A stretch of 63,818 nt of DNA, filler included, from Licmophora abbreviata (taxonomy: Eukaryota): assembly GCA_900291995.1 (NCBI GenBank). It is 4 parts of 4 records of this genome, joined end to end, with 100 filler letters (N's around TTAATTAATTAA, not from the genome) between each part and the next. Parts side by side here need not be neighbours in the genome. Positions count along the whole stretch, not along the records: positions 1 to 28,488 come from OLMU01000383.1; 3 more parts are not named here. One strand, 5' to 3'. Below are positions 1-63,818 of the stretch, piece by piece. The position numbers and the translations under genes were made by a program. The notes below the pieces were generated by a model. It had not been told where the DNA came from and made no database searches. It saw nothing but the letters and a program-made list of their open reading frames with translations. The stretch's first letter is position 1. Each line of letters begins with the position of its first letter.

Positions 1-20
1 CACACACACACACACACACA
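1..20. repeat. (CA)10 microsatellite at window edge
   Basis: cacacacacacacacacaca read directly; it may continue outside the window. Confidence 0.95.
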
Positions 21-78
21 GTATAAGCTTGTTCATGGAACACTCCTTTTATATCTGATTATATGCATTATGATGCAA

Positions 79-1985
79 TCAACCAAAAATGGACCTTCCG
101 TATCGAATCTTGAGCAAGTCGGCAATTTCACTTAGTTGCTCGAGAGCGAAATCCAAGTCTTCTCGTGTGTGCCCCGCCGACACGCAGAAGCGGGCCCGGC
201 ACGCTAGTACCGGTACAGCGGGAAAGCCCACCACAACCACGGCAAGTCCGCGCTTGAGGCATTCGCGTGAAAACGCGGCAATCATGGGTGGACTATACAG
301 CATGAGGGGGATGATGGGAGAATCGTAGTGTCCCAATAAGTGCATGCCCATATCCGCGAGGCGCATGCGAAAGTAGTTTGAGTTGTCGCGAAGTGCGCGA
401 AGCTTCTGTTTGCCAATGTCGGAGCCGTCCTCTCCCATTATTACCTGCCAAGTGAAATCATAGGGTAGAGCATCAAGTCAGATGAATTCGCGCCAGACAC
501 AGTGAAGGACACAACAAATACTAGCGGGCTACACACCTTGAAGCTGGAGATAATCTGTTGACACACGACGGGGCTCAACGAACTGTGGCATGCGCTTCCG
601 GCACATTCCCGTCTCAGGAAGGCAATCACATCCTTATCTGCCGCAATATATCCACCCATCCCACCAAAGCTCTTGGTGAAAGTTCCCATCATGATGTCAA
701 TATCGGCAGGATCCACCCCAGTGTATTCGGCACAGCCACGACCGGTGGGTCCCATGGCTCCAATGGAATGCGCCTCGTCCAAGTACGTGTACGCGCCGTA
801 CTGTTTCGCAAGACGCACCACATTCCTTAAATCACAATATTCTCCTTCCATGGAATAAATTCCTTCCACAATAATCAGAATCTTGTTCCATGGACGCCTC
901 GTTCGGGGCTGTCCCAAGACGATGGCTTCTTTCAGGATATCTTCCAGTTGTTGAATGTCATTGTGACGAAACGTTCGAATCGACGCTCCCGAGGCGCGTG
1001 CGCCATTGACAATGCTCGTGTGATTCAACTGATCACTTACAATCAAGTCTCCCTGATTCGTCAGCGCCGGAATGGTGGTGGCATTCGTGTTGAATCCCAT
1101 ATTCAAGGCAATGGCGTCTTCTTTTCCGACAAAGGATGCCACGGTTTCTTCGACTTGGCGATGAAGAGAGGTCGTCCCATATTCCACCCGACTGGAGGAA
1201 GTACTGACTGGAAATTCTTCCAGTGAGTCCATGACGCTACTACGACACGTGATATCCCAGTCATCGGCGAAGCCGAGATAGTTGTAGCTGCCGAGATTGA
1301 GACATTTGCGGGCGACGCGCGTGTTGGAGACTGTGTAGTGCTTGGAAAAGGCATACCGTTCCCATTGTTGAGAAGTACCCGTGAACGAGTCAGGTTTTCC
1401 CAGCATGTCCATCGTTTTGTTACCGTCAGCACTGACACGTTCCAGTATATCAATGCGAGCTGCAGGACGAGACGCCACGGGTCGATTGAAGCAGTCCTGA
1501 ATTCGGTGATAAATACGGCGAGTATAGAACGTTTCGATTGGTTTCAAAAGAGGCGCAAACTTGGAAAGGTCGTCAGACTGAAAGTCAGTTGCTCGTCTCG
1601 TATAGCGGCCCCTAAGAAATACTCGCGAGCAAAAGGACCGTGTGTATCCACAAAGTAGAATCAAAACATAGCTCAGGTAGGTAGTGTAACTGGCAAACCA
1701 TGATATACCGGTAAGTGTGTCTTCTTCCTCGTGGTGAGAGAGCGGCTTCGTAGGGCGGTCCGTACGAAAAGCGAAATGGGCACGATCCCGGGCGCTGAGG
1801 GCTTCCATGCGGTCGCGAACGTCAGAGTAGGTGTCGAGCTTCGTAGGATAGGAACTCGTCGAGAGAAGGGTTTCTGAGGCATCCGTCGAGTCGCTAGAGA
1901 CGGAGCAAAGCTCTAGAACTTCTGGGAGAGAAGGAGAGGAAGTCGATGCCCTCATCCTTTTCATCGTTGAAGTTACAGTTACCAT
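79..1985 (-). CDS. LCB2: Serine palmitoyltransferase catalytic subunit LCB2, paralog A (about 604 aa, 2 exons: 1985-537, 444-79)
   Basis: Motifs [40 protein letters not shown] and the PLP-lysine motif GTFTKSFG. The GT-AG intron 445-536 joins SSFK to VIMGEDG in frame. Start is taken as the ATG at 1985 (MVTVTST). Confidence 0.93.
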
Positions 1986-2755
1986 TCTTGGAGCGCACGA
2001 GTAGAATCTGGAGAGAAGATAGAAGCACAAATACGAAAGGGTGCCGACTCCGCCCAGTTTGGCTGTACCATTGCAATGATGTGGTTGCCCCGAAATAGCG
2101 AATAGTTTGGGCCTTGCGTGGTGGTTGACGACGCATAATAAGTGAACGCACAAGTCTCTCGCATCTCTCATAATCGCGAGGGTGGCAGGCGCGCTCGCCG
2201 ATTTTTGTCGGAGTTGAGTCGGTATTTACGATCTTCGTGATGCATTGTTGATATGGCTGAGACTGCTCCAGTCTAAAAGGAAAAAACGTAAATCAAAACG
2301 TAGGAGTATAGTTCATAATTTTATATTATTCGGATACGAATACTTATTTTCATACAACATGCTCTTTACTCGGTAGCTTAGGCCGGCTGGCCGTCATGAT
2401 AAAAACCCGGAACTATTTTGTTTTTTGCGCTTTTCCAACTGAAAATCCAAAAAAAATTTGACCCATTTTTTGTTTCTCTTGCTTGTGTGTGATGGCTGGC
2501 ATCATGGCTTCGGAAGAGATGACAAGCAAAGCAGTCGTTTCTTTTTGAAGCAACAGCTACTTGCACTGTTATCTGATCGCTTCCATTTCAACCTCTATGT
2601 CATCTTCGGACCTGCCGTCCCAAGTCTTTCGTCAACAAGGATCGATTCGAGCTCTGGTACACGCTCATTCAAATTCTAGTGCTTTCAAACACGGTACTCG
2701 TTTGAAAGAAGCACCGATAGAGTGCAGAGAGGCGGAGCCGCTCGTTGACGCTAGA

Positions 2756-4167
2756 ATGACGAATGAAGCTCCTGTTTCCAATGCCGTTCCCCCATACAAT
2801 ACTCATCATCAGCGAAAGAACTACTCCAACAAACATCGCAGAGGGAGCTCGGGATACACGGTGACGTATGATTCCTCGTCGCATGCCCAAGTACTATTTC
2901 AAATGTGGGGTAGTGTTTGGCCGAAAGTACTACCCTATTGTATCGTGAACGTGTGTATTGCGGGCACAATTCAAGTATTGAATTCCCTCGAAACGGTGGA
3001 TCTTACGATATCCGATGAAAGTCACACATTCATGAGTTTGCTGGTAGCGTTCCTGCTCGTATCCAGGGTGACTATTACCGTGAACCGGTACATGGAGGCA
3101 CGAGAGTGTTTGGGAATCATGGATCAGCAGGTGCGAGAGCTGCTTCAACATGTTAGCATACTGACACGCGGACGGGACGAACTACGGGACAAGGAATGGC
3201 GCAGTCAGGTCGCATACAGGACGCTCTTGTTATTTCGCGCCGTAATTGCTGTAATGGACTACGGGAGTGACCAGATCCCTGCTTGGGATATCCCCGAGCT
3301 GGATAGAGAGGAGAGACGTCAGTTGAAAGTGAATTTGTCGGGACCGAACCTAGGAGCTCGCTCGGTGCAAAGTGTACGGTGGATGCCAGTTGTGCATAGT
3401 GATCTTGAAGAATCTATGCGGGTACCGCTTGTTCTAGTCTACCAGTTACGATGCTGTCTAGACAATGGTCGAGAGCAGCTGAGCGCTCCCATGGATGAAT
3501 TACGAGCATTGAAGCTTTTTGAGACTGTCGACAAATTCATGGAGGGGTACTATGGGTGAGGCAGAGGGTCTGTAACTCGTTGGGCATCAGGCCGCTACAA
3601 GAACATATCTCTCATATCGCACCGTCGCCTGTCTGATCTTTGTACTTACTTGACATACCGGTCTCAGCATTCGAAAGTTTCTGACGACGCCCTTTCCTTT
3701 TCCCATGGTCCAAATGGCAAGAACTTTTCTCTTCTTTTATATCTTCACAGTTCCCTTTGCCTTGCTTTCGGATGTAAGCAGTCCCTATGCTCACTTGCTG
3801 GTAATCTTCATGATGACCTACGGCTTTGTAGGTCTTGAATTGGTGGCGATTGAGCTCGACGATCCCTTTGGCAACGACGCAAACGACTTTAAGAATCTAG
3901 CCTTTCTTCCATGTGAGTGTAACGCAATACCCTTGGACTGTTGAGGCGTTCGCTCCGTGTATCGTATGTGATTTTCTAACGCACTTGTTTTCTTGCACAA
4001 AGACAACGTGTGAAGACACATACATGCTCGTTACCATGGTGGACGGGGAGAAGTACACAAAGAAGCTGCGTTTCAGCATGCGGAAAACGACACATCTGAA
4101 CGAAGCACAGGACGAGGAGGAGTCGGGCCATAATGAGAGAACCTTGCTTTTGGGCCAAAAATACTAG
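2756..4167 (+). CDS. Bestrophin/UPF0187-family anion channel, no plastid presequence (3 exons)
   Basis: GSVWPKVLPY, LLVAFLLVSR..NRYMEAR, TTPFPFPMVQMARTFLF, ELDDPFGNDANDF. Intron 3556-3667 is in phase. The second intron starts at 3913 and its acceptor is ambiguous (see findings). Confidence 0.85.
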
Positions 4168-4373
4168 TGGGGCATGTACTTCGTGGTCCGGCGCGTCTTC
4201 TTAGCTTACCTTGTCTACTAGCCAGCTATCGGTCGATAAGTTTTAACAAACGAAAAGAAGGTTAATGTTTCTTATGTTTAGGTCGAGTAGTCAATTCAAT
4301 GGTTCTTTCAGCGCCGCCCGTTATTCGTCAAACTGTAGTCTCAAGTCAAAACAAATATTGCTTGTGGCTCTCT

Positions 4374-6301
4374 TCATCCAAACGTGGATCGAGCGTACCG
4401 CAGCTTCAAGAGACCGGCGATCTCGTCAATTTCTTCCAGTGCACGGTCCAAATCCTCTCTCGTATGACCTGCCGAAATGCAGAAACGGGCCCGAGACATG
4501 AGAATTGGTACCGCAGGAAAGCCGACAACCACGACGGCAAGACCTCGCTTCATGCATTCCCGTGAGAACGCTGCAATCTTCGTGGGGTTGTAGAGCATGA
4601 CGGGCATAATGGGAGAGTCGTAGTGACCCAAAACGTGAAGGCCCATCTCAGTTAGGCGCATTCGGAAGTAGTTGGAATTATCGCGGAGCGCCTGCAGCTT
4701 TTGCTTGCCAATGTCTGTTCCATCTTCTCCCATGATAACCTACAAGATGCGCGACAGGAGGCAGTGAGCATATGCGCCTAGATCTACTCGAACAGAAATA
4801 CAAGGGAAAGACTTACCTTCAAACTGGTGATGATCTGCTGGCACACGACGGGGCTCAGCGAGTTGTGGTATGAGCTCCCCGCACATTTCTGCCTCAGGAA
4901 CGCAATCACATCCTTATCTGCCGCAATATATCCGCCCATCCCACCAAAGCTCTTGGTGAACGTTCCCATCATGATGTCGATATCGGCAGGATCAACTCCA
5001 GTGTACTCGGCACAGCCTCGTCCCGTCGGTCCCATGGCTCCAATGGAATGCGCCTCGTCCAAGTACGTGTACGCGCCGTACTGTTTCGCAAGACGCACCA
5101 CATTCCTCAAATCACAGTATTCTCCTTCCATGGAGTAAATTCCTTCCACAATAATCAGAATCTTGTTCCATGGACGCCTTGAACGAGGCTGACCCAGAAC
5201 AATTGCTTCTTTAAGGATCTGTTCAAGGTCCACCATATCATTGTGCCGAAACGTCCGAATGGATGCTCCAGACGACCGAGCGCCGTTTACAATGCTCGTA
5301 TGATTCAACTGGTCGCTAATGAGCAAGTCTCCACGCGTCACGAGGGCAGGGATAGTCGTGGCATTTGTATTGAACCCCATATTGAGAACCATGGCTTCCT
5401 CTTTTTGGAGAAAGCGTGAGACAGTCGTCTCGACTTGGCGATGGAGAGACGTCGTACCGAACTCGGAGCGACTCGATCCAGCGCTGACGGGAAGATCGCC
5501 CAGGGATGCAATGACATCGTCTTGACAGGTGACGTTCCAGTCGTCGGCGAAGCCGAGATAGTTGTAGCTGCCGAGATTGAGACAGTGACGCGCCACCCGG
5601 CCTCCCGACATGGCTTGATAATGCTCGCCGCATGCGTAGAGGTTCTTTTGGCGACGTGTATCAAGATTGTCCAACGGTCCCAAGAGTTCCATGGTCTTGT
5701 TGCGATCAGAACTTACACGTTCTAACACGGCAATGTGCGCACCAGGATTAGAGGCAATCGGGCGATTGAAGCAGTCCTGAATGCGATGGTACAAACGCCT
5801 CGTGTAGAAATTCTCCCAGCTCTTGAGGAGAGGGGCAAAGTGCCTCAGGTTGTCGCTGGAAAACTCGGTATGCTTGCGAAGATAGCGTCCGCGACCGAGA
5901 ACCTTGGCCAAGATGTCCAGAAAGTGTCCACAGCCGATCAAGACAGCATAGCCCAGGTAGGTAGTGTATGCAGCAAAGAAGGGAATCTCTGGTTCGGAGG
6001 CATGCTGCTCCTCGGGGGTCCTCTTGGCGTTATCGTGATACGCAAAGAGAGCCTTGTCCTTGGCCGATAGACCTTCCAGACGTTTCCGTACATCGGCGTA
6101 GGTATCACTCGTGCCATCGACAGCGGGATGGTGGAACTCTTCCGACGACTCGGACGTTTCCGACGAGGTCACTGATGACGAGCACACTTCTCCGTCTGGA
6201 GGAGAGTCGTCGGAAGCAGCGTCCAGGAATGAAGAATGGGGAGTGGGATCGTCGTTCTCTAGGACAATCGCCTTTCTCTGGGATGCTGTTGTTGCTGTCA
6301 T
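4374..6301 (-). CDS. LCB2: Serine palmitoyltransferase catalytic subunit LCB2, paralog B (about 616 aa, 2 exons: 6301-4817, 4739-4374)
   Basis: Same motifs as paralog A, including GTFTKSFG. Intron 4740-4816 sits at the identical codon position (SLK|VIMGEDG). Confidence 0.94.
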
Positions 6302-7006
6302 TGCACGGACTGAACGCAGAATGATACTGTTGAGGAGAAGTGAGACTTGTGAAATTGAGTTCTCAAAGTATGGTCGCGCGAGTCGTATTCGCTCCTGGGA
6401 ATTCTCAAGTCCAATTCTTCGTCGTTTCAGCTTCTTTCAGCGAGATCAAGGCACCTGAGGGCTTCCTTCTGTTCAACGAAGCTGTCGCAGCGCGTCAAGA
6501 GACTGTTCGAGGGGTGGTAAATAAGATAGGAAAGACAACAATCCTCCACACAATGACGCTGCTGACTCCCCCGCACGTAGTTATCGTGCAAAATGGTACA
6601 ACACGGTTCTACAACACCCGTTGTGATGGTGACGCGACCACGTGTCGTAGATTTTGTACCACGTTCTACCAAAATTTGGTGGAGAAAATGTCTGGCTGGT
6701 CACGGTAAACAACTGCGTGGAGCGTTGATTTGAAACGGTATCTGGGGCGCCGGACAGCCAATCATCGAAATCGGCGTTGAGTATTCTGTATACGATAATT
6801 AATTTATATTACGCGCTGAATACGCTATATCACTTGTTCTCGCCAGAAAAAAAAAGAATGTGGCGATGACGTTTTGATACTTTTCCGTGTTTTTCGAATG
6901 CGAAGCCCCGCCAAAAGGTGTCATAATCTCACAACTTGACATATCATCGCTTGGTACATCAGCGTCAAGAGATCCTCGTTGTAGAACAAGAAGCCAGACC
7001 ATCATC

Positions 7007-9481
7007 ATGAGCAGCAGTCGAGAAAAGGACGTGGAGGAGGCTGTCGAGGTGGGGGGAGACGAGAATAGTAATCGGTATGAAACGAAGGAACAGCCTTTGG
7101 AGACGAAGAGCGAGAACAACAGTGGCCATCAGCAGGACGAGAATAAGAAGAGCAAAGATTTCCGTGAATCGACCATTGATGACCCGTTCGAGATACGCCA
7201 AGGAAAGAATTTGACATGGAGATCTGTCAATATGACACTGGTGGGCAAGAAAAAGACTCCTGATCGAAAAATCCTAGACAGTGTGTGGGGTGAGGTTCCC
7301 AAGAAGGAAACGACGGCGATCATGGGACCGTCTGGAGCGGTAAGCCTTTTCCGTGGTTAACGACCAGGAGTGCTGTCATCGGTTCTCGGCTAAGCCTCTT
7401 GCTGTCCGATTTGCAGGGCAAGACGTCGCTACTTAACATTCTGTCAGGACGCTGTTCGTCCAGCGCCAAGATTACGATCGACGCCGACGTGCGTCTCAAC
7501 AACTACGCCGTCGATCCTTCCGACATTGACGTGCGCAAGCAGATTGCGTACGTGTCGCAAGAGGATTCCTTGCACGTTGCGTCTACGCCACGTGAGTGCA
7601 TCAAGTTCTCGGCGAAACTTCGATTGCCGCGATCCATGACGGACGAACAGTTGGATAACATAACGCAGAGGATGCTGGAGGAACTTGGCTTGTTGCAGTG
7701 CGCAGGTGAGTAACGGATGGGGCACCGTGCATTCTCTGATATGACATTTAGCAGTCCTAGTTGGTTGACAACGCGTTTTCGTCGTGTCGTATGGCAAGCG
7801 TGTAGACACCATTGTCGGGGGAGGACTCTTGAAGGGGATTAGCGGAGGAGAACGAAAGAGAACCGGTGTAGGAGTGGAGCTCGTTACGAAACCCGCCATG
7901 GTTTTTCTGGACGAGCCGACTTCAGGGCTGGACAGTTTTAGTGCCGTTCAGCTCTGTCAGGTGCTCAAGAGTGTGGCCAAGGCGGGTGCTAGTGTATTGT
8001 TCACGATTCATCAGCCAGCGTCCGAAATCTTCGATTCGTTTGATCATTTGATCCTCCTCAATTACGGTTGCGTCATGTACGAAGGCTCTGTGGAACAGGT
8101 GCCAGACTACTTTGAAGCACGAGGCCAGCCTCTCCCACCGAAATACAACCCGGCCGACTGGATAATGGTAGGTTTTTGGGGATTCAAGGTCGTATTCAAG
8201 TGGCTACGCTCAGATTTTCACTCTGCATCCTTTCTATAGATTGTGGCCCAGACCCTGAAGAAGGAGCAGCTAGATTCTGACGGTTTCTTCCAGGAGGACA
8301 CTCGCGACATGACTGCAGTCGGGTTCTCTGCGGAAGGCGAAGATGACAGAGATGCACTGGGTATAACGCGGAAGGGTGAGCGAGCGTCGAAGGGCGAGCG
8401 GCACCCGAACATACTAACTCAGATTCGGTTGATGGTGCGACGTGATATTAAGTCTCTGTACAGAGACAAGAAGGTTCTTGGAGCGCGACTGTTTCTCACT
8501 GGATTCATGTCAGTCCTGATTGGTATTCTGTTCTGGAAAGTTGGAGAAACTGACCCGAACTCAAGGGCCGTAAGTGCATTCGGGTTGAGCTTGTGGACGG
8601 CGGTGTGAACGGAAGAATTCACCTCTTTTGCCATTTCTCTCCTCCAGAATCTAAACTCCCACTTTGGCGCTACCCTCGTCGTCTGTCTATCGTCGATGTT
8701 CGGTAGCGCTCTTCCAAGTCTCTTGGTTTGGGCCGATGAGCGACCTGTGTTCCTTCGAGAGTACTCAACTAACCATTACTCAGCCCCGGCCTATTTTGCG
8801 TCTCGGCTAGCAATGGAACTCCTCATTACGGCAATCCAGATGACGCTGTTGGTGCGTGCTCACGTAGCAACGAAACGTATTAGGCTCGTTGGTGTGATTA
8901 AGCTGTATTGCTCACTAGAATTGCTCTCCCCCGGTTGCTGTATATCCGAGCAGGCTTTAGTCACCTATTTCATGGTTGGTTTTCTTATGGGCTTTGGCGG
9001 GATGCTGATTATTCTCTACACACTTGCCATGACCAGTACCGCGAGTGAGTCCAATCAAACATCCAAAATTGTTCCTACATTGTCATGTTTTGATAGCTGA
9101 CACCGTCTTTCACTGCTTTTTTGTTCTACGTCAGTCGCTGTTCTTCTGGGCTCTGGAATCGAGGACATGAAACTAGCAATGGAGTTTCTACCGCTCTGCT
9201 TTGTACCACAGATGCTGTTTGCTGGTTTCTTCGTTGCTCCAGAGCTCATCCCAGTGTGGATTCGATGGGTCATGTGGATTATGCCACTCACATATAGCGT
9301 GAGGTTGTTTATGGAGCAAGAGTTTGGCGACTGCGGTCCTACCTGTACTGCGCTTCTAGATGATTTGAACATTGATTCAGATGACGTATGGTGGTATTGG
9401 CTGGCCTTGCTGGGACTGTTCGCTCTCTTCCGACTCACCGCCTTGGGTATCATCACGAGAAAGGCAAAGCATTTCTACTAG
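7007..9481 (+). CDS. Half-size ABCG (White-type) transporter, NBD-TMD, multi-exon
   Basis: Walker A GPSGA|GKTS across intron 7340-7416, signature ISGGERKR, Walker B FLDEPTSGLDS, H-loop TIHQP, NPADW, ERPVFLREY, and a C-terminal TMD (PQMLFAGFFV..IPVWIRW). Confidence 0.93.
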
Positions 9482-9779
9482 CTACCTGGTACATGGCACG
9501 ATAAAGGCAGAGAGATGTTGTGCTTCACGTGACTCGACACACTCATTAGCGCTGCAGTTGTACCGGTACATGCTGACGTGAAGGTTCTCAAGGAGTTGGG
9601 TGGTAGAGCAGTCAGAGAGAAACATCCCTCGTTTCCGTAGCTTGTAAAGTATGATAACTCTGTCTGTTGGCAATCTTTGGTTTTGATTCATTCTTTAGTT
9701 TACTGAAATCCAGACATAAGGCGTGTTGCCACTTGTGCGAGTGCTAGTGTTCGCATCATAAACGAAGGCGCTCATCCAT

Positions 9780-11816
9780 CTATTGAGCCTGATTATCACA
9801 CTCTCCAAGGCGCTCAGAGCACTCCGGGGAGAAGTGGAACATAGCGAGCAAGAAGGTTCCGGCGTACAGGCACAAAACAGTAGATGGGAAACCGAACGGA
9901 GCATGACGCTCTGATGTGAACGTACGGTCGCCGACCTTGGCAGCCTGGAAGGCAACAATCATATTGGCGGCAGAGCCAAGCATGGTTAAGTTACCGGCAA
10001 TGGTGGCAGAGAAAGACACCTGGAGCCAGTCGTACGGGCTGGCGTACGGGAAGGTGGCGGCGAGCATCTGGCACACAGGCACGTTGGATGCAATGTTGGA
10101 AAGAATGGTGACAATCATGACGAACCAGTACACACATGCGCCTTCTGTCATTTGATCAGCACATCCGCCCATGGTAATGTTGAAGAATGCTTGAGGGACG
10201 CCCGTATCATCAAAGGATCCGATAAGGATAAACTGTCCAATGAAAAGCATGAGTAGACCGTAATCGACCTCGGTAAGGGTGGTCTCGGATTCGGTGACAA
10301 GCTCTTCCTCTTCGGGTTCGATCTCGTTTCCATCCATGTCGTACATCTTTTTTGGTGGAAGAGGGTTTCCTCTGTAGAAGTAGCAAGGGGCGTGAGGCTG
10401 TTAGAAAACCGAGTCGACGCACCGATACGGGGGACACAATTCAAGGTGTTATCTGACTTACTCGGCGTCGTATTCTGTGTTGTCCGGCTTGGGGTCGTAG
10501 TGCTGACGCTTGTACGAGGCAATTACCATGAGGGTGGCACCAGCGGAAATAGAGACGACACACACATCAAAACCAAGAGCAAAGAACACCAAGAACAGAA
10601 GGACGACGACGACCTGGATCTTGGACCAGATGGACCATCCGTGGCTGGTCTCCTCCTCTTCCCGGCCCTCCTTGGCGGCGGCCTGACGCGCGTAGTAGGC
10701 ATGCTCCTGGGCAAGCATCTCCGGGGTCCGGTTTCCCGCGAGAATGATTCCAATGTTCTCAACTGGTCCAGACGAACCTGGGAATAGCTCGGATCCGTAG
10801 TAGACGAGCATCATGGCGCTGTTGATGATCGTAGCGGCAGTGACGGGGAGAAGCATATTGGAGGCGAACTCGATCCAACCAATGTCATCGTAGGCGAGCG
10901 ACACAATAAGGATATTCTGCGGGTTACCAGTCATGGTCAAAGCAGATCCAATGTTGGCGGTAGTGGCCAACGAGAGAAGGTAGGGAAGCGAGTTGGCGAC
11001 CTTGTGGCGAACGCAGAGGTCGACGACGACACCAGAGAAGATAAGAACAACGGAATCGTTCATGACAGCGGCAGATCCAACAGTAGACATAGCCATGATC
11101 TTGGCTGAGCGCTTCCAGTTGACAGGATCGTCGAGGGAGTCGCGGAGCTTATCAAAAAGACCTCCTCGCTCCATCTTCTCGAGATAGATTGTGGTAAGCA
11201 TCAAACCAAAGAGCAAGAAGAGCGGTTCCAGAATCATCACACGCTCGGCATCAAAGTACGGACCCTGTCCAGAGACCTGCAAGATGTAGCGCCAGACCAC
11301 CATGGAGAGGCCGCCGCCAAGGGCGATACCGGGACGTCCAATGGGGAGGAACCAGTTCGGGAACATAAGGAAGACCCAGAAGCCGAAGTAGATGACGGAC
11401 ACAGACCACTTTCCGAAGGCAGTGAACTGGTCAGACACATCGATGTGGACGTACTCGCCTAGGTATCGATGGCGACGGCGGGTGTATTCCATGTTTCCAC
11501 CCTCCTCCTCGCTAAGGTTTCGGGATCCAAAGCTGCGTCCCATCCTGCGGTCGGCGGTGGCGTCAAAGTCCATCTCGAGGACAGCGGCGGTCCGAGCGTC
11601 AGAGAGATTTCGGCGATTAATGTGTTTCTCGCTTAGAGCAGGTATCTTAGAGCCAGTTGGTCCCAAGAGGGTCGCGTTGATGGCAAGGACAAGGGCCATG
11701 GCAAGCATGGCAGGTCCCCACGTGCGAAGCGAGGAAGCCTTCTTGGCGACCACAATCTTGCGCTCAGCGACGACGGCCGAAGCCGCGTGGCTTTCTTCGT
11801 CGTAAAGAGAAGACAT
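9780..11816 (-). CDS. Lsi2-like silicon efflux / ArsB-CitMHS family transporter (about 648 aa; exons 11816-10462, 10371-9780)
   Basis: PIGRPGIALGG, LFLLFGLM, MNDSVVLIF, PYLLSLATTANIGSALTMTGNPQNILI, VDYGLLMLFIGQFI, LSNIASNVP and TIAGNLTMLGSAANMIVA match the Lsi2/ArsB motif set. Intron 10372-10461 is in phase (DAE GNP). Confidence 0.88.
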
Positions 11817-12761
11817 GCTTGTCCGCTGTCACAAGAGGTCGAAGGAGGGGGAAAGTGTGAGACGAGATTGCCGATGAATTGGATGGATCGTCATACATTT
11901 CAGTGAAAACGAGAACGCATCGCCAAAGCTATGCGTTGAACCGAGAAGGGGTATTGCACGCTTGCCAGGGGCAATTTGATCGATTCCAAGGGTCTCCACC
12001 AATGCAAGGATCAGCCCTCATGTAAACATGGCGAGAATCAGCCGCAAAAAACTACAGCGCCCCGCTTCTGTGACCCTTCTTGCTGAATCTTGTGTAGTGG
12101 AAAGGACAAGCGCGACACAAAGTGCACGACGCTTTTGTCAAGACCTTTGCACGGGTTTGTGGAGCCCGCCTTCCACGCTGCTTCACACGATCACCATCAT
12201 GATTACGACCGACTTCTCTGCCTTCTACAAACCCATCCACAAGTCAAAATCGGATGCAACAACATGGCGCTTACCGACAAGAGGGTTCCAATGATGATGT
12301 GAAGGATGCAAGGTTGACTGCGGTTCGCACTCGCCGGATTTTTCCCACGGGAGTCGGCCTAGAAGAAAACTGCCCTACAGTTCCGGTTATACAAGGAGCC
12401 GTAAGCGACGGTTACTTAGCGAATTTTGGAGATGCGCGCGGCAATGACGTATAAGTGGCCATATACAAATAGAAAAGTTTGGATGGCTTTCCAAACGATA
12501 GTCGAGCTATTCAAATGCCAGCAACGTCATTGGGAAAATAGCTTTCACTATGTACTACCTTCAACTCTGAAGTAAGCTTCATGAATCCCATAACGGTTTT
12601 CCGAACACCAAGTTCAAAGTCAAGGAAAGCGATCAATGAGTGGAGTCGATTGAGTCGTACCTTTTCGCGCTTCGAGCTCTGCAAATAATTCTATCGTGAT
12701 GATGAGATGGCAGTTCAGTTCCGAAAAACATAAAAACTCATTGCGGAAGACCTTACTCACC

Positions 12762-14515
12762 ATGAGCAGCACCAGAGGCATGTCGCCGCCGTCTTTGTCC
12801 TCTCAGGCGGACCATGAGGAGACGGCTGTACCTATCTTAAAAGTGATGAGACTACAGAGTCCAGATCTGGGTCAGGTGCGGTCCAAAACAAATGAACCTG
12901 TGTATCGCGACGATTTGAAATGTCTGTACCTTACTATCCGTCTTCTTGTACTCCCTCGTTTATTTTCGCATGTAGCCTACGGCAGGATCTTTGGAGCATC
13001 ATTGCCTATTGGAGAGTGCCATGGCGCTCCCTGATTCATTTGGAGGTGAGGGTTGACAACAGTGATAAAAATTTCTTTGCAATATCGCTGCTCTTGATCT
13101 CACCAAAGTTTCCTTGCTCCATACGAAATCACTCAGTCATTCACGTTGGTAAGACGACTACTGAGTCCTTCTGTTTTACGATTTCTGCTGTCACAACATC
13201 TTACCAGCTCTTGCTTGTTTGGACAGGTGAGACTTTTTCTGCATATCTGGGCGCCTTGAATGTGTCCAACGACCTACTGGTTCGTCGCCTAACGGTGACT
13301 GCTCAGCTGCAGACTCCAAACCAACGAGTTCACCTCAAATCAACACTCGATGCGTAAGTGAGAGTTTGCTGAGGGAAGCCTTCTGGCGTCTACTTGTGAT
13401 GTTTTCCCACACTCTGCATCCCATCATTTTACAGTGGCAATGCCGCTGGCGGGGTCGACGTTGCTCCAGGAGAGGGGATCAATGCGATAGTCGCTCACGC
13501 ATTGGAGGAGCCGGGGCAACACATCTTGCGTGTCGAAGTCGGCTACGGAACTGGCGACGGGGGTACAAAAACCTTGCGAAAGTTCTATCGGTTCAACGTG
13601 TCGGAGCCCTTGCGAATGGAAGAAGTGACACTGCGTTCGGGTGATGGTTCCTGTTTTGTATCCCTTTTGGTGGAGAACGTGTCGACTGGCGCCGCAGGTG
13701 GATTGGCAATTTCGTCGGTAAAGTTTGAGCCGGCAGTTGGTCTAGAGGCAGAACGAGTTGGTGGGACGTCAGCTATCAAAGAAGTGGGGACGAAGAAGAA
13801 GTCGGCGGCGGAGCTGTGGGATACATGTGGTCGTTTGGAACCAGGAGAGTCGTTTCGATATATGTTCATGGTTCAGACGTCGTCGCAGGATGCCACACTT
13901 CGGGGCATCGCTTGTGGTGATGAGTTGGGAAAGGCTGTGTTTACTTGGAACCGAGCGATGGGAGAGTCCGGTGTACTGTCTTCTTCGTCCATCCTATGCC
14001 CAGAAGCAAAGCCGCCAGGAATGTTGGAAAATGTTTCCGAAGTGTCACGTCTCATGACGGGGCCCGGCACACGGTTCGTAGTGCACGGAAGTGGCTTGTC
14101 GGTTGATGTCGCTGCCGCGGCCGCGAACCGCGCGGCCAACAAAGGGAATATCTCCTCACTGGATCAGATATTACCCGTCACAGTGGAACCTGTCGATCCG
14201 CCATCGCGCATGGAGCTTGCCAAGTCGCAAGAAGTTCAGTTCTTGATTGTCAATCATTCCACCAAACCCATGAATTTACAGTTGCAGATGAGACTCGTGC
14301 ACATGAGTGGGGTAGCCGTCTGCGGCCAGAGTTACAAAAATCTTGGAGAGGTTCCACCCTCCGGGGGGAGCTATGTGGTGGGTGTGAGACTTGTCGCCTT
14401 GGTGGCAGGTCTCGTCCGTGTTCAGGGATGTTGTGTTGTGGAGCTCACGACTGGGCAAGAAATCCCTCAGCCACCTCTTTTCAATGTCTTTGTCGAAAAT
14501 CTCACAGAACAATAA
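12762..14515 (+). CDS. TRAPPC13: Trafficking protein particle complex subunit 13 (5 exons including a 12-nt micro-exon)
   Basis: LKVMRLQSP, ALPDSFG-VIHVG-ETFSAYL, LEEPGQHILRVEV, LRKFYRFNV and LGKAVFTW. Introns 12876-12975, 13046-13136, 13149-13226 and 13354-13434 are all GT-AG and in phase. Confidence 0.88.
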
Positions 14516-14545
14516 GATAGAAAATACACGATGTTACTACGATGT

Positions 14546-16255
14546 TTATTTGTCAACAGGAGCGCAATACTGCTTATGTTCCCTCCAGTGCACGACTTGG
14601 TGTCGCTTCGAGCAATACTTCACCTCCTTGCACCTTGCACAGGAACGGGCGTCAACCGTCCGACCACAGACAGAGCAACCACCATCGTGCAAACTCACTG
14701 GATCTGGCATGGCCAAGTACATTGAAAAGAAACTTCGTTGCTTCTCGCTGTCGTCGGCGGACGAAAAGACGCCATAATGGCGGCATATGATGTGACGCCA
14801 TTGAGCTAGAGCATCTCGGCTGAGAATGCGAGCCCTGATGCAAGTTTTTTGATTGGCAGATAAGTTCACATCTTTTAGAAGTTCTCGTTCCTCCGTGCTT
14901 GTTGTCTGCGTAGCTAACTGCTCAAGTTTGTTGTCGAACACCTCAAGTAGATTCCTGCCGACATCGCCGAAGTCGACATCGCCTTTGATCCGCTGTGTCC
15001 TGAGATTGTTCTGTACGAGCTCGTCGCTCCCAACTCTGGCAAGAATGATGAAATGCCGAAGCCAGCGAAGCGACTCTGGTTCGTTGGACTGTATACTAAG
15101 GGGCTCGCTGCCGATGCCGTTCGCGCCGACACGATACGCGTGCAAGTCGTCGGGACTGGCAAACAAGGAAGTGTCTGCTAATTCATCGCGTGTGGTTGGA
15201 AAATCTCCATTCTGAAGGGCCATTATACGGTCTTTATCCTTTGGGTCAGGCAAAAGATGGGGAGGGATCTCGACACTCACGAGATCGACCATAAGATGCT
15301 CCTTGAGATAGGCATCTGGCACGAAACCATACTTGTACAAGAACGTGCAGGGAGGGCATTTTCCATACGATACGATGAGCTCTTCGCCAGGTACAAGCTT
15401 CCGCTTCGCGCTGAGACATGAGGCAAGCTTGAGCGAGCCGGGTGTGGATTTATTCGTCGGGTTTGCCTCCACTTCGACATTGATGCCCTCAGAACCATCC
15501 GGTAGACCGTTAGCGAGATCCACTAGCGGGATCAGAGAACCAGAAATTCCAGCACCCGGGCTCTCATGACTGCGAGAATTCGCAATATCAAAAGCATACT
15601 GAAACGCCTCGCTTATATCATTGCCACTCTGACAGAACAGATGAGTCACTCCATAGCTTTCGAGCGCGGGAATCAAAATCCCCTTCAGGAACCGCTCCTT
15701 GCCCTTCGATGTTGATAGGAGCATGGTTTGCGAGTAGGTTCCGCGGATTGCCTCTTCATCGGGCGATATCGTCAGATCTACCATGTCTGCTCGAGATGGC
15801 CAAGTATTTTTGAATGAATCGAACCGTGTCTCGTTGTTCAAAACGTACATGAGTAATACGGTACATAGTAAGTCTCCGGTTGGTACTTCGTTGATATGCT
15901 TTTCCGCGTAGTTCTGTAGCACAAGAAACATGTCTTTCATAGATCCCTCTCTACTCTTCCACTTGTCGCTCGCCTCCTTCACCACAGTGGCGAGAGTTAT
16001 ACGTTCTTCTTCGGGAATCATAATGAGAGTCGTCTGCGATTCGATTGCTTCCTTAACACGTAACATCAAACCGCAGTGCGTGTCGTCACGGCGGATACAG
16101 GGCTCCAGAGCCTCGTGGATGCCAAAGCCGCTCTTTCCATATTTCTTGACAAAGAAGTCCAAAAGCTGATGCGTGGCCTCAAGACGCTGCTCGAGAGACG
16201 AGGAGGTAGACGAAGACGACGCCATCGCGAAACCGCGTTCCCACGACGCTTTCAT
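14546..16255 (-). CDS. SET-domain (Rubisco-LSMT/SETD3-like) protein with C-terminal MYND zinc finger
   Basis: SLIPLVDLANG, PGEELIVSYG..FLYKYGFVP. MYND finger CSVC..CARCKEVKYCSKRHQVVHWREHKQYC. Intronless 569-aa ORF. Confidence 0.8.
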   Translation of the reverse strand: MKASWERGFAMASSSSTSSSLEQRLEATHQLLDFFVKKYGKSGFGIHEALEPCIRRDDTHCGLMLRVKEAIESQTTLIMIPEEERITLATVVKEASDKWKSREGSMKDMFLVLQNYAEKHINEVPTGDLLCTVLLMYVLNNETRFDSFKNTWPSRADMVDLTISPDEEAIRGTYSQTMLLSTSKGKERFLKGILIPALESYGVTHLFCQSGNDISEAFQYAFDIANSRSHESPGAGISGSLIPLVDLANGLPDGSEGINVEVEANPTNKSTPGSLKLASCLSAKRKLVPGEELIVSYGKCPPCTFLYKYGFVPDAYLKEHLMVDLVSVEIPPHLLPDPKDKDRIMALQNGDFPTTRDELADTSLFASPDDLHAYRVGANGIGSEPLSIQSNEPESLRWLRHFIILARVGSDELVQNNLRTQRIKGDVDFGDVGRNLLEVFDNKLEQLATQTTSTEERELLKDVNLSANQKTCIRARILSRDALAQWRHIICRHYGVFSSADDSEKQRSFFSMYLAMPDPVSLHDGGCSVCGRTVDARSCARCKEVKYCSKRHQVVHWREHKQYCAPVDK

Positions 16256-16535
16256 GTGACACTGTGATGAGAATGGAACATCGGGATTTCAATTTGAGAC
16301 GCTTCGCTCGCTAGATCTTTCGGCTCTCCCGATTTCCAGCTGTTTGACATCATGTATATATTCATGAATGAAATTTAAGTAATGCTTGAAACGCTGGAGA
16401 GTTTTATGGTTGGAAACGCTGTCTTTCATCTTGTACACGAGGGTACATACGCATATGTCAGTATTGATTCAACGTCCATGCGACACCTCGAAGTCACACA
16501 CACACATAGACTACCAACACAAAATCCGAAGGACC

Positions 16536-19500
16536 ATGGCGTCTCCGTCGAACGCGGACGCCGCTATGACTCCACAAAAACAGGCTTCCCCATCTACTGA
16601 CTTTACTTCCTATCAAGAGGAATATGGAGAAAACTGCCAGGTGCTTGGGGATGTCATGCTGCAGTCGTCGGATTGCGATTCGACGCCGCAAGGCAGCGCG
16701 TGTCGCTCGGAATCTTCGGCGTCCGAATTCTCTCCCGTTCCCATCGTGCGCTTGTCCTCCAGCGGTGACCGTCGTGAGGTGCATCAGAACGACGAAAGGA
16801 ATCTTCCTGATGAATCCATGGAAGCAGAGCAAGACTCTTCCATGGACGACCAGCAAGCTTCGCGCGGAGGCTTCGCTCGCGCACACATTGTCTTGTCATC
16901 GTCGTCGCCGGCCCAACGGCAGCATGCCGAAGATTCTCCTCCTTTGATCCCTGTAAACCCTCCTATCGATGAGCCTCCCAGTGTCGGTGCCAAGGTAGTT
17001 GAATCGAGCTGCAGCAGTGATGAAGATCAGGAGTCAACGCCCCCTCCTCTGGTTTTTCTTCGTTTGCCACTCGAGTCGAGGGGACGCTTCGCGATGGACC
17101 CGTCAAGTGACGGAGAAGAAGAGAGTCAGTCCTTGGGACTTTCGGTTGATAATTTCTCAGCTAAACATCAGGAGGGGGCGATGGGCCACTTGACCGAAGA
17201 CGAAGATAGTCAGCCGACGACCTTGGACGGATTCGCGGCCAAAGGCCAGCCAGGAACAACGGACCAGTACAATTCCCAGGAGTACTGCGTGGAAGATGCC
17301 GTGATGTTATACGATAACGATCCCGAAACGCTGCAGCCGCTCAAGCCTCACGGGCCGATTCCTTTGCCGCCCAATACGGGCCATTGCACCTGGGAATGGC
17401 AAGATGAATACAGATACGTGATAAAGGCGACCTTCCTTCCCAGTGCGGAAGGCAGGGCTCCGACGCCTCATCCAGACGACGTCGAGTATCTCTTTATGCT
17501 TTATGACTCAACTCATGTTACTGTCGTTCTGAAGAACGTCCTCCCGTCGTATGATAAAGATCTTTGGCGCATCGACAGAATAGCCGACTCTTTGAAGGAT
17601 GACTACCACCATCGCTTCCGGAGGTACGACTTGAACGAGACGACTCGTCGCTTCGAAGAAGTCGACGAAACGTTGGCAATGCGAGTTACTCAGTATCTTG
17701 AGCTACTAGTACGACAAGGGGATGTTGTGAAACAAATTGAAGGAGCGGACCCGATGTTTGAGATCGATCCTCCAGCGGAGCCTGGAAAGAGGGGCGGCCC
17801 TATTTCGATTGATCTGCGCAAGACGAAGCTATACATGATTGACTACGATTTACCGAGGTATCTACCACTTCACAATCATGATTTTGAAGATAACTTCCTA
17901 ATCAAGGATATTCTGCCCGGAGGGAAGAGGTGTATGATGAACGGGGTAAGGTCGGCGCTCGTGTCGTTATGTTTCTTGTGTCGGGCTCTGTACTGATGCG
18001 TTCGCCTTTCGCAACGTTTCTGTCCAGATCCACAAAGAAGGTCAACCATTCATGGGCCCCAATCTCTACGTCACGCCAGCGGCGTCCTATACACAGTTCC
18101 ACCAGGATGGCAATGGCACGGTCGACTCTTGCCATGTCTGCCTCATGGGAACCAACGAGGTCGTCATTTTGCGTCGATTGCCCGAAGCGCATAAGCTTAA
18201 TGCGTTAAAACTGCTGGGCGTCAAAAATCCGAAAGAGTATCTGTATCACGAACCCCACAGTGACAAATTGGTAAGAGCATGACGTGTTCGTAAGTCTCAT
18301 TTGGGGCGACAGATGACGCCACTCACCGCATGATATATGCCTCATTCCACGCAATATCTGCAGAATAAACCTGAATGGCCGAAGGTAGGGCAAATTGAAG
18401 AATGTCGGAAAATGGGGTGAGTTTAGTCATATTTTGGAATCGCCCGTGGGGCAACCATGTGATTGGTCTATCTCTGATACGCTCTATCTCTGATACGCTC
18501 TATTCTTCTTAATTAATTTTTTTCGTAAGATATTGTCCGGCTGTCTTGTCGTTGGAGCCCGGAGAGTGTCTGCTTATCTCGAAAGGAGCCCTGCATGCCT
18601 TTCGAAAGATGCCTAAATTGAGGTTATCTCCAGACTCTAGCGACTGCCATGCCAAGCTCCGCAGGGCTGTGCTTGATCGCCAGGGCGCCAACTTTCAAAA
18701 TCTGTGTGTCAGCGTTGCATGGGACTGGAGTTTTCTGGGCTCTAAGAGCGAGGGAATCAATCGAGAAGTCACAACGGCGTTGGAGTGCGCCGGTCTGAAT
18801 GAGATGCGTTGCCTGCAGGCACTTGCGATCACGCAGACAATGGTTCTTCTCAATGCAAAACTTCATGTTCCGCGAGAAAAAGCTAAGATGGGAGATGAGA
18901 ACACCTTGATTGGCTTCCCTAGCGCGGAACCAGCCCGTTCTTCTGTACAATGGAAGCCCGAATCATTGGAGATTCTCCTAGGCCTTCTACCTGCGTTGGA
19001 ATATATTGTGGAGACTCAGAATGAGTTTGGGAGGAAAGGGTGCGCAGCAGCCACCAGTAGCAGTGACATTGTGACCGGTCCCACACCCGATGCTTGGGAT
19101 AATCTCGCTGTGAGCAAGATCGATCCATACGGAAACGGAGCTTACAAGTGCGCCAATTGCTATGCAGAACTACCGAACGCCTATTTTCATTGCCTTGGTT
19201 GTGAGGAACTCTTGGAAAGTGACTTTAACATCTGCTTGGATTGTCATCAGCAGGAACGCTATGCCAAATTCGAGCGGATCCACCGGAGCTCCACGGATGA
19301 GATTAGCAGCCTGAATCATTGTGGCCATTTCCCGAAGCAGAGGACGCGGGGATGCTCGTGTAAGAAGAATAGACGAGCAATCGCCTGTGACCGATGCAAC
19401 AAGTGTAGCAGCTGCTCTTGCGAATGCCACTCGAAGTTCCAGCTTCGTTATCGCTTCTTCACTCTTGAATACTTGAACAAGCTTCTGCAAAGTGTTCGAG

Positions 19501-20060
19501 AAGCTGTCGGTGGGTACGAAGTTCCATATGCAATGGAAGCGAGAAAACGTCTAAGGCGGGTGCGCGAGAGGGTAGAAGCGTCAACGAAGCTGCGTCGAGA
19601 TGATACCTTGGCATCTGTCTCACCATCTCCCCAAAAGGCAACAGCGGAGAAGCAATCACCAACGACAGCGATCGCAGCCGGGTCGCCGAGCGCCCCCAAG
19701 GGGGAGAAGCCACCTTCTTTGAAGATTGAGCGGTCAAGCACTGCCAAGAAGCCTCCAGAGACTCCGGTATCTGAAACTCCAGGCGGGCCCCGCGATTCTA
19801 GATCTGCCACTTGCGTGTCGATGACGACGGTCGCCAGCATGCCTACTGCGAAGGCACAGTTTTCATTGAATCCAGAGGCCAAAGGTCAGCGGAAGCGCAT
19901 GTCCAGCCCAAACTCAATAGATGGTAACTGTTTACCAGGTGGTGCTGAAGTGCTCTCCAAGCGCCGGCGCCCTATTGGTAATGGTTCTATCTTTAGCGCC
20001 GAAGAGAATACGGGAGAAGACAAATTGGTGACTGGAGGAAGCGATGCGATCCATGGTTGA
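16536..20060 (+). CDS. JmjC/cupin 2-oxoglutarate-Fe(II) oxygenase with Cys-rich ZZ-like zinc fingers (4 exons)
   Basis: GPNLYVTP..YTQFHQDG (HxD) and LEPGECLLISKGALHAFRK (distal His), SVAWDW, then CANC..HCLGC..CLDCH. A short exon 18364-18416 (NKPEWP..CRKMG) joins in frame to YCPAVL. The N-terminus is acidic and disordered. Confidence 0.78.
18467..18503. repeat. 16-bp tandem duplication (tctatctctgatacgc x2.3) inside a JmjC intron
   Basis: Read directly from the sequence. Confidence 0.9.
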
Positions 20061-20397
20061 AGAGTGGCGCTATCGCCCCTTTGGAATCGCTTGCTCCTCA
20101 CGATGGTGTGGCGGCTGTCTTAGCAACGATGCGTGCATCTGCTTCCTCTGATGGAAAGCGAAATCAGCACTAAGGAAGTGAAGCGAAATCTTTAGCTTGG
20201 TGTACCGGTTTGTTGCTTCCATGTGTATGGCATGATCACCTCCGGTGTTACTCCGTACGTACAGTTCTGGTTAATTAGAATGGGCCCATAGAATGGAACA
20301 GTTATCGTGATAACTCTCAATTCCAAATGTTCGTCTATTGATAATTTGTGACGGAGCAAAAGTATCTTATCGACCCGCACCCACCATCACAGTGTCG

Positions 20398-22479
20398 TCA
20401 TTTACACAGTCTGCTACCGGTAACAGCCATATTGTTTGTACTCTCTTTCGATCGTGCCATTTCCTGAAGAAGAGCTACCAGCTCGCCCTTTTTGTGCTTG
20501 GCTGACGCGATCTCTGTTCCAAAATCAACAAAAAGTATTGAGCAGATCTCCTTTTTGAGAAGCTTCGCGACGTCCCCGTTCTTATCGGCCAATTTTAGTT
20601 TTGCGGTGGGAGCCAGCATGCGCAGCTCCTTCAGCTCTGACGCCCTACTCTTAGCTGCAGGAGTTCTTGTGCGGACGGACCACTGGAAACCCAAGCCCTC
20701 AAGTCTCTCGATCCGTTCTGCCGTCAAAGACGACTCCTGTCCATTCTGCAGTTGACGATACTGGTTCCTCTGCTGGATAACAAAGGACACAACTTCAGTG
20801 TCGGAAGAAGACCTCGGTACTCTACAGTGACCAAATTTCATCCGATAGGCTGTCAGCTTTTCCAATCCACGCGAAAACACATCTCCGTAGATATCGAAGA
20901 CAAACCCGATATCACGAAGCTGTTCCTCGCGTACTTTGGGAAGCTTTCCGTCTCGATAGCTTTTGCGCTGCTTCTGCACCCATAGAGAGAGTGTTCGATC
21001 ATCAGGATAATCGACGGGAACAGCGCAGGTCCCATGCACTTCGCGGAAAGCCTTCAAGGCTCGGAACTGGCTCTGCCACCTGCTTTCGAGAGGATCCCAT
21101 TCCACGCCGAGCTCGTCCAGATCATGAATCTTTTGACTAGTAAGTGTGCTGTCCCAGGGTCTGTCTTGATAGATTCGATACTGAGATCGCTGATAAATCA
21201 GCCAGGTGGCAAGTTCAAAGTCCTGTGCCTTCTTCACCCGCAGATTCCCATGCTGCTCACGGAACTGCTTCAGGTCCTGGATTCTCGACTCCCACTGAGA
21301 CGTGACTGGATCCCAGTCGAGACCGAGAGCATCCAACGCCAACACTCGCGGCTGCGTCATAGAAGTGGGCATCTCTTGTCGCAATTTCCTGTACTCCGTG
21401 CGCTGTGATTGAATCCAAAGTGCAAGTCCCGGAAACTCGCGATCCGTAGTAGCGTTTGAGCTGCTCACTCGGACATGCCCATGCTTCTCTTTAAACTTCC
21501 GCAGTTGCTCGTAGCGATCTTTCCATCGCAAATGAATTTTGAAAGAAAATCCAATGTCATAAAGCATTTGAATTCTCCATGGACTCAACGGATTTAACTT
21601 CCGCCCAAACTTCCGGTCGCTTATCACTTCGTGCTGATAGTAATTGTTGCGTACATATCTCCGGTAGAGCATTCGTTGCTTAAAGACCCACCGCCCCAAC
21701 GATTCGTCTTCTTTCCATTCCAATGGCACATCGACATGCCCAAAACGAGCCATGAATGCCGCTAGCTTTGTATAGTACACAAGCCATCGCTCGTCGTCTA
21801 GCTCACAGCCAAACCCGTAGTGCTCATCTCGTAGTTTGCGATTCGATCCTATTCCCCTTTCTTGCGGCGGCAAGTTGAATGGTCCGTGCCACGGAATCGG
21901 CATCTGAATGTCTGTGCTCTCAGCATTCAATGAGACGTTCTGCATTAGTTCTGTTTCATCCAGTGACCGCCACAACTGACGAGTGGCTTCCATATTGTTG
22001 CGCCGTAGTCCATTTTCGCTCAGTACATGCTCCGCCCTCCATGGAAATCCGTTCTTGTCTATCACCACATCACAGGGCGTCTCAACATTGCTGGAAGTTC
22101 TGCTAGAAAACAAGGTGACATTGTAGAGGTGTGGTTCTGGACGGCCCTGTGACCCTACCCACTTGCCATCGACGACACGACCGTTACGGTACCAAATGCG
22201 TTGTCCGTCCACTGTCAGGCGTTCCTTGTCGGGGCCGAACGTTTCTGAATATTGGCATGCCGCAGTGAAACTAGGACCTCCTTGGTTACTTTGAATTTCA
22301 CTCAGTTCATCCAAATAAATAACGGTATCGTCATCGTCGTTTTGACTGTGTGGTGAGGATGCCGGCGATGCGTTTCCAGGTCGGCCACTATGATGTCTCG
22401 AGCACTCCAGTGACCTGATAACGAATCCATGACACTTCCAGGTCGTCAAAATTGTAGCAAACAAAACTAATCTATTCAT
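20398..22479 (-). CDS. Helicase-associated (HA) domain repeat protein, 5 repeats, predicted plastid-targeted
   Basis: Five units of W..Y/F..L..F...HGH..VP....LG.WV..QR......L...RI..L..(I/L)GF.W. N-terminus MNRLVLFATILTTWKCHG-FVIRS is a signal peptide with F at +1. No helicase motifs. Confidence 0.85.
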   Translation of the reverse strand: MNRLVLFATILTTWKCHGFVIRSLECSRHHSGRPGNASPASSPHSQNDDDDTVIYLDELSEIQSNQGGPSFTAACQYSETFGPDKERLTVDGQRIWYRNGRVVDGKWVGSQGRPEPHLYNVTLFSSRTSSNVETPCDVVIDKNGFPWRAEHVLSENGLRRNNMEATRQLWRSLDETELMQNVSLNAESTDIQMPIPWHGPFNLPPQERGIGSNRKLRDEHYGFGCELDDERWLVYYTKLAAFMARFGHVDVPLEWKEDESLGRWVFKQRMLYRRYVRNNYYQHEVISDRKFGRKLNPLSPWRIQMLYDIGFSFKIHLRWKDRYEQLRKFKEKHGHVRVSSSNATTDREFPGLALWIQSQRTEYRKLRQEMPTSMTQPRVLALDALGLDWDPVTSQWESRIQDLKQFREQHGNLRVKKAQDFELATWLIYQRSQYRIYQDRPWDSTLTSQKIHDLDELGVEWDPLESRWQSQFRALKAFREVHGTCAVPVDYPDDRTLSLWVQKQRKSYRDGKLPKVREEQLRDIGFVFDIYGDVFSRGLEKLTAYRMKFGHCRVPRSSSDTEVVSFVIQQRNQYRQLQNGQESSLTAERIERLEGLGFQWSVRTRTPAAKSRASELKELRMLAPTAKLKLADKNGDVAKLLKKEICSILFVDFGTEIASAKHKKGELVALLQEMARSKESTNNMAVTGSRLCK

Positions 22480-22811
22480 TTTGGAGTGAATGCCAAGCAA
22501 TAGAAGATGTCTAGCAGACGAACGGCCTAGGAAAATCCCATTGTTGTCGGCGTCGCTGGTTATTCATGTTTTGATGTTTTCATGTTTTCGTTTTTGGTTT
22601 GTTCTTTCGACGGACGATGGACGGACCTTTCCCGCCGACGTCTGTTCGCTGGCCGGACCACAAACATAAAATGGACGACGGCCAGAGCTGCATACGTATG
22701 TTGCCTGCCATCACGTAGGACTCACGTAGATTTTGTACTGGAGAATGGGGCTTCTCCCCATCAACTTTCCCGACTCTCAAATCTGTAGACCCATCACACT
22801 TCTTCTTGACC

Positions 22812-23990
22812 ATGATGATGATGCCGTCTCGGACGGTCAGTTTGCTCTTGGTGACTGCCCTTCTGTCACTTGTAGCTCATGCCTTTGTGCCCTTTTCTGC
22901 AAAGACTTACGTTTCATCATGTCGAGCGTCCTCCTCTCGGCTGTTTGGATACGGCGATAAGGCCTTCTATGACAACACGGTTCGCACGGACATCCGGAAT
23001 TTCCTAACGCAACGGGCCTTTCAAAGTTTCTTGTTCTTGCTGGAATCTTGTCGAGACCCGCACACCATAACGTGGCTTGAAGATACCTACGGGTGGTCCA
23101 ATCTGGAGAACTTTCACGGCACCGGCTTCTTCAACTTGACTCTGTATCCTTCATGGGATACACTTTTGCTCGATCTCATGTCGCAGCCACCCGGAGTGGT
23201 CGTCGTACGAGCCAAGCGACGCGGAAGAGGACACGGCGGGTGGAGCAAGCACAATCCTCATTTGGAAGAGCGCTTTGTGGAGTTTGATATTGACATTGAC
23301 CCCGTCTCGTTGGCGTCTCGTCTCTTGGCAGTCCGAGAACAGCTTGCGGGCGAGTGGCTTGCCGATCTCGATACGCTCGTGAGCATGAATGCCATGATTC
23401 TCCAGTCATACCAGGAGTATACACGGACGGCACGAGAAAGTGACACCACCGGAAAGCAAGTCTTTGAGCGCAACGCAGACTTTCTCATTGGCAACACGAA
23501 TGCAATGAGCTTTACGAGCCCGTCACCACTGCGAAAGGGGAACTTCGACCTAGTGGTCTTGTTGGCGACTCAGGAAAGCGTACATCGTGTGCTGCGGAAG
23601 TATCGGGATGAAGCTGATGGACAGTCATCCGTATCACTTGAGTGGCTGCGGGAATTTTACAAGGAGCGCGTCGCTTCTCACTTTGATGGCAATCAAGAGT
23701 ACGGTCGTGCCGATGACTTCCTAGAGGCGCTCTTGCTGACACCGCCATCGGTCAAGCGAAAGAGCGGGTCGCGCGGTGGAGACGAGGTGGACTTGATTGA
23801 TCCCCTGATGATCACAGAGGATATTCTGCGCATGCGAAGTCGAGTAGCCCACGACTGGAAAGATGTAGTGAAGAATGCTCCTGCAGAACATACGGACTTG
23901 CGAAAAGTACTTCTAGGGCGACAAATGGAAAAGTGGGGACAACCTGAAACGCCAGCAGCTGTGGAGGGAGATGATGGAGCTTTCCAGTGA
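22812..23990 (+). CDS. Predicted plastid protein with two RbcX-like repeats (uncharacterised)
   Basis: Signal peptide ending VAHA-FVP plus an S/R-rich transit peptide. Two internal repeats resemble RbcX (see findings). Intronless. The CDS is solid; the fold assignment is tentative. Confidence 0.75.
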   Translation: MMMMPSRTVSLLLVTALLSLVAHAFVPFSAKTYVSSCRASSSRLFGYGDKAFYDNTVRTDIRNFLTQRAFQSFLFLLESCRDPHTITWLEDTYGWSNLENFHGTGFFNLTLYPSWDTLLLDLMSQPPGVVVVRAKRRGRGHGGWSKHNPHLEERFVEFDIDIDPVSLASRLLAVREQLAGEWLADLDTLVSMNAMILQSYQEYTRTARESDTTGKQVFERNADFLIGNTNAMSFTSPSPLRKGNFDLVVLLATQESVHRVLRKYRDEADGQSSVSLEWLREFYKERVASHFDGNQEYGRADDFLEALLLTPPSVKRKSGSRGGDEVDLIDPLMITEDILRMRSRVAHDWKDVVKNAPAEHTDLRKVLLGRQMEKWGQPETPAAVEGDDGAFQ

Positions 23991-24221
23991 AAAGCCTCAA
24001 CGACGGCCTACCGCTATCATATAATCTGATCGTCCAGAGGGATTTCCGCCAGGCCACAAAGAACTCCAGAAGCAGCAAATCTGATGTATCAGTGATAGAC
24101 GACCTGAAGGATCGAAACCTCAAAACGGATAAGCCGGCTCGGCACACTACAAAACATGGAGCACTCTAAAACATCGCGTAAGGGAAAGCGATCCATTATT
24201 CCCAATACTATTCCTACTGCA

Positions 24222-24902
24222 CTAAAAACTTCCACCATGATGGCTCGTTCGCATAGATGCCTGAATCGTACTTGCCGCATGGGTGGCAGCCGTCCTCGTC
24301 GTCGATCCAAGCCCCATGCACTTGTCGAGATGAGATGCGAAACGCAGGGTGCCGACGCGACGACCACAAATATGACAGAGTGCCAGGCGCTGCGGGTCTT
24401 CCTTTAACGGAATCTTGCCCCAAATGTCGAATTGGGAATTGCGTGGCGGCATGCTTGTAGCAGCGGCGGCATTGGAGGCCGGGTGGTTGTCGGATGGAGT
24501 CGGCGGCACCGACTCGCTCGTTGTGCCAGAAGCTGACTTGCTGCTGCAGTCATCATCCTGCATGGTGATATCTTCCGACTGCTCTTCTGGAAGTCGAATC
24601 GAATGACTTTTAGGAACGGTCGTCGCGTAGTAATCTAGCTTCTCCTGAACTTGTTCGTCGTTCTGGTACAGTGTTGGATACAGGTCTCGCCGAGATCGAG
24701 GAAGGGATGTGCCACCGGTGCCTCCTGTCTTGAAGAGGCGATGCGTTCCGCTGGCCACGTTGACACATGACTTGCTCACCACTTGGTCGTATATATGTTT
24801 ATCTGTGCCAGTTACAGAAGTCTGGTGCCGTTTCTGGTGCGAGGAGGTGTGCTGCTGCTCACTGGCTTCCCCCTGATCATTGTCACTCCGATTCGCAGTC
24901 AT
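24222..24902 (-). CDS. SGF11: SAGA deubiquitinase module subunit Sgf11/ATXN7L3-like
   Basis: DIWG followed by the zinc finger CHICGRRVGTLRFASHLDKCMG, the typical Sgf11 C2HC finger. Confidence 0.8.
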   Translation of the reverse strand: MTANRSDNDQGEASEQQHTSSHQKRHQTSVTGTDKHIYDQVVSKSCVNVASGTHRLFKTGGTGGTSLPRSRRDLYPTLYQNDEQVQEKLDYYATTVPKSHSIRLPEEQSEDITMQDDDCSSKSASGTTSESVPPTPSDNHPASNAAAATSMPPRNSQFDIWGKIPLKEDPQRLALCHICGRRVGTLRFASHLDKCMGLGSTTRTAATHAASTIQASMRTSHHGGSF

Positions 24903-25330
24903 GATTACGAAGAGTTCTGGGTCAATAATCTGATCAGACTAGAAAATGCATGTGCCATTGAGAGTAAGCTGGCTACTGGATCGATGACATGACTTCAAGG
25001 ACAAAGGAAGTAACAGTCGAGCGCAAGCAGATGTCGTAACCATCATGGTCGGCGCCGACGAGAAAAGTGAGAACGTGAGCGCGCGGTTTTCGAGAAGACC
25101 GACGTCCGTCCGTCTCATCTCCGCTCATGGCGCGCGTTGAAAATCATGTTTCGAAACGTCATCGCGACCATCACACGCACTGCATGGAGAGGAACAGACC
25201 ATGCTGATGGTGATGGCAATCTGCTCCCCTCGTCTCTGCCAGTCTCAATCTTCATAGACTGGAATCCGATCGTCAGATACGTTAACGAAAGAGCTCTCCT
25301 CTTCTACTGACTTAAGCAACAACGTCCATC

Positions 25331-26040
25331 ATGTCGTCGTCATCGATATCGACATCCTCGACGCTGCTACCTCCTCGATTGATTCGCCGCCGCAGTGCGG
25401 ATGGCGAAGATTCCACCATTGAATGCTCCATTCATACGTTACCAAAACCGCTACTTCGCGAATTCCAACACGTCTTTGGCGACAAGTACTTGCATTTTGA
25501 TGAACTTCATGATCACAGCAAGAAGGAGCTTTTGGCCATTCCGACCAATCAGCATGCCCGTGAGGATCTCGTGGCAGTGGGGGATCATATTGAACAAGAG
25601 AAGGATCGACTGCTCAATGTGGTAAGAGACGAGGGTCTAGTCTAGAGTAGCAACTAGACTATGATTGCTGTGCCTCGTGGAGCGATCGTGGACTATCCAT
25701 CTACCATCTTTCGCTCACACATCATGCGTAGTTCATTGACTTTGCTAGGGAATTCACCGAAAACCTTCGTTTACAAGGATACTGGGCAGACTTCATTGAT
25801 CCCTGTTCTGGACTGCCCATGCAGACCCTGAGCTGCAACAAGGTCTTTAGTGAATGCGATGCCCATGAAGTCTTGTTAAACTATCGTACATACAATGCCG
25901 GCTTTTGCAAAATCCTGACTCATCCCAAGTGGGGGAGTGCAGTGTACCCCGCTACCATCTTTTGCTATGCACCTCGCGATTTGGTCATTCAACTGATGCA
26001 AGACAAGTATGAGTCTGTGAGTGAAGTGGGAATAAAGTAG
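25331..26040 (+). CDS. MMADHC: Cobalamin trafficking protein CblD/MMADHC-like (exons 25331-25621, 25732-26040)
   Basis: EQEKDRLL, GYWADFIDPCSGLP, GFCKILTHPKWGSAVYPATIF. The intron is in phase. Confidence 0.85.
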
Positions 26041-26136
26041 GGTATAGCTGGTGGCGGTCGCAACAAAGTTCTTGGTATGCTACTAGTAGTACCCATTGTT
26101 TCTGCGAAGCCTATGCTCCTGTATATATAAACAATT

Positions 26137-26751
26137 CTACGAAAACAGGTGTTGTGTCATGAGGGCATAGAAGTCGTCCGGTCCCACTCGTCCATCCCCA
26201 TCTGAATCCGCCCGCCGAATCATTTCTTCCAGTTCTGCCTCCGTCATGCCTTCGCCGAGTTCGCTCGCCACGCGCTGTAAGTCCTGCAGCGTCAGATATC
26301 CTTGTCGATTGACATCGAAAAGATCGAATACACGTCGTACGTCCTGTGGGTCGTTGCAATGACTGAGACCATCGCCTGAGGAAGACCGATTGAAACTGAG
26401 AAGGTCCGTGAAAGCTGGCAGGTCTAGAGGCTCGTCCTGTTGTTCGAGGAGAGCTAAGAAGTCCTCAATCATCTCCTTGGTATGAGTCGGCATGCTTTCA
26501 AGACTGGACACGACTCGACTGAGCTCCTGTGGATCAATGACGCCCTTTCCCTCTACGTCAAAGAGACGAAAAGCATCTTCCATTTGCTGCTGTTCGGCGA
26601 CCGTCAGCATTGACCGCCTGCTGTAGGCGCTTTGCCTGTTTTCGGACGTTCGTTGGAGAGACTGAAACACAAAACAATGGAGACACGTGGGTGAGGTTAG
26701 GGAAATCTACAGACAAGAGAGAGAGAAAGGCTTCAGCAGCAAACGCACCAT
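26137..26751 (-). CDS. Centrin-like EF-hand protein; probable ATG-only first exon (26751-26749) plus exon 26661-26137
   Basis: EAF-like DAFRLFDVEGKGVID, FDLFDVNRQGYLT, LQRVASELGEGMTEAELEEMIRRADSDGDGRV. ATG|gtgcgt...tttcag|TCT is in frame. Confidence 0.8.
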
Positions 26752-26836
26752 GGTCGTTTGTCTATCGTGTCGAATCGAATCAATCATGGTCGATCCCGAT
26801 GAGCGAGACGTCCGCGCCATTTTTTTCAAACGAAAG

Positions 26837-26846
26837 ATGACGTCAT
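26837..26846. promoter_or_regulatory. Palindromic CRE/CCRE-like bZIP site ATGACGTCAT in a divergent promoter
   Basis: Perfect 10-bp palindrome between the divergent centrin-like and small plastid protein genes. Function is inferred only. Confidence 0.4.
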
Positions 26847-26943
26847 ACGTGAGGTGGATGCGAACCCCACGGCGGGCAGGCTCCCTCTTCATCGCGCCGC
26901 CGCGCGTGCGTGTTTCTTTTTCACTTTTTCCCGCGCTCCAACC

Positions 26944-27345
26944 ATGAGGATGACTTGCCGCGCCTTCCCTTTGCGCCGCCTCTTGGCCGTCATCGCGGTG
27001 CTGCTACCTATTCTATCTAATGCCTTTGTTGCTCCTTCGCATCGTCAGTCCCTGTCGAAACAGTCGCCGTGTCGCAGAATGAATCCTGTGTTTGTCAAGC
27101 CCAAGGGTCAAAACAACTTGATAAACAAGAAGCGTCGCGAGCAGTTGGGAATCAATGATGACGAAGACGAGTACGATCTCTACTTTGCATTAGATCAGAA
27201 TACTGACCCCTTGATTACCAAGGTGATTGCAGGATCGTTCATCGTGGTCATCATCGGACTGTTAGTGGCGGGAATCATTGTTCCTTCCCTGACAGACTAT
27301 GGCGAAGGCGTGTGCAATCCTCTGTTAACTTCAGGAAGGTGTTGA
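26944..27345 (+). CDS. Small predicted plastid membrane protein of unknown function
   Basis: Signal peptide ending LSNA-FVAP, a transit-like region, a single C-terminal TM helix (VIAGSFIVVIIGLLVAGIIVP) and a CNPLLTSGRC terminus. Confidence 0.7.
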   Translation: MRMTCRAFPLRRLLAVIAVLLPILSNAFVAPSHRQSLSKQSPCRRMNPVFVKPKGQNNLINKKRREQLGINDDEDEYDLYFALDQNTDPLITKVIAGSFIVVIIGLLVAGIIVPSLTDYGEGVCNPLLTSGRC

Positions 27346-27426
27346 CACGTGTTATGTATCACATGTAGCGCAGCGAAAGACGCAAGGCAGGGAGATAAGA
27401 AATTGCCTTATAATACACAACCTAGT

Positions 27427-28428
27427 CTACTCCAGCCCACACACGTCTAGATTCGTCAATGCCCCACCATACAAGGCGGTGGTTTTCACCTTTTCCCGTC
27501 GTTCCAAGAACGCGTTGTATCCTTCAAATTGGTTTAGCTGGGTCGATGTCATTGGATTTCCATGCAAGTTGAGATCAATGAGTGGCGTGTTGGTAAAGAG
27601 CGACGCTGGCAGCGGTTGTGGGTGCTTGGTAGAAAAGTTCGTTGTCGACACGGATATTTGATTCTGCTTCAAGGACAAACTCTTGAGTTTAGTCAGCGCT
27701 CCGATCGCTTCTGGCAATGACACAATCATGTTGTGATCCAAGTTGAGCTCATTTAGATTCACCAAGACGGCAATTTCGACGGGCACACTGGCCAGCTGAT
27801 TGTGCGACAGATCGAGTTTCTCCAATTTGACCATGGACTTTTGACAGATGGGACGTGGGACATACGAAAGAAAGTTGGAATCCAGTTTCAACTGTTTCAG
27901 TGAGGGCGGAAGTGAAGAGGGAATGGCTTCCGGCGATTTTGTCTTTGGTGGGGTGGTGGTTATTCCACCGGTAGGAATAGGCTTGCCTAGGCGATTACCA
28001 CCTGCCGATAGCATCTGCAGTTTGGTCAATGACGCGAGTGGGGCCAGCGACCCAGCTACAAGATGATTATCGTCACAGTTAAAGGATTTCAGAGCCTTGA
28101 GGGTCGAAAGGTAGGGATGAAGTTGCTTCAGATGGTTTTTCGAGACGTCCAATGTCCGCAGAGTCGTAATTCTGTGAGCGCGTTCGACGATGAGAGAGCG
28201 GGATCACATACAGTCAAACTGTGAGTGACGCAGTCATCATTGCGTTTAGACGATCCAGTTTTGAAATCAGGCTGTCTCCCATACTTACAGAAACACAGCA
28301 TCGGGTATCTCTTCGAGCTTGTGCTCGCGAAGCGACAAGACTGACGTCTTTTTGGCATTCTCGAGCTTCTGGTGAACCACCTTGCGGCCAGTCTTATTTT
28401 TCGGAGTTGACGATCCGACGTTTCCCAT
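27427..28428 (-). CDS. LRRC57: Leucine-rich repeat protein, LRRC57-like (exons 28428-28289, 28171-27427)
   Basis: MGNVGS (possible N-myristoylation), KLENAKKTSVLSL, multiple LxxLxLxxN repeats, C-terminal LHGNP..FEGYNAFLER. The intron is in phase. Confidence 0.75.
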
Positions 28429-28488
28429 GTTCGCAAATCTAGAGTGACTTAAATTGAATGTAGAGTCGTCTGAGAGGGCACGGGGGGG

Positions 28489-28588
28489 NNNNNNNNNNNN
28501 NNNNNNNNNNNNNNNNNNNNNNNNNNNNNNNNTTAATTAATTAANNNNNNNNNNNNNNNNNNNNNNNNNNNNNNNNNNNNNNNNNNNN
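28489..28588. other. Scaffold gap: 44 N + TTAATTAATTAA + 44 N (artificial)
   Basis: An identical 100-nt cassette appears three times; the linker gives stops in all six frames. Confidence 0.97.
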
Positions 28589-30940
28589 CGAAGATGGCCA
28601 CGTTGAGACTCGTGCGGATTCTGGTGGATACCGACGCGAATGCCGTTGCCCAGTCGACGGAGAGTAAAGGGGCGAGTAAGCTGGTCCGACGATGTGTCGG
28701 GAGTTCCGTCAGTAAAACGGCCACCAGTCCACTCCGCCGGGCTCTCTTGAAGGGCCTTTGCAATCTCCTCTTCCGAAATGAGAGTGTGCGGAACGACGAC
28801 ATCTTCTTCTGGCTCTACAGGAATCTGACATGCCTCGTAGATCGTCTTCACCAGGCTGTCTTCGTCGCAGTAGTCGGGGCCGCTCGTGCTTGCAGTTTTG
28901 GGAGAGCAAGCTACCGCGATGGAGACACCTACCGCCTCGTCACTTCCATTCTTGAAGTTGGTAATGTGAGAGCAAAGCTCAGAAGCCGCTTCATTAACAT
29001 CTTCCAAAGTGAGAGTCTGCAGTGCCTTCGCCGTTATCTGGTACGATTGCATGGGCGACATAAACACATGCCCATTTGCCACGGTTTCCATCAGGTACGA
29101 AAGCTGGTCACCGTGACTGATTCGATCGCCCTGGGCGGCGAGCTGTTCGGCATCTGTCATGAGAGATGAGGCATAACGTTCCATCTCGCCAGGCGTGACA
29201 CCATACAGTCCCAACTTGCGGATTTCCGACAGGGATTTGGAAATGGCATCTCTCCACCTGTTGGGTTCAGCAGTCATGTCCAAACTGCAAACGGCGCATC
29301 CTTCGCGTGCTGAATCAAGTTGGTTGAACTCAACAAAGGTGAAAGCAGGATCATCGCTGCGTCCACCGACGTTCAAGCGAATCTGTAGAGCCGCTAGAGC
29401 GATTCGACGAGCCAAGCTTCGACGAAATGATTTCAAATCAGCCACTGGTTCCACAGGGCGTTTTGAAAACAAGTGCAAGGAGAACGACTGTAGCAGCTCG
29501 TGCCTGGTAAAAGAGAAAGAGAATACACATTGATGAGTCTAGGGCCAAATCCTTAAAAAGACGTAGCATGCGCCTGGCTTGGCTTACCTAAAGATGTGAG
29601 GGCGAATTTTCTTTCCTGGTGCAACCTCTTCTGTGTGCAGCATCGCAACCTTGTCATCGAGCGGCATGGGTTTCTGAAGCTGAATATCATAAACGCCTTC
29701 ATGGTCTTGTTTGACCAGATTCTCATCGATCTCCAAGTCCTTCGGTACACACCAGTCATGAATGACCGGGGGGTAGTGCCAACTCTGTGCTGACTTTACG
29801 GTTCCGTCAACTAGGCATCTGCCAGATCGCTCGCCTCCGCTTTGAGCTCCGGAATGCTCATCTCCGTCGCCTGCTTCTCAGCACTCAAATGTCCAAACTT
29901 TTCGGCAATCACTTTTTCGGCTTCTTCCGCATCGATGTCTCCTACCAGGTAGAGCAACACATTGTCGGGGCGATAGTGTGTACGATGCCACGTGCGGACA
30001 TCGTCTCCGGTCCAGCTCCGAATTAGACTTTCTTTTCCAATCGGAAATCGCTTAGCCAATCGGTTTTCACGATGCAATGTGGACAGAATCTGACATTCTA
30101 CTCGATACTCGATCGTATTTACCATGGTCATCTCAGACAAGACTGCAGCCCGTTCCTTTTCAAGTCGCGAACTTTCTACACGAGCCTCCATGACATCCAC
30201 CAGCGCATCCAACGCCATGGGTAACATCTGGACGTTGCCACGCGGTGTTTTTACGGGACAAGCAGCATAAAATACCGTGTGATGAAAGTCAGTATATGCG
30301 TTCGTTTGCGAACCGGTGCCAAAGAGACGTTCTCGCTTGCGGGAGCCCATGTATGCCACGTGTTCTGTCAAGTGAGCAATCCCCTGCTGTGGCTCCAACT
30401 CGTCGGCTAGAGAGGTAGAATGACAGATGGAAAGGTGAGAACTAAGGTCATCAAGTCGTCCTGTTCTCGTATTTTCACTAGATTGTCGCATATGTCCGTA
30501 CCTGACCCCGAGAAAACCTGCAAGTGGGCTTCGAAACGTCCAGGAGGACTCTTGTTCGGTAGGATAACGTATGGAAGACCATTGTCCAGAGTGCCGCTTC
30601 GAACATCAGGGTGCATCGGAAGCTGTTCCGAAAACTCAACAGAGAACTTCTTCATCTCCGGTCCCTTCTTTTCAAGACAGTTCAGAGGCGAAATGTGGGG
30701 TCGGACACTGGGGTGGGGCTCCAAGCTTGCGCCCTTCTTTCCTCTAAGTGAGGTTGCCTTATTGCCACCAAACAGATTTCCCAAAGAAAATTCCTTGTTT
30801 GCCTGCATCACCATCGGATCCCTTCTCCTCAGCTGCTGCTGTGTTGTCACAGGCTTGGAGGCTCCCCATGGTTTCAGAGAATACGCCGCTGTGAGCTGCA
30901 ACAGGGCGGCGGCAGCGAGAGAAACGGCGATGATCCTCAT
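28589..30940 (-). CDS. SPP: Stromal processing peptidase (M16 metalloprotease), 3'-truncated by gap, with an apparent frameshift near 29813
   Basis: Signal peptide ending LTAA-YSL; GTLDNGLPYVILPNKSPPGRFEAHL; inverted zinc motif AHLTEH; NAYTDFHHTVF; RFPIGKE; RLGNGIRV. Introns 30407-30501 and 29504-29587. Confidence 0.88.
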
Positions 30941-31453
30941 TCTTAAATCTGATAACTTCCCAGATTTCGAAATCAGTAAGAGTCAGCTCGTCACAATTGA
31001 ATTTGTTCTTTCACACAATCGCGAACTGCTGTCTTCTGCCTCTCAGAATCAGATCACAAGGATATTGACAAGGGCAACAAGGGCATCACTTCTGTTGAAG
31101 ATCGTCATCCGTGAACTCAAAACTTGCCGATCGCTGCAGATGTTCTGTGTGTGTCTGTGGTCCTCGCGCATGTCATGGCATGCACGTAGAAATGTACTGA
31201 TTCCTCTGTAGAACCAAGTCACACGAGCGACGGGCAAACAGAACGCATGACAACACGGACGGAGAGCGGACGGAGATGCGTGGAACCCCAAGTCGGACAT
31301 CATTAGAATTGACTGTGTAACTGCTCTGCTATCCACGACCATTCGCACTGCAATCTGCATCTATAGCTTACTACCATGCCAGTCACAGTGCATAGCAAAT
31401 TAATTCTACAGTAGAACTGGATTGAGAAAGGTTCTCAAAAAGGAAAGCGCTGT

Positions 31454-32380
31454 TCAGGCTTTCTCTTGCGACTCCTGAGGTCCTCGCCAGTTGACAATGC
31501 TCTCTCGTTCGCGCTCCGACATTTTGGTAACCGTCCAGTGAGCCCACAACAACGCTCCGATATCATAAAAGGCATGGCAGGCAATCGGAACCACCAAGTT
31601 GTCAGTGGAACTGTATAAAAATCCGAAGAAGATGCTCGCCCCTGTCGCCAACGCAGCATACAATGGTGTGACAGCATGTAGCGCTCCAAAAACAATCGAA
31701 GAAATTCCAATGGCCCAAATGGGATCCATCAACCGTGTTGCGAGTTCGTACTGTAAGACTCCCCGAAACAAGAGTTCTTCTCCGATCCCTGCAGCCAGTC
31801 CCAGGGTCGCAGATGCGAGGAGCGCGAAGATTGGTTTGAAGGTGCCACCCAACAGTGCAATCACGCTACGCTGCGTCGCCTTCGTGACATCCTGCAAAGC
31901 AGGGAATCGATCTTCAATCGTATCCAGCAGTCCTGCGAGGGCAAACAATGGAATGGTGTACAAACTGCCTTGTAGCAGGGCACTCGACGAGAAGATGATA
32001 TCAGGTCCAAACCCTAGATTTGGTGTCTTGAGGGCCAATGCGGCAATAAAGGCAAAAACGATAAGTATGCATTGTCCCCCAATCAAGGTGAGAGTAGTTC
32101 TTCCGTTGAAAAGTGGGTCTTCCTCTGGTTGAGCCGATAGCTGTAGCACTTTTTTGTAGTCCGAGGCTTGAGTCACTGCGTTCCTGTCGTGGCCTGTCGT
32201 CAGTCGACCTGCACTTGATCTCGTCCAACATGGCGAGGGCCTTCGGTGGACTCTGATATAAGATCTTGGGCTCAAATTTGCTGCCCCGTGCGAAAAACCG
32301 TGACTATTCTGTGATACGAAGAGCAACAAGAACAAAATCTGAACCAATGTTCGAATGGAAAGACGGCATGGCTTGGTCAT
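31454..32380 (-). CDS. CPBP (Abi/CAAX protease-like) intramembrane metalloprotease, predicted plastid-targeted
   Basis: GIGEELLFRG, FGALH and CHAFYD motifs. Signal peptide ending SHG-FSH. Confidence 0.87.
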   Translation of the reverse strand: MTKPCRLSIRTLVQILFLLLFVSQNSHGFSHGAANLSPRSYIRVHRRPSPCWTRSSAGRLTTGHDRNAVTQASDYKKVLQLSAQPEEDPLFNGRTTLTLIGGQCILIVFAFIAALALKTPNLGFGPDIIFSSSALLQGSLYTIPLFALAGLLDTIEDRFPALQDVTKATQRSVIALLGGTFKPIFALLASATLGLAAGIGEELLFRGVLQYELATRLMDPIWAIGISSIVFGALHAVTPLYAALATGASIFFGFLYSSTDNLVVPIACHAFYDIGALLWAHWTVTKMSERERESIVNWRGPQESQEKA

Positions 32381-32533
32381 GGTTCTTTCACTGGTTTCAG
32401 CAGGCCTAAATAGACGGCTTCAAGGCAACAGTTCAGTTTCAAGGCAACATGGTCGTCGGTTGTCGCCTCGTCATTTTGTGCTGGCGTATTTTTCTTTTGT
32501 TTTTCGCAGCCTGTTTCGTCTGCATAAGTACCG

Positions 32534-32543
32534 ATGACGTCAT
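32534..32543. promoter_or_regulatory. Palindromic CRE/CCRE-like bZIP site ATGACGTCAT in a divergent promoter
   Basis: Second copy of the palindrome, midway between two divergent plastid-targeted genes. Function is inferred only. Confidence 0.4.
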
Positions 32544-32681
32544 TACATCTATGGAATCCGGAGTTTGAGATGACGATATCTTCTACATTTACGAAAGATC
32601 GAAAGATGCAAGATCGTCCGACGCCCGCGCCATGAGCCATCACAATCGAAGATACGCCACGCCGCGCACTGGACACCGACC

Positions 32682-33637
32682 ATGACGAAGAATGGCCGCT
32701 TGGGGCGCTTTGCGCTCATTGTCTTGGCATCCGTGGCCGGAACATCGGCATTCGCTCCTCGAATGAGCCTCCGAAAGGCTCCGTTGGCTTCCAAAACTCA
32801 GTTTTCATTGCCCAAGCCGGACGTCGAATCCACCACCGATCCGACGTTGCTGCCGCGTCCATTCGCCGTTGTTTTCGATGACTCCAAAGCTCTCTTGGCG
32901 ACAGCAGCTGGTGTGACGCCAGCTCTCATGGCACTCTTTTCCTCCTTGCCAGCCGATGCCGCAGATGGAGGCTCCTTCTTCCCGATTGCCAGCGCCCTTG
33001 TGGCTTACGTGCACTACGCATCCCTTCTGGTGACTGCTGGCTGTCTCGTGACCGAACGCATCACGGTCAAGCCTGACATGACCGAGGAGGAAGAGAAACG
33101 CCTTGTCTTTGCTGACTCCATATATGGCGTGGCTGGTCTCGCTCTGGCAGTTTCGGGATATTATCGTGTCACGGAGTATGGAAAGGGCCTTAACTTCTAT
33201 TTGAACGAGCCTATCTTTTGGGTCAAGATGATCCTGGTGGCTGGTAAGTAGAGCACTAGTGTCTTTGAAATATCTGGAAACGTCGCTCAGGACCAACCAA
33301 TGTGCCCTCTCGCTCTTTAGTGTGGGGTGCATCGTCTTTCTTTCCGACGGCAATCATTATCAAACGAGCTGTGGAAGAGCGTTCAACGGGAACCTTCCCT
33401 CCCATGTCGGAAAAATTGGCGAGTCGTATGACGTCGGTGATCAATGCGGAGCTGCTTGCACTTGGAACCATGCCATTGGCGGCTACATTGATGTCACGAG
33501 GTGTCTTGTACACAGAGTCGATTCCTTGGCAAGCAGGCGCATCGGTTACAGCGCTGACGCTGGGAGGATTGGGATTCAAGTACATCAGAGAGGCGCTTTC
33601 TTGGAAAGAGGACAATCCGGTGGAAGCCCAAGATTAA
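32682..33637 (+). CDS. DUF2214-family membrane protein, predicted plastid-targeted (exons 32682-33243, 33321-33637)
   Basis: TSA-FAP motif; AYVHYAS, ADSIYG, SGYYRVTEYGKG..FYLNEPIFWVKM, SFFPT, PLAATLMSRG. Confidence 0.83.
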
Positions 33638-33888
33638 GATCATCGTAAAATCAGCCAGAGAAAGACCGTTCTTCGGCCTTAGCTACGGTAGCCGAATGAA
33701 TCAGATCACCGCATTGAACAGAAGCTCATTAGTCGTCAGTCCGTCGGTCAAGTCGAGCTCCCAATACGAGCTCTCTGTTGAGCTCCGAGGATCGCACTTC
33801 AAGCGCCACACAAGAACCGAGAGGCGCGCGTTTTCTTGTCTCCACTCGATCCCGCTTTTCTCAGTAAGCGTTGTAGGTTGTAGACACG

Positions 33889-35973
33889 ATGTCGAGCAGA
33901 ACTGTGCTGGATGAGCCTCCCCAGCTGGTCCGGACACCCATGAACTTCTCGTCTGCTAAGAAGCAGGAGGCGGAAGGAGTTGTAACCGCCCATGTGCCGC
34001 TGCACACTCATGACTCGCTGAGTTTGACCCGCCTGGCTCTGCGTGACCTCACGGTCCGGACACTGCCTGGAAGCCTCCGAATTTGGATGGTGACTGTTGG
34101 TATAGCTGCCTTCTTTGATTTTGCTGCTACCGTTCTCGTGGAGTTCTTGCCGGAAGAGGAAAACATTGAGGTCGTGGCACGTCGACTCTTCTTTTTCCCT
34201 AGAAGGAAGCAAGAAATTGAGCTGTTGGAAGAACATTGGTTTGTGGTCCTTCTGCGGTGGCTTGATGAACGGTCTGTTCTGATCGGTATTCTGTTCTCAA
34301 TACTATGGTTTACCGATGCCTTTGTTAAGGCGAGTTGGAGAAGAGACGAGCGTCTGAGAGAACTCGACAGAGTGCGTTGCTTGGGGCGCACCAACACGTC
34401 AAAAGAAGACGCCGAAGATGCAGAGTGGAAAGGAGCATGGGGGCCCTACTACCTCACCATAGCGATTCAACTTGTACTCCTACCAGTCGGCTTCTTTTTA
34501 CTCGCATGGCATGTGTTTCGCGTAGTCGCAGGAGATGCAAGCGAAGAGGATGACGAAGAGATTGATATTGTATTTGTAGATGAAGAGGGGCACGTCGAAG
34601 AAGAGCATATATTCACAACGCGCTCAACTGTGAGCCTCTGCTTTGCACTATTGCAGTACTCAGCCGCGAGTTTACTGAGAGTGACGGGGACCAAACTGAA
34701 GGCTAGGATGCATGCCATAAAGTTCAAGACCATCCGACGGTTGCTAGGTTCTGCGGTTCGTCATCCGCGTGAGTTTCGGCGTCGCGTGCTGCGTCTATTG
34801 GTGTTTGTACGTTGGTTCAAGTATCTTGCTCCGCTGCTGGGAGCATGTAACAAGTTATTCGGAAACTCCATGGACTTGCTCAAGAAGTACCGTCAAACGC
34901 GCTTGGCTGAGAAAGCTCGACACGCCCGAAGACTGCTTTGGAAGAAACTGACTCCACAGGAGCTGCGAGAGGCTGCCGCCATTGTGATCCAATCTCAATG
35001 GAGGGCACATCGATCCAGGAAATTAGCCAGGCTCCTAAGAATTATGCGGGGCGAAAGAGACGCGTTGGCCGCGACAAGAGTACAGCGAGTCGCACGCGGG
35101 ATGCTTTCTCGCGCACGGGCACGACTTTTGAGAAAGAAACGAGAACTCAGCCGACTACATCAGCAGAGAAAGACGGAGACAACACCCTTATCTCGGAAAG
35201 ATCGTCGGAGAATGTACAAGCTGCAGGAAGAGCTCAGCCTAGAGGCAACTGACTTGGTGAATCGGAAGTTATTGTTACGGCCCAACACGCGGTTTGCCGT
35301 CACATGGAAAGTGCTGTTTGTTATCTGTATCATAATTGAGATATCTCAACTCGCCTGGAAACCTGCTTTGAGCAAGTACCGTGATGAGGTTACAAAAGAA
35401 CCGCTGGGTCTTGGCAGAATTCTAGAACAGAAACTGGTGCCGACTCCACTGTCGGAGTTAAAGGAATGTGAGGCCTGGTTGAACAAGGTCCCTCGTGAGA
35501 AGCTTGGTCGACGTGAAAAGAGAAATGCACGCAAGAGAAAAGAGAGCGCCGAGTCACGGCCTTGGTACTGTCAAGAGCCGTACGTGACCTCTCAATGGGC
35601 CTTCAGCGAGTCCCTGCGCTTTCTTCTTACTGAGACTCTCGTTGTTGTTGGAATTGTTTGCTACCTGGATGTATTCGTTACGTTCTTCACTGGCGAGATC
35701 AATTCAGATACTGGCACGTTGGCTCCGAAGCCCTTCTTCACTCGATGGATTCTTCCTGGCATGATCCTTCAGATGCTCGTCAACCCACAGATGGAAACTA
35801 CAAGTCACTACCTCGGTGTTCTCATGGGAAGAATAGGCGATCTTGGGCCTGTTCGCGTATGGAGATGGTCGGCCGCACTATTCTTTCCCTTATTTCATCT
35901 CACTGTGTTTTGCATTGAACAGTATATCTGGATGCCCTTAGTCTACAAGCAGAACACGGCGCTTCAACGATAA
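33889..35973 (+). CDS. Multi-pass membrane protein with two IQ motifs and a partial ion-channel-like TM region
   Basis: IQSQWRAHRSRK and VQRVARGMLSR IQ motifs; LRPNTRFAVTWK and YLDVFVTFFTG segments. Intronless 694-aa ORF. Confidence 0.72.
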   Translation: MSSRTVLDEPPQLVRTPMNFSSAKKQEAEGVVTAHVPLHTHDSLSLTRLALRDLTVRTLPGSLRIWMVTVGIAAFFDFAATVLVEFLPEEENIEVVARRLFFFPRRKQEIELLEEHWFVVLLRWLDERSVLIGILFSILWFTDAFVKASWRRDERLRELDRVRCLGRTNTSKEDAEDAEWKGAWGPYYLTIAIQLVLLPVGFFLLAWHVFRVVAGDASEEDDEEIDIVFVDEEGHVEEEHIFTTRSTVSLCFALLQYSAASLLRVTGTKLKARMHAIKFKTIRRLLGSAVRHPREFRRRVLRLLVFVRWFKYLAPLLGACNKLFGNSMDLLKKYRQTRLAEKARHARRLLWKKLTPQELREAAAIVIQSQWRAHRSRKLARLLRIMRGERDALAATRVQRVARGMLSRARARLLRKKRELSRLHQQRKTETTPLSRKDRRRMYKLQEELSLEATDLVNRKLLLRPNTRFAVTWKVLFVICIIIEISQLAWKPALSKYRDEVTKEPLGLGRILEQKLVPTPLSELKECEAWLNKVPREKLGRREKRNARKRKESAESRPWYCQEPYVTSQWAFSESLRFLLTETLVVVGIVCYLDVFVTFFTGEINSDTGTLAPKPFFTRWILPGMILQMLVNPQMETTSHYLGVLMGRIGDLGPVRVWRWSAALFFPLFHLTVFCIEQYIWMPLVYKQNTALQR

Positions 35974-36432
35974 CTGACCTTCTATTTGGAAGAAGACCCT
36001 TTAACTTAGCTTTGTTGGTCAACGAAGGGCAGCATCCTGTGAACTTCACGGACAACGAGGATACCAGTACCAGGTACCGGTAACGATAGGCCAAATCACG
36101 TCGTCGAATAAGTCATTTGAGTCGATGGAGTCGTTGAATGTCGTCGCCAAACAGCAACACAAAAAACAAAAAAAAACTGTGTTCATCTCGATGCACGATC
36201 ACAGAAACAAAGTCAACCATTGACAGTGTCTTGTGAGCATATCTGTCGTCTTTTCACAGTACACTGAGGCTTAGAAGAAAACGAGGTACGTAGAGTCCTT
36301 GCTTAGCGATCGCTTTTGCCGAAAGAGGAAAAGAAAAAAGCAAGAGCTTGGGCAGAACCTGGACCCTGGCGCCATCAGATCAAAGCACGACCCAAACCCT
36401 GACTGGCACGTTGTCGGCTTTTTTCACAGACG

Positions 36433-37116
36433 ATGAAACGAATCTTTGGAAAGACAAAAGCTGAGGCGCCCGCACCGAGCTTGGACGATGCTTCTTCCGG
36501 TTTGGGATCTCGAATTGGAACAATGGACGGAAAAATTGACCAGTGTGAAAAAGAGCTCAAAGGGTACAAGGACCGCATCAAAAAGGCCAAGAGCCCGGCC
36601 GCGAAGAAGACATTGCAGAAGCGCGCCCTCGAAATTCTGAAACGCAAGCGAATGTATGAGCAACAACGAGATGCGGTAGCGGGACAGCAATTTAACATTG
36701 ATCAGGCATCATTCGGACTTGAATCAGCCAAGGCGAGCGTCACGACAGTGGCGGCAATGAAGGCTGCCAACAAAGATCTGAAGCGGACGCTCAAGAAGGA
36801 CCTCGACATTGACGGCATTGATGACCTCGTAGACGATATGGCAGATCTGATGGACGACTTCAATGAGATCAATGAAGCGCTCGGAAGAAACTTTGCTACA
36901 CCGGAAGATCTGGATGAAGCGGATCTGGATGCTGAGCTTGAACTCTTGGAAGATGAACTCGGCGAAGAGCTAGACGAGCTGGAAGCGGATGCCACTCCGA
37001 GCTATTTACAAGCTGGAAAGATGCCTCAGCAGCCGACGGCTCTGCCAGGAATGTCATCTGCTCCCGAGGAAGTGGATGAGTTTGGTCTCCCAGCTGTTCC
37101 TGCGCATACCGGCTAG
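36433..37116 (+). CDS. VPS60: ESCRT-III subunit Vps60/CHMP5
   Basis: MKRIFGK, KRALEILKRKRMYEQQRD..QQFNIDQ, TVAAMK, EINEALGR..PEDLDEADLDAEL, DEFGLP. Confidence 0.93.
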   Translation: MKRIFGKTKAEAPAPSLDDASSGLGSRIGTMDGKIDQCEKELKGYKDRIKKAKSPAAKKTLQKRALEILKRKRMYEQQRDAVAGQQFNIDQASFGLESAKASVTTVAAMKAANKDLKRTLKKDLDIDGIDDLVDDMADLMDDFNEINEALGRNFATPEDLDEADLDAELELLEDELGEELDELEADATPSYLQAGKMPQQPTALPGMSSAPEEVDEFGLPAVPAHTG

Positions 37117-37225
37117 ATACAGCGGACGACAGATCCTTGCTGTACCCTCTTTCTCTCTAGAATGTCTTTCTACGCCGTGTCAAACACAGATTTTCTTTAC
37201 TCGAATTAAAGCTGGCGTAGGCTTT

Positions 37226-40195
37226 CTACTGCTCCATATTCCTGGAAATCACACGACGCTGTTCGTCCAATAGATATCCTGCTTCGAGAAAGGCTTCCCC
37301 CTTGCAAAACTCAGAAACATCGTAGATCCGACGCTCTCGTGCTCGACCCTCCAGCTCATCCAGAGGCACTTCCAGTGCATCCAATTCGGCGTCATTTTGT
37401 CCCCTCTGACGGAGTCGAATGACTTGATACATTTGCTCGTTTCGAAACATTTCGTGAAGAATGTGAAGCAGCAGGTGCTCCCGATCCTCGCCGCTCGTGA
37501 TGAACTTGGCGAAGCTCTTTCGCAGCGTTCGACGGACACTAAACTTCTGGGCCGAAATGAACGACTCAAGCATCATGCGAATACTGGCATCCATATCATC
37601 GTCACGAACGTAGTCACGCAAGTGCATCTTGGCGTGTGCTTCAGCCATGCGCATTATGGATTCCACGTGACGGACGGCAATTGGAACACCTCCAGAAGCT
37701 GCCGATTCCTTGCGGAGCGCCACGTACAGCGAAGCAATCTTTTCCTGGTCAAACGTGTTACCTCGCAGCACGGGACGAACATTGGTACGAGCGTACTGCA
37801 TGTACTTGCGCAGCAGGTCTTGGGGGATCAGTCCGGGGCGGTCGAAGCCAGCCGCCTCGGGGACTTCGTGACCTCGAGCAATCTCGTTGGTTGGGACACT
37901 GCGCATGTGGCTTCCTGTGACAAACTTGGCGAGGCGTTCGTCGGCGATAGGATCTACCGTGTCTTGGAGAACGCATAGCACATCGAAGCGCTGTAGGATA
38001 GGGTCCGTCAATTCGACGTTTTCGGCAAAGGTGTTGGAGCTATCGTAGCGCCCACCGATGGGATTCGCCGCGGCAATCACAGAGCAACGGGCCTGCAGAG
38101 AGGTCACAATACCAGCCTTGGAAACGGAGATGCTCTGCTGTTCCATGGCTTCGTGGATCGAGGTGCGATCCTGCTCGTTCATTTTGTCGAACTCATCAAT
38201 CAGGCAACAGCCAGAGTCTGCAAGGACGAGAGCACCGCCCTCCAAGGTCCACTGCTTGGTGATAGGGTCCTTGTGCACACTTGCGGTGAGGCCCACAGCG
38301 CTTGCCCCCTTGCCCGTGCTGTAGACCGCACGCGGCGCAGTCTTTTCTGCGTACTTGAGAAGCTGACTCTTGGCAGTACCGGGATCTCCAAGCAAAAGTA
38401 AATTGACGTCTCCACGAATGCGATGCTTGTCATTGATGTTTTTGGGGACGCCGCCAAACAGACTCATTGCCAGTGCCATCTTGCAAAAGTCATGGCCATA
38501 GATACTAGGTGCAAGACTCTGCACGATACGTTCACCAATCTTTGGGTCGCGACTGAGCTCGAGGATCTCTGCAACATCGCGCTCAGACAGATTCGAGGCA
38601 CTTGAAGCATCCTCGCGCTTGCGAACGTGATTGGCTGTGAGGAACGTGCTGAAAACCGGAAATCCCGACTTGAGGGTCAAGGATGAATCATACGAATGCT
38701 CGTAGATTCCCGTCACTTCGACTTCTTCTCCAGGGCGGGCAATGTCAATCAGGTCATTCATCAGCAAGACTTCCTTGGTACGAGGAACGCGTCCGGGAGG
38801 GACAGAACCGGGCGTTTCCTGCAAATTGACTCGCTGAAAGTTGCGGTACTGTGAAAGTGTCGGGTGCAACTTGAACGTATTCCCATTCTCACAAAAATGA
38901 CAGGAGTCGGGAGTAAAGGACTGGGCGTCTCCCTCGACGCGAAAGGGCCCTTGCGTGCGCTTGCAGGAAAGACACATGTAGTGAGCCATTACAAGCTGCG
39001 GGTAGACGGATGACCTTCGTGTGACGACGCCGTGGACCTTGACGAGACAGTCCAAGTGAGAGCGACGAAGGTCGCGAAGGGAGTCCAGGATGGGCACATC
39101 CGTGATCCGAACATGGATCTCGTTCTGAATGGCGTTGTAGGAAGGAAAGAGCATGAGCGTGTGGCGCGTCGCAGCCTCATTCAAGACGTCCAGCATGTCG
39201 CGCGGAGCGTCAGCTACCCAGAAGGCCAAGACGGGTTCAGCGTCCATGAGATGCATGTAGGAGACTTGAAGGGTAGACAAGTTTGACGAGCACATGGTAC
39301 GAATTTTCTGTTCGTAAACTCCATTCCCTCGTCGACGTCGCATTGTCTCCTCTTGATCGGGGATGAAGTTTTTGAGAAAGATACGAAACTTTCGTTGAAT
39401 TTCACGACGAGTGCGGTCTTGCGCGATCCACTCGCGTAGCGGAACGTCGAAGGCTTCGAGATTGACTTGGTCCTCGGCATCCAAGTCCGCGTCCGAATCT
39501 TCGTCCTCTTCCTCCTCGGCTTCTTCTGGTCGCGTACCAAAAATCCCACGACGAGCCTGGCGCGCTTCATCGTCTTCCTCTTCCTCCATCACATCCAACG
39601 CTAGACCATAGAGACCGGCATTGCGACCACCCCGACGATCCTCCCTATCCTGACGAAGCAGTTCGGCTTCAGCTGCACGCCGTTGATCGATATCCATGGC
39701 CGCGTACTCTCGATCGTCGAGTCCCTCTGTGCCATACGTATCGAGCGCTTCAATGCGCTGGTAATCCTTCTCGGCATTGTCCAGCAAGTCTTCTCCGTCC
39801 TCTTCTTCCTCGTACAGAATATCGGCGTCAGGGTTGTCTTCTTCGTCGTCGACATCGTCGTCGGAATTTTGGTTCGGGTCGTCGATGCGGACCGTATCTG
39901 CCGCATTGTAGTTTTCGTCTCCGGGGAAGACTGTCGTACTGGTGGGCTCTGGAGCATCACGACGACGACGGCGTTGCTGCTCTTCTTCGCGCCGTTCCCT
40001 TGCACGACGACGTTCGGAAGCCAGACGAGCCAGACGAGCGGCCCGGTCGTCGTTGTTAGGGTGGAGATTTTCAGCGTCATTGCTCGAAGTGATGCTCTGC
40101 TGGGCGTCGTCGTCCTCGTCGTCGTCCATCGCTATGCGACGGCGCTTTGAATGAGATTCCTTTTCTTGCTCATGAGCTTGGGCGTCGTCTGACAT
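37226..40195 (-). CDS. MCM2: DNA replication licensing factor MCM2
   Basis: Acidic N-terminus with EEEEDGEDL..DY..LDTY, LQETPGSVPPGRVPR, LLGDPGTAKSQ, WTLEGGALVLAD, IDEFDKM, AAANPIGGRY. Intronless. Confidence 0.97.
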   Translation of the reverse strand: MSDDAQAHEQEKESHSKRRRIAMDDDEDDDAQQSITSSNDAENLHPNNDDRAARLARLASERRRARERREEEQQRRRRRDAPEPTSTTVFPGDENYNAADTVRIDDPNQNSDDDVDDEEDNPDADILYEEEEDGEDLLDNAEKDYQRIEALDTYGTEGLDDREYAAMDIDQRRAAEAELLRQDREDRRGGRNAGLYGLALDVMEEEEDDEARQARRGIFGTRPEEAEEEEDEDSDADLDAEDQVNLEAFDVPLREWIAQDRTRREIQRKFRIFLKNFIPDQEETMRRRRGNGVYEQKIRTMCSSNLSTLQVSYMHLMDAEPVLAFWVADAPRDMLDVLNEAATRHTLMLFPSYNAIQNEIHVRITDVPILDSLRDLRRSHLDCLVKVHGVVTRRSSVYPQLVMAHYMCLSCKRTQGPFRVEGDAQSFTPDSCHFCENGNTFKLHPTLSQYRNFQRVNLQETPGSVPPGRVPRTKEVLLMNDLIDIARPGEEVEVTGIYEHSYDSSLTLKSGFPVFSTFLTANHVRKREDASSASNLSERDVAEILELSRDPKIGERIVQSLAPSIYGHDFCKMALAMSLFGGVPKNINDKHRIRGDVNLLLLGDPGTAKSQLLKYAEKTAPRAVYSTGKGASAVGLTASVHKDPITKQWTLEGGALVLADSGCCLIDEFDKMNEQDRTSIHEAMEQQSISVSKAGIVTSLQARCSVIAAANPIGGRYDSSNTFAENVELTDPILQRFDVLCVLQDTVDPIADERLAKFVTGSHMRSVPTNEIARGHEVPEAAGFDRPGLIPQDLLRKYMQYARTNVRPVLRGNTFDQEKIASLYVALRKESAASGGVPIAVRHVESIMRMAEAHAKMHLRDYVRDDDMDASIRMMLESFISAQKFSVRRTLRKSFAKFITSGEDREHLLLHILHEMFRNEQMYQVIRLRQRGQNDAELDALEVPLDELEGRARERRIYDVSEFCKGEAFLEAGYLLDEQRRVISRNMEQ

Positions 40196-40591
40196 GGTGG
40201 GATAAAGCAGAGGAGACAAGAATGGCTATGATTGTGTCAAGCTGTGACAGTAGGCGCCTGCCGCAACGTTATGATGTGCTGATGAAAGGAAACTGCTGTG
40301 TGCTTCCAAAACACAATGGCATGCGAGGCGCGCGCTCTTCGAAGGAATCAAAAAAGATGGCGCGCCAAATTTCGCCCCAAACGGTCGAAGACTAGAAGTA
40401 GAATCGACCAAAATGTTATGTAAAAAACATAAAAACTTTTTTCATCCAAACTTGAAGATGACTCCGAGAACCAGAAAGGTCATCAGAAACGAGAAACCAG
40501 AACTCTCTGATGCTCACAAACTGTCTGTGGTGAGCGCAGGAGGACCTTGTTGCTTGTCAACAAGAGATTTCTCATCCTTGTCGCTTGAACC

Positions 40592-41530
40592 ATGCCTCGG
40601 TCATGGATATGTTTTTCTATAATAGTCTCGGTTTCAGCAGTTGGAGTGCTGGCAATGCTTGCCTGTTGGCCGCCACAGTGGCACCAGACCAATGGTCAAC
40701 GCAGTCCGACATCTGCTCGTCGTCGTGCACGACTTCGCTACTCCTCGCGCCCACTCGACCCGGCCACTGTCGCTGAAAAGGAAATGGCGTCCATCCCTGA
40801 AAACACCCCTCCCATGCTACAGTTCATTCATATCACGAAAACTGGCGGCACCATGACCGAACGACAAGCTGCGAGCCGAGGCATAGCCTTTGGCGCCTGC
40901 CACTACTATGCCTTCCCTCAGTGCAATCCCAACATACCACCTGACTGGAGTCCAACACCTTTAACAAAAATTCCTTTTCAGGATCGCCCCTTTGCCGCAG
41001 AACCATGGCATACTCCACCCCACTGGTTTCAAGTCAATCCCATTCCAGCGTCGTCTCACACGTTCACAATCGTCCGAGATCCCTACGCCCGTTACATATC
41101 CGAATATCACTGCGCGGCGTTTGGATACAAGGGTGAGGATTGGAATGATGCAGCAGTTATGAACCAATGGATCATTCAGACCATCCATGACATGCAGTAT
41201 GTCTCGCAGCGTGGTCACATGCTACCACAGCATTACTTTGTTTACAATACCGAAGGTGGAGGCGAGCGACTGATAACGCACGTGCTCAAGTACGAAGATG
41301 ACTTGCGAGCAACGTTTGCATCACTCCTCTACCAATATCAACTTAACTTGTATCTACCGAAACCACGGCCATGGCAAAAATCCAAGTCACTAACGAGACG
41401 TGACTTGACGGACGAGGCGATTCAGAGCATCAATCAGTATGCGGCAAAGGACTTTGAGTTGCTTGGCTACGACATGGTGCAAACAGCCAGTCAATTTCCC
41501 GAAGAAGGCCCGGAGAATCTTGTATCATGA
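40592..41530 (+). CDS. Type II membrane sulfotransferase (Sulfotransfer_2-like)
   Basis: N-terminal TM anchor; 5'-PSB FIHITKTGGT; 3'-PB FTIVRDPYARYISEY; GHMLPQ; YAAKDFELLGY. Confidence 0.85.
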   Translation: MPRSWICFSIIVSVSAVGVLAMLACWPPQWHQTNGQRSPTSARRRARLRYSSRPLDPATVAEKEMASIPENTPPMLQFIHITKTGGTMTERQAASRGIAFGACHYYAFPQCNPNIPPDWSPTPLTKIPFQDRPFAAEPWHTPPHWFQVNPIPASSHTFTIVRDPYARYISEYHCAAFGYKGEDWNDAAVMNQWIIQTIHDMQYVSQRGHMLPQHYFVYNTEGGGERLITHVLKYEDDLRATFASLLYQYQLNLYLPKPRPWQKSKSLTRRDLTDEAIQSINQYAAKDFELLGYDMVQTASQFPEEGPENLVS

Positions 41531-41814
41531 GAGAAGTTTCACAGAACTAGTGGTTTGTAACATAGAGTAGAGTCTGTCTCGTCCTGGTGTGGTCTAGCGT
41601 TGCAATCTATAGACCGGCCAATAACTCAACCCACGAGGTCCACGTCCGCGTTACGAGCTCTTTGTCTGTATCTTTTTTCTTTTTTAGTTTTGGGACACAC
41701 GCGTTTTGCTTTACAAGAATGACCTCACGTAGAACCTGTACTTCATGTAACGTACAAGCGGGTGCTGCTATCGCATAGTCTACCCGTACACGAGCCACCA
41801 AAGTTCCCGTGACC

Positions 41815-43782
41815 ATGGCGGTGATTCCTCGTTGGCTCCCTTGCGCCGCTGCGGCGGCGTTTCTGCTCGTGCTCGAGACAGCAGAAGCCTTCTATGTGCC
41901 CGGTGTCCAGCCGATGACGTTCGAACCAGGTGATGAAGTGCCAATGAAAGTGAACTCAATGACGTCCATCCACACGCAAATCCCTAAGGGCTACTACAAA
42001 ATGCCTTTTTGCCAGCCCGAAGGAGGACCGAAGATGGCTTCCGAGAATCTTGGTGAATTCCTCACTGGAAATAAAATCCAGAATTCTCCATACACGATCA
42101 ACATGTTGACGGAAGCCTACTGCGTCAAGCTCTGTCAGATTACGCTCTCAAAGCTCGAATCGGCCAAGCTCCGTCTTCATATCAAGTCCGGATACCACAA
42201 CAATTGGATCATTGACAACTTGCCCTCGGCCGCTGTGGGACTCACGGCATCTGGAGACAAGCAGAAGCACTACGCGGGTGGATTCCCCGTTGGATTCATC
42301 GCGTCCGACACCAAGGAAGCCTACATCTACAACCACGTCAACATCGCCGTCGACTACCATCAGCGCGACCCGGACGTTCAAGGATACCGCGTCGTCGGAT
42401 TCTCCGTCGAACCCATGAGTATTCGTCATGAGTTTCAGGGTGATTACGACTGGGATGGATTTTCTAGTGACGGGTACACCAAGACGCTTGATACCTGCCC
42501 CTCTCAGGGGACTCACATGGAGCGAACCCTGATCCGAGCCAATCAGATCGTGAAGGCCGGAGAGAAGATTCTCTACACCTACGATGTCACCTGGCATAAC
42601 AGCGAGGTGCCCTGGGCGTCTCGCTGGGATGTTTACCTTACTGAAGATCACCTCGTGCCTGCTCAGGTTCACTGGTACTCCATCACGAACTCCATCCTTG
42701 TCGTCCTCTTCCTCTCCTTGCTTGTTGTCTCGATTCTTGTCCGCAACTTGCGTCGCGACATTGCTGGCTACAACGCCATCGCCGCACTTGCTGACGAAGA
42801 GAAGGATGAAGACGTGGACGAAACGGGGTGGAAGCTGGTACATGCCGACGTCTTCCGCCCTCCGTCCACCATGCCCATGGTCTACTGCGTGTTCTGTGGT
42901 ACCGGAGTCCAACTTGGCCTGACAACGCTCTTGGCCATCGTCTTCTCGGCAGTTGGCTTCTTGTCTCCGGCCCGCCGAGGCTCTCTCATGACGTCGACTC
43001 TCGTCTTTTACATGATCTGCGGACTCGTCGCTGGATACGTCAGTAGCCGTCTCTACAAGGCTTTTCGTGGACGCCAGTGGCAGCTTTGTACTATGTTTAC
43101 TGCCATGCTCTTCCCAGGAACATGCTTCAGTCTCTTTCTGTTCTTCAACATCATCCTCTTCTTCTTCAAGAGCTCTGCATCCGTTCCACTATTGGATGTC
43201 ATCATCGTTGCGGCCATGTGGTGCTGTGTGTCCATTCCCTTGGTCTTTTTGGGGGCCTACTTTGGATACAAGGCGGAAGCCATATCTTTCCCTACGGTCA
43301 CGTCCACCATTGCGCGGGCCATCCCTCCTCCTCCGCCGCTCTTGAAACCCTGGGTGGGAATGACGGTCACGGGCATTGTTCCATTTGCCGCTGCTTACGT
43401 CGAACTCTTTTTCATCATGACGAGCTTGTGGATGGATCAGTTCTACTACGTGTTTGGCTTCACGCTTATCGTATACCTGATTCTCCTTATTACATGTGCT
43501 GAAGTCACGGTACTGCTGGTGTACTACCAGTTGTGTGCGGAAAATCATCGCTGGTGGTGGTATTCTTTCTTTACGTCTGGAAGCACGGCAATTTACACGT
43601 TCGTCTACAGTTTCTTCTGGTTCCGTACATTGGAGGCGTCCAAAATGCTTATGACGTACATGCTTTACTTTGGATACATGTTCTTGATGTGTGCTTCCAT
43701 TTGGCTTGTGACTGGAACAATGGGTGCGATGGTGTCGCTGTGGTTTGTGCGCAAGATCTTCTCGACCATCAAGGTGGACTAA
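41815..43782 (+). CDS. Transmembrane 9 superfamily / EMP70 protein
   Basis: AFYVPG, ENLGEFLTG, WASRWDVYL, VHWYSITNS, ETGWKLVHADVFRPP, C-terminal KIFSTIKVD. Confidence 0.96.
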   Translation: MAVIPRWLPCAAAAAFLLVLETAEAFYVPGVQPMTFEPGDEVPMKVNSMTSIHTQIPKGYYKMPFCQPEGGPKMASENLGEFLTGNKIQNSPYTINMLTEAYCVKLCQITLSKLESAKLRLHIKSGYHNNWIIDNLPSAAVGLTASGDKQKHYAGGFPVGFIASDTKEAYIYNHVNIAVDYHQRDPDVQGYRVVGFSVEPMSIRHEFQGDYDWDGFSSDGYTKTLDTCPSQGTHMERTLIRANQIVKAGEKILYTYDVTWHNSEVPWASRWDVYLTEDHLVPAQVHWYSITNSILVVLFLSLLVVSILVRNLRRDIAGYNAIAALADEEKDEDVDETGWKLVHADVFRPPSTMPMVYCVFCGTGVQLGLTTLLAIVFSAVGFLSPARRGSLMTSTLVFYMICGLVAGYVSSRLYKAFRGRQWQLCTMFTAMLFPGTCFSLFLFFNIILFFFKSSASVPLLDVIIVAAMWCCVSIPLVFLGAYFGYKAEAISFPTVTSTIARAIPPPPPLLKPWVGMTVTGIVPFAAAYVELFFIMTSLWMDQFYYVFGFTLIVYLILLITCAEVTVLLVYYQLCAENHRWWWYSFFTSGSTAIYTFVYSFFWFRTLEASKMLMTYMLYFGYMFLMCASIWLVTGTMGAMVSLWFVRKIFSTIKVD

Positions 43783-44285
43783 GCACAAAAGTGAAAACGT
43801 AGCGCACCAGTCCACCATGTTAGCAAGAACTTTATTCTACGGCCTGTTCATTTCAGTATGATATACCAGTTGCAAATGGCTCTACTTACGGTCGAACTGT
43901 ACTACGAACCACCTCGTAACAGATAGAATGTCTCTCCAGGGCGGAATTCAATAAGCGAAACAGTGAAGTGAATTGTACCGTGTTCGGTGCCACGCGTCTA
44001 TGAAAAAGAGTACCTTTTCGAGCCAGCACGTTTTGTGCTATGCAATTCATATACCTTCATGACGGTATATGAACATTAGTATTGTCCTTTGTTGACAGCG
44101 CAGTAGACATTCTTCCATAAGTAAGGTTTACGCCCCAGGGATTTGCTTATGAAGTTCTCTAATGACTGTTTAGAATGAATGTCCAACCGAAAACCGTCGT
44201 TTGCGCGCTGTCGTCAGCAACAGAGAAGCGAAGAATTCTCGTGTCTCGCCCATTCCGATCGGAACAAAACTATTCATACATCACC

Positions 44286-44615
44286 ATGGAACGAATCCCT
44301 TCCTCGTCGTCTATCACCAGGCTCCGCTCGGCCTCTCTCAGTGAAGAGCCCACCAAGGAGTCAATGTTACGGGGCGGAAAGGCTCGTTCGCGTTCGATAT
44401 CCATCGATGAAGAGCGAGAAGCAGTCACGAGTTCACCCTCTCGCAGACATGCGACACGGAACCCTGTCGTGTCTGCCATGCTGAGCTCCAACATGATGAA
44501 AGATTGTCACCAGGTTCGAGACATGTATCTCCAATGCATGGACAGCAAGTCTAATTCCAGCATCTGCACCACGGCACAGCACTACTTTGCATCGTGCGCG
44601 AAAGGAGGCGAGTAA
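44286..44615 (+). CDS. Small twin-CX9C (CHCH-like) protein
   Basis: C-terminal C-HQVRDMYLQ-C and C-TTAQHYFAS-C after a Ser/Arg-rich disordered region. Good Kozak-like accATGg context. Confidence 0.6.
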   Translation: MERIPSSSSITRLRSASLSEEPTKESMLRGGKARSRSISIDEEREAVTSSPSRRHATRNPVVSAMLSSNMMKDCHQVRDMYLQCMDSKSNSSICTTAQHYFASCAKGGE

Positions 44616-44672
44616 TCGGGAGATTCTGTCTTGGGAATCAGCAAATGAGGAATGAGGAAACCCGCCTTGATT

Positions 44673-44772
44673 NNNNNNNNNNNNNNNNNNNNNNNNNNNN
44701 NNNNNNNNNNNNNNNNTTAATTAATTAANNNNNNNNNNNNNNNNNNNNNNNNNNNNNNNNNNNNNNNNNNNN
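44673..44772. other. Scaffold gap with TTAATTAATTAA linker (artificial)
   Basis: Same 100-nt cassette. Confidence 0.97.
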
Positions 44773-45077
44773 AGTGTCCAAATACGAGTGGTATTCTGGA
44801 TTATGAGCTCATTATGCACGTGGCAACCTCGCCGTCTTTGTAGTTATCCTTATGGATTAATCTGTTTGTAACTTAAGTTTCACATATTTCATGAAGTCTC
44901 TCGAATCAGGTACCAGGTACCAGTGCGCAACCAGGTACCCAGCCAACGAATCCCGACAATATTTACGCGACTCTACCAATAAATGTTTATGGCTACGCCA
45001 TTGCATGGAATTTGCAGAAGGTAACTTGATTGCGTCTTTAGATTACATTTGCTTATACTACGCATTTCCATGCACTT

Positions 45078-47737
45078 TTACACTTCCACACGATTATCTT
45101 TCCCTAGGTCACGGACCGAAGAGTCGCCCTTCGAGGCTTCGTCGTCGACGGTGTGACCTCCGCACGATGCCCTCTCTTGGGTAACTTCTTTGATGAGGCC
45201 TAGGGCCCTGGTGAAGCTAAAACTTTCCGAGGCGATCTCCGCTGTAGGACTGCACTTCAGCGCGCTCGCTTCGGTTCCAAATGCGACCGAAGAAGGCATG
45301 TAGTGTGGTGATGTCCCACATCCGAAGGTTCTCACCATCTAGTGAGGTAAGGAGGGGACATGGTGCAGGTTAAGCAGAGAAAAATCAACCCGTATCGTGG
45401 TCAAGATCAGAATTTGTCACGTACCTCGTCCAAAGGAACAGAAAAGCTTCCTGGCAATGTGTTGTCGACATGATGGATGTTCGCTGCCGTGATTAGAACA
45501 GTCGGGTGGTCATCCCCCAAGACAGACTGTTGAATGAGTAGTGCTTCTTCTAAGGCCACACTAGCTTCTTCGTACTCTCCCTTTCGTTGCCTTATCGACC
45601 CAAGATTACAAAGCGATGAAGCAATGCTCAGTAGAGACTGGTTCGAAGATGCAGACTCATCCAGCAGAGGGGAGCTTCGAAGTGTCTCTCGTTGAATCTC
45701 GAGGGCCTCTTCAAACGCGAGCTCTGCCCCTTCCATCTCGTCAAGCTCAAACAGCGCGCAGCCTACATTGTTCAGAATCTTTCCAACCTTTGGATGCTTG
45801 TGGCCGAGGAAACTCTTTCGTATCTCAAGTGCCTCACGAAAAGCAAATAACGCTTCACGATGTTTGTTACTCTCCAGATGCGCCACTCCAAGCTGTGCCA
45901 GTGAGACTGCCACATCGGGGTGATTCGGCCCCAAGGTTTCCCTCCGGACATCCACGGCCTCCCTACAAACCTCGACGGCCTCTTTGTAGCTTCTTGTCTT
46001 CAAATGAACAATGCCAATGTTGTGCAATGCCGTTCCGACGCGACTGTGCTTTGGACCATATCGCTCTCGATGGCCACGCAAGATTTCTTCAAAGACCTCT
46101 AGCGCCTCCGCATACTCGCCATGTGAAAGATGCTCCGAGGCCATTTGATGAATGGCATTCAAGTTCCGCTCAGCTTCTAGGAATGATCCATCGTCAGTGT
46201 CGACCGGTCCTGTACGAGACCGCGGGGAGGGAGCCCTTGGGGTCGAATCTGTGGATGACAGGCTATCGACAGAGTTGCTTCTTCCGCGTGGTGCTTCAAA
46301 ATGAGAGCGCCCAAGTGCGGTGGAGTCGACCGGTCGGTTATACTTTCTGCCAGGTCGGCGAATCGAGAAAACACTAGTTTTGGACGTGAGGTCGGGCAAC
46401 GCCGATGGGCTATGGTTGCTGTGCTCAGCCTTGACGGGTTCCGCTGCAGGTGAGACCTTGGGCATCTGCGCTTTCTTCCTAGACGATGGAGTAGGGGGGC
46501 CTCCAGCAATCAGGTTTCGTTCGGGTCCGAACTGGGCCTTCGAAGGCGTGACGACTGAGAAGGAGTTTGACTTCACCGTGGGAGCAGTTCGGTTGGCTCC
46601 GGCAAGCAAGCCAATGTGACTGTCCGTCTTCAAAACATTTGTTGAAAGCAAGGACATTGAACTCTCGACAGGGAATTCGATCGATGGTGAATTTGTTGAG
46701 GTTTCGATCACGTTGGTCTTTGAAGCCAGGGGTTCCGGCAGATTTCGAAGAGAGTCGGGACTCGGAACTCGTTGAGTCGGAGGAGCCATTGGGGGTCGAC
46801 CTGGTCTATTTCGACTTCCCTTTCTCTTTCTGGAGAATCGAAGAGGATCTGAGTGCGGTTCTGTGCCATATGGGTCAAAGTCGGGTCCATGGACGGGTAT
46901 GGCTTCGAAATCTGTGTCCGTCGTCGGGAGCGTCTGGCTTCTCGGGAATCCAGGGTCGTCTTGTGCGTGTGCGATGGCCATTCGTGAGTGCACGTAGCCT
47001 CCCTCGTTATCAATCGTCGCCATGCCGTCAAAGGTATCACGGTAGTTCGGTCTCGCCAAAGGTTTCCTCTCATGAGACTTCTTGTTGCCAATGACCGGAG
47101 TTGCCGTGCTGTGGAACGTGTGAAACGAAAGAAATGAGCCGAAGGACCGTCCCGATCTCTCGGTACCGACGGAGTTGTTCGATGAAACAGTCTTTCGTCG
47201 AGAGGATCGAAATGAGGGGGGTTTCCAGCGAAGCTTACGGCGAACTTTTCCGTTCCTTCGCTTGATTGGTGAAGACCTCTCGTCGTCTGATTGCGTCTGT
47301 GTCAACTCCTCGTCGTCGAAGCTGCTTCGATCGACAATCATTCCTAGAAGAGCGTTGTCGCCGGGGGTTCTTGCTCGACTTGACATTTTGGGTTCCAATG
47401 GAATTGTGGGGACGTTGCTCTTGATGACTTGCGGGAAAGAAAGTGCGCTTTCACCGCGATGAGCATTCAGTATGACTCGAACTTTCCTCTCGGTGTACGG
47501 CTTTCGTGCAGACAGTTGCTCTCTCGAAATTCGGAGTCCAGCAGAGATCTCTTTCGGCGCCTCTAAGGATCCAAAATTCAATTCTTTGTTACTCTCTCGG
47601 TTAACTCCTAGTCCTCTTTCCTGCGGGTACCCGTACCTCAACGCCAGCTGCGAAGTCGCCTTGGCGACGATGTCTTTGCCATGGAGTCGACTCACATCGC
47701 GAGCCACAAGACTCGCATCCGCTTCGTGGCGCGCCAT
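45078..47737 (-). CDS. TPR (kinesin light chain-like) repeat protein with long disordered N-terminus; start uncertain; probable intron 45339-45424
   Basis: Repeats such as GEYAEALEVFEEIL..YGPKHSRVGTALHNIG, LGPNHPDVAVSLAQLG, LGHKHPKVGKILNNVG, LGDDHPTV. Confidence 0.8.
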
Positions 47738-48104
47738 CCTCGAACTTCACGGGTTTCGAAACATGTGAGAAGGCCGCCTGACTCGGATGTATCCTCACTA
47801 CTAAATAATGTGAATAAATATCACAATAAATAAATTTGGGAGTGACATTCGCTAATACCAAAGATATACGTTCCTTCATGATCCCATAAGTGTTTGGAAT
47901 TTCAAACAGTGATGTTTGCTCTAAGTTCCTGATTCCTATTCCCTGCCCAAAGGCAAGCGGAGGGCCATCCGTTTGGAACTGGAAAATCAAAATATCCAAT
48001 ACATGAATGGAGGAGTCCCTGGTCGTTTAGAATACGCAAATAATGATGAAGCCGTATTCCACTTTTCCACAGATGTGGTGCGAGCGAATGCCACAATCCA
48101 AACC

Positions 48105-49952
48105 ATGGCCGAGGAACAAGAGTACAGGTGAGTCTCTCGGAAGGGCTCACTCCTATGAACTGTTCACGTGATGTGACGATCAATCTCGTGTCTCAGATGC
48201 TCTGACCGTGGTTGAGGGGTGCACTCGCTGCTAAGCTGGACCGTTTTGACGACCGGAAAACGTCCATGGTGGTATGGCGGAAAACAGGTTATAGGCCTTG
48301 AACCACAACCAAGGATTGTGGCGGGAAACCAATGCTTGCCACGCATCGCCTCCAGTCGTCGATCGTCGTCTTACAACTTTCATCTTACGATTGAACGAAC
48401 AAACAAACACTCGAAACCAACAAACTATCTTATGCTTGCCACTGAACCGCCTGCTCCTTCTCCTTCTGTGCTCCCTAGTGAAGAAAAAGCGCCTCCCGCG
48501 GAGAGGGGCGAAAGTGAAGGCTTCGGGGAGCCGCTCCCCGGTGGTCTAACCGATGCGGACATCGATTCCAACTGGGACGAAGCCATTGAATCCTTCGATG
48601 GCATGGATCTACCGGAGGAGCTACTTCGTGGTATCTATGCTTACGGTTTCGAAAAGCCGTCTGCCATTCAGCAGCGTGCCATCAAGCCCACGATTCTCTC
48701 GAGGGACTTGATTGCTCAGGCTCAGTCCGGAACGGTATGTACATGAACGTGTGAATCAAGAGCTACACAGAGAAGTCCTCGGAAGGAATGAAGAGATTCG
48801 TTAACCATCTTTCGAGTCTGAAAAGAGTCACCCTCGACATGTCTGACAACTCAAACTCAAAACCAGACCTTGGAGGATTCCCTTGGAGAGCGCTTCGTAC
48901 CTGACTTATCCCTGCTTGATGCACTTCCGCTTCGCGCGACTCACGGACACTCGTCTGACCCTTTCTTTTCATAGGGTAAAACGGCTACGTTCGCCATTGG
49001 GACCCTTGCCAAGCTCGACCCCAAGCTTCGCGAGTGCCAGTCTCTCATTTTGGCCCCCACTCGTGAGCTCGCGCAGCAGATCCAAAAGGTCGTGATCGCC
49101 CTCGGCGACTACATGGACCTAGCGGTCCATGCCTGTGTCGGAGGAACGGCCGTCCGTGACGACATTCGCACTCTCCAGGGTGGCGTGCACGTCGTCGTCG
49201 GAACGCCTGGTCGTGTCTTTGATATGATCAACCGTCGGGCTCTCCGCCTCGACAGCATTCGGCAATTCTTCTTGGATGAGGCCGATGAGATGCTTTCTCG
49301 TGGATTCAAGGATCAAATCTATGACATTTTCAAGTTCCTTCCCGAGACGGTTCAGGTGTGTCTGTTCTCGGCGACAATGCCCCTCGATGTGCTTGAGGTG
49401 ACGCAGCGCTTCATGCGTGACCCCGTCCGTATCCTTGTCAAGAAGGATGAACTTACCCTCGAAGGTATCAAGCAGTTCTATATTGCTGTCGAGCGTGAGG
49501 AATGGAAGCTTGAGACTCTTTGTGATCTCTACGAGACGCTGACCATCACGCAGGCGATCATCTACTGTAATACCAGGCGCAAGGTCGACTGGCTTCAAGA
49601 AGAGATGCAGAAGAAGGATTTCACCGTCTCGTGCATGCATGGTGACATGGACCAGCGCGAGCGTGATATTATCATGCGCGAGTTTCGTTCGGGCTCGTCT
49701 CGTGTGTTGATTACCACGGATCTGTTGGCTCGTGGTATCGACGTGCAGCAGGTTTCGTTGGTCATTAACTTTGACCTTCCCACCAACCGTGAGAACTACA
49801 TCCATCGTATCGGACGATCGGGACGTTTCGGACGTAAGGGTGTGGCGATCAACTTCCTCGCCGATGGCGATGTTCGTTACCTACGTGATATTGAGCAGTT
49901 CTACACGACGGAAATTACGGAGATGCCCATGGACGTGGCGGATCTCATCTAA
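48105..49952 (+). CDS. eIF4A: Eukaryotic initiation factor 4A, DEAD-box helicase (exons 48105-48127, 48479-48734, 48975-49952)
   Basis: [55 protein letters not shown]. Both introns are in phase and unusually long (351 and 240 nt). Confidence 0.96.
48783..48850 (+). ncRNA. Candidate intronic box C/D snoRNA, snR39B/SNORD2-like
   Basis: C-like box ATGAAGA at 48788-48794. Guide ACCATCTTTCG(AGT) is antisense to the conserved LSU rRNA sequence CGAAAGAUGGU, directly followed by CTGA at 48818-48821. A second CTGA lies at 48843-48846. Exact ends are uncertain. Confidence 0.65.
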
Positions 49953-50099
49953 GAAAGAATCCAGAAAGAATAAAAAAGTGAAAAATGTTTATGAAGGACT
50001 GGGGTGCACATTTCGTTTTGTTACTCTGATCATTTGTCCATGCTACGTGCTCAAGGAATAGCGGGCTCAAACGCACTGTGCGTGTAAGCGAAGATGAAG

Positions 50100-50918
50100 C
50101 TACACGATTGGCGCATGTTTCGCCACGGGAATCGGATCGGCATCGCCCTGCTCGAGTGGCATCTCTCCTGAATCCGTTATCACAATTTTACTTCTCGGTC
50201 TGCCTCCATACGTTCCTTCGTCTTCAATCGCATTTATGATGCTCTCTCCTCCCAAAACTCGACCGAACACTACATGGTGACCATCCAGCCATTGCGTCTT
50301 GACTGTGTTGATGAAGAACTGAGACCCGTTTGTATTCCTTCCACCACTCGCCATGGCCAACATGAATCTTCGATTCAGTTTTACTTGAAAAGTTTCATCT
50401 TCAAACTTGCGTCCATAGATACTCTCCCCACCGGATCCATCGTGGTGTGTATAGTCTCCACCTTGAATCATGAATCCCGGAATGACCCTATGGAATGTTG
50501 TATTCTTGTAGCACATGTCGATGCCCGTTACTTCGGCTTTGCCCTTATCACACTTGCACAAACTGAGAAAATTCTCGACGGTTTTGGGTGCAATCTTTCC
50601 AAAAAGGCCCAATACTATACGTCCCTGGTGTTCTTCTCCTTCAATCTTGACATCTAGGTAAACTTTATGAGTCACTTCTGGCATCATTCTGTGTGTGTGC
50701 GACCAAACAAACAACAACGCTGTGGCGTGAGATAGAAATACAAGCACAACGCGAACTTCAAGGCAACGGCCTAGTAAATCTCACGGTATAGGATCCATCA
50801 AGGGCGGTATGGCCTTCTTCATTGGTTGACCGGAGCTTGTGCTGGCGAGAAAGACTAGTATCCATTGTAAGAAACAAAAGCGAATTGGGGGTGTCATCGT
50901 CATCATGGTCATTGTCAT
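50100..50918 (-). CDS. Cyclophilin-type peptidyl-prolyl isomerase with signal peptide (exons 50918-50785, 50688-50100)
   Basis: VTHKVYLDV, PKTVENF, FHRVIPGFMIQGGD, NTNGSQFFI, WLDGHHVVFGRV. The upstream exon encodes a hydrophobic signal (FCFLQWILVFLAST). Confidence 0.9.
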
Positions 50919-51190
50919 GCAAAAGCCAAAAGAGTGGGCACTCGCCGTGTGTGTGACGCCGACAGCGAAAAGGACCTCTAGGGAGATCGACTCGACTCAT
51001 TCGACTAATATTCGGACGCTCTTTTCTTGGACTGATGACTGATAGAAGTTTTGAGTCGTATGAGTCGGATATTTCTCTCCTATGCTTCCACGTGAAGACT
51101 TTTTTCGTTTCAAACACAAACCATTGAACTTTGAATTTCACCCTTCATTCATTGACTGCCCGTCCTTTGTATCTGCGTGTGTCATCCACT

Positions 51191-52582
51191 ATGACATCGG
51201 TGCCGTATCCAACGTTTGTCAACCAACTTCCCGTGGGAGAGGGTCGTCTGGCACTTCCAGCAATCGGGAAATGTAGAATCTATCCTGAAACGTGCGGGGT
51301 AGAGGAGGAGTATCGTCTCTTGGTGGCCAAGTGTGTGGAGCAAGCGAACGAGGACGACAAGAAACTCCGGAAGAAGTACATGAAGGAAGGTGTTTCCATG
51401 GGTAGACGGCTCTTGATGGACACCCTCAAACTTGATGTGAGCATTGTCGATGTGGAAGTGGTCGTGACGGCTGACGATTTGAGTGCATCGGATGGATGTC
51501 TGGCAGTTTGTCTGCTGGACGCAGGGAGCCATGCGATTGTGACGGATGGGACAAAGTTGGGATCCATGGACGCTGCCAAGATACCGCGGGAGCGTCTGGT
51601 TGCTCATTTTGTCAACGAACCGTCAGTGGCAGACATGACGGCCGCCGTGGATTTGGCGAGTGTCGTGAGTATCGAGTATGGAACTGAGAAGGCGACAGCA
51701 GACGGCGTAGTCAGTCTGTTGCAGTTGGCGATGGACGAGCAGTACAAGCTGAAGTATGAGATTGTAGTTCAGCTGTGCAATGCCAACTGGCAAGAAATCA
51801 GCGATGGTGACTTTGCTGCCTTCGTCGGGGAGGCCCTGAAGCACTGCAAAGATGGGCATGGGACCGTCACGTTGGTGGACCCTACGCCAAGTCAGCTGGG
51901 ACTCAGTTTTGCTGCACGCATCAAGACTGACCGTCCAGATGGCCTCTTTACAACTGTTGTCTGTACTCGCGCAGGGGAAGGATTAGGTCTTGTGTACTCG
52001 TCTAAGGAGTCGATCGTTGCCGCTCTCGAGTGCGGTCGAGGCGTGTACTACTCTCGATCACGTAAGGGGCTCTGGCGAAAAGGTGATACCTCTGGTCACT
52101 TTCAGACACTTCATCGGCTGGATCTAGATTGCGATGGCGATGCACTTCGCTTTACGGTGACGCAGCGTGGCGAGGATGTTGCAGCCTTTTGTCACCTCAA
52201 CACTCTCACCTGCTGGGGCGAACCTCGAGGGCTTCGTCATTTGGAGGGGACGCTGAAGGAACGACTGAAATCAGCTCCCGAAGGCTCGTATACGAAGAGA
52301 CTGTTTGATGACGACCAACTGCTTCGCGACAAGCTTGTAGAAGAAGCGCAGGAGCTTTCGGAAGCAACAGAGCCGCAGCATGTGGCGGAGGAACTTGCTG
52401 ATGTTTTGTATTTTGCCATGACTCGGGCTGCAAAGGCGGGAGTGAGCATCGACGATGCGGTGGCAGAGCTGGATCGAAGAAGTCGCAAGGTGACGAGGCG
52501 GAAAGGTGACAGCAAAGCATTTCGAATTGCAGCCGGGCAGGAGATTCTGAGCAAAAAGGACACAGAATTGTCTGGAGCATAG
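51191..52582 (+). CDS. hisIE: Bifunctional phosphoribosyl-AMP cyclohydrolase / phosphoribosyl-ATP pyrophosphohydrolase (HisIE)
   Basis: DRPDGLFTT, YYSRSRKGLWRKGDTSG, DCDGDAL, FCH..TCW, SYTKRLF..KLVEEAQE..ELADVLYF. Confidence 0.92.
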   Translation: MTSVPYPTFVNQLPVGEGRLALPAIGKCRIYPETCGVEEEYRLLVAKCVEQANEDDKKLRKKYMKEGVSMGRRLLMDTLKLDVSIVDVEVVVTADDLSASDGCLAVCLLDAGSHAIVTDGTKLGSMDAAKIPRERLVAHFVNEPSVADMTAAVDLASVVSIEYGTEKATADGVVSLLQLAMDEQYKLKYEIVVQLCNANWQEISDGDFAAFVGEALKHCKDGHGTVTLVDPTPSQLGLSFAARIKTDRPDGLFTTVVCTRAGEGLGLVYSSKESIVAALECGRGVYYSRSRKGLWRKGDTSGHFQTLHRLDLDCDGDALRFTVTQRGEDVAAFCHLNTLTCWGEPRGLRHLEGTLKERLKSAPEGSYTKRLFDDDQLLRDKLVEEAQELSEATEPQHVAEELADVLYFAMTRAAKAGVSIDDAVAELDRRSRKVTRRKGDSKAFRIAAGQEILSKKDTELSGA

Positions 52583-52687
52583 TGCATAGTGATGTGCCAA
52601 TGCATCCAAAGGATGTCATACTAGAAGTATGTCTTAAAAGCAGGCTCTATATTTTTTTAAAACTTTGTGCATTGAGCGATGTCTATT

Positions 52688-53815
52688 CTAGAATTCGACA
52701 TCGTAGTGCGATTCAGACTTTTTGCCGTTGTTGTCGACGACAAAGGTAGCTTGTCTCTCACTTTCAAGAACTGCAATCACATGTTTCGTCACACTTTCTT
52801 GCAATGCTTCCATGGGAGGAGGCGAAGCAATTTTAGCTGGACCGCATAGAACGCGAATCTTTGACACTGTGAGTGGGTCGATGAAGCCCGCAGCAAGATT
52901 CCAGATCCAAGAACAAGCAGGCGGGAGCGGATACAACAAACATTGATACAGGCGTTCTGGAAACATGGAGAGCAGAAGTTTCGTGACGTTTTGAATAAAA
53001 GGCAGTTGCTTGTAGGGATGTACATTGGCCCATGTCTTCCCGCCTCGAACATCTAGCATGACGGTGTAGAGTTCTGTCGAAGTCCGGTCCAGCTTGCGAT
53101 CGAGGTACAATGCCATTGCCAGGGCGTATGTTGCAGGGCTTGCAAGTTTTGGGTCTAACTGAGCAGGTAGCAAGTGAATGATGCGGTAGCCATCTTTGTC
53201 ACAAACGGGCGATCCATCGTCATTATGGTACATGCGGGCAAGGCGAGGGGCTGTGCTGCTGGACTCGTCGTCCTGGCAAGCCTTTCTGGAAATCTCGAAG
53301 GCTCGGTTCCAGTCATCAGTATCAGTCTCCACAGAATCAGTTTCGCTGAAGTGCTCCTTTTCGATTGTATCATATGTTGCTCGCCATTGCAAGTATCCAG
53401 CTAGCTGTTTGGCAGCGGCTGTTCGATCGGAATTGCGTGCCAGCAGAAAGCGTCGACGCTCTGCAGCGGAGCTGTTCGGCAGGACTTCTTTAAGAGCCTC
53501 CTCGGCTTTCTGTAGTTCTTGCTCTTTCAAAGAGGAGGAGGATAACTTTCTCTGTAGAGGGGAGGTAACGAAACTAGGAGGCCCGTTGATTGGCGCCTCG
53601 TCTTCATCAAAAGCGGATGACCGCTTTGACTTCTTGACGCTTGGCAGAATCCAGAGAAGACAAATTGCAAGTAGAGCCACGGCGTGTGCGCCATAGACTT
53701 GTCCTCCTTCTTGGGCCTCGCGATAAGAGAGTTGCAGAAGTTCTGTAATCATAATGATAGGTTCGTGCAGGTAGATTGATCGTGAATTGGTCTGAAGTTG
53801 TGGCACCATGATCAT
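52688..53815 (-). CDS. CRAL-TRIO (Sec14-like) lipid-binding protein with N-terminal TM; start uncertain (53815 or 53752)
   Basis: ERRRFLLAR..A...L..YLQWR, DKDGYRIIH, VMLDVRG, FPERLYQCLLYP..WIWN..FIDPLTVSKI. Confidence 0.8.
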   Translation of the reverse strand: MIMVPQLQTNSRSIYLHEPIIMITELLQLSYREAQEGGQVYGAHAVALLAICLLWILPSVKKSKRSSAFDEDEAPINGPPSFVTSPLQRKLSSSSLKEQELQKAEEALKEVLPNSSAAERRRFLLARNSDRTAAAKQLAGYLQWRATYDTIEKEHFSETDSVETDTDDWNRAFEISRKACQDDESSSTAPRLARMYHNDDGSPVCDKDGYRIIHLLPAQLDPKLASPATYALAMALYLDRKLDRTSTELYTVMLDVRGGKTWANVHPYKQLPFIQNVTKLLLSMFPERLYQCLLYPLPPACSWIWNLAAGFIDPLTVSKIRVLCGPAKIASPPPMEALQESVTKHVIAVLESERQATFVVDNNGKKSESHYDVEF

Positions 53816-54145
53816 GTGTCCCCCGTTGTCGAGATTGGAAGATTGGCAATCTTGAGTGAATCTTGCCACGATTTTAGATTTTAGATTTCAGTCTTGGTTG
53901 TTCGCGCTCTCGAGCTGCGATGTGCGGGAGATGGTGGAATGAGATTCCCGATTCCTTTTGGCGATAACTTTTTCGCTTTTTTTTTTCGGTAAAAACGATA
54001 GAACGAAGAACATGACATCCGACAACCCACCCACAACAATCGACGTGGTTCCTTTGTCGCTGCGGCAGCACAATTCTCCTTGGCATCTTGTATCAATTGT
54101 TGTTTCTCACCAAGCAATCGCTAGTATTTTGTCTTGGTAGTGCGT

Positions 54146-55480
54146 ATGAGAGGAAACATGGACGAAGATCCACGAAAAAATGACAAGGAAGCCGACTTTC
54201 CGTCATCACCACCTCCCAAAGTCGAGAAGACCACTCCCGGAACCGCGACACCTGCATTGACAGTGCAGTCGCCGTCATCGTCAACCTGCTCTGTTCCTCC
54301 TGTAATATTACCAACGTCGTCACCGCGCTCACAAGAATTGAATCGTCACAGGCAAAATTTGCTTCGACAGATTCAAACTCTTTTTTGGTTTTCTGTTGCG
54401 TCCTTCGCGGCACTCTTATATCTGTTTCTGCCTGCGACGGCCCTGGTCCTCCTTTCCATTTTCGTCTCGAGTCTTTCAAGCCTTGCTTATCTGATGTACC
54501 ATTCTATGATTCTCGAGTGGGATTCGATTGTGCAAGGACGAGGTCTCGGTGACTATCTTCCCGAATCAGTCTACAGACAGCTTGCCCAAACGACATTGCA
54601 CGAATGGATGATGGACGGATCTTTTTTCCTCGAATGGCGACACCTGTTACTATATTTTGTCCCTGGAATCTCACAAGAGCAGCTCGCTTCGTATTTGGAG
54701 CGACTTGCGCCTCAGCATCGTGAGATTTTACAGCGTCCCGGGCTTGGACAATTCTTCGGAAATGACTTTATGCGTGTGCTCATGGGCGAAAGTCGATGGC
54801 ATCCTCGACTGCTCGCGGCGAGCCCCGCCCAGGACTTGTCGAGGCAGCTCTTTGAGGTTATGGAAGAAGAAGAAGAAGGATCAAACGCAGACGAGGAAGA
54901 TGTTCGACAGAGAGACGACGACAGTTTCTCCATTGACATTGATCTCAATCTCGACGACATTGACCTCGGTGTGAGCGCACGAGGAGCTTCTGGGCTGGCT
55001 AAGTTCATGGGTCTGGGAGCTAAAACTGATCGCAACGAAACACCCGCGCCAGAGCCGAGTCCGGTTGAGTCGGTGTCCCCAGCCCCTGCGGCAGACGAAG
55101 AGGGACAATGCGATTCTGACCGGGAGGGAGATGTGATTTCCGAGGCGTACACAGCCATGGTTGTCTCCTTCACGTCCATGGCAGTTAGCACAGCCAGACG
55201 GGCCGCTTCTCAAGCTGTGGAAGGCGCTTCACCCTATGTTATTGGTACTGCTATGGGACTCGTGTCGTTCTCGGTCGTAATTGGGACGATGGGCACCATG
55301 ATAGGCGTCTACTCCCCGCCAACAAGAGTTGCGCCCCGAGCTCCTCAGTTCCCCTCCGTTCGATCCCTCTGGACTACGGCCGCCTTTGGTGGGGTCTCCG
55401 CCGGAATGATGCTCATTGTCCGCACCGCCGTGAGACGATCGATACGAAGTTCCAGAACAGAGAGCGAGCCGGAAAAGTAG
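54146..55480 (+). CDS. Uncharacterised membrane protein (two TM pairs flanking an acidic linker)
   Basis: Long ORF with hydrophobic segments near both ends and a conserved-looking core (GLGDYLP..TLHEWMMD..LLYFVPGIS..L.RLAP.HR..L.RPGL). No family recognised. Confidence 0.65.
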   Translation: MRGNMDEDPRKNDKEADFPSSPPPKVEKTTPGTATPALTVQSPSSSTCSVPPVILPTSSPRSQELNRHRQNLLRQIQTLFWFSVASFAALLYLFLPATALVLLSIFVSSLSSLAYLMYHSMILEWDSIVQGRGLGDYLPESVYRQLAQTTLHEWMMDGSFFLEWRHLLLYFVPGISQEQLASYLERLAPQHREILQRPGLGQFFGNDFMRVLMGESRWHPRLLAASPAQDLSRQLFEVMEEEEEGSNADEEDVRQRDDDSFSIDIDLNLDDIDLGVSARGASGLAKFMGLGAKTDRNETPAPEPSPVESVSPAPAADEEGQCDSDREGDVISEAYTAMVVSFTSMAVSTARRAASQAVEGASPYVIGTAMGLVSFSVVIGTMGTMIGVYSPPTRVAPRAPQFPSVRSLWTTAAFGGVSAGMMLIVRTAVRRSIRSSRTESEPEK

Positions 55481-55499
55481 GACTGCAGTTTAGCATATT

Positions 55500-57021
55500 T
55501 TAGCAAACCTCCTTGACGTTTTTATTAGAAGAAGTTTCCACCTCGAGGTCAGTGTATGAAAGGGTCTGGTGGTGAGCCATAGGTTTGTTCACCTTCATGC
55601 CGTTGTCGCCGGCTTGCCATGCCACAATCTCTGTACACCAGGTGTAAATTTTGTCACAGAATGCCTGCATTGGAAGAATTGTAAATGGCTCCTCCATCTG
55701 ATTGGCAAGCTCCTCGGTGCCAAACAAGAAGAGGGAAACAAGAGCAACCGATGGGACCATCGCAACACGGTTCCAGAAGCCGTCAAAAGCACCATAGAGG
55801 GCGAGCGGCATACCAAGCAGCCAGAAGAACAAGAAGCGGGCAGTGTGGCGGGAATAGAAAAGAGGCACCGGCGACGTCAAGAGACGCTCAGAGCTTCCAA
55901 GGTTGTCCTCAAACACCGTAACGGCCTTGTTGATCTCGTTCTTTCTCAGCCAGTGCATTGGCAGGTTCTCAATGGCAACTGATAGATCAAACAACGCACG
56001 GTTCGGTCGATGAGCAGCGTCGATAATTGACTGGGCCTGTTGCCTGGGGAGCTTCCTATACATTTCCCTTCTGAAATCCTCTTCATCTTCGCGATCGGGA
56101 GACAAGTGACGCTTCATAGCGCGGACGAACGACCAGGTAGCCAGCGCAAGCGCGCTCAGGTCGTCGTTTCGCTGCTTCGCAGACACTCCCTCCATATCAT
56201 ACCAGGCAGTGGCCATTCGAACGAGATCACGTGTCCGGTTTATATTCATGCCCCAATTCTTTCTCGCTTCGTCCCATCGCTGGTAGCCAGTATTTGTTCG
56301 GAAAACTTTTGAGTGGGAGAGAGAGCGGAAACCTCCAATGAGGATGAATACGAGAAAGAGAAGACAGGGTTTCAGAAAAGTGTCACTTACCGAGGAGCAG
56401 GCCGAGTGCGCCACTCAATAAGGTAAACGGGGCCATAGGAAGCGTCAGCATTGGAAGGATCGAGTTCTTGAGGGCACCAGCATGGTGAACTCCCTGAAGA
56501 TCCGCCCAGTTTCCAGTGAGAGCATTCCAGAAGACGACGAACGCCGCAACCGCCGTAACGGTAAGCACTTGCCCACGAACATTTTTGTAGATGCCGGAAT
56601 TAAACGAAGAAAAGGCGTTTCGGAAAAATCGTTCCGGGGAACGGTGCTTGACCCAGTCATCGTGACAGTATATCGTGCGTCTGTACCTGCGGCTCTCCTC
56701 TCCGTAGGAAATGCTCTTGGGCATGGGGATGACAGGTGGGAGTCTCGTTGTACCATTGAGTTTCGTGCGGCCGACCTTCCTTCTCCTGTCCGTGGAGCCA
56801 GCAGAGTCGTCGACTCCACCGAAGTGATCGGCAAGGAGAAAGGCGAAGCCATAAACCTTCGTTAGGCTCTCTTTTCGTTTGCTCATATCGGCCGAAGAGT
56901 GACTACTCCGGGTAGTAGCAAAAGCACTGACTCTGCCAATCTGGGCAAAGAGCACAACGACAATAACGAGGACGCGACTCAATCGAAACACATTCGTTTG
57001 GGATGGGAGAGCAGTCGTCAT
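55500..57021 (-). CDS. Plastid/thylakoid bestrophin-like anion channel (BST/VCCN type; exons 57021-56391, 56305-55500)
   Basis: Signal ending VSA-FAT; YGEESRRYRRT..HDDWVKHRS..RF; LGLLL|VFRTNTGYQRWDEARKNWG; AHRP; ERLLTSPVPLFYSRHTARFL; EELANQMEEPF. Confidence 0.9.
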
Positions 57022-57466
57022 GCTTGATTCTTGATGTCGTCAGGCGAGAAGGAGCTGTTTGCTTTGCTTTGGAGACGAGAAACAGCTGCGCCATGTTCTA
57101 GGTTGACACGCCTGATCATGATTTACGACTGGAACAACTTCAACATCCAGCACGAGTTCGAAGTCATGACGTCGCGTTTGGCCCAAAGGAAGCATGTCAA
57201 TAAGTAATGGACCTTGAGACAGACATCCCAGGGCCATACTTCGGATGCTTTCGTTATTCATGACAAAACGTTCCACGCCCGATGAAGCCAATTTCCCATC
57301 TTCTCTCAACAGCAATGCCGCTGAACCCGTCGATCACCATCAATCGCTCCTGTCGAAAAGACTCACACCCCCTCATCAGCATGAGCTCGAAGCGCAACAC
57401 CCTAATCGTCCTGGCACGCAAACGGTGACCATCGACCACCAACCAACAACCACACAAGAGCCAACA

Positions 57467-58612
57467 ATGGAATTAAACAATCCATTCCCCACGCACAGAG
57501 ATCATGAGGAGGTCGTATCAAGAATTTTGAAGTCAGAAGAGCCTGTATCTCAGTTTGACTGGAAGCTTATCAAGAACTATCTAAAGCGCCATTCGGTTGT
57601 CACGCTGGGAGTGGTAGATGACGACCCAGCCGGTCGACGTCTAATCCTGCAGCTGCTTGGCAAGAACCCGCCTAGCGGCGTTGTGAAGCAGGCCCTGCTC
57701 ACATTTCCAGATGCACTGGTCTGCAACGTTTCTGCATTCTTCGTAGCCTCACAGGTGGAGAACTCACAAATCTTGTGTCAGCTCCTACGTCATGTCATTG
57801 AGCGACAGACGATTGGAAAGGATATGGGGGCGGTGTGTCCGTATCCGTGGATCCAGATGAATCGCGTCTCCGTCAAGACGGCGAGAGCTCTACTGAGCTA
57901 CTACCCCGAAGGCGTGCGTGGTGCCCTTCCAAACGCAGCCCTGACTCTTTTAGACACTATGCTTTTCTCGTCGGATAAGTTCAACCAGTTCTATCCCCAC
58001 TCGCCGCCTCATCCTTCATGGTGGGCAAAGCTCGACCTGGTGGTCCATGTCGCCGAGCATGGGAGACTTGACGACCCATCTATCCTGCACCCGATTCATA
58101 CCATACTGTCGCACGTTCTGAGTCACCCAGAGCTGTTGCTGAACCGTAGAGCAGCTTGTCGCGTCGTATGGCTCCTCCATGAGCTACGTCTCCGGGATGG
58201 GCGTCCGTTTCGGCTCCAGAACGTCAACGGAGACTTTCCTTTGCACGTTGCACTAAAACACAAGCGTGTATCTGACATTGGATCAGCGAAAGGGCTCATG
58301 TCATTGCTCATCGACTCGCATCCTGACGCTGCTCAAGTGTGTTCGGGCGACCAACGACTGCCGTTGCATCTCGCTTTGGAAAATGGGTGGCCAGAACACG
58401 AACGGTTGCTTGCGGCGGCACCCCAATCGCTTCACACGCGGGATGTCAAGTCGGGGTTCTATCCATTCCAGATTGCGGCTGCAGTTGCAGGCAACCAGTC
58501 AACGAGTGGCAAGCATACAATCAGTGAGAGGCGTTCTCTTGACACCATTTACACTCTACTCAGGGAGGATCCGGTCCAGGCTCGTGGATTGCTCGACCCA
58601 CAGTTGTCATAA
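57467..58612 (+). CDS. Ankyrin-like repeat protein (diatom-type); start uncertain (57467 or upstream at 57245)
   Basis: GDFPLHVAL, QRLPLHLALENG, RDVKSGFYPFQIAA, LDTIYTLLREDP. Confidence 0.7.
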   Translation: MELNNPFPTHRDHEEVVSRILKSEEPVSQFDWKLIKNYLKRHSVVTLGVVDDDPAGRRLILQLLGKNPPSGVVKQALLTFPDALVCNVSAFFVASQVENSQILCQLLRHVIERQTIGKDMGAVCPYPWIQMNRVSVKTARALLSYYPEGVRGALPNAALTLLDTMLFSSDKFNQFYPHSPPHPSWWAKLDLVVHVAEHGRLDDPSILHPIHTILSHVLSHPELLLNRRAACRVVWLLHELRLRDGRPFRLQNVNGDFPLHVALKHKRVSDIGSAKGLMSLLIDSHPDAAQVCSGDQRLPLHLALENGWPEHERLLAAAPQSLHTRDVKSGFYPFQIAAAVAGNQSTSGKHTISERRSLDTIYTLLREDPVQARGLLDPQLS

Positions 58613-58774
58613 TAAGTACCTGTAAGTCGGCAACTGCTGTCATTTTAACTAGAATGTCGACATGTGTAAGTGTAACCCATGCGTATCAGATGGAACTCCA
58701 TGATACGACCACGAGCTGGAACAAGTCTTCCTGCCCGTCCATGCAAACCAGGACCTACAAAGGTAGCTAGAGCG

Positions 58775-59587
58775 CTAGAGATTCGAAAGTTGTATTTGCA
58801 TGGCTCCGACTGACCCACCATCCACCGGCAGAACGACTCCGGTGCACCAAGCTCCCGCCTTGCTTGACAGATAAATACACGCCCCCGCCATGTCATCTTC
58901 ATTTCCCATGCGTCCAAGAGGAGTGTGTCTTGCAATCTCATCCGAGGTGGCACCCCACTTGCTCAGTCCAGCGCTCATGCGCGTTTCGACGAAACCAGGA
59001 GCTACCGCGTTGACAGTGATCCTCCGACCTGCGAGGTCGGCAGCCGTCTTTCTCGTCAATTGATGTACGGCTGCCTTGCTGACATCGTAGGCATGAGTGG
59101 GGGCGGCCTGTGGCACCAGGCCTGCAACACTCCCGATGTTGATGATTCTGGACGGATCTTGGACTGATGCCGTCTTTTCTAGTAGGGGAACACACTCTCG
59201 AGTTAAATAGAACATGCCCTTGACGTTGAGGTCCAGGACCTTATCCCATCCCCAATTCGCTTTACCAGACTCCCGATCGGAATATGGGTCTTCTCCCCAG
59301 GACGTGCCAGCGTTGTTGACAAGAACATGGAGACGAGAATCAAAGACCTTCTCCGCGTGTTTAGCCAGCGCCTGACACCCTTCGCGGGTGGAAACATTCG
59401 AAGGCACGTAGTGACATTGCAGTGTTTTCGCTGCCTCCGCGCAAGCTGTTTCGTCTCGCGATGTCAACAGCACATTGGCGCCGGCCGATACAAAGCCCTT
59501 GGCAATCATGTAGCCGATGCCTCTGGATCCTCCGCTTACCAGAACATTCTTTCCGGCAACGCTGAAGAGACTACTGCTCGCGGACAT
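58775..59587 (-). CDS. Classical short-chain dehydrogenase/reductase, possible PTS1 (SNL)
   Basis: SGGSRGIG, LVNNAG, catalytic YDVSK, ITVNAVAPG, PLGRMG, VDGG. Confidence 0.9.
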   Translation of the reverse strand: MSASSSLFSVAGKNVLVSGGSRGIGYMIAKGFVSAGANVLLTSRDETACAEAAKTLQCHYVPSNVSTREGCQALAKHAEKVFDSRLHVLVNNAGTSWGEDPYSDRESGKANWGWDKVLDLNVKGMFYLTRECVPLLEKTASVQDPSRIINIGSVAGLVPQAAPTHAYDVSKAAVHQLTRKTAADLAGRRITVNAVAPGFVETRMSAGLSKWGATSDEIARHTPLGRMGNEDDMAGACIYLSSKAGAWCTGVVLPVDGGSVGAMQIQLSNL

Positions 59588-59792
59588 GATGGGGGGGGGG
59601 TGATTCTTTGGAAGACGCGAGGGTGCGACGAGGTCGAAGGGCGTGATGGCGTGATGCTGTGGGTCGTGCGATGTGTCGCTCACATTCAACATTAGTCGAC
59701 CGCCCTCTCGGACGGGGCTGACGGCGCACCTTATTGAGTATATAATAATTCAAATGAACGTAATACTGGATATATACTCCGATATATATATA

Positions 59793-59892
59793 NNNNNNNN
59801 NNNNNNNNNNNNNNNNNNNNNNNNNNNNNNNNNNNNTTAATTAATTAANNNNNNNNNNNNNNNNNNNNNNNNNNNNNNNNNNNNNNNNNNNN
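59793..59892. other. Scaffold gap with TTAATTAATTAA linker (artificial)
   Basis: Same 100-nt cassette, preceded by a short (AT)n tract. Confidence 0.97.
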
Positions 59893-60744
59893 GAAATTCT
59901 GCTGAAGGTACGGATCCATATTGTCTCGAAAGGTTTCGCGGTCCCGTTCCTGTCCTTGAAATTCAATCATGTCCGGATCCACCGCAGCCGGCCGTGTCTC
60001 AGGAAACATATCGGCGTACTCCAAAAGATTCTCTTTGAAGTCCTTCACGTAAGCGTCGGGATCTCTGCGTTCATCTGCATCGCCATGGATGGTCGTATTG
60101 ATCAGGTCCGAGAAGTTCTTCTTGACCATGGCGTATTCTTCGGCGACGGCAAAACCGGGTTCGGGCGTAAGATTCTTGACTACATCCACCATTTCTCTAT
60201 TCCCAGCGTGCTCTCCTCCAACAACCGCCACCACAGCATGTCCAGACGATGCCGCCAGTTGCACCACACTGAGAGCCGCTGGCTGACTGGCACCATACAC
60301 TAGAAGCGTGCCATTCGATGAAGCCTTGAGGGCCCTCACAACCGCCGCTCCTTCGGCTGCCGGTCTCAGCAGGGCCAAGTACTCGAGCGGAATACTCTGC
60401 GCTACATCAGGACCTAAATCACCATACCGTCCATGCACCACAGTTCCCGACGGACTGAGAGCCGCCGAATCTCGCGCTGACACCTTGGTGGCATCGATGG
60501 CATGCGCCGACGTCACCGGGTTCCTTTGAGACGCGAGGCCCACCGCGGGGCCCTTGTCGCGCGGTGGCAGGTGCTCCGTGACGCTATTCTCATACTCCTC
60601 CCTCGGCGGCTTGACCGAATCCAACGTGTGTCCGGCAGGAATAGGCTCGTCCCAGTATGCCTCACGCCGTTTCATGGCAAAGCCACGAGCCACAGTACGT
60701 GAAACAAGCGGCAAACGCCGCAACGCTGGAGTTGCCGACAGCAT
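59893..60744 (-). CDS. Probable mitochondrial protein with a Rossmann/MDR-like segment; 3'-truncated by gap
   Basis: Presequence-like MLSATPALRRLPLVSRTVARGF; LLVYGASQPAALSVVQLA..GHAVVAVV. The ORF runs open into the N gap. Confidence 0.65.
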
Positions 60745-60974
60745 GGTCGAGATCGAGTGTTTTGTGCGCACGTAAGGCAACAGGGCATCTTGCGTAGGAA
60801 CCAGTAATGCTTCTACATGAGAGGTCTTCCGACTTCATGTGAGCAGATCTTTTTCTGCGGCTTGGAGCTCGAGCTTGTACTGGGCTGTCCCGTACGTATG
60901 TCGCACCGTCGTCTCACGAATGGAATTCTAAAAATACACTCGTCGCGCCACACCTCTCGGCTGATAGATAGACC

Positions 60975-62954
60975 ATGGCGGAAGGCACCAACGGCGGACG
61001 AGAACGTCGCTGCGACTACTGCGGGTCTACCTCTGGTCCTCTGAAACGTTGTTCTAGATGTCAAAAAGTGTATTATTGCTCGGTTCTGTGTCAAAGAGAC
61101 GACTGGAACGATGGACATCGTTCGAAATGCAAGACCGTTCAACAGCGTCGAAAGCAACAGCACGAGGCACAGCAAGCGTGGACAGAATTACAGGGGAAAC
61201 TGATTCAAATGTCCCCGCAGGAGGCACATGAGGAAATTCAGAAAGCTCAGGCCCATATTCGAATACTCGGGGAGAAAGGCGAGGAGGAGCATGAGGATCC
61301 TGCCGATAGTACGGATGGAGGCTCGTCACCACAATCATGTGCTTCCGCCAGGGATGACGCCACCAGGACTGTGGCAGTGGATGTGGAAGGCTCTTCGTCC
61401 GAAAACGGCCGTCATGAACTTTCAAGATCTGACATTCCCCCACTTTCTAGACGAGTGGAATCTGATGACGATTGGACGTACATCGTGGAAGAGATTGCCA
61501 ATCTGGCGTGTTTCCAAGTCACTCTACGACCACCCAAGCGACGAGGCTCGAGGATGGTCGAAGATCTGTCTGACATCCAGCTGTCAACAAAATGTATGAA
61601 TGAAAACAAAACGATCGTTCACGTACTACGCGGAAACACAGAGCTGATGCATGCTATCCTTCCGACTCGACTGAAGGTGTCTTCCGCTGAAGAGGAGTCG
61701 GACTCGAGCTTGTCTGTTCACAACGAAGGCGACGTGCTATGTCTTCGACTGCCATCAAAACAAGAGTCCTTCGGGGCAGAGGTGTCCATTCCATGCAGCA
61801 GAGTGACGTCGACAGAGATCGTTAACTCGTTGCAGTGTCGGTTCTGCCAACAGAACTTGCTTCCTACAGAGAAGGAAATCATTCATCGTGTCCTTCCTCT
61901 CCCAGCTGGACACTGGGATGAAGTGACTGACTATCTTGTATGCTACAACGGGGTGAGTGAGACTTCTTTAGCGATAACTTTGTTTGTATTGTTTGTCGGA
62001 GCTAACAGGTGCTTGCGTCCATAAATTACTTTGATACCGAAGCAACCAGCAGTCGATTTTTCTTCGGCAGCTTCATCGGCCCAGCTGGGCATAGCCATGG
62101 AAGACGAATCGGTAGTTGTTCTACACCGCGAGAATTTGGAAAGGGCGGTCTGTGTACTTGCCGTTGAAGCATATGGAGACGATGAGCAAGACGATACGGA
62201 AACTAACGACATGGCTCGGGATTCAGCCCTCTTTCGTGGGATCCGCACCTGGCGCGACTCCGTCGGTGGGGCGACAGCTTGCTGCAGTCAATGTTGTGCG
62301 CCTTTGGGCTTTGCGTCTGTTGAATCGCCCGAGACATTTCGCCTGTTGAAGCATCGTCTTGTTGCGTCCATCGACGGCAGTCCCTGCCAACTGCGGTCAT
62401 GTGCCTCGTTTGTTGCCAACGAAATGGTGCGGTACGCCGAATGCAAGGCTATCTACACGTTTGTGGTTTTGATTCGTACGGATATTCCAGAGGCCCGTTC
62501 GAAGAGTCTTTTGCTGAAGCTATTGAACTGGGATTCCCGGATGGCGTTTAGCCGAGACTCTCGCCGAGAAGGCAATGGAACGATTGACGTACTAGACTTC
62601 CAACGAGTCGCCAAGGTTGTATACGAAGTCTCTGAGGAACTGGTCTTGCAGGATACCACGAACGAGCCGATGCAGTGGACTTGGGGAGGAGTCGACATGT
62701 GCTGCCTTCCTGAATCATTTCAAAAGAATTTCGCTGCGAACGTTGGCAATGCACCGTCAATACCAAGCGGAAGTGTGGCATCGGTGCGATTGTGGCTATC
62801 CCCCGACGAGTGGAACGAAATGACCGACGAACTCATCGCCCATGCGCCTCCCATTTCAGAAGCCGTTATTGATGCCACACTGCTGGTCAAGCTTGGAAAG
62901 AAACGGACTACGGACGCCTCTAGTGTGCTTGGTCTGAGTGTTTTACCTTTATAA
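60975..62954 (+). CDS. MYND zinc finger fused to a UBE3D-like (HECT-like E2-binding) domain (exons 60975-61952, 62043-62954)
   Basis: CDYC..CSRCQKVYYCSVLCQRDDWNDGHRSKC; CRFCQQ..RVLPLPAGHWDEVTDYLVC; CSQCCAPLG; LLLKLLNWD; AKVVYE. Confidence 0.72.
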
Positions 62955-62973
62955 GAGTGCCTCGTCACTAACT

Positions 62974-63638
62974 CTACGCCTTGTCGGCTTTCGCTTCCTT
63001 TGCGTCCTTGAGCACCTCCGCCAATTCTCCACTCTCGTGCATGCCCAAAACAATGTCACACCCGCCAATAAACTCGCCTTTTACATACAGTTGTGGGATC
63101 GTAGGCCATTCGCTGTGATATTCGGGCGCAGCGACGGCTGTGTGTTAGAGCTGTATGAAAGATCAGCAGGAGTGACACGCCACATGCAGACTTACGAATA
63201 CTTTTTCACTCCTTCACGGATAGCAGGGTAGTCGAGAACATTCACACTGCTGTGAAACCGCGTAATAAACAATGTAAAACGAGGATTAGAATACAGAGCC
63301 CCTCGCGGTACAAGCTTGTGACGCATGAAACTGAAGCCTCACCTGAAGTCGACACCCTGCTCTTGAAGAACTCCCACGACACGTGCGCTGAAACCACACA
63401 TGGGCATGCTTGGGTTTCCCTTCATGTACAGCATCACTGGATTGGACTTGATATGCCCCTGGATAAGATTGAGAGCGACACCCTCGTCGTCGACGGTTTT
63501 GCGCTTGGGAGCGAAATCGTCGTGTGAATCAGACGAGAAGAAAGCTGCTGCTGCTGTTCTCTGATGGGCCCTAATTCCTGACGCCATCAAGGTGCCCGAT
63601 GGTCGACTGGCTACGCGCAACAATGTAGAGGACAACAT
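62974..63638 (-). CDS. GRX5: Mitochondrial monothiol glutaredoxin (exons 63638-63343, 63249-63196, 63112-62974)
   Basis: Presequence; [42 protein letters not shown]. Introns are in phase. Confidence 0.92.
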
Positions 63639-63818
63639 AACTTCTTCGGGTTTGCTACGAAATGTGAATACAATCGACGGGTTCGTGCTGTCTCATGGCT
63701 CATGGCATCATCGCCGCTTTCGTCGTCGCCGCGAAGGTTGAAGGTTCGTGATCAAATTGGTTAGGAGCGTGGGACAGACGTGCTCACTGTTCCGCCCACC
63801 TCTGTGTCGACGGATGGC

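Follow-up and report, generated by a model that had tools for sequence, protein, structure and literature searches.

Diatoms use Form ID Rubisco. The question raised by the gene P0001, found in a window of 63,818 nucleotides (the whole stretch of Licmophora abbreviata DNA that was analysed), is what a protein with two RbcX-like units could be doing in such a host. RbcX is described, in the available text on the chaperone, as a Rubisco assembly factor of organisms with Form IB (green-type) Rubisco, its two protomers forming an arc-shaped dimer that has a hydrophobic cleft at its centre. It binds the C-terminal motif EIKFEF(D/E) of RbcL and promotes RbcL8 assembly. As developed below, P0001 is a remote, tandem and asymmetric RbcX-fold protein and not a canonical RbcX. 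Its features are the following:

22812..23990, + strand: whole gene (protein P0001), an intronless ORF of 392 aa plus the stop codon, from the ORF list and translation
22812..22883, + strand: signal peptide (residues 1-24, MMMMPSRTVSLLLVTALLSLVAHA), predicted to be cleaved after AHA; the model has a hydrophobic helix at residues 8-21
22884..22949, + strand: residues 25-46, beginning with Phe25 (+1, F-V-P) and forming a short disordered stretch, rich in Ser and Thr, that resembles a transit peptide
22950..23438, + strand: unit 1, residues 47-209, from the secondary structure of the models and the RbcX fold matches
23208..23273, + strand: residues 133-154 (KRRGRGHGGWSKHNPHLEER), an insertion within unit 1 that forms a basic, Gly-rich hairpin loop, from the alignment
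23439..23531, + strand: linker, residues 210-240, with a helix at 222-232 and a conserved SPxRKGNFD motif, from model secondary structure and the alignment
23532..23933, + strand: unit 2, residues 241-374, from model secondary structure and the RbcX fold matches
23934..23987, + strand: disordered C-terminal tail, residues 375-392, with a conserved G-x-F-(Q/E) end (pLDDT 45-54)

The gene and its presequence

The ORF runs from an ATG start to a TGA stop, as the preliminary description had it, and all the peptide strings quoted there occur in the translation approximately where they had been placed. P0001 belongs to a family of 741 representatives at E <= 0.001, in which all matches with a named organism come from diatoms. 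Homologues of full length align with it end to end, from the N-terminal Met to the C-terminal G-x-F-Q/E, so the gene is whole and no intron is needed. No second copy of the gene was found within the window. The upstream neighbour encodes an HA-domain repeat protein and the downstream one an Sgf11 zinc-finger protein, neither of which gives a functional clue. In the look-up of sequencing runs, the best match for the gene, in marine metagenomes, contained 0.35 of the sampled words, and none of the runs listed was an RNA run carrying it. Many complete ORFs of the family are present in transcriptome assemblies, which means that family members are expressed.

In diatoms, plastid presequences carry an ASAFAP-type junction, that is, a signal peptide and a small residue followed by Phe at +1, and the small residue with Phe at +1 (ASAFAP, ASAFind) is the hallmark of stromal import. 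By inspection of its sequence, P0001 has all three elements: the hydrophobic stretch of the signal peptide spans about residues 8-24, and residues 22-27 read AHA/FVP. The junction is conserved in the 150-sequence alignment, with Ala, Gly or Ser at position 24 in 130 sequences, F25 in 135 and P27 in 113, and pLDDT falls below 50 at residues 24-42 of the AlphaFold model. The plastid presequence proposed for this protein is thus borne out, and its sequence points to the plastid stroma as the probable location. A signal peptide could also lead elsewhere, with the protein secreted or retained in the ER or in the periplastidial compartment, and two observations leave room for such a destination, namely that the presequence was judged by inspection alone and that its transit-peptide-like part is short (~20 residues). 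The recurrence of Phe +1 after a small residue and of Pro +3 in so many homologues (135/150 and 113/150) speaks against this, and we regard a non-stromal location as improbable.

Two units and the RbcX fold

The claim of two related units was examined by aligning the two halves of the protein with each other, and the internal repeat is detected by this profile self-alignment. Using hhalign on residues 50-215 and 216-392, profiles of 30 sequences gave a Prob of 95.6% and an E of 1.1e-8 over 110 columns, and profiles of 150 sequences a Prob of 97.0%, an E of 1.1e-10 and a score of 67.8 over 118 columns. The repeat is far above chance, the best of 30 column-shuffled controls scoring 21.0 and the reversed one 14.3, and the alignment falls in the register first proposed. 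The two units have diverged to 19% identity.

In unit 1, a helix (47-58) precedes three RbcX-like helices (61-79, 83-93 and 117-124), after which a beta-hairpin (128-135/155-162) leads into a long helix (164-209). Unit 2 likewise has three RbcX-like helices (241-266, 272-291 and 299-309); its hairpin (313-316/326-329) is short and its long helix (331-354 and 356-374) kinked. The basic Gly-rich loop of the first hairpin, where pLDDT falls to 75-84, has a Trp (W144) in 89/150 sequences. In the SPxRKGNFD motif, D246 is found in all 150 sequences, R241 in 145, S238 in 144 and F245 in 143. The C-terminal tail carries F391 in 129/150, and the last residue is Gln in 67 and Glu in 64 of them.

The AF2 model of the full-length protein has a pLDDT of 88.0 and a pTM of 0.82, a whole-chain value that would imply a fixed mutual arrangement of the two units; unit 1 modelled alone reaches a pLDDT of 91.9. 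Each half had been expected to superpose on an RbcX protomer, and this is what the comparison with 48,161 PDB chains by VIA-align returned. With the full-length model, ranks 1-5 were all RbcX, all aligned to unit 2 (model residues 232-382), with Z of 9.2 (3q20_B), 8.9 (4gr6_B), 8.8 (4gr2_B), 8.3 (2peo_A) and 8.2 (5bs2_A), values to be read with the method's own caveat that helical models can reach Z 8-9 by chance; in the case of 4gr2_B, 116 of its 118 residues were aligned. With unit 1 alone, the identical five RbcX chains took ranks 1-5 (Z 7.7-8.9, 104-117 residues aligned), and the sixth-ranked row had a Z of only 5.1. Foldseek gave no match at E <= 0.001 for either the full-length model or unit 1, all E-values being above 0.1; by its probability, RbcX chains form the sole coherent high-probability group (0.66-0.87 with the full-length model and 0.33-0.77 with unit 1), their TM scores, normalised to the target, being 0.49-0.66. 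By VIA-align, and with Foldseek E-values that are not significant, both units show the alpha1-alpha4 bundle with a long alpha4 that characterises the RbcX protomer. As modelled, each unit of P0001 is an RbcX protomer fold.

At the sequence level, RbcX signals appear weak but specific. RbcX is the sole Pfam match of P0001 (E 0.064, 14 bits, residues 166-205); 24 of 30 family members match it at E <= 1, the best at 6.1e-5, with 15 of 29 still matching at E <= 0.05, and the matches fall colinearly on alpha1-2 of unit 1, alpha4 of unit 1 and alpha1-2 of unit 2. The gathering cut-off of this Pfam entry (PF02341), 27 bits, was reached neither by P0001 nor by any of the other 29 members scanned, of which the homologue P0121 comes closest with 23.7 bits, in its unit 2; further members scanned reached at most 17.6 bits. 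Searched against PDB sequences, the family profile has two matches at E <= 10, both RbcX (E 0.1 and 0.14), while the single sequence found chance-level matches only (aminotransferase, RedE). The NCBIfam scan gave no match. Against a profile built from 112 cyanobacterial RbcX ORFs, hhalign gave a Prob of 83.5% and an E of 8.3e-6 for unit 1, and a Prob of 43% and an E of 2.5e-4 over 101 columns for unit 2. In the Atlas, the nearest named clusters are RbcX, which we treat as a lead; a 165-aa Rhodophyta cluster with a score of 0.89 is a lead to a possible relative in red algae.

Since the RbcX sequence signals all lie under curated or significance thresholds, Foldseek E-values exceed 0.1 and helical models, by VIA-align's own note, often reach Z >= 8, one might argue that the units are convergent helical bundles sharing no descent with RbcX and that the sequence signals are at chance level. 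This would have to accommodate the fact that independent methods single out RbcX alone (24/30 members with Pfam, 2/2 with the PDB profile, and hhalign), that RbcX fills the top five structural ranks (5/5) in separate comparisons of the two units, clearly set off from the row that follows, that its matches are colinear over the whole protomer, and that its hallmark L-x-x-R-I-x-x-V-R-E-x-I-A-x-E is recognisable in unit 1. We find convergence barely credible and a tandem homologue with the RbcX fold very likely.

Binding surfaces, client and significance

In the available description of RbcX, Tyr17 and Tyr20 of the cleft hold the RbcL tail by its Phe side chains (mutants 2pej), and Gln29 and Arg70 of the corner (Gln69/Arg118 in CrRbcX-IIa) are conserved polar residues touching the adjacent RbcL. 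These residues were mapped by hhalign onto the 150-sequence alignment, with low alignment confidence. On this low-confidence mapping, Tyr17 corresponds to Phe (93/150) or Leu (57/150) in unit 1 and to Leu (144/150) in unit 2, and Tyr20 to Gln in both (Gln67 in 150/150, Gln254 in 140/150), so that neither unit has the Tyr17/Tyr20 pair; with the same reservation, Gln29 is replaced by Leu in 140/149 sequences of unit 1, whereas unit 2 varies at this position. Arg70 corresponds to R170 of unit 1 in 149/150 sequences and to a variable position of unit 2 (Asp in 45, Gln in 23, Arg in 20), only half of one corner being kept. Arg75 corresponds to R175 and R342 (149/150 each) and Trp40 to W88 (148/150); unit 1 retains the VRE motif, and no RbcX-like stretch is better conserved than the Arg70/VRE region of alpha4. 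As cleft and corner residues are replaced, the known RbcL-binding surfaces of RbcX appear not to be conserved, within the low confidence of the mapping. What stands of the initial RbcX reading is therefore the RbcX fold in both halves; a simple "RbcX for red Rubisco" does not, with most key residues replaced and no scanned member at the Pfam threshold.

The family has, on the other hand, conserved elements without an RbcX counterpart: RDPH at the alpha1-alpha2 turn, an invariant H102-G103 loop, the basic GGWSK hairpin, the SPxRKGNFD linker and the C-terminal F-Q/E. Its tree contains two ancient paralogue clades, one of 135 tips and the other of 139, and six named diatom genera occur in both. 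The P0001 gene belongs to the clade with the basic Gly/Trp hairpin loop (clade A), of which this loop is typical, the clade-B members examined having a much shorter, non-basic one. A search with residues 55-210 for single-unit relatives gave 44 matches and no clear single-unit form. Most of these cover ~60-70% of the query region with high identity and were read as fragments or first exons, and we rejected them as single-unit forms. A cluster look-up of divergent members gave almost no named organisms. With named sources that are all diatoms, the association of RbcX with Form IB Rubisco is not seen in this family.

Some members carry repeated (G/S/D)Y(L/F)(D/N/S)x(L/F)(S/G) motifs in extensions or insertions, and long N-terminal extensions with such motifs are seen, among named organisms, in Thalassiosira and Skeletonema. 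These stretches weakly match the Pfam entry DPC2 (PF25195), P0320 with an E of 1.5e-15 and 57.9 bits and seven others with E of 0.0019-0.27, every match being lower than the curated cut-off of 70 bits. P0001 itself has no DPC2 match even at E <= 10 and no DPC2-like motif. As DPC2 is presented, in the available text, as a pyrenoid-matrix Rubisco interactor of T. pseudonana (bioRxiv 10.1101/2023.10.26.564148), the motifs may be taken as a lead pointing indirectly, for some members, to Rubisco or the pyrenoid. The same text regards the mode of Rubisco condensation in T. pseudonana as an open question, and in the main text of this pyrenoid proteome, which is what the count covers, there are 0 occurrences of "chaperone" or "assembly factor".

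Taken together, the best explanation is that P0001 is a nuclear-encoded, plastid-imported RbcX-fold tandem of diatoms with a proposed role with Form ID Rubisco, to which as a whole we give a probability of about 0.5. Its mature part very probably consists of the RbcX protomer fold duplicated in tandem and descended remotely from RbcX, and the two units would pack through their long alpha4 helices like the chains of the RbcX dimer. Such a pseudo-dimer would offer one asymmetric cleft, lined by Gln67 and Gln254 where RbcX has Tyr20, and only one corner of the RbcX kind, with Arg170 as the equivalent of Arg70. The protein would most likely bind Form ID RbcL at an extended tail or loop, or else an assembly intermediate, and could help diatom Rubisco to be assembled, stabilised or recruited to the pyrenoid without being a canonical RbcX. 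Taken by itself, a Rubisco-related client has even odds.

The main competitor accepts a true RbcX-fold tandem homologue and has the fold re-used for another plastid client or role, for example as a scaffold or an adaptor without connection to Rubisco, with another peptide bound in the altered cleft. The available text of two reviews describes red-type organisms as being without an RbcX homologue and the C-terminal beta-hairpin of red-type RbcS as supplanting RbcX, as a "built-in RbcX" (PMC9833100, PMC6508576). This agrees with the statement of the preliminary description that red-type Rubisco lineages are not thought to need RbcX, and since the hairpin is held to supplant RbcX, the need for a separate RbcX-like factor is not established. 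A re-used fold would also suit the large-scale replacement of RbcX functional residues, the dominance in the family of new conserved elements absent from RbcX, and the two paralogues kept across diatoms, which suggest specialisation. We know, however, of no role for the RbcX fold other than Rubisco assembly. The RbcX paper, in its available text, likewise describes Rubisco assembly alone; Arg70/VRE of alpha4 is kept in unit 1, and the DPC2-like motifs of some members point to Rubisco or the pyrenoid. We consider a non-Rubisco client somewhat unlikely. Bolder, and in our view doubtful, is an extension of the Rubisco-related reading in which the family, possibly both paralogues together, would be the missing dedicated assembly factor of diatom Form ID Rubisco: a single-chain asymmetric RbcX descendant whose re-lined cleft would read the red-type RbcL tail and which, in some diatoms with long N-terminal extensions (Thalassiosira and Skeletonema being the named ones), would also be tethered to the pyrenoid by DPC2-type Y-L-D-x-L-S stickers.

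A deeply conserved, plastid-addressed tandem RbcX-fold family contradicts the notion of "no RbcX in red-type organisms" at the level of fold and remote homology, and provides a testable candidate helper for diatom Rubisco with two concrete genes per species. A literature search of main texts, with few subscription journals among them, found no account of RbcX-like proteins from diatoms or any other algae of the red lineage. The kinetics of the Form ID Rubiscos found in diatoms and red algae are attractive, and assembly of these enzymes has never succeeded in either plants or E. coli, a failure that the reviews, in their available text, blame on unknown lineage-specific chaperones (PMC9833100, PMC6508576). 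Were the family the missing Form ID assembly factor, its co-expression could let diatom or red-algal Rubisco assemble in E. coli or plant chloroplasts. As modelled, it would also exemplify a homodimeric chaperone turned single-chain pseudo-dimer, which could evolve an asymmetric binding site. In the diatoms that carry DPC2-like motifs (Thalassiosira and Skeletonema by name), this lead may also indicate a signal for targeting to Rubisco or the pyrenoid.

Comparison with known systems

DPC2 resembles some diatom family members in its short repeated motifs and differs in that no RbcX-like domain is reported for it in the available text of Nam et al. (10.1101/2023.10.26.564148). The Ulva RbcX-like protein UM003_0241, as far as its preprint's available text goes (bioRxiv 10.64898/2026.07.16.738900), combines an RbcX-type domain with a short Rubisco/pyrenoid linear motif, as some diatom members appear to do with their Y-L-D-x-L-S repeats. 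It belongs, however, to the green lineage and has a recognisable RbcX domain, whereas the diatom motifs are a lead only and absent from P0001. With the beta-hairpin of red-type RbcS, the diatom protein would share a proposed common step, the stabilisation of RbcL oligomers of red-type Rubisco, as the reviews describe it in their available text (PMC9833100, PMC6508576); the hairpin is part of the enzyme, whereas the tandem protein is separate and nuclear-encoded.

The closest known system is RbcX itself (PF02341; cyanobacterial RbcX and the RbcX-I and RbcX-II of plants and green algae; 2peo, 3q20, 4gr2, 4gr6 and 5bs2), with which the diatom protein shares the protomer fold as modelled, the colinear helix order and, in unit 1, the alpha4 Arg70/Val-Arg-Glu motif and Trp40. 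Eukaryotic RbcX is moreover plastid-addressed, as the diatom protein is predicted to be. However, RbcX is a homodimer of ~15 kDa subunits, whereas the diatom protein is a single chain of two diverged units, with an extra beta-hairpin between alpha3 and alpha4 and a basic loop in unit 1, and its host relies on Form ID Rubisco where the hosts of RbcX have Form IB.

Gene structure, presequence and genomic surroundings

The RbcX-like protein, hereafter P0001, is encoded by a single plus-strand ORF whose translation contains all the peptide strings quoted in the preliminary description, at about the positions assigned to them. This gene and further ORFs of the window are as follows.

20398-22479, minus strand: upstream neighbour, 693-aa ORF with five "helicase associated" HA domain stretches (PF03457, E 3.8e-78)
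22812-23990, plus strand: P0001 gene, single ORF, 392 codons
24222-24902, minus strand: downstream neighbour, 226-aa ORF with an Sgf11-type zinc finger (PF08209, E 3.9e-10)
29811-30491, minus strand: 226-aa ORF with peptidase M16 active and inactive domains, parts only
31454-32380, minus strand: 308-aa ORF with an Rce1-like CAAX protease domain

P0001 aligns with full-length homologues from the first Met through the last residues, C-terminal G-x-F-Q/E included, and this end-to-end match extending to a conserved carboxy terminus shows the gene to be complete, with no intron required. The HA-domain ORF is divergent from it, while the Sgf11-type ORF, a protein of the SAGA deubiquitinase-module type, is convergent. 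The ORF at 29811-30491 is probably a single exon of a larger gene, since its M16 domains are only partial.

The N-terminus of P0001 comprises a hydrophobic signal peptide with AHA at its end, followed by F-V-P. In the 150-sequence alignment, the residue preceding the junction is Ala, Gly or Ser in 130 sequences, the next one is Phe in 135, and a Pro occurs two positions further on in 113, a pattern which we take to be the diatom ASAFAP plastid-import junction. As this motif is conserved, we infer from the sequence that P0001 is imported into the plastid. Furthermore, residues 24-42 are disordered in the AlphaFold2 model, which fits a transit-peptide-like stretch. The presequence initially described is indeed present as a signal peptide and a conserved A/G/S-Phe-x-Pro junction, with the plastid as its predicted destination.

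Internal repeat and relation to RbcX

The family alignment was split at residue 215/216 and the two half profiles were aligned with hhalign. With 30 sequences the match spans 110 columns (Prob 95.6%, E 1.1e-8), and with 150 sequences it spans 118 (Prob 97.0%, E 1.1e-10, score 67.8). The best score among 30 column-shuffled controls was 21.0 (E 0.011) and that of the reversed control 14.3. Profile self-alignment thus recovers the two related units of the preliminary description (unit 1, residues 47-209; unit 2, residues 241-374), and in the very register it had proposed: FLTQRxIQSF pairs with LxTQESIHR, WLE.F with WLR.FY, the P-P with the P-S turn, and IDPxSLxxRIL.VREQIA.EW of unit 1 with DPxxIAExII..R..VA.EW of unit 2. 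The two units share only about 19% identity, and the duplication is therefore old.

The full-length P0001 model (AlphaFold2, 150 homologues) is confident, with a mean pLDDT of 88.0, a pTM of 0.82 and disorder only at residues 1-5, 24-42 and the last ~20. In an exhaustive comparison with 48,161 PDB representatives, ranks 1-5 are all RbcX chains, and all five lie on residues 232-382, namely unit 2.

RbcX chains at ranks 1-5 against the full-length P0001 model (the comparison tool warns that helical models may reach Z >= 8 by chance)
3q20_B, Thermosynechococcus RbcX: Z 9.2
4gr6_B, Arabidopsis RbcX2: Z 8.9
4gr2_B, Arabidopsis RbcX1: Z 8.8
2peo_A, Anabaena RbcX: Z 8.3
5bs2_A, Chlamydomonas RbcX-IIa: Z 8.2

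Because the comparison returns one alignment per chain, unit 1 (window 22947-23459) was folded separately with the same homologues (pLDDT 91.9, pTM 0.80). The same five chains again occupy ranks 1-5 (Z 7.7-8.9, next row Z 5.1), with 104-117 residues aligned, practically the entire RbcX chain; the rmsd is high (6-8 Å), which we attribute to the long alpha4, straight in the isolated model. Foldseek returned nothing at E <= 0.001 for either model; it placed RbcX chains at probabilities of 0.66-0.87 (full-length) and 0.33-0.77 (unit 1), with target-normalised TM of 0.49-0.66, as the sole coherent high-probability group. The match is credible since both units, tested separately, have their top five places taken by the same family, with a gap to the next rank, and the models thereby lend support to the two RbcX domains first proposed.

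At the sequence level, RbcX (PF02341) is the sole Pfam family reported for P0001 (E 0.064, 14 bits where the cut-off is 27), with residues 166-205 matching positions 66-103 of the profile. RbcX matches occur at E <= 1 in 24 of 30 family members (best E 6.1e-5) and at E <= 0.05 in 15 of 29, and none of the 30 members scanned reaches the 27-bit cut-off. The matching stretches are colinear, covering alpha1-alpha2 of unit 1 (in P0003), alpha4 of unit 1 (most members) and alpha1-alpha2 of unit 2 (in P0121, 23.7 bits). Searched against all PDB sequences at E <= 10, the family profile retrieves two matches, both RbcX (E 0.1 and 0.14), and a profile from a smaller alignment has RbcX as its top match (E 0.28), followed by one unrelated protein. 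A cyanobacterial RbcX profile was built from 112 distinct ORFs obtained by motif scan; being narrow and mostly from Nostocales, it has limited power. Against it, hhalign aligned unit 1 over 31 columns by default (Prob 83.5%, E 8.3e-6), extending colinearly to 111 columns at a looser setting, and unit 2 over 101 columns, the whole protomer (Prob 43%, E 2.5e-4). These signals are weak but in agreement with the fold evidence.

Paralogues and DPC2-like motifs of the family

Of 8,000 candidates scored in a word-indexed search with P0001, 335 proved to be relatives at E <= 0.001, and an exhaustive search of 50%-identity representatives yielded 741, of which 214 at E <= 1e-30. Among the best 120-150 matches listed, most of them unnamed, the named sources are all diatoms (Fistulifera, Mayamaea, Epithemia, Nitzschia, Cylindrotheca, Seminavis, Skeletonema, Attheya, Amphora, Pseudo-nitzschia, Coscinodiscus, Chaetoceros and Thalassiosira sp.), each annotated "hypothetical" or "uncharacterized". 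Many members are complete ORFs within transcriptome assemblies, which indicates expression at the level of the family rather than of this gene. In a protein-language-model Atlas, whose neighbours serve as leads only, the nearest named clusters are RbcX (scores 0.86-0.87), below an unnamed 165-aa cluster (0.89) whose sole taxon-assigned member is a red alga; this cluster could be a single-unit relative bearing on the origin of the family.

A midpoint-rooted FastTree tree over 296 columns, built from 274 proteins that match at least residues 70-360 of P0001, separates two clades, one with 135 tips and the other with 139 (support 0.94 and 1.0), which are ancient paralogues since six named genera are present in both. 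P0001 falls in the clade mostly bearing a basic hairpin loop, the other having a short loop, and no second copy was found within the window. The Mayamaea pseudoterrestris paralogues P0011 and P0321 have numerically close locus tags (MPSEU_001019100 and MPSEU_001017800), both records list 382,242 bases as the longest contig, and the two genes may be close together in that genome.

Some members, P0001 not among them, carry repeated (G/S/D)-Y-(L/F)-(D/N/S)-x-(L/F/V)-(S/G/N) motifs. They are found (P0112, P0115, P0240, P0099, P0102 and P0103 included) in long N-terminal extensions; those of P0320 lie in an insertion of ~220 residues within its unit 1. The strict motif occurs in 17 of 411 proteins, versus a mean of 0.34 and a maximum of 2 in shuffles (n=50), and a looser one in 28 of the 67 members with an extension of at least 110 residues, Thalassiosira and Skeletonema sequences among them. 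These stretches match Pfam DPC2 (diatom pyrenoid component 2) weakly, that of P0320 at E 1.5e-15 and 57.9 bits, below the cut-off of 70, and those of seven other members at E 0.0019-0.27. The preprint bioRxiv 10.1101/2023.10.26.564148 presents DPC2 as a T. pseudonana pyrenoid-matrix protein and Rubisco-interaction hub without known function, and bioRxiv 10.64898/2026.07.16.738900 a green seaweed RbcX-like protein that carries a Rubisco-binding motif and localises to the pyrenoid. By analogy, one idea is that the motifs may tether their carriers to Rubisco, as a Rubisco or pyrenoid sticker in diatoms such as Thalassiosira and Skeletonema.

Possible client and comparison with canonical RbcX

According to PMC4549274, on Chlamydomonas RbcX-II, RbcX is dimeric, with helical subunits of ~15 kDa, and is conserved among Form IB organisms; Gln and Arg at its corners, polar and conserved, contact the adjacent RbcL.

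RbcX residues mapped onto the two units through hhalign alignments (low-confidence mapping)
Tyr17: unit 1, Phe/Leu; unit 2, Leu
Tyr20: unit 1, Gln 150/150; unit 2, Gln 140/150
Gln29: unit 1, Leu; unit 2, variable
Trp40: unit 1, W88 148/150; unit 2, Trp 97, Phe 39, Tyr 12 of 150
Arg70: unit 1, R170 149/150; unit 2, variable
Arg75: unit 1, R175 149/150; unit 2, R342 149/150

The analysis shows for P0001 a presequence junction of the plastid type, an RbcX fold present in tandem, and conservation across its family. On its own an RbcX protomer lacks a closed core, and the pTM of the whole chain is 0.82; the modelled units therefore almost certainly pack into a single body. The simplest arrangement would resemble the RbcX dimer: the long helices 164-209 and 331-374 would run antiparallel, and helices 61-79 and 241-266 would make up the cleft floor. 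Both units carry, symmetrically, an invariant Gln at the Tyr20 position, and only one Arg70-type corner is retained; this combination suggests that a single extended peptide binds at an asymmetric site, an asymmetry that duplication and fusion would permit. The otherwise variable disordered tail ends in the family G-x-F-(Q/E)-COOH (window 23979-23987; F391 in 129/150, last residue Gln in 67/150 and Glu in 64/150), which could be a sorting or recognition signal; that it is an intramolecular cleft ligand is pure speculation.

Form ID RbcL, or else an assembly intermediate, would be the most economical client, and we give a Rubisco-related role a probability of about one half. The Form ID RbcL C-terminal tail is unlike the green EIKFEF motif. 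Re-use of the fold for another client is a lesser but serious possibility, and what likelihood remains falls to mis-targeting of P0001 or to convergence. A Rubisco-related role would concern organisms in which, according to PMC9833100 and PMC6508576, RbcX and other green assembly factors are absent and Form ID enzymes do not assemble heterologously, probably because of missing chaperones yet to be identified.

Within the full-text literature covered, no RbcX-like protein is described in diatoms, though one may have been noted elsewhere. Compared with RbcX, the P0001 family has a conserved R-D-P-H turn, an invariant H102-G103 within a long loop, a beta-hairpin between alpha3 and alpha4 of either unit (that of unit 1 in P0001 bears KRRGRGHGGWSKHNP, a basic loop with Gly and Trp), an SPxRKGNFD linker and an F-Q/E carboxy terminus, all of which RbcX lacks. 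Because of these foreign conserved elements and the partly replaced RbcX residues, we file P0001 outside PF02341, as a remote tandem RbcX-fold homologue of the red lineage, single-chain and diverged, and not as a canonical RbcX.
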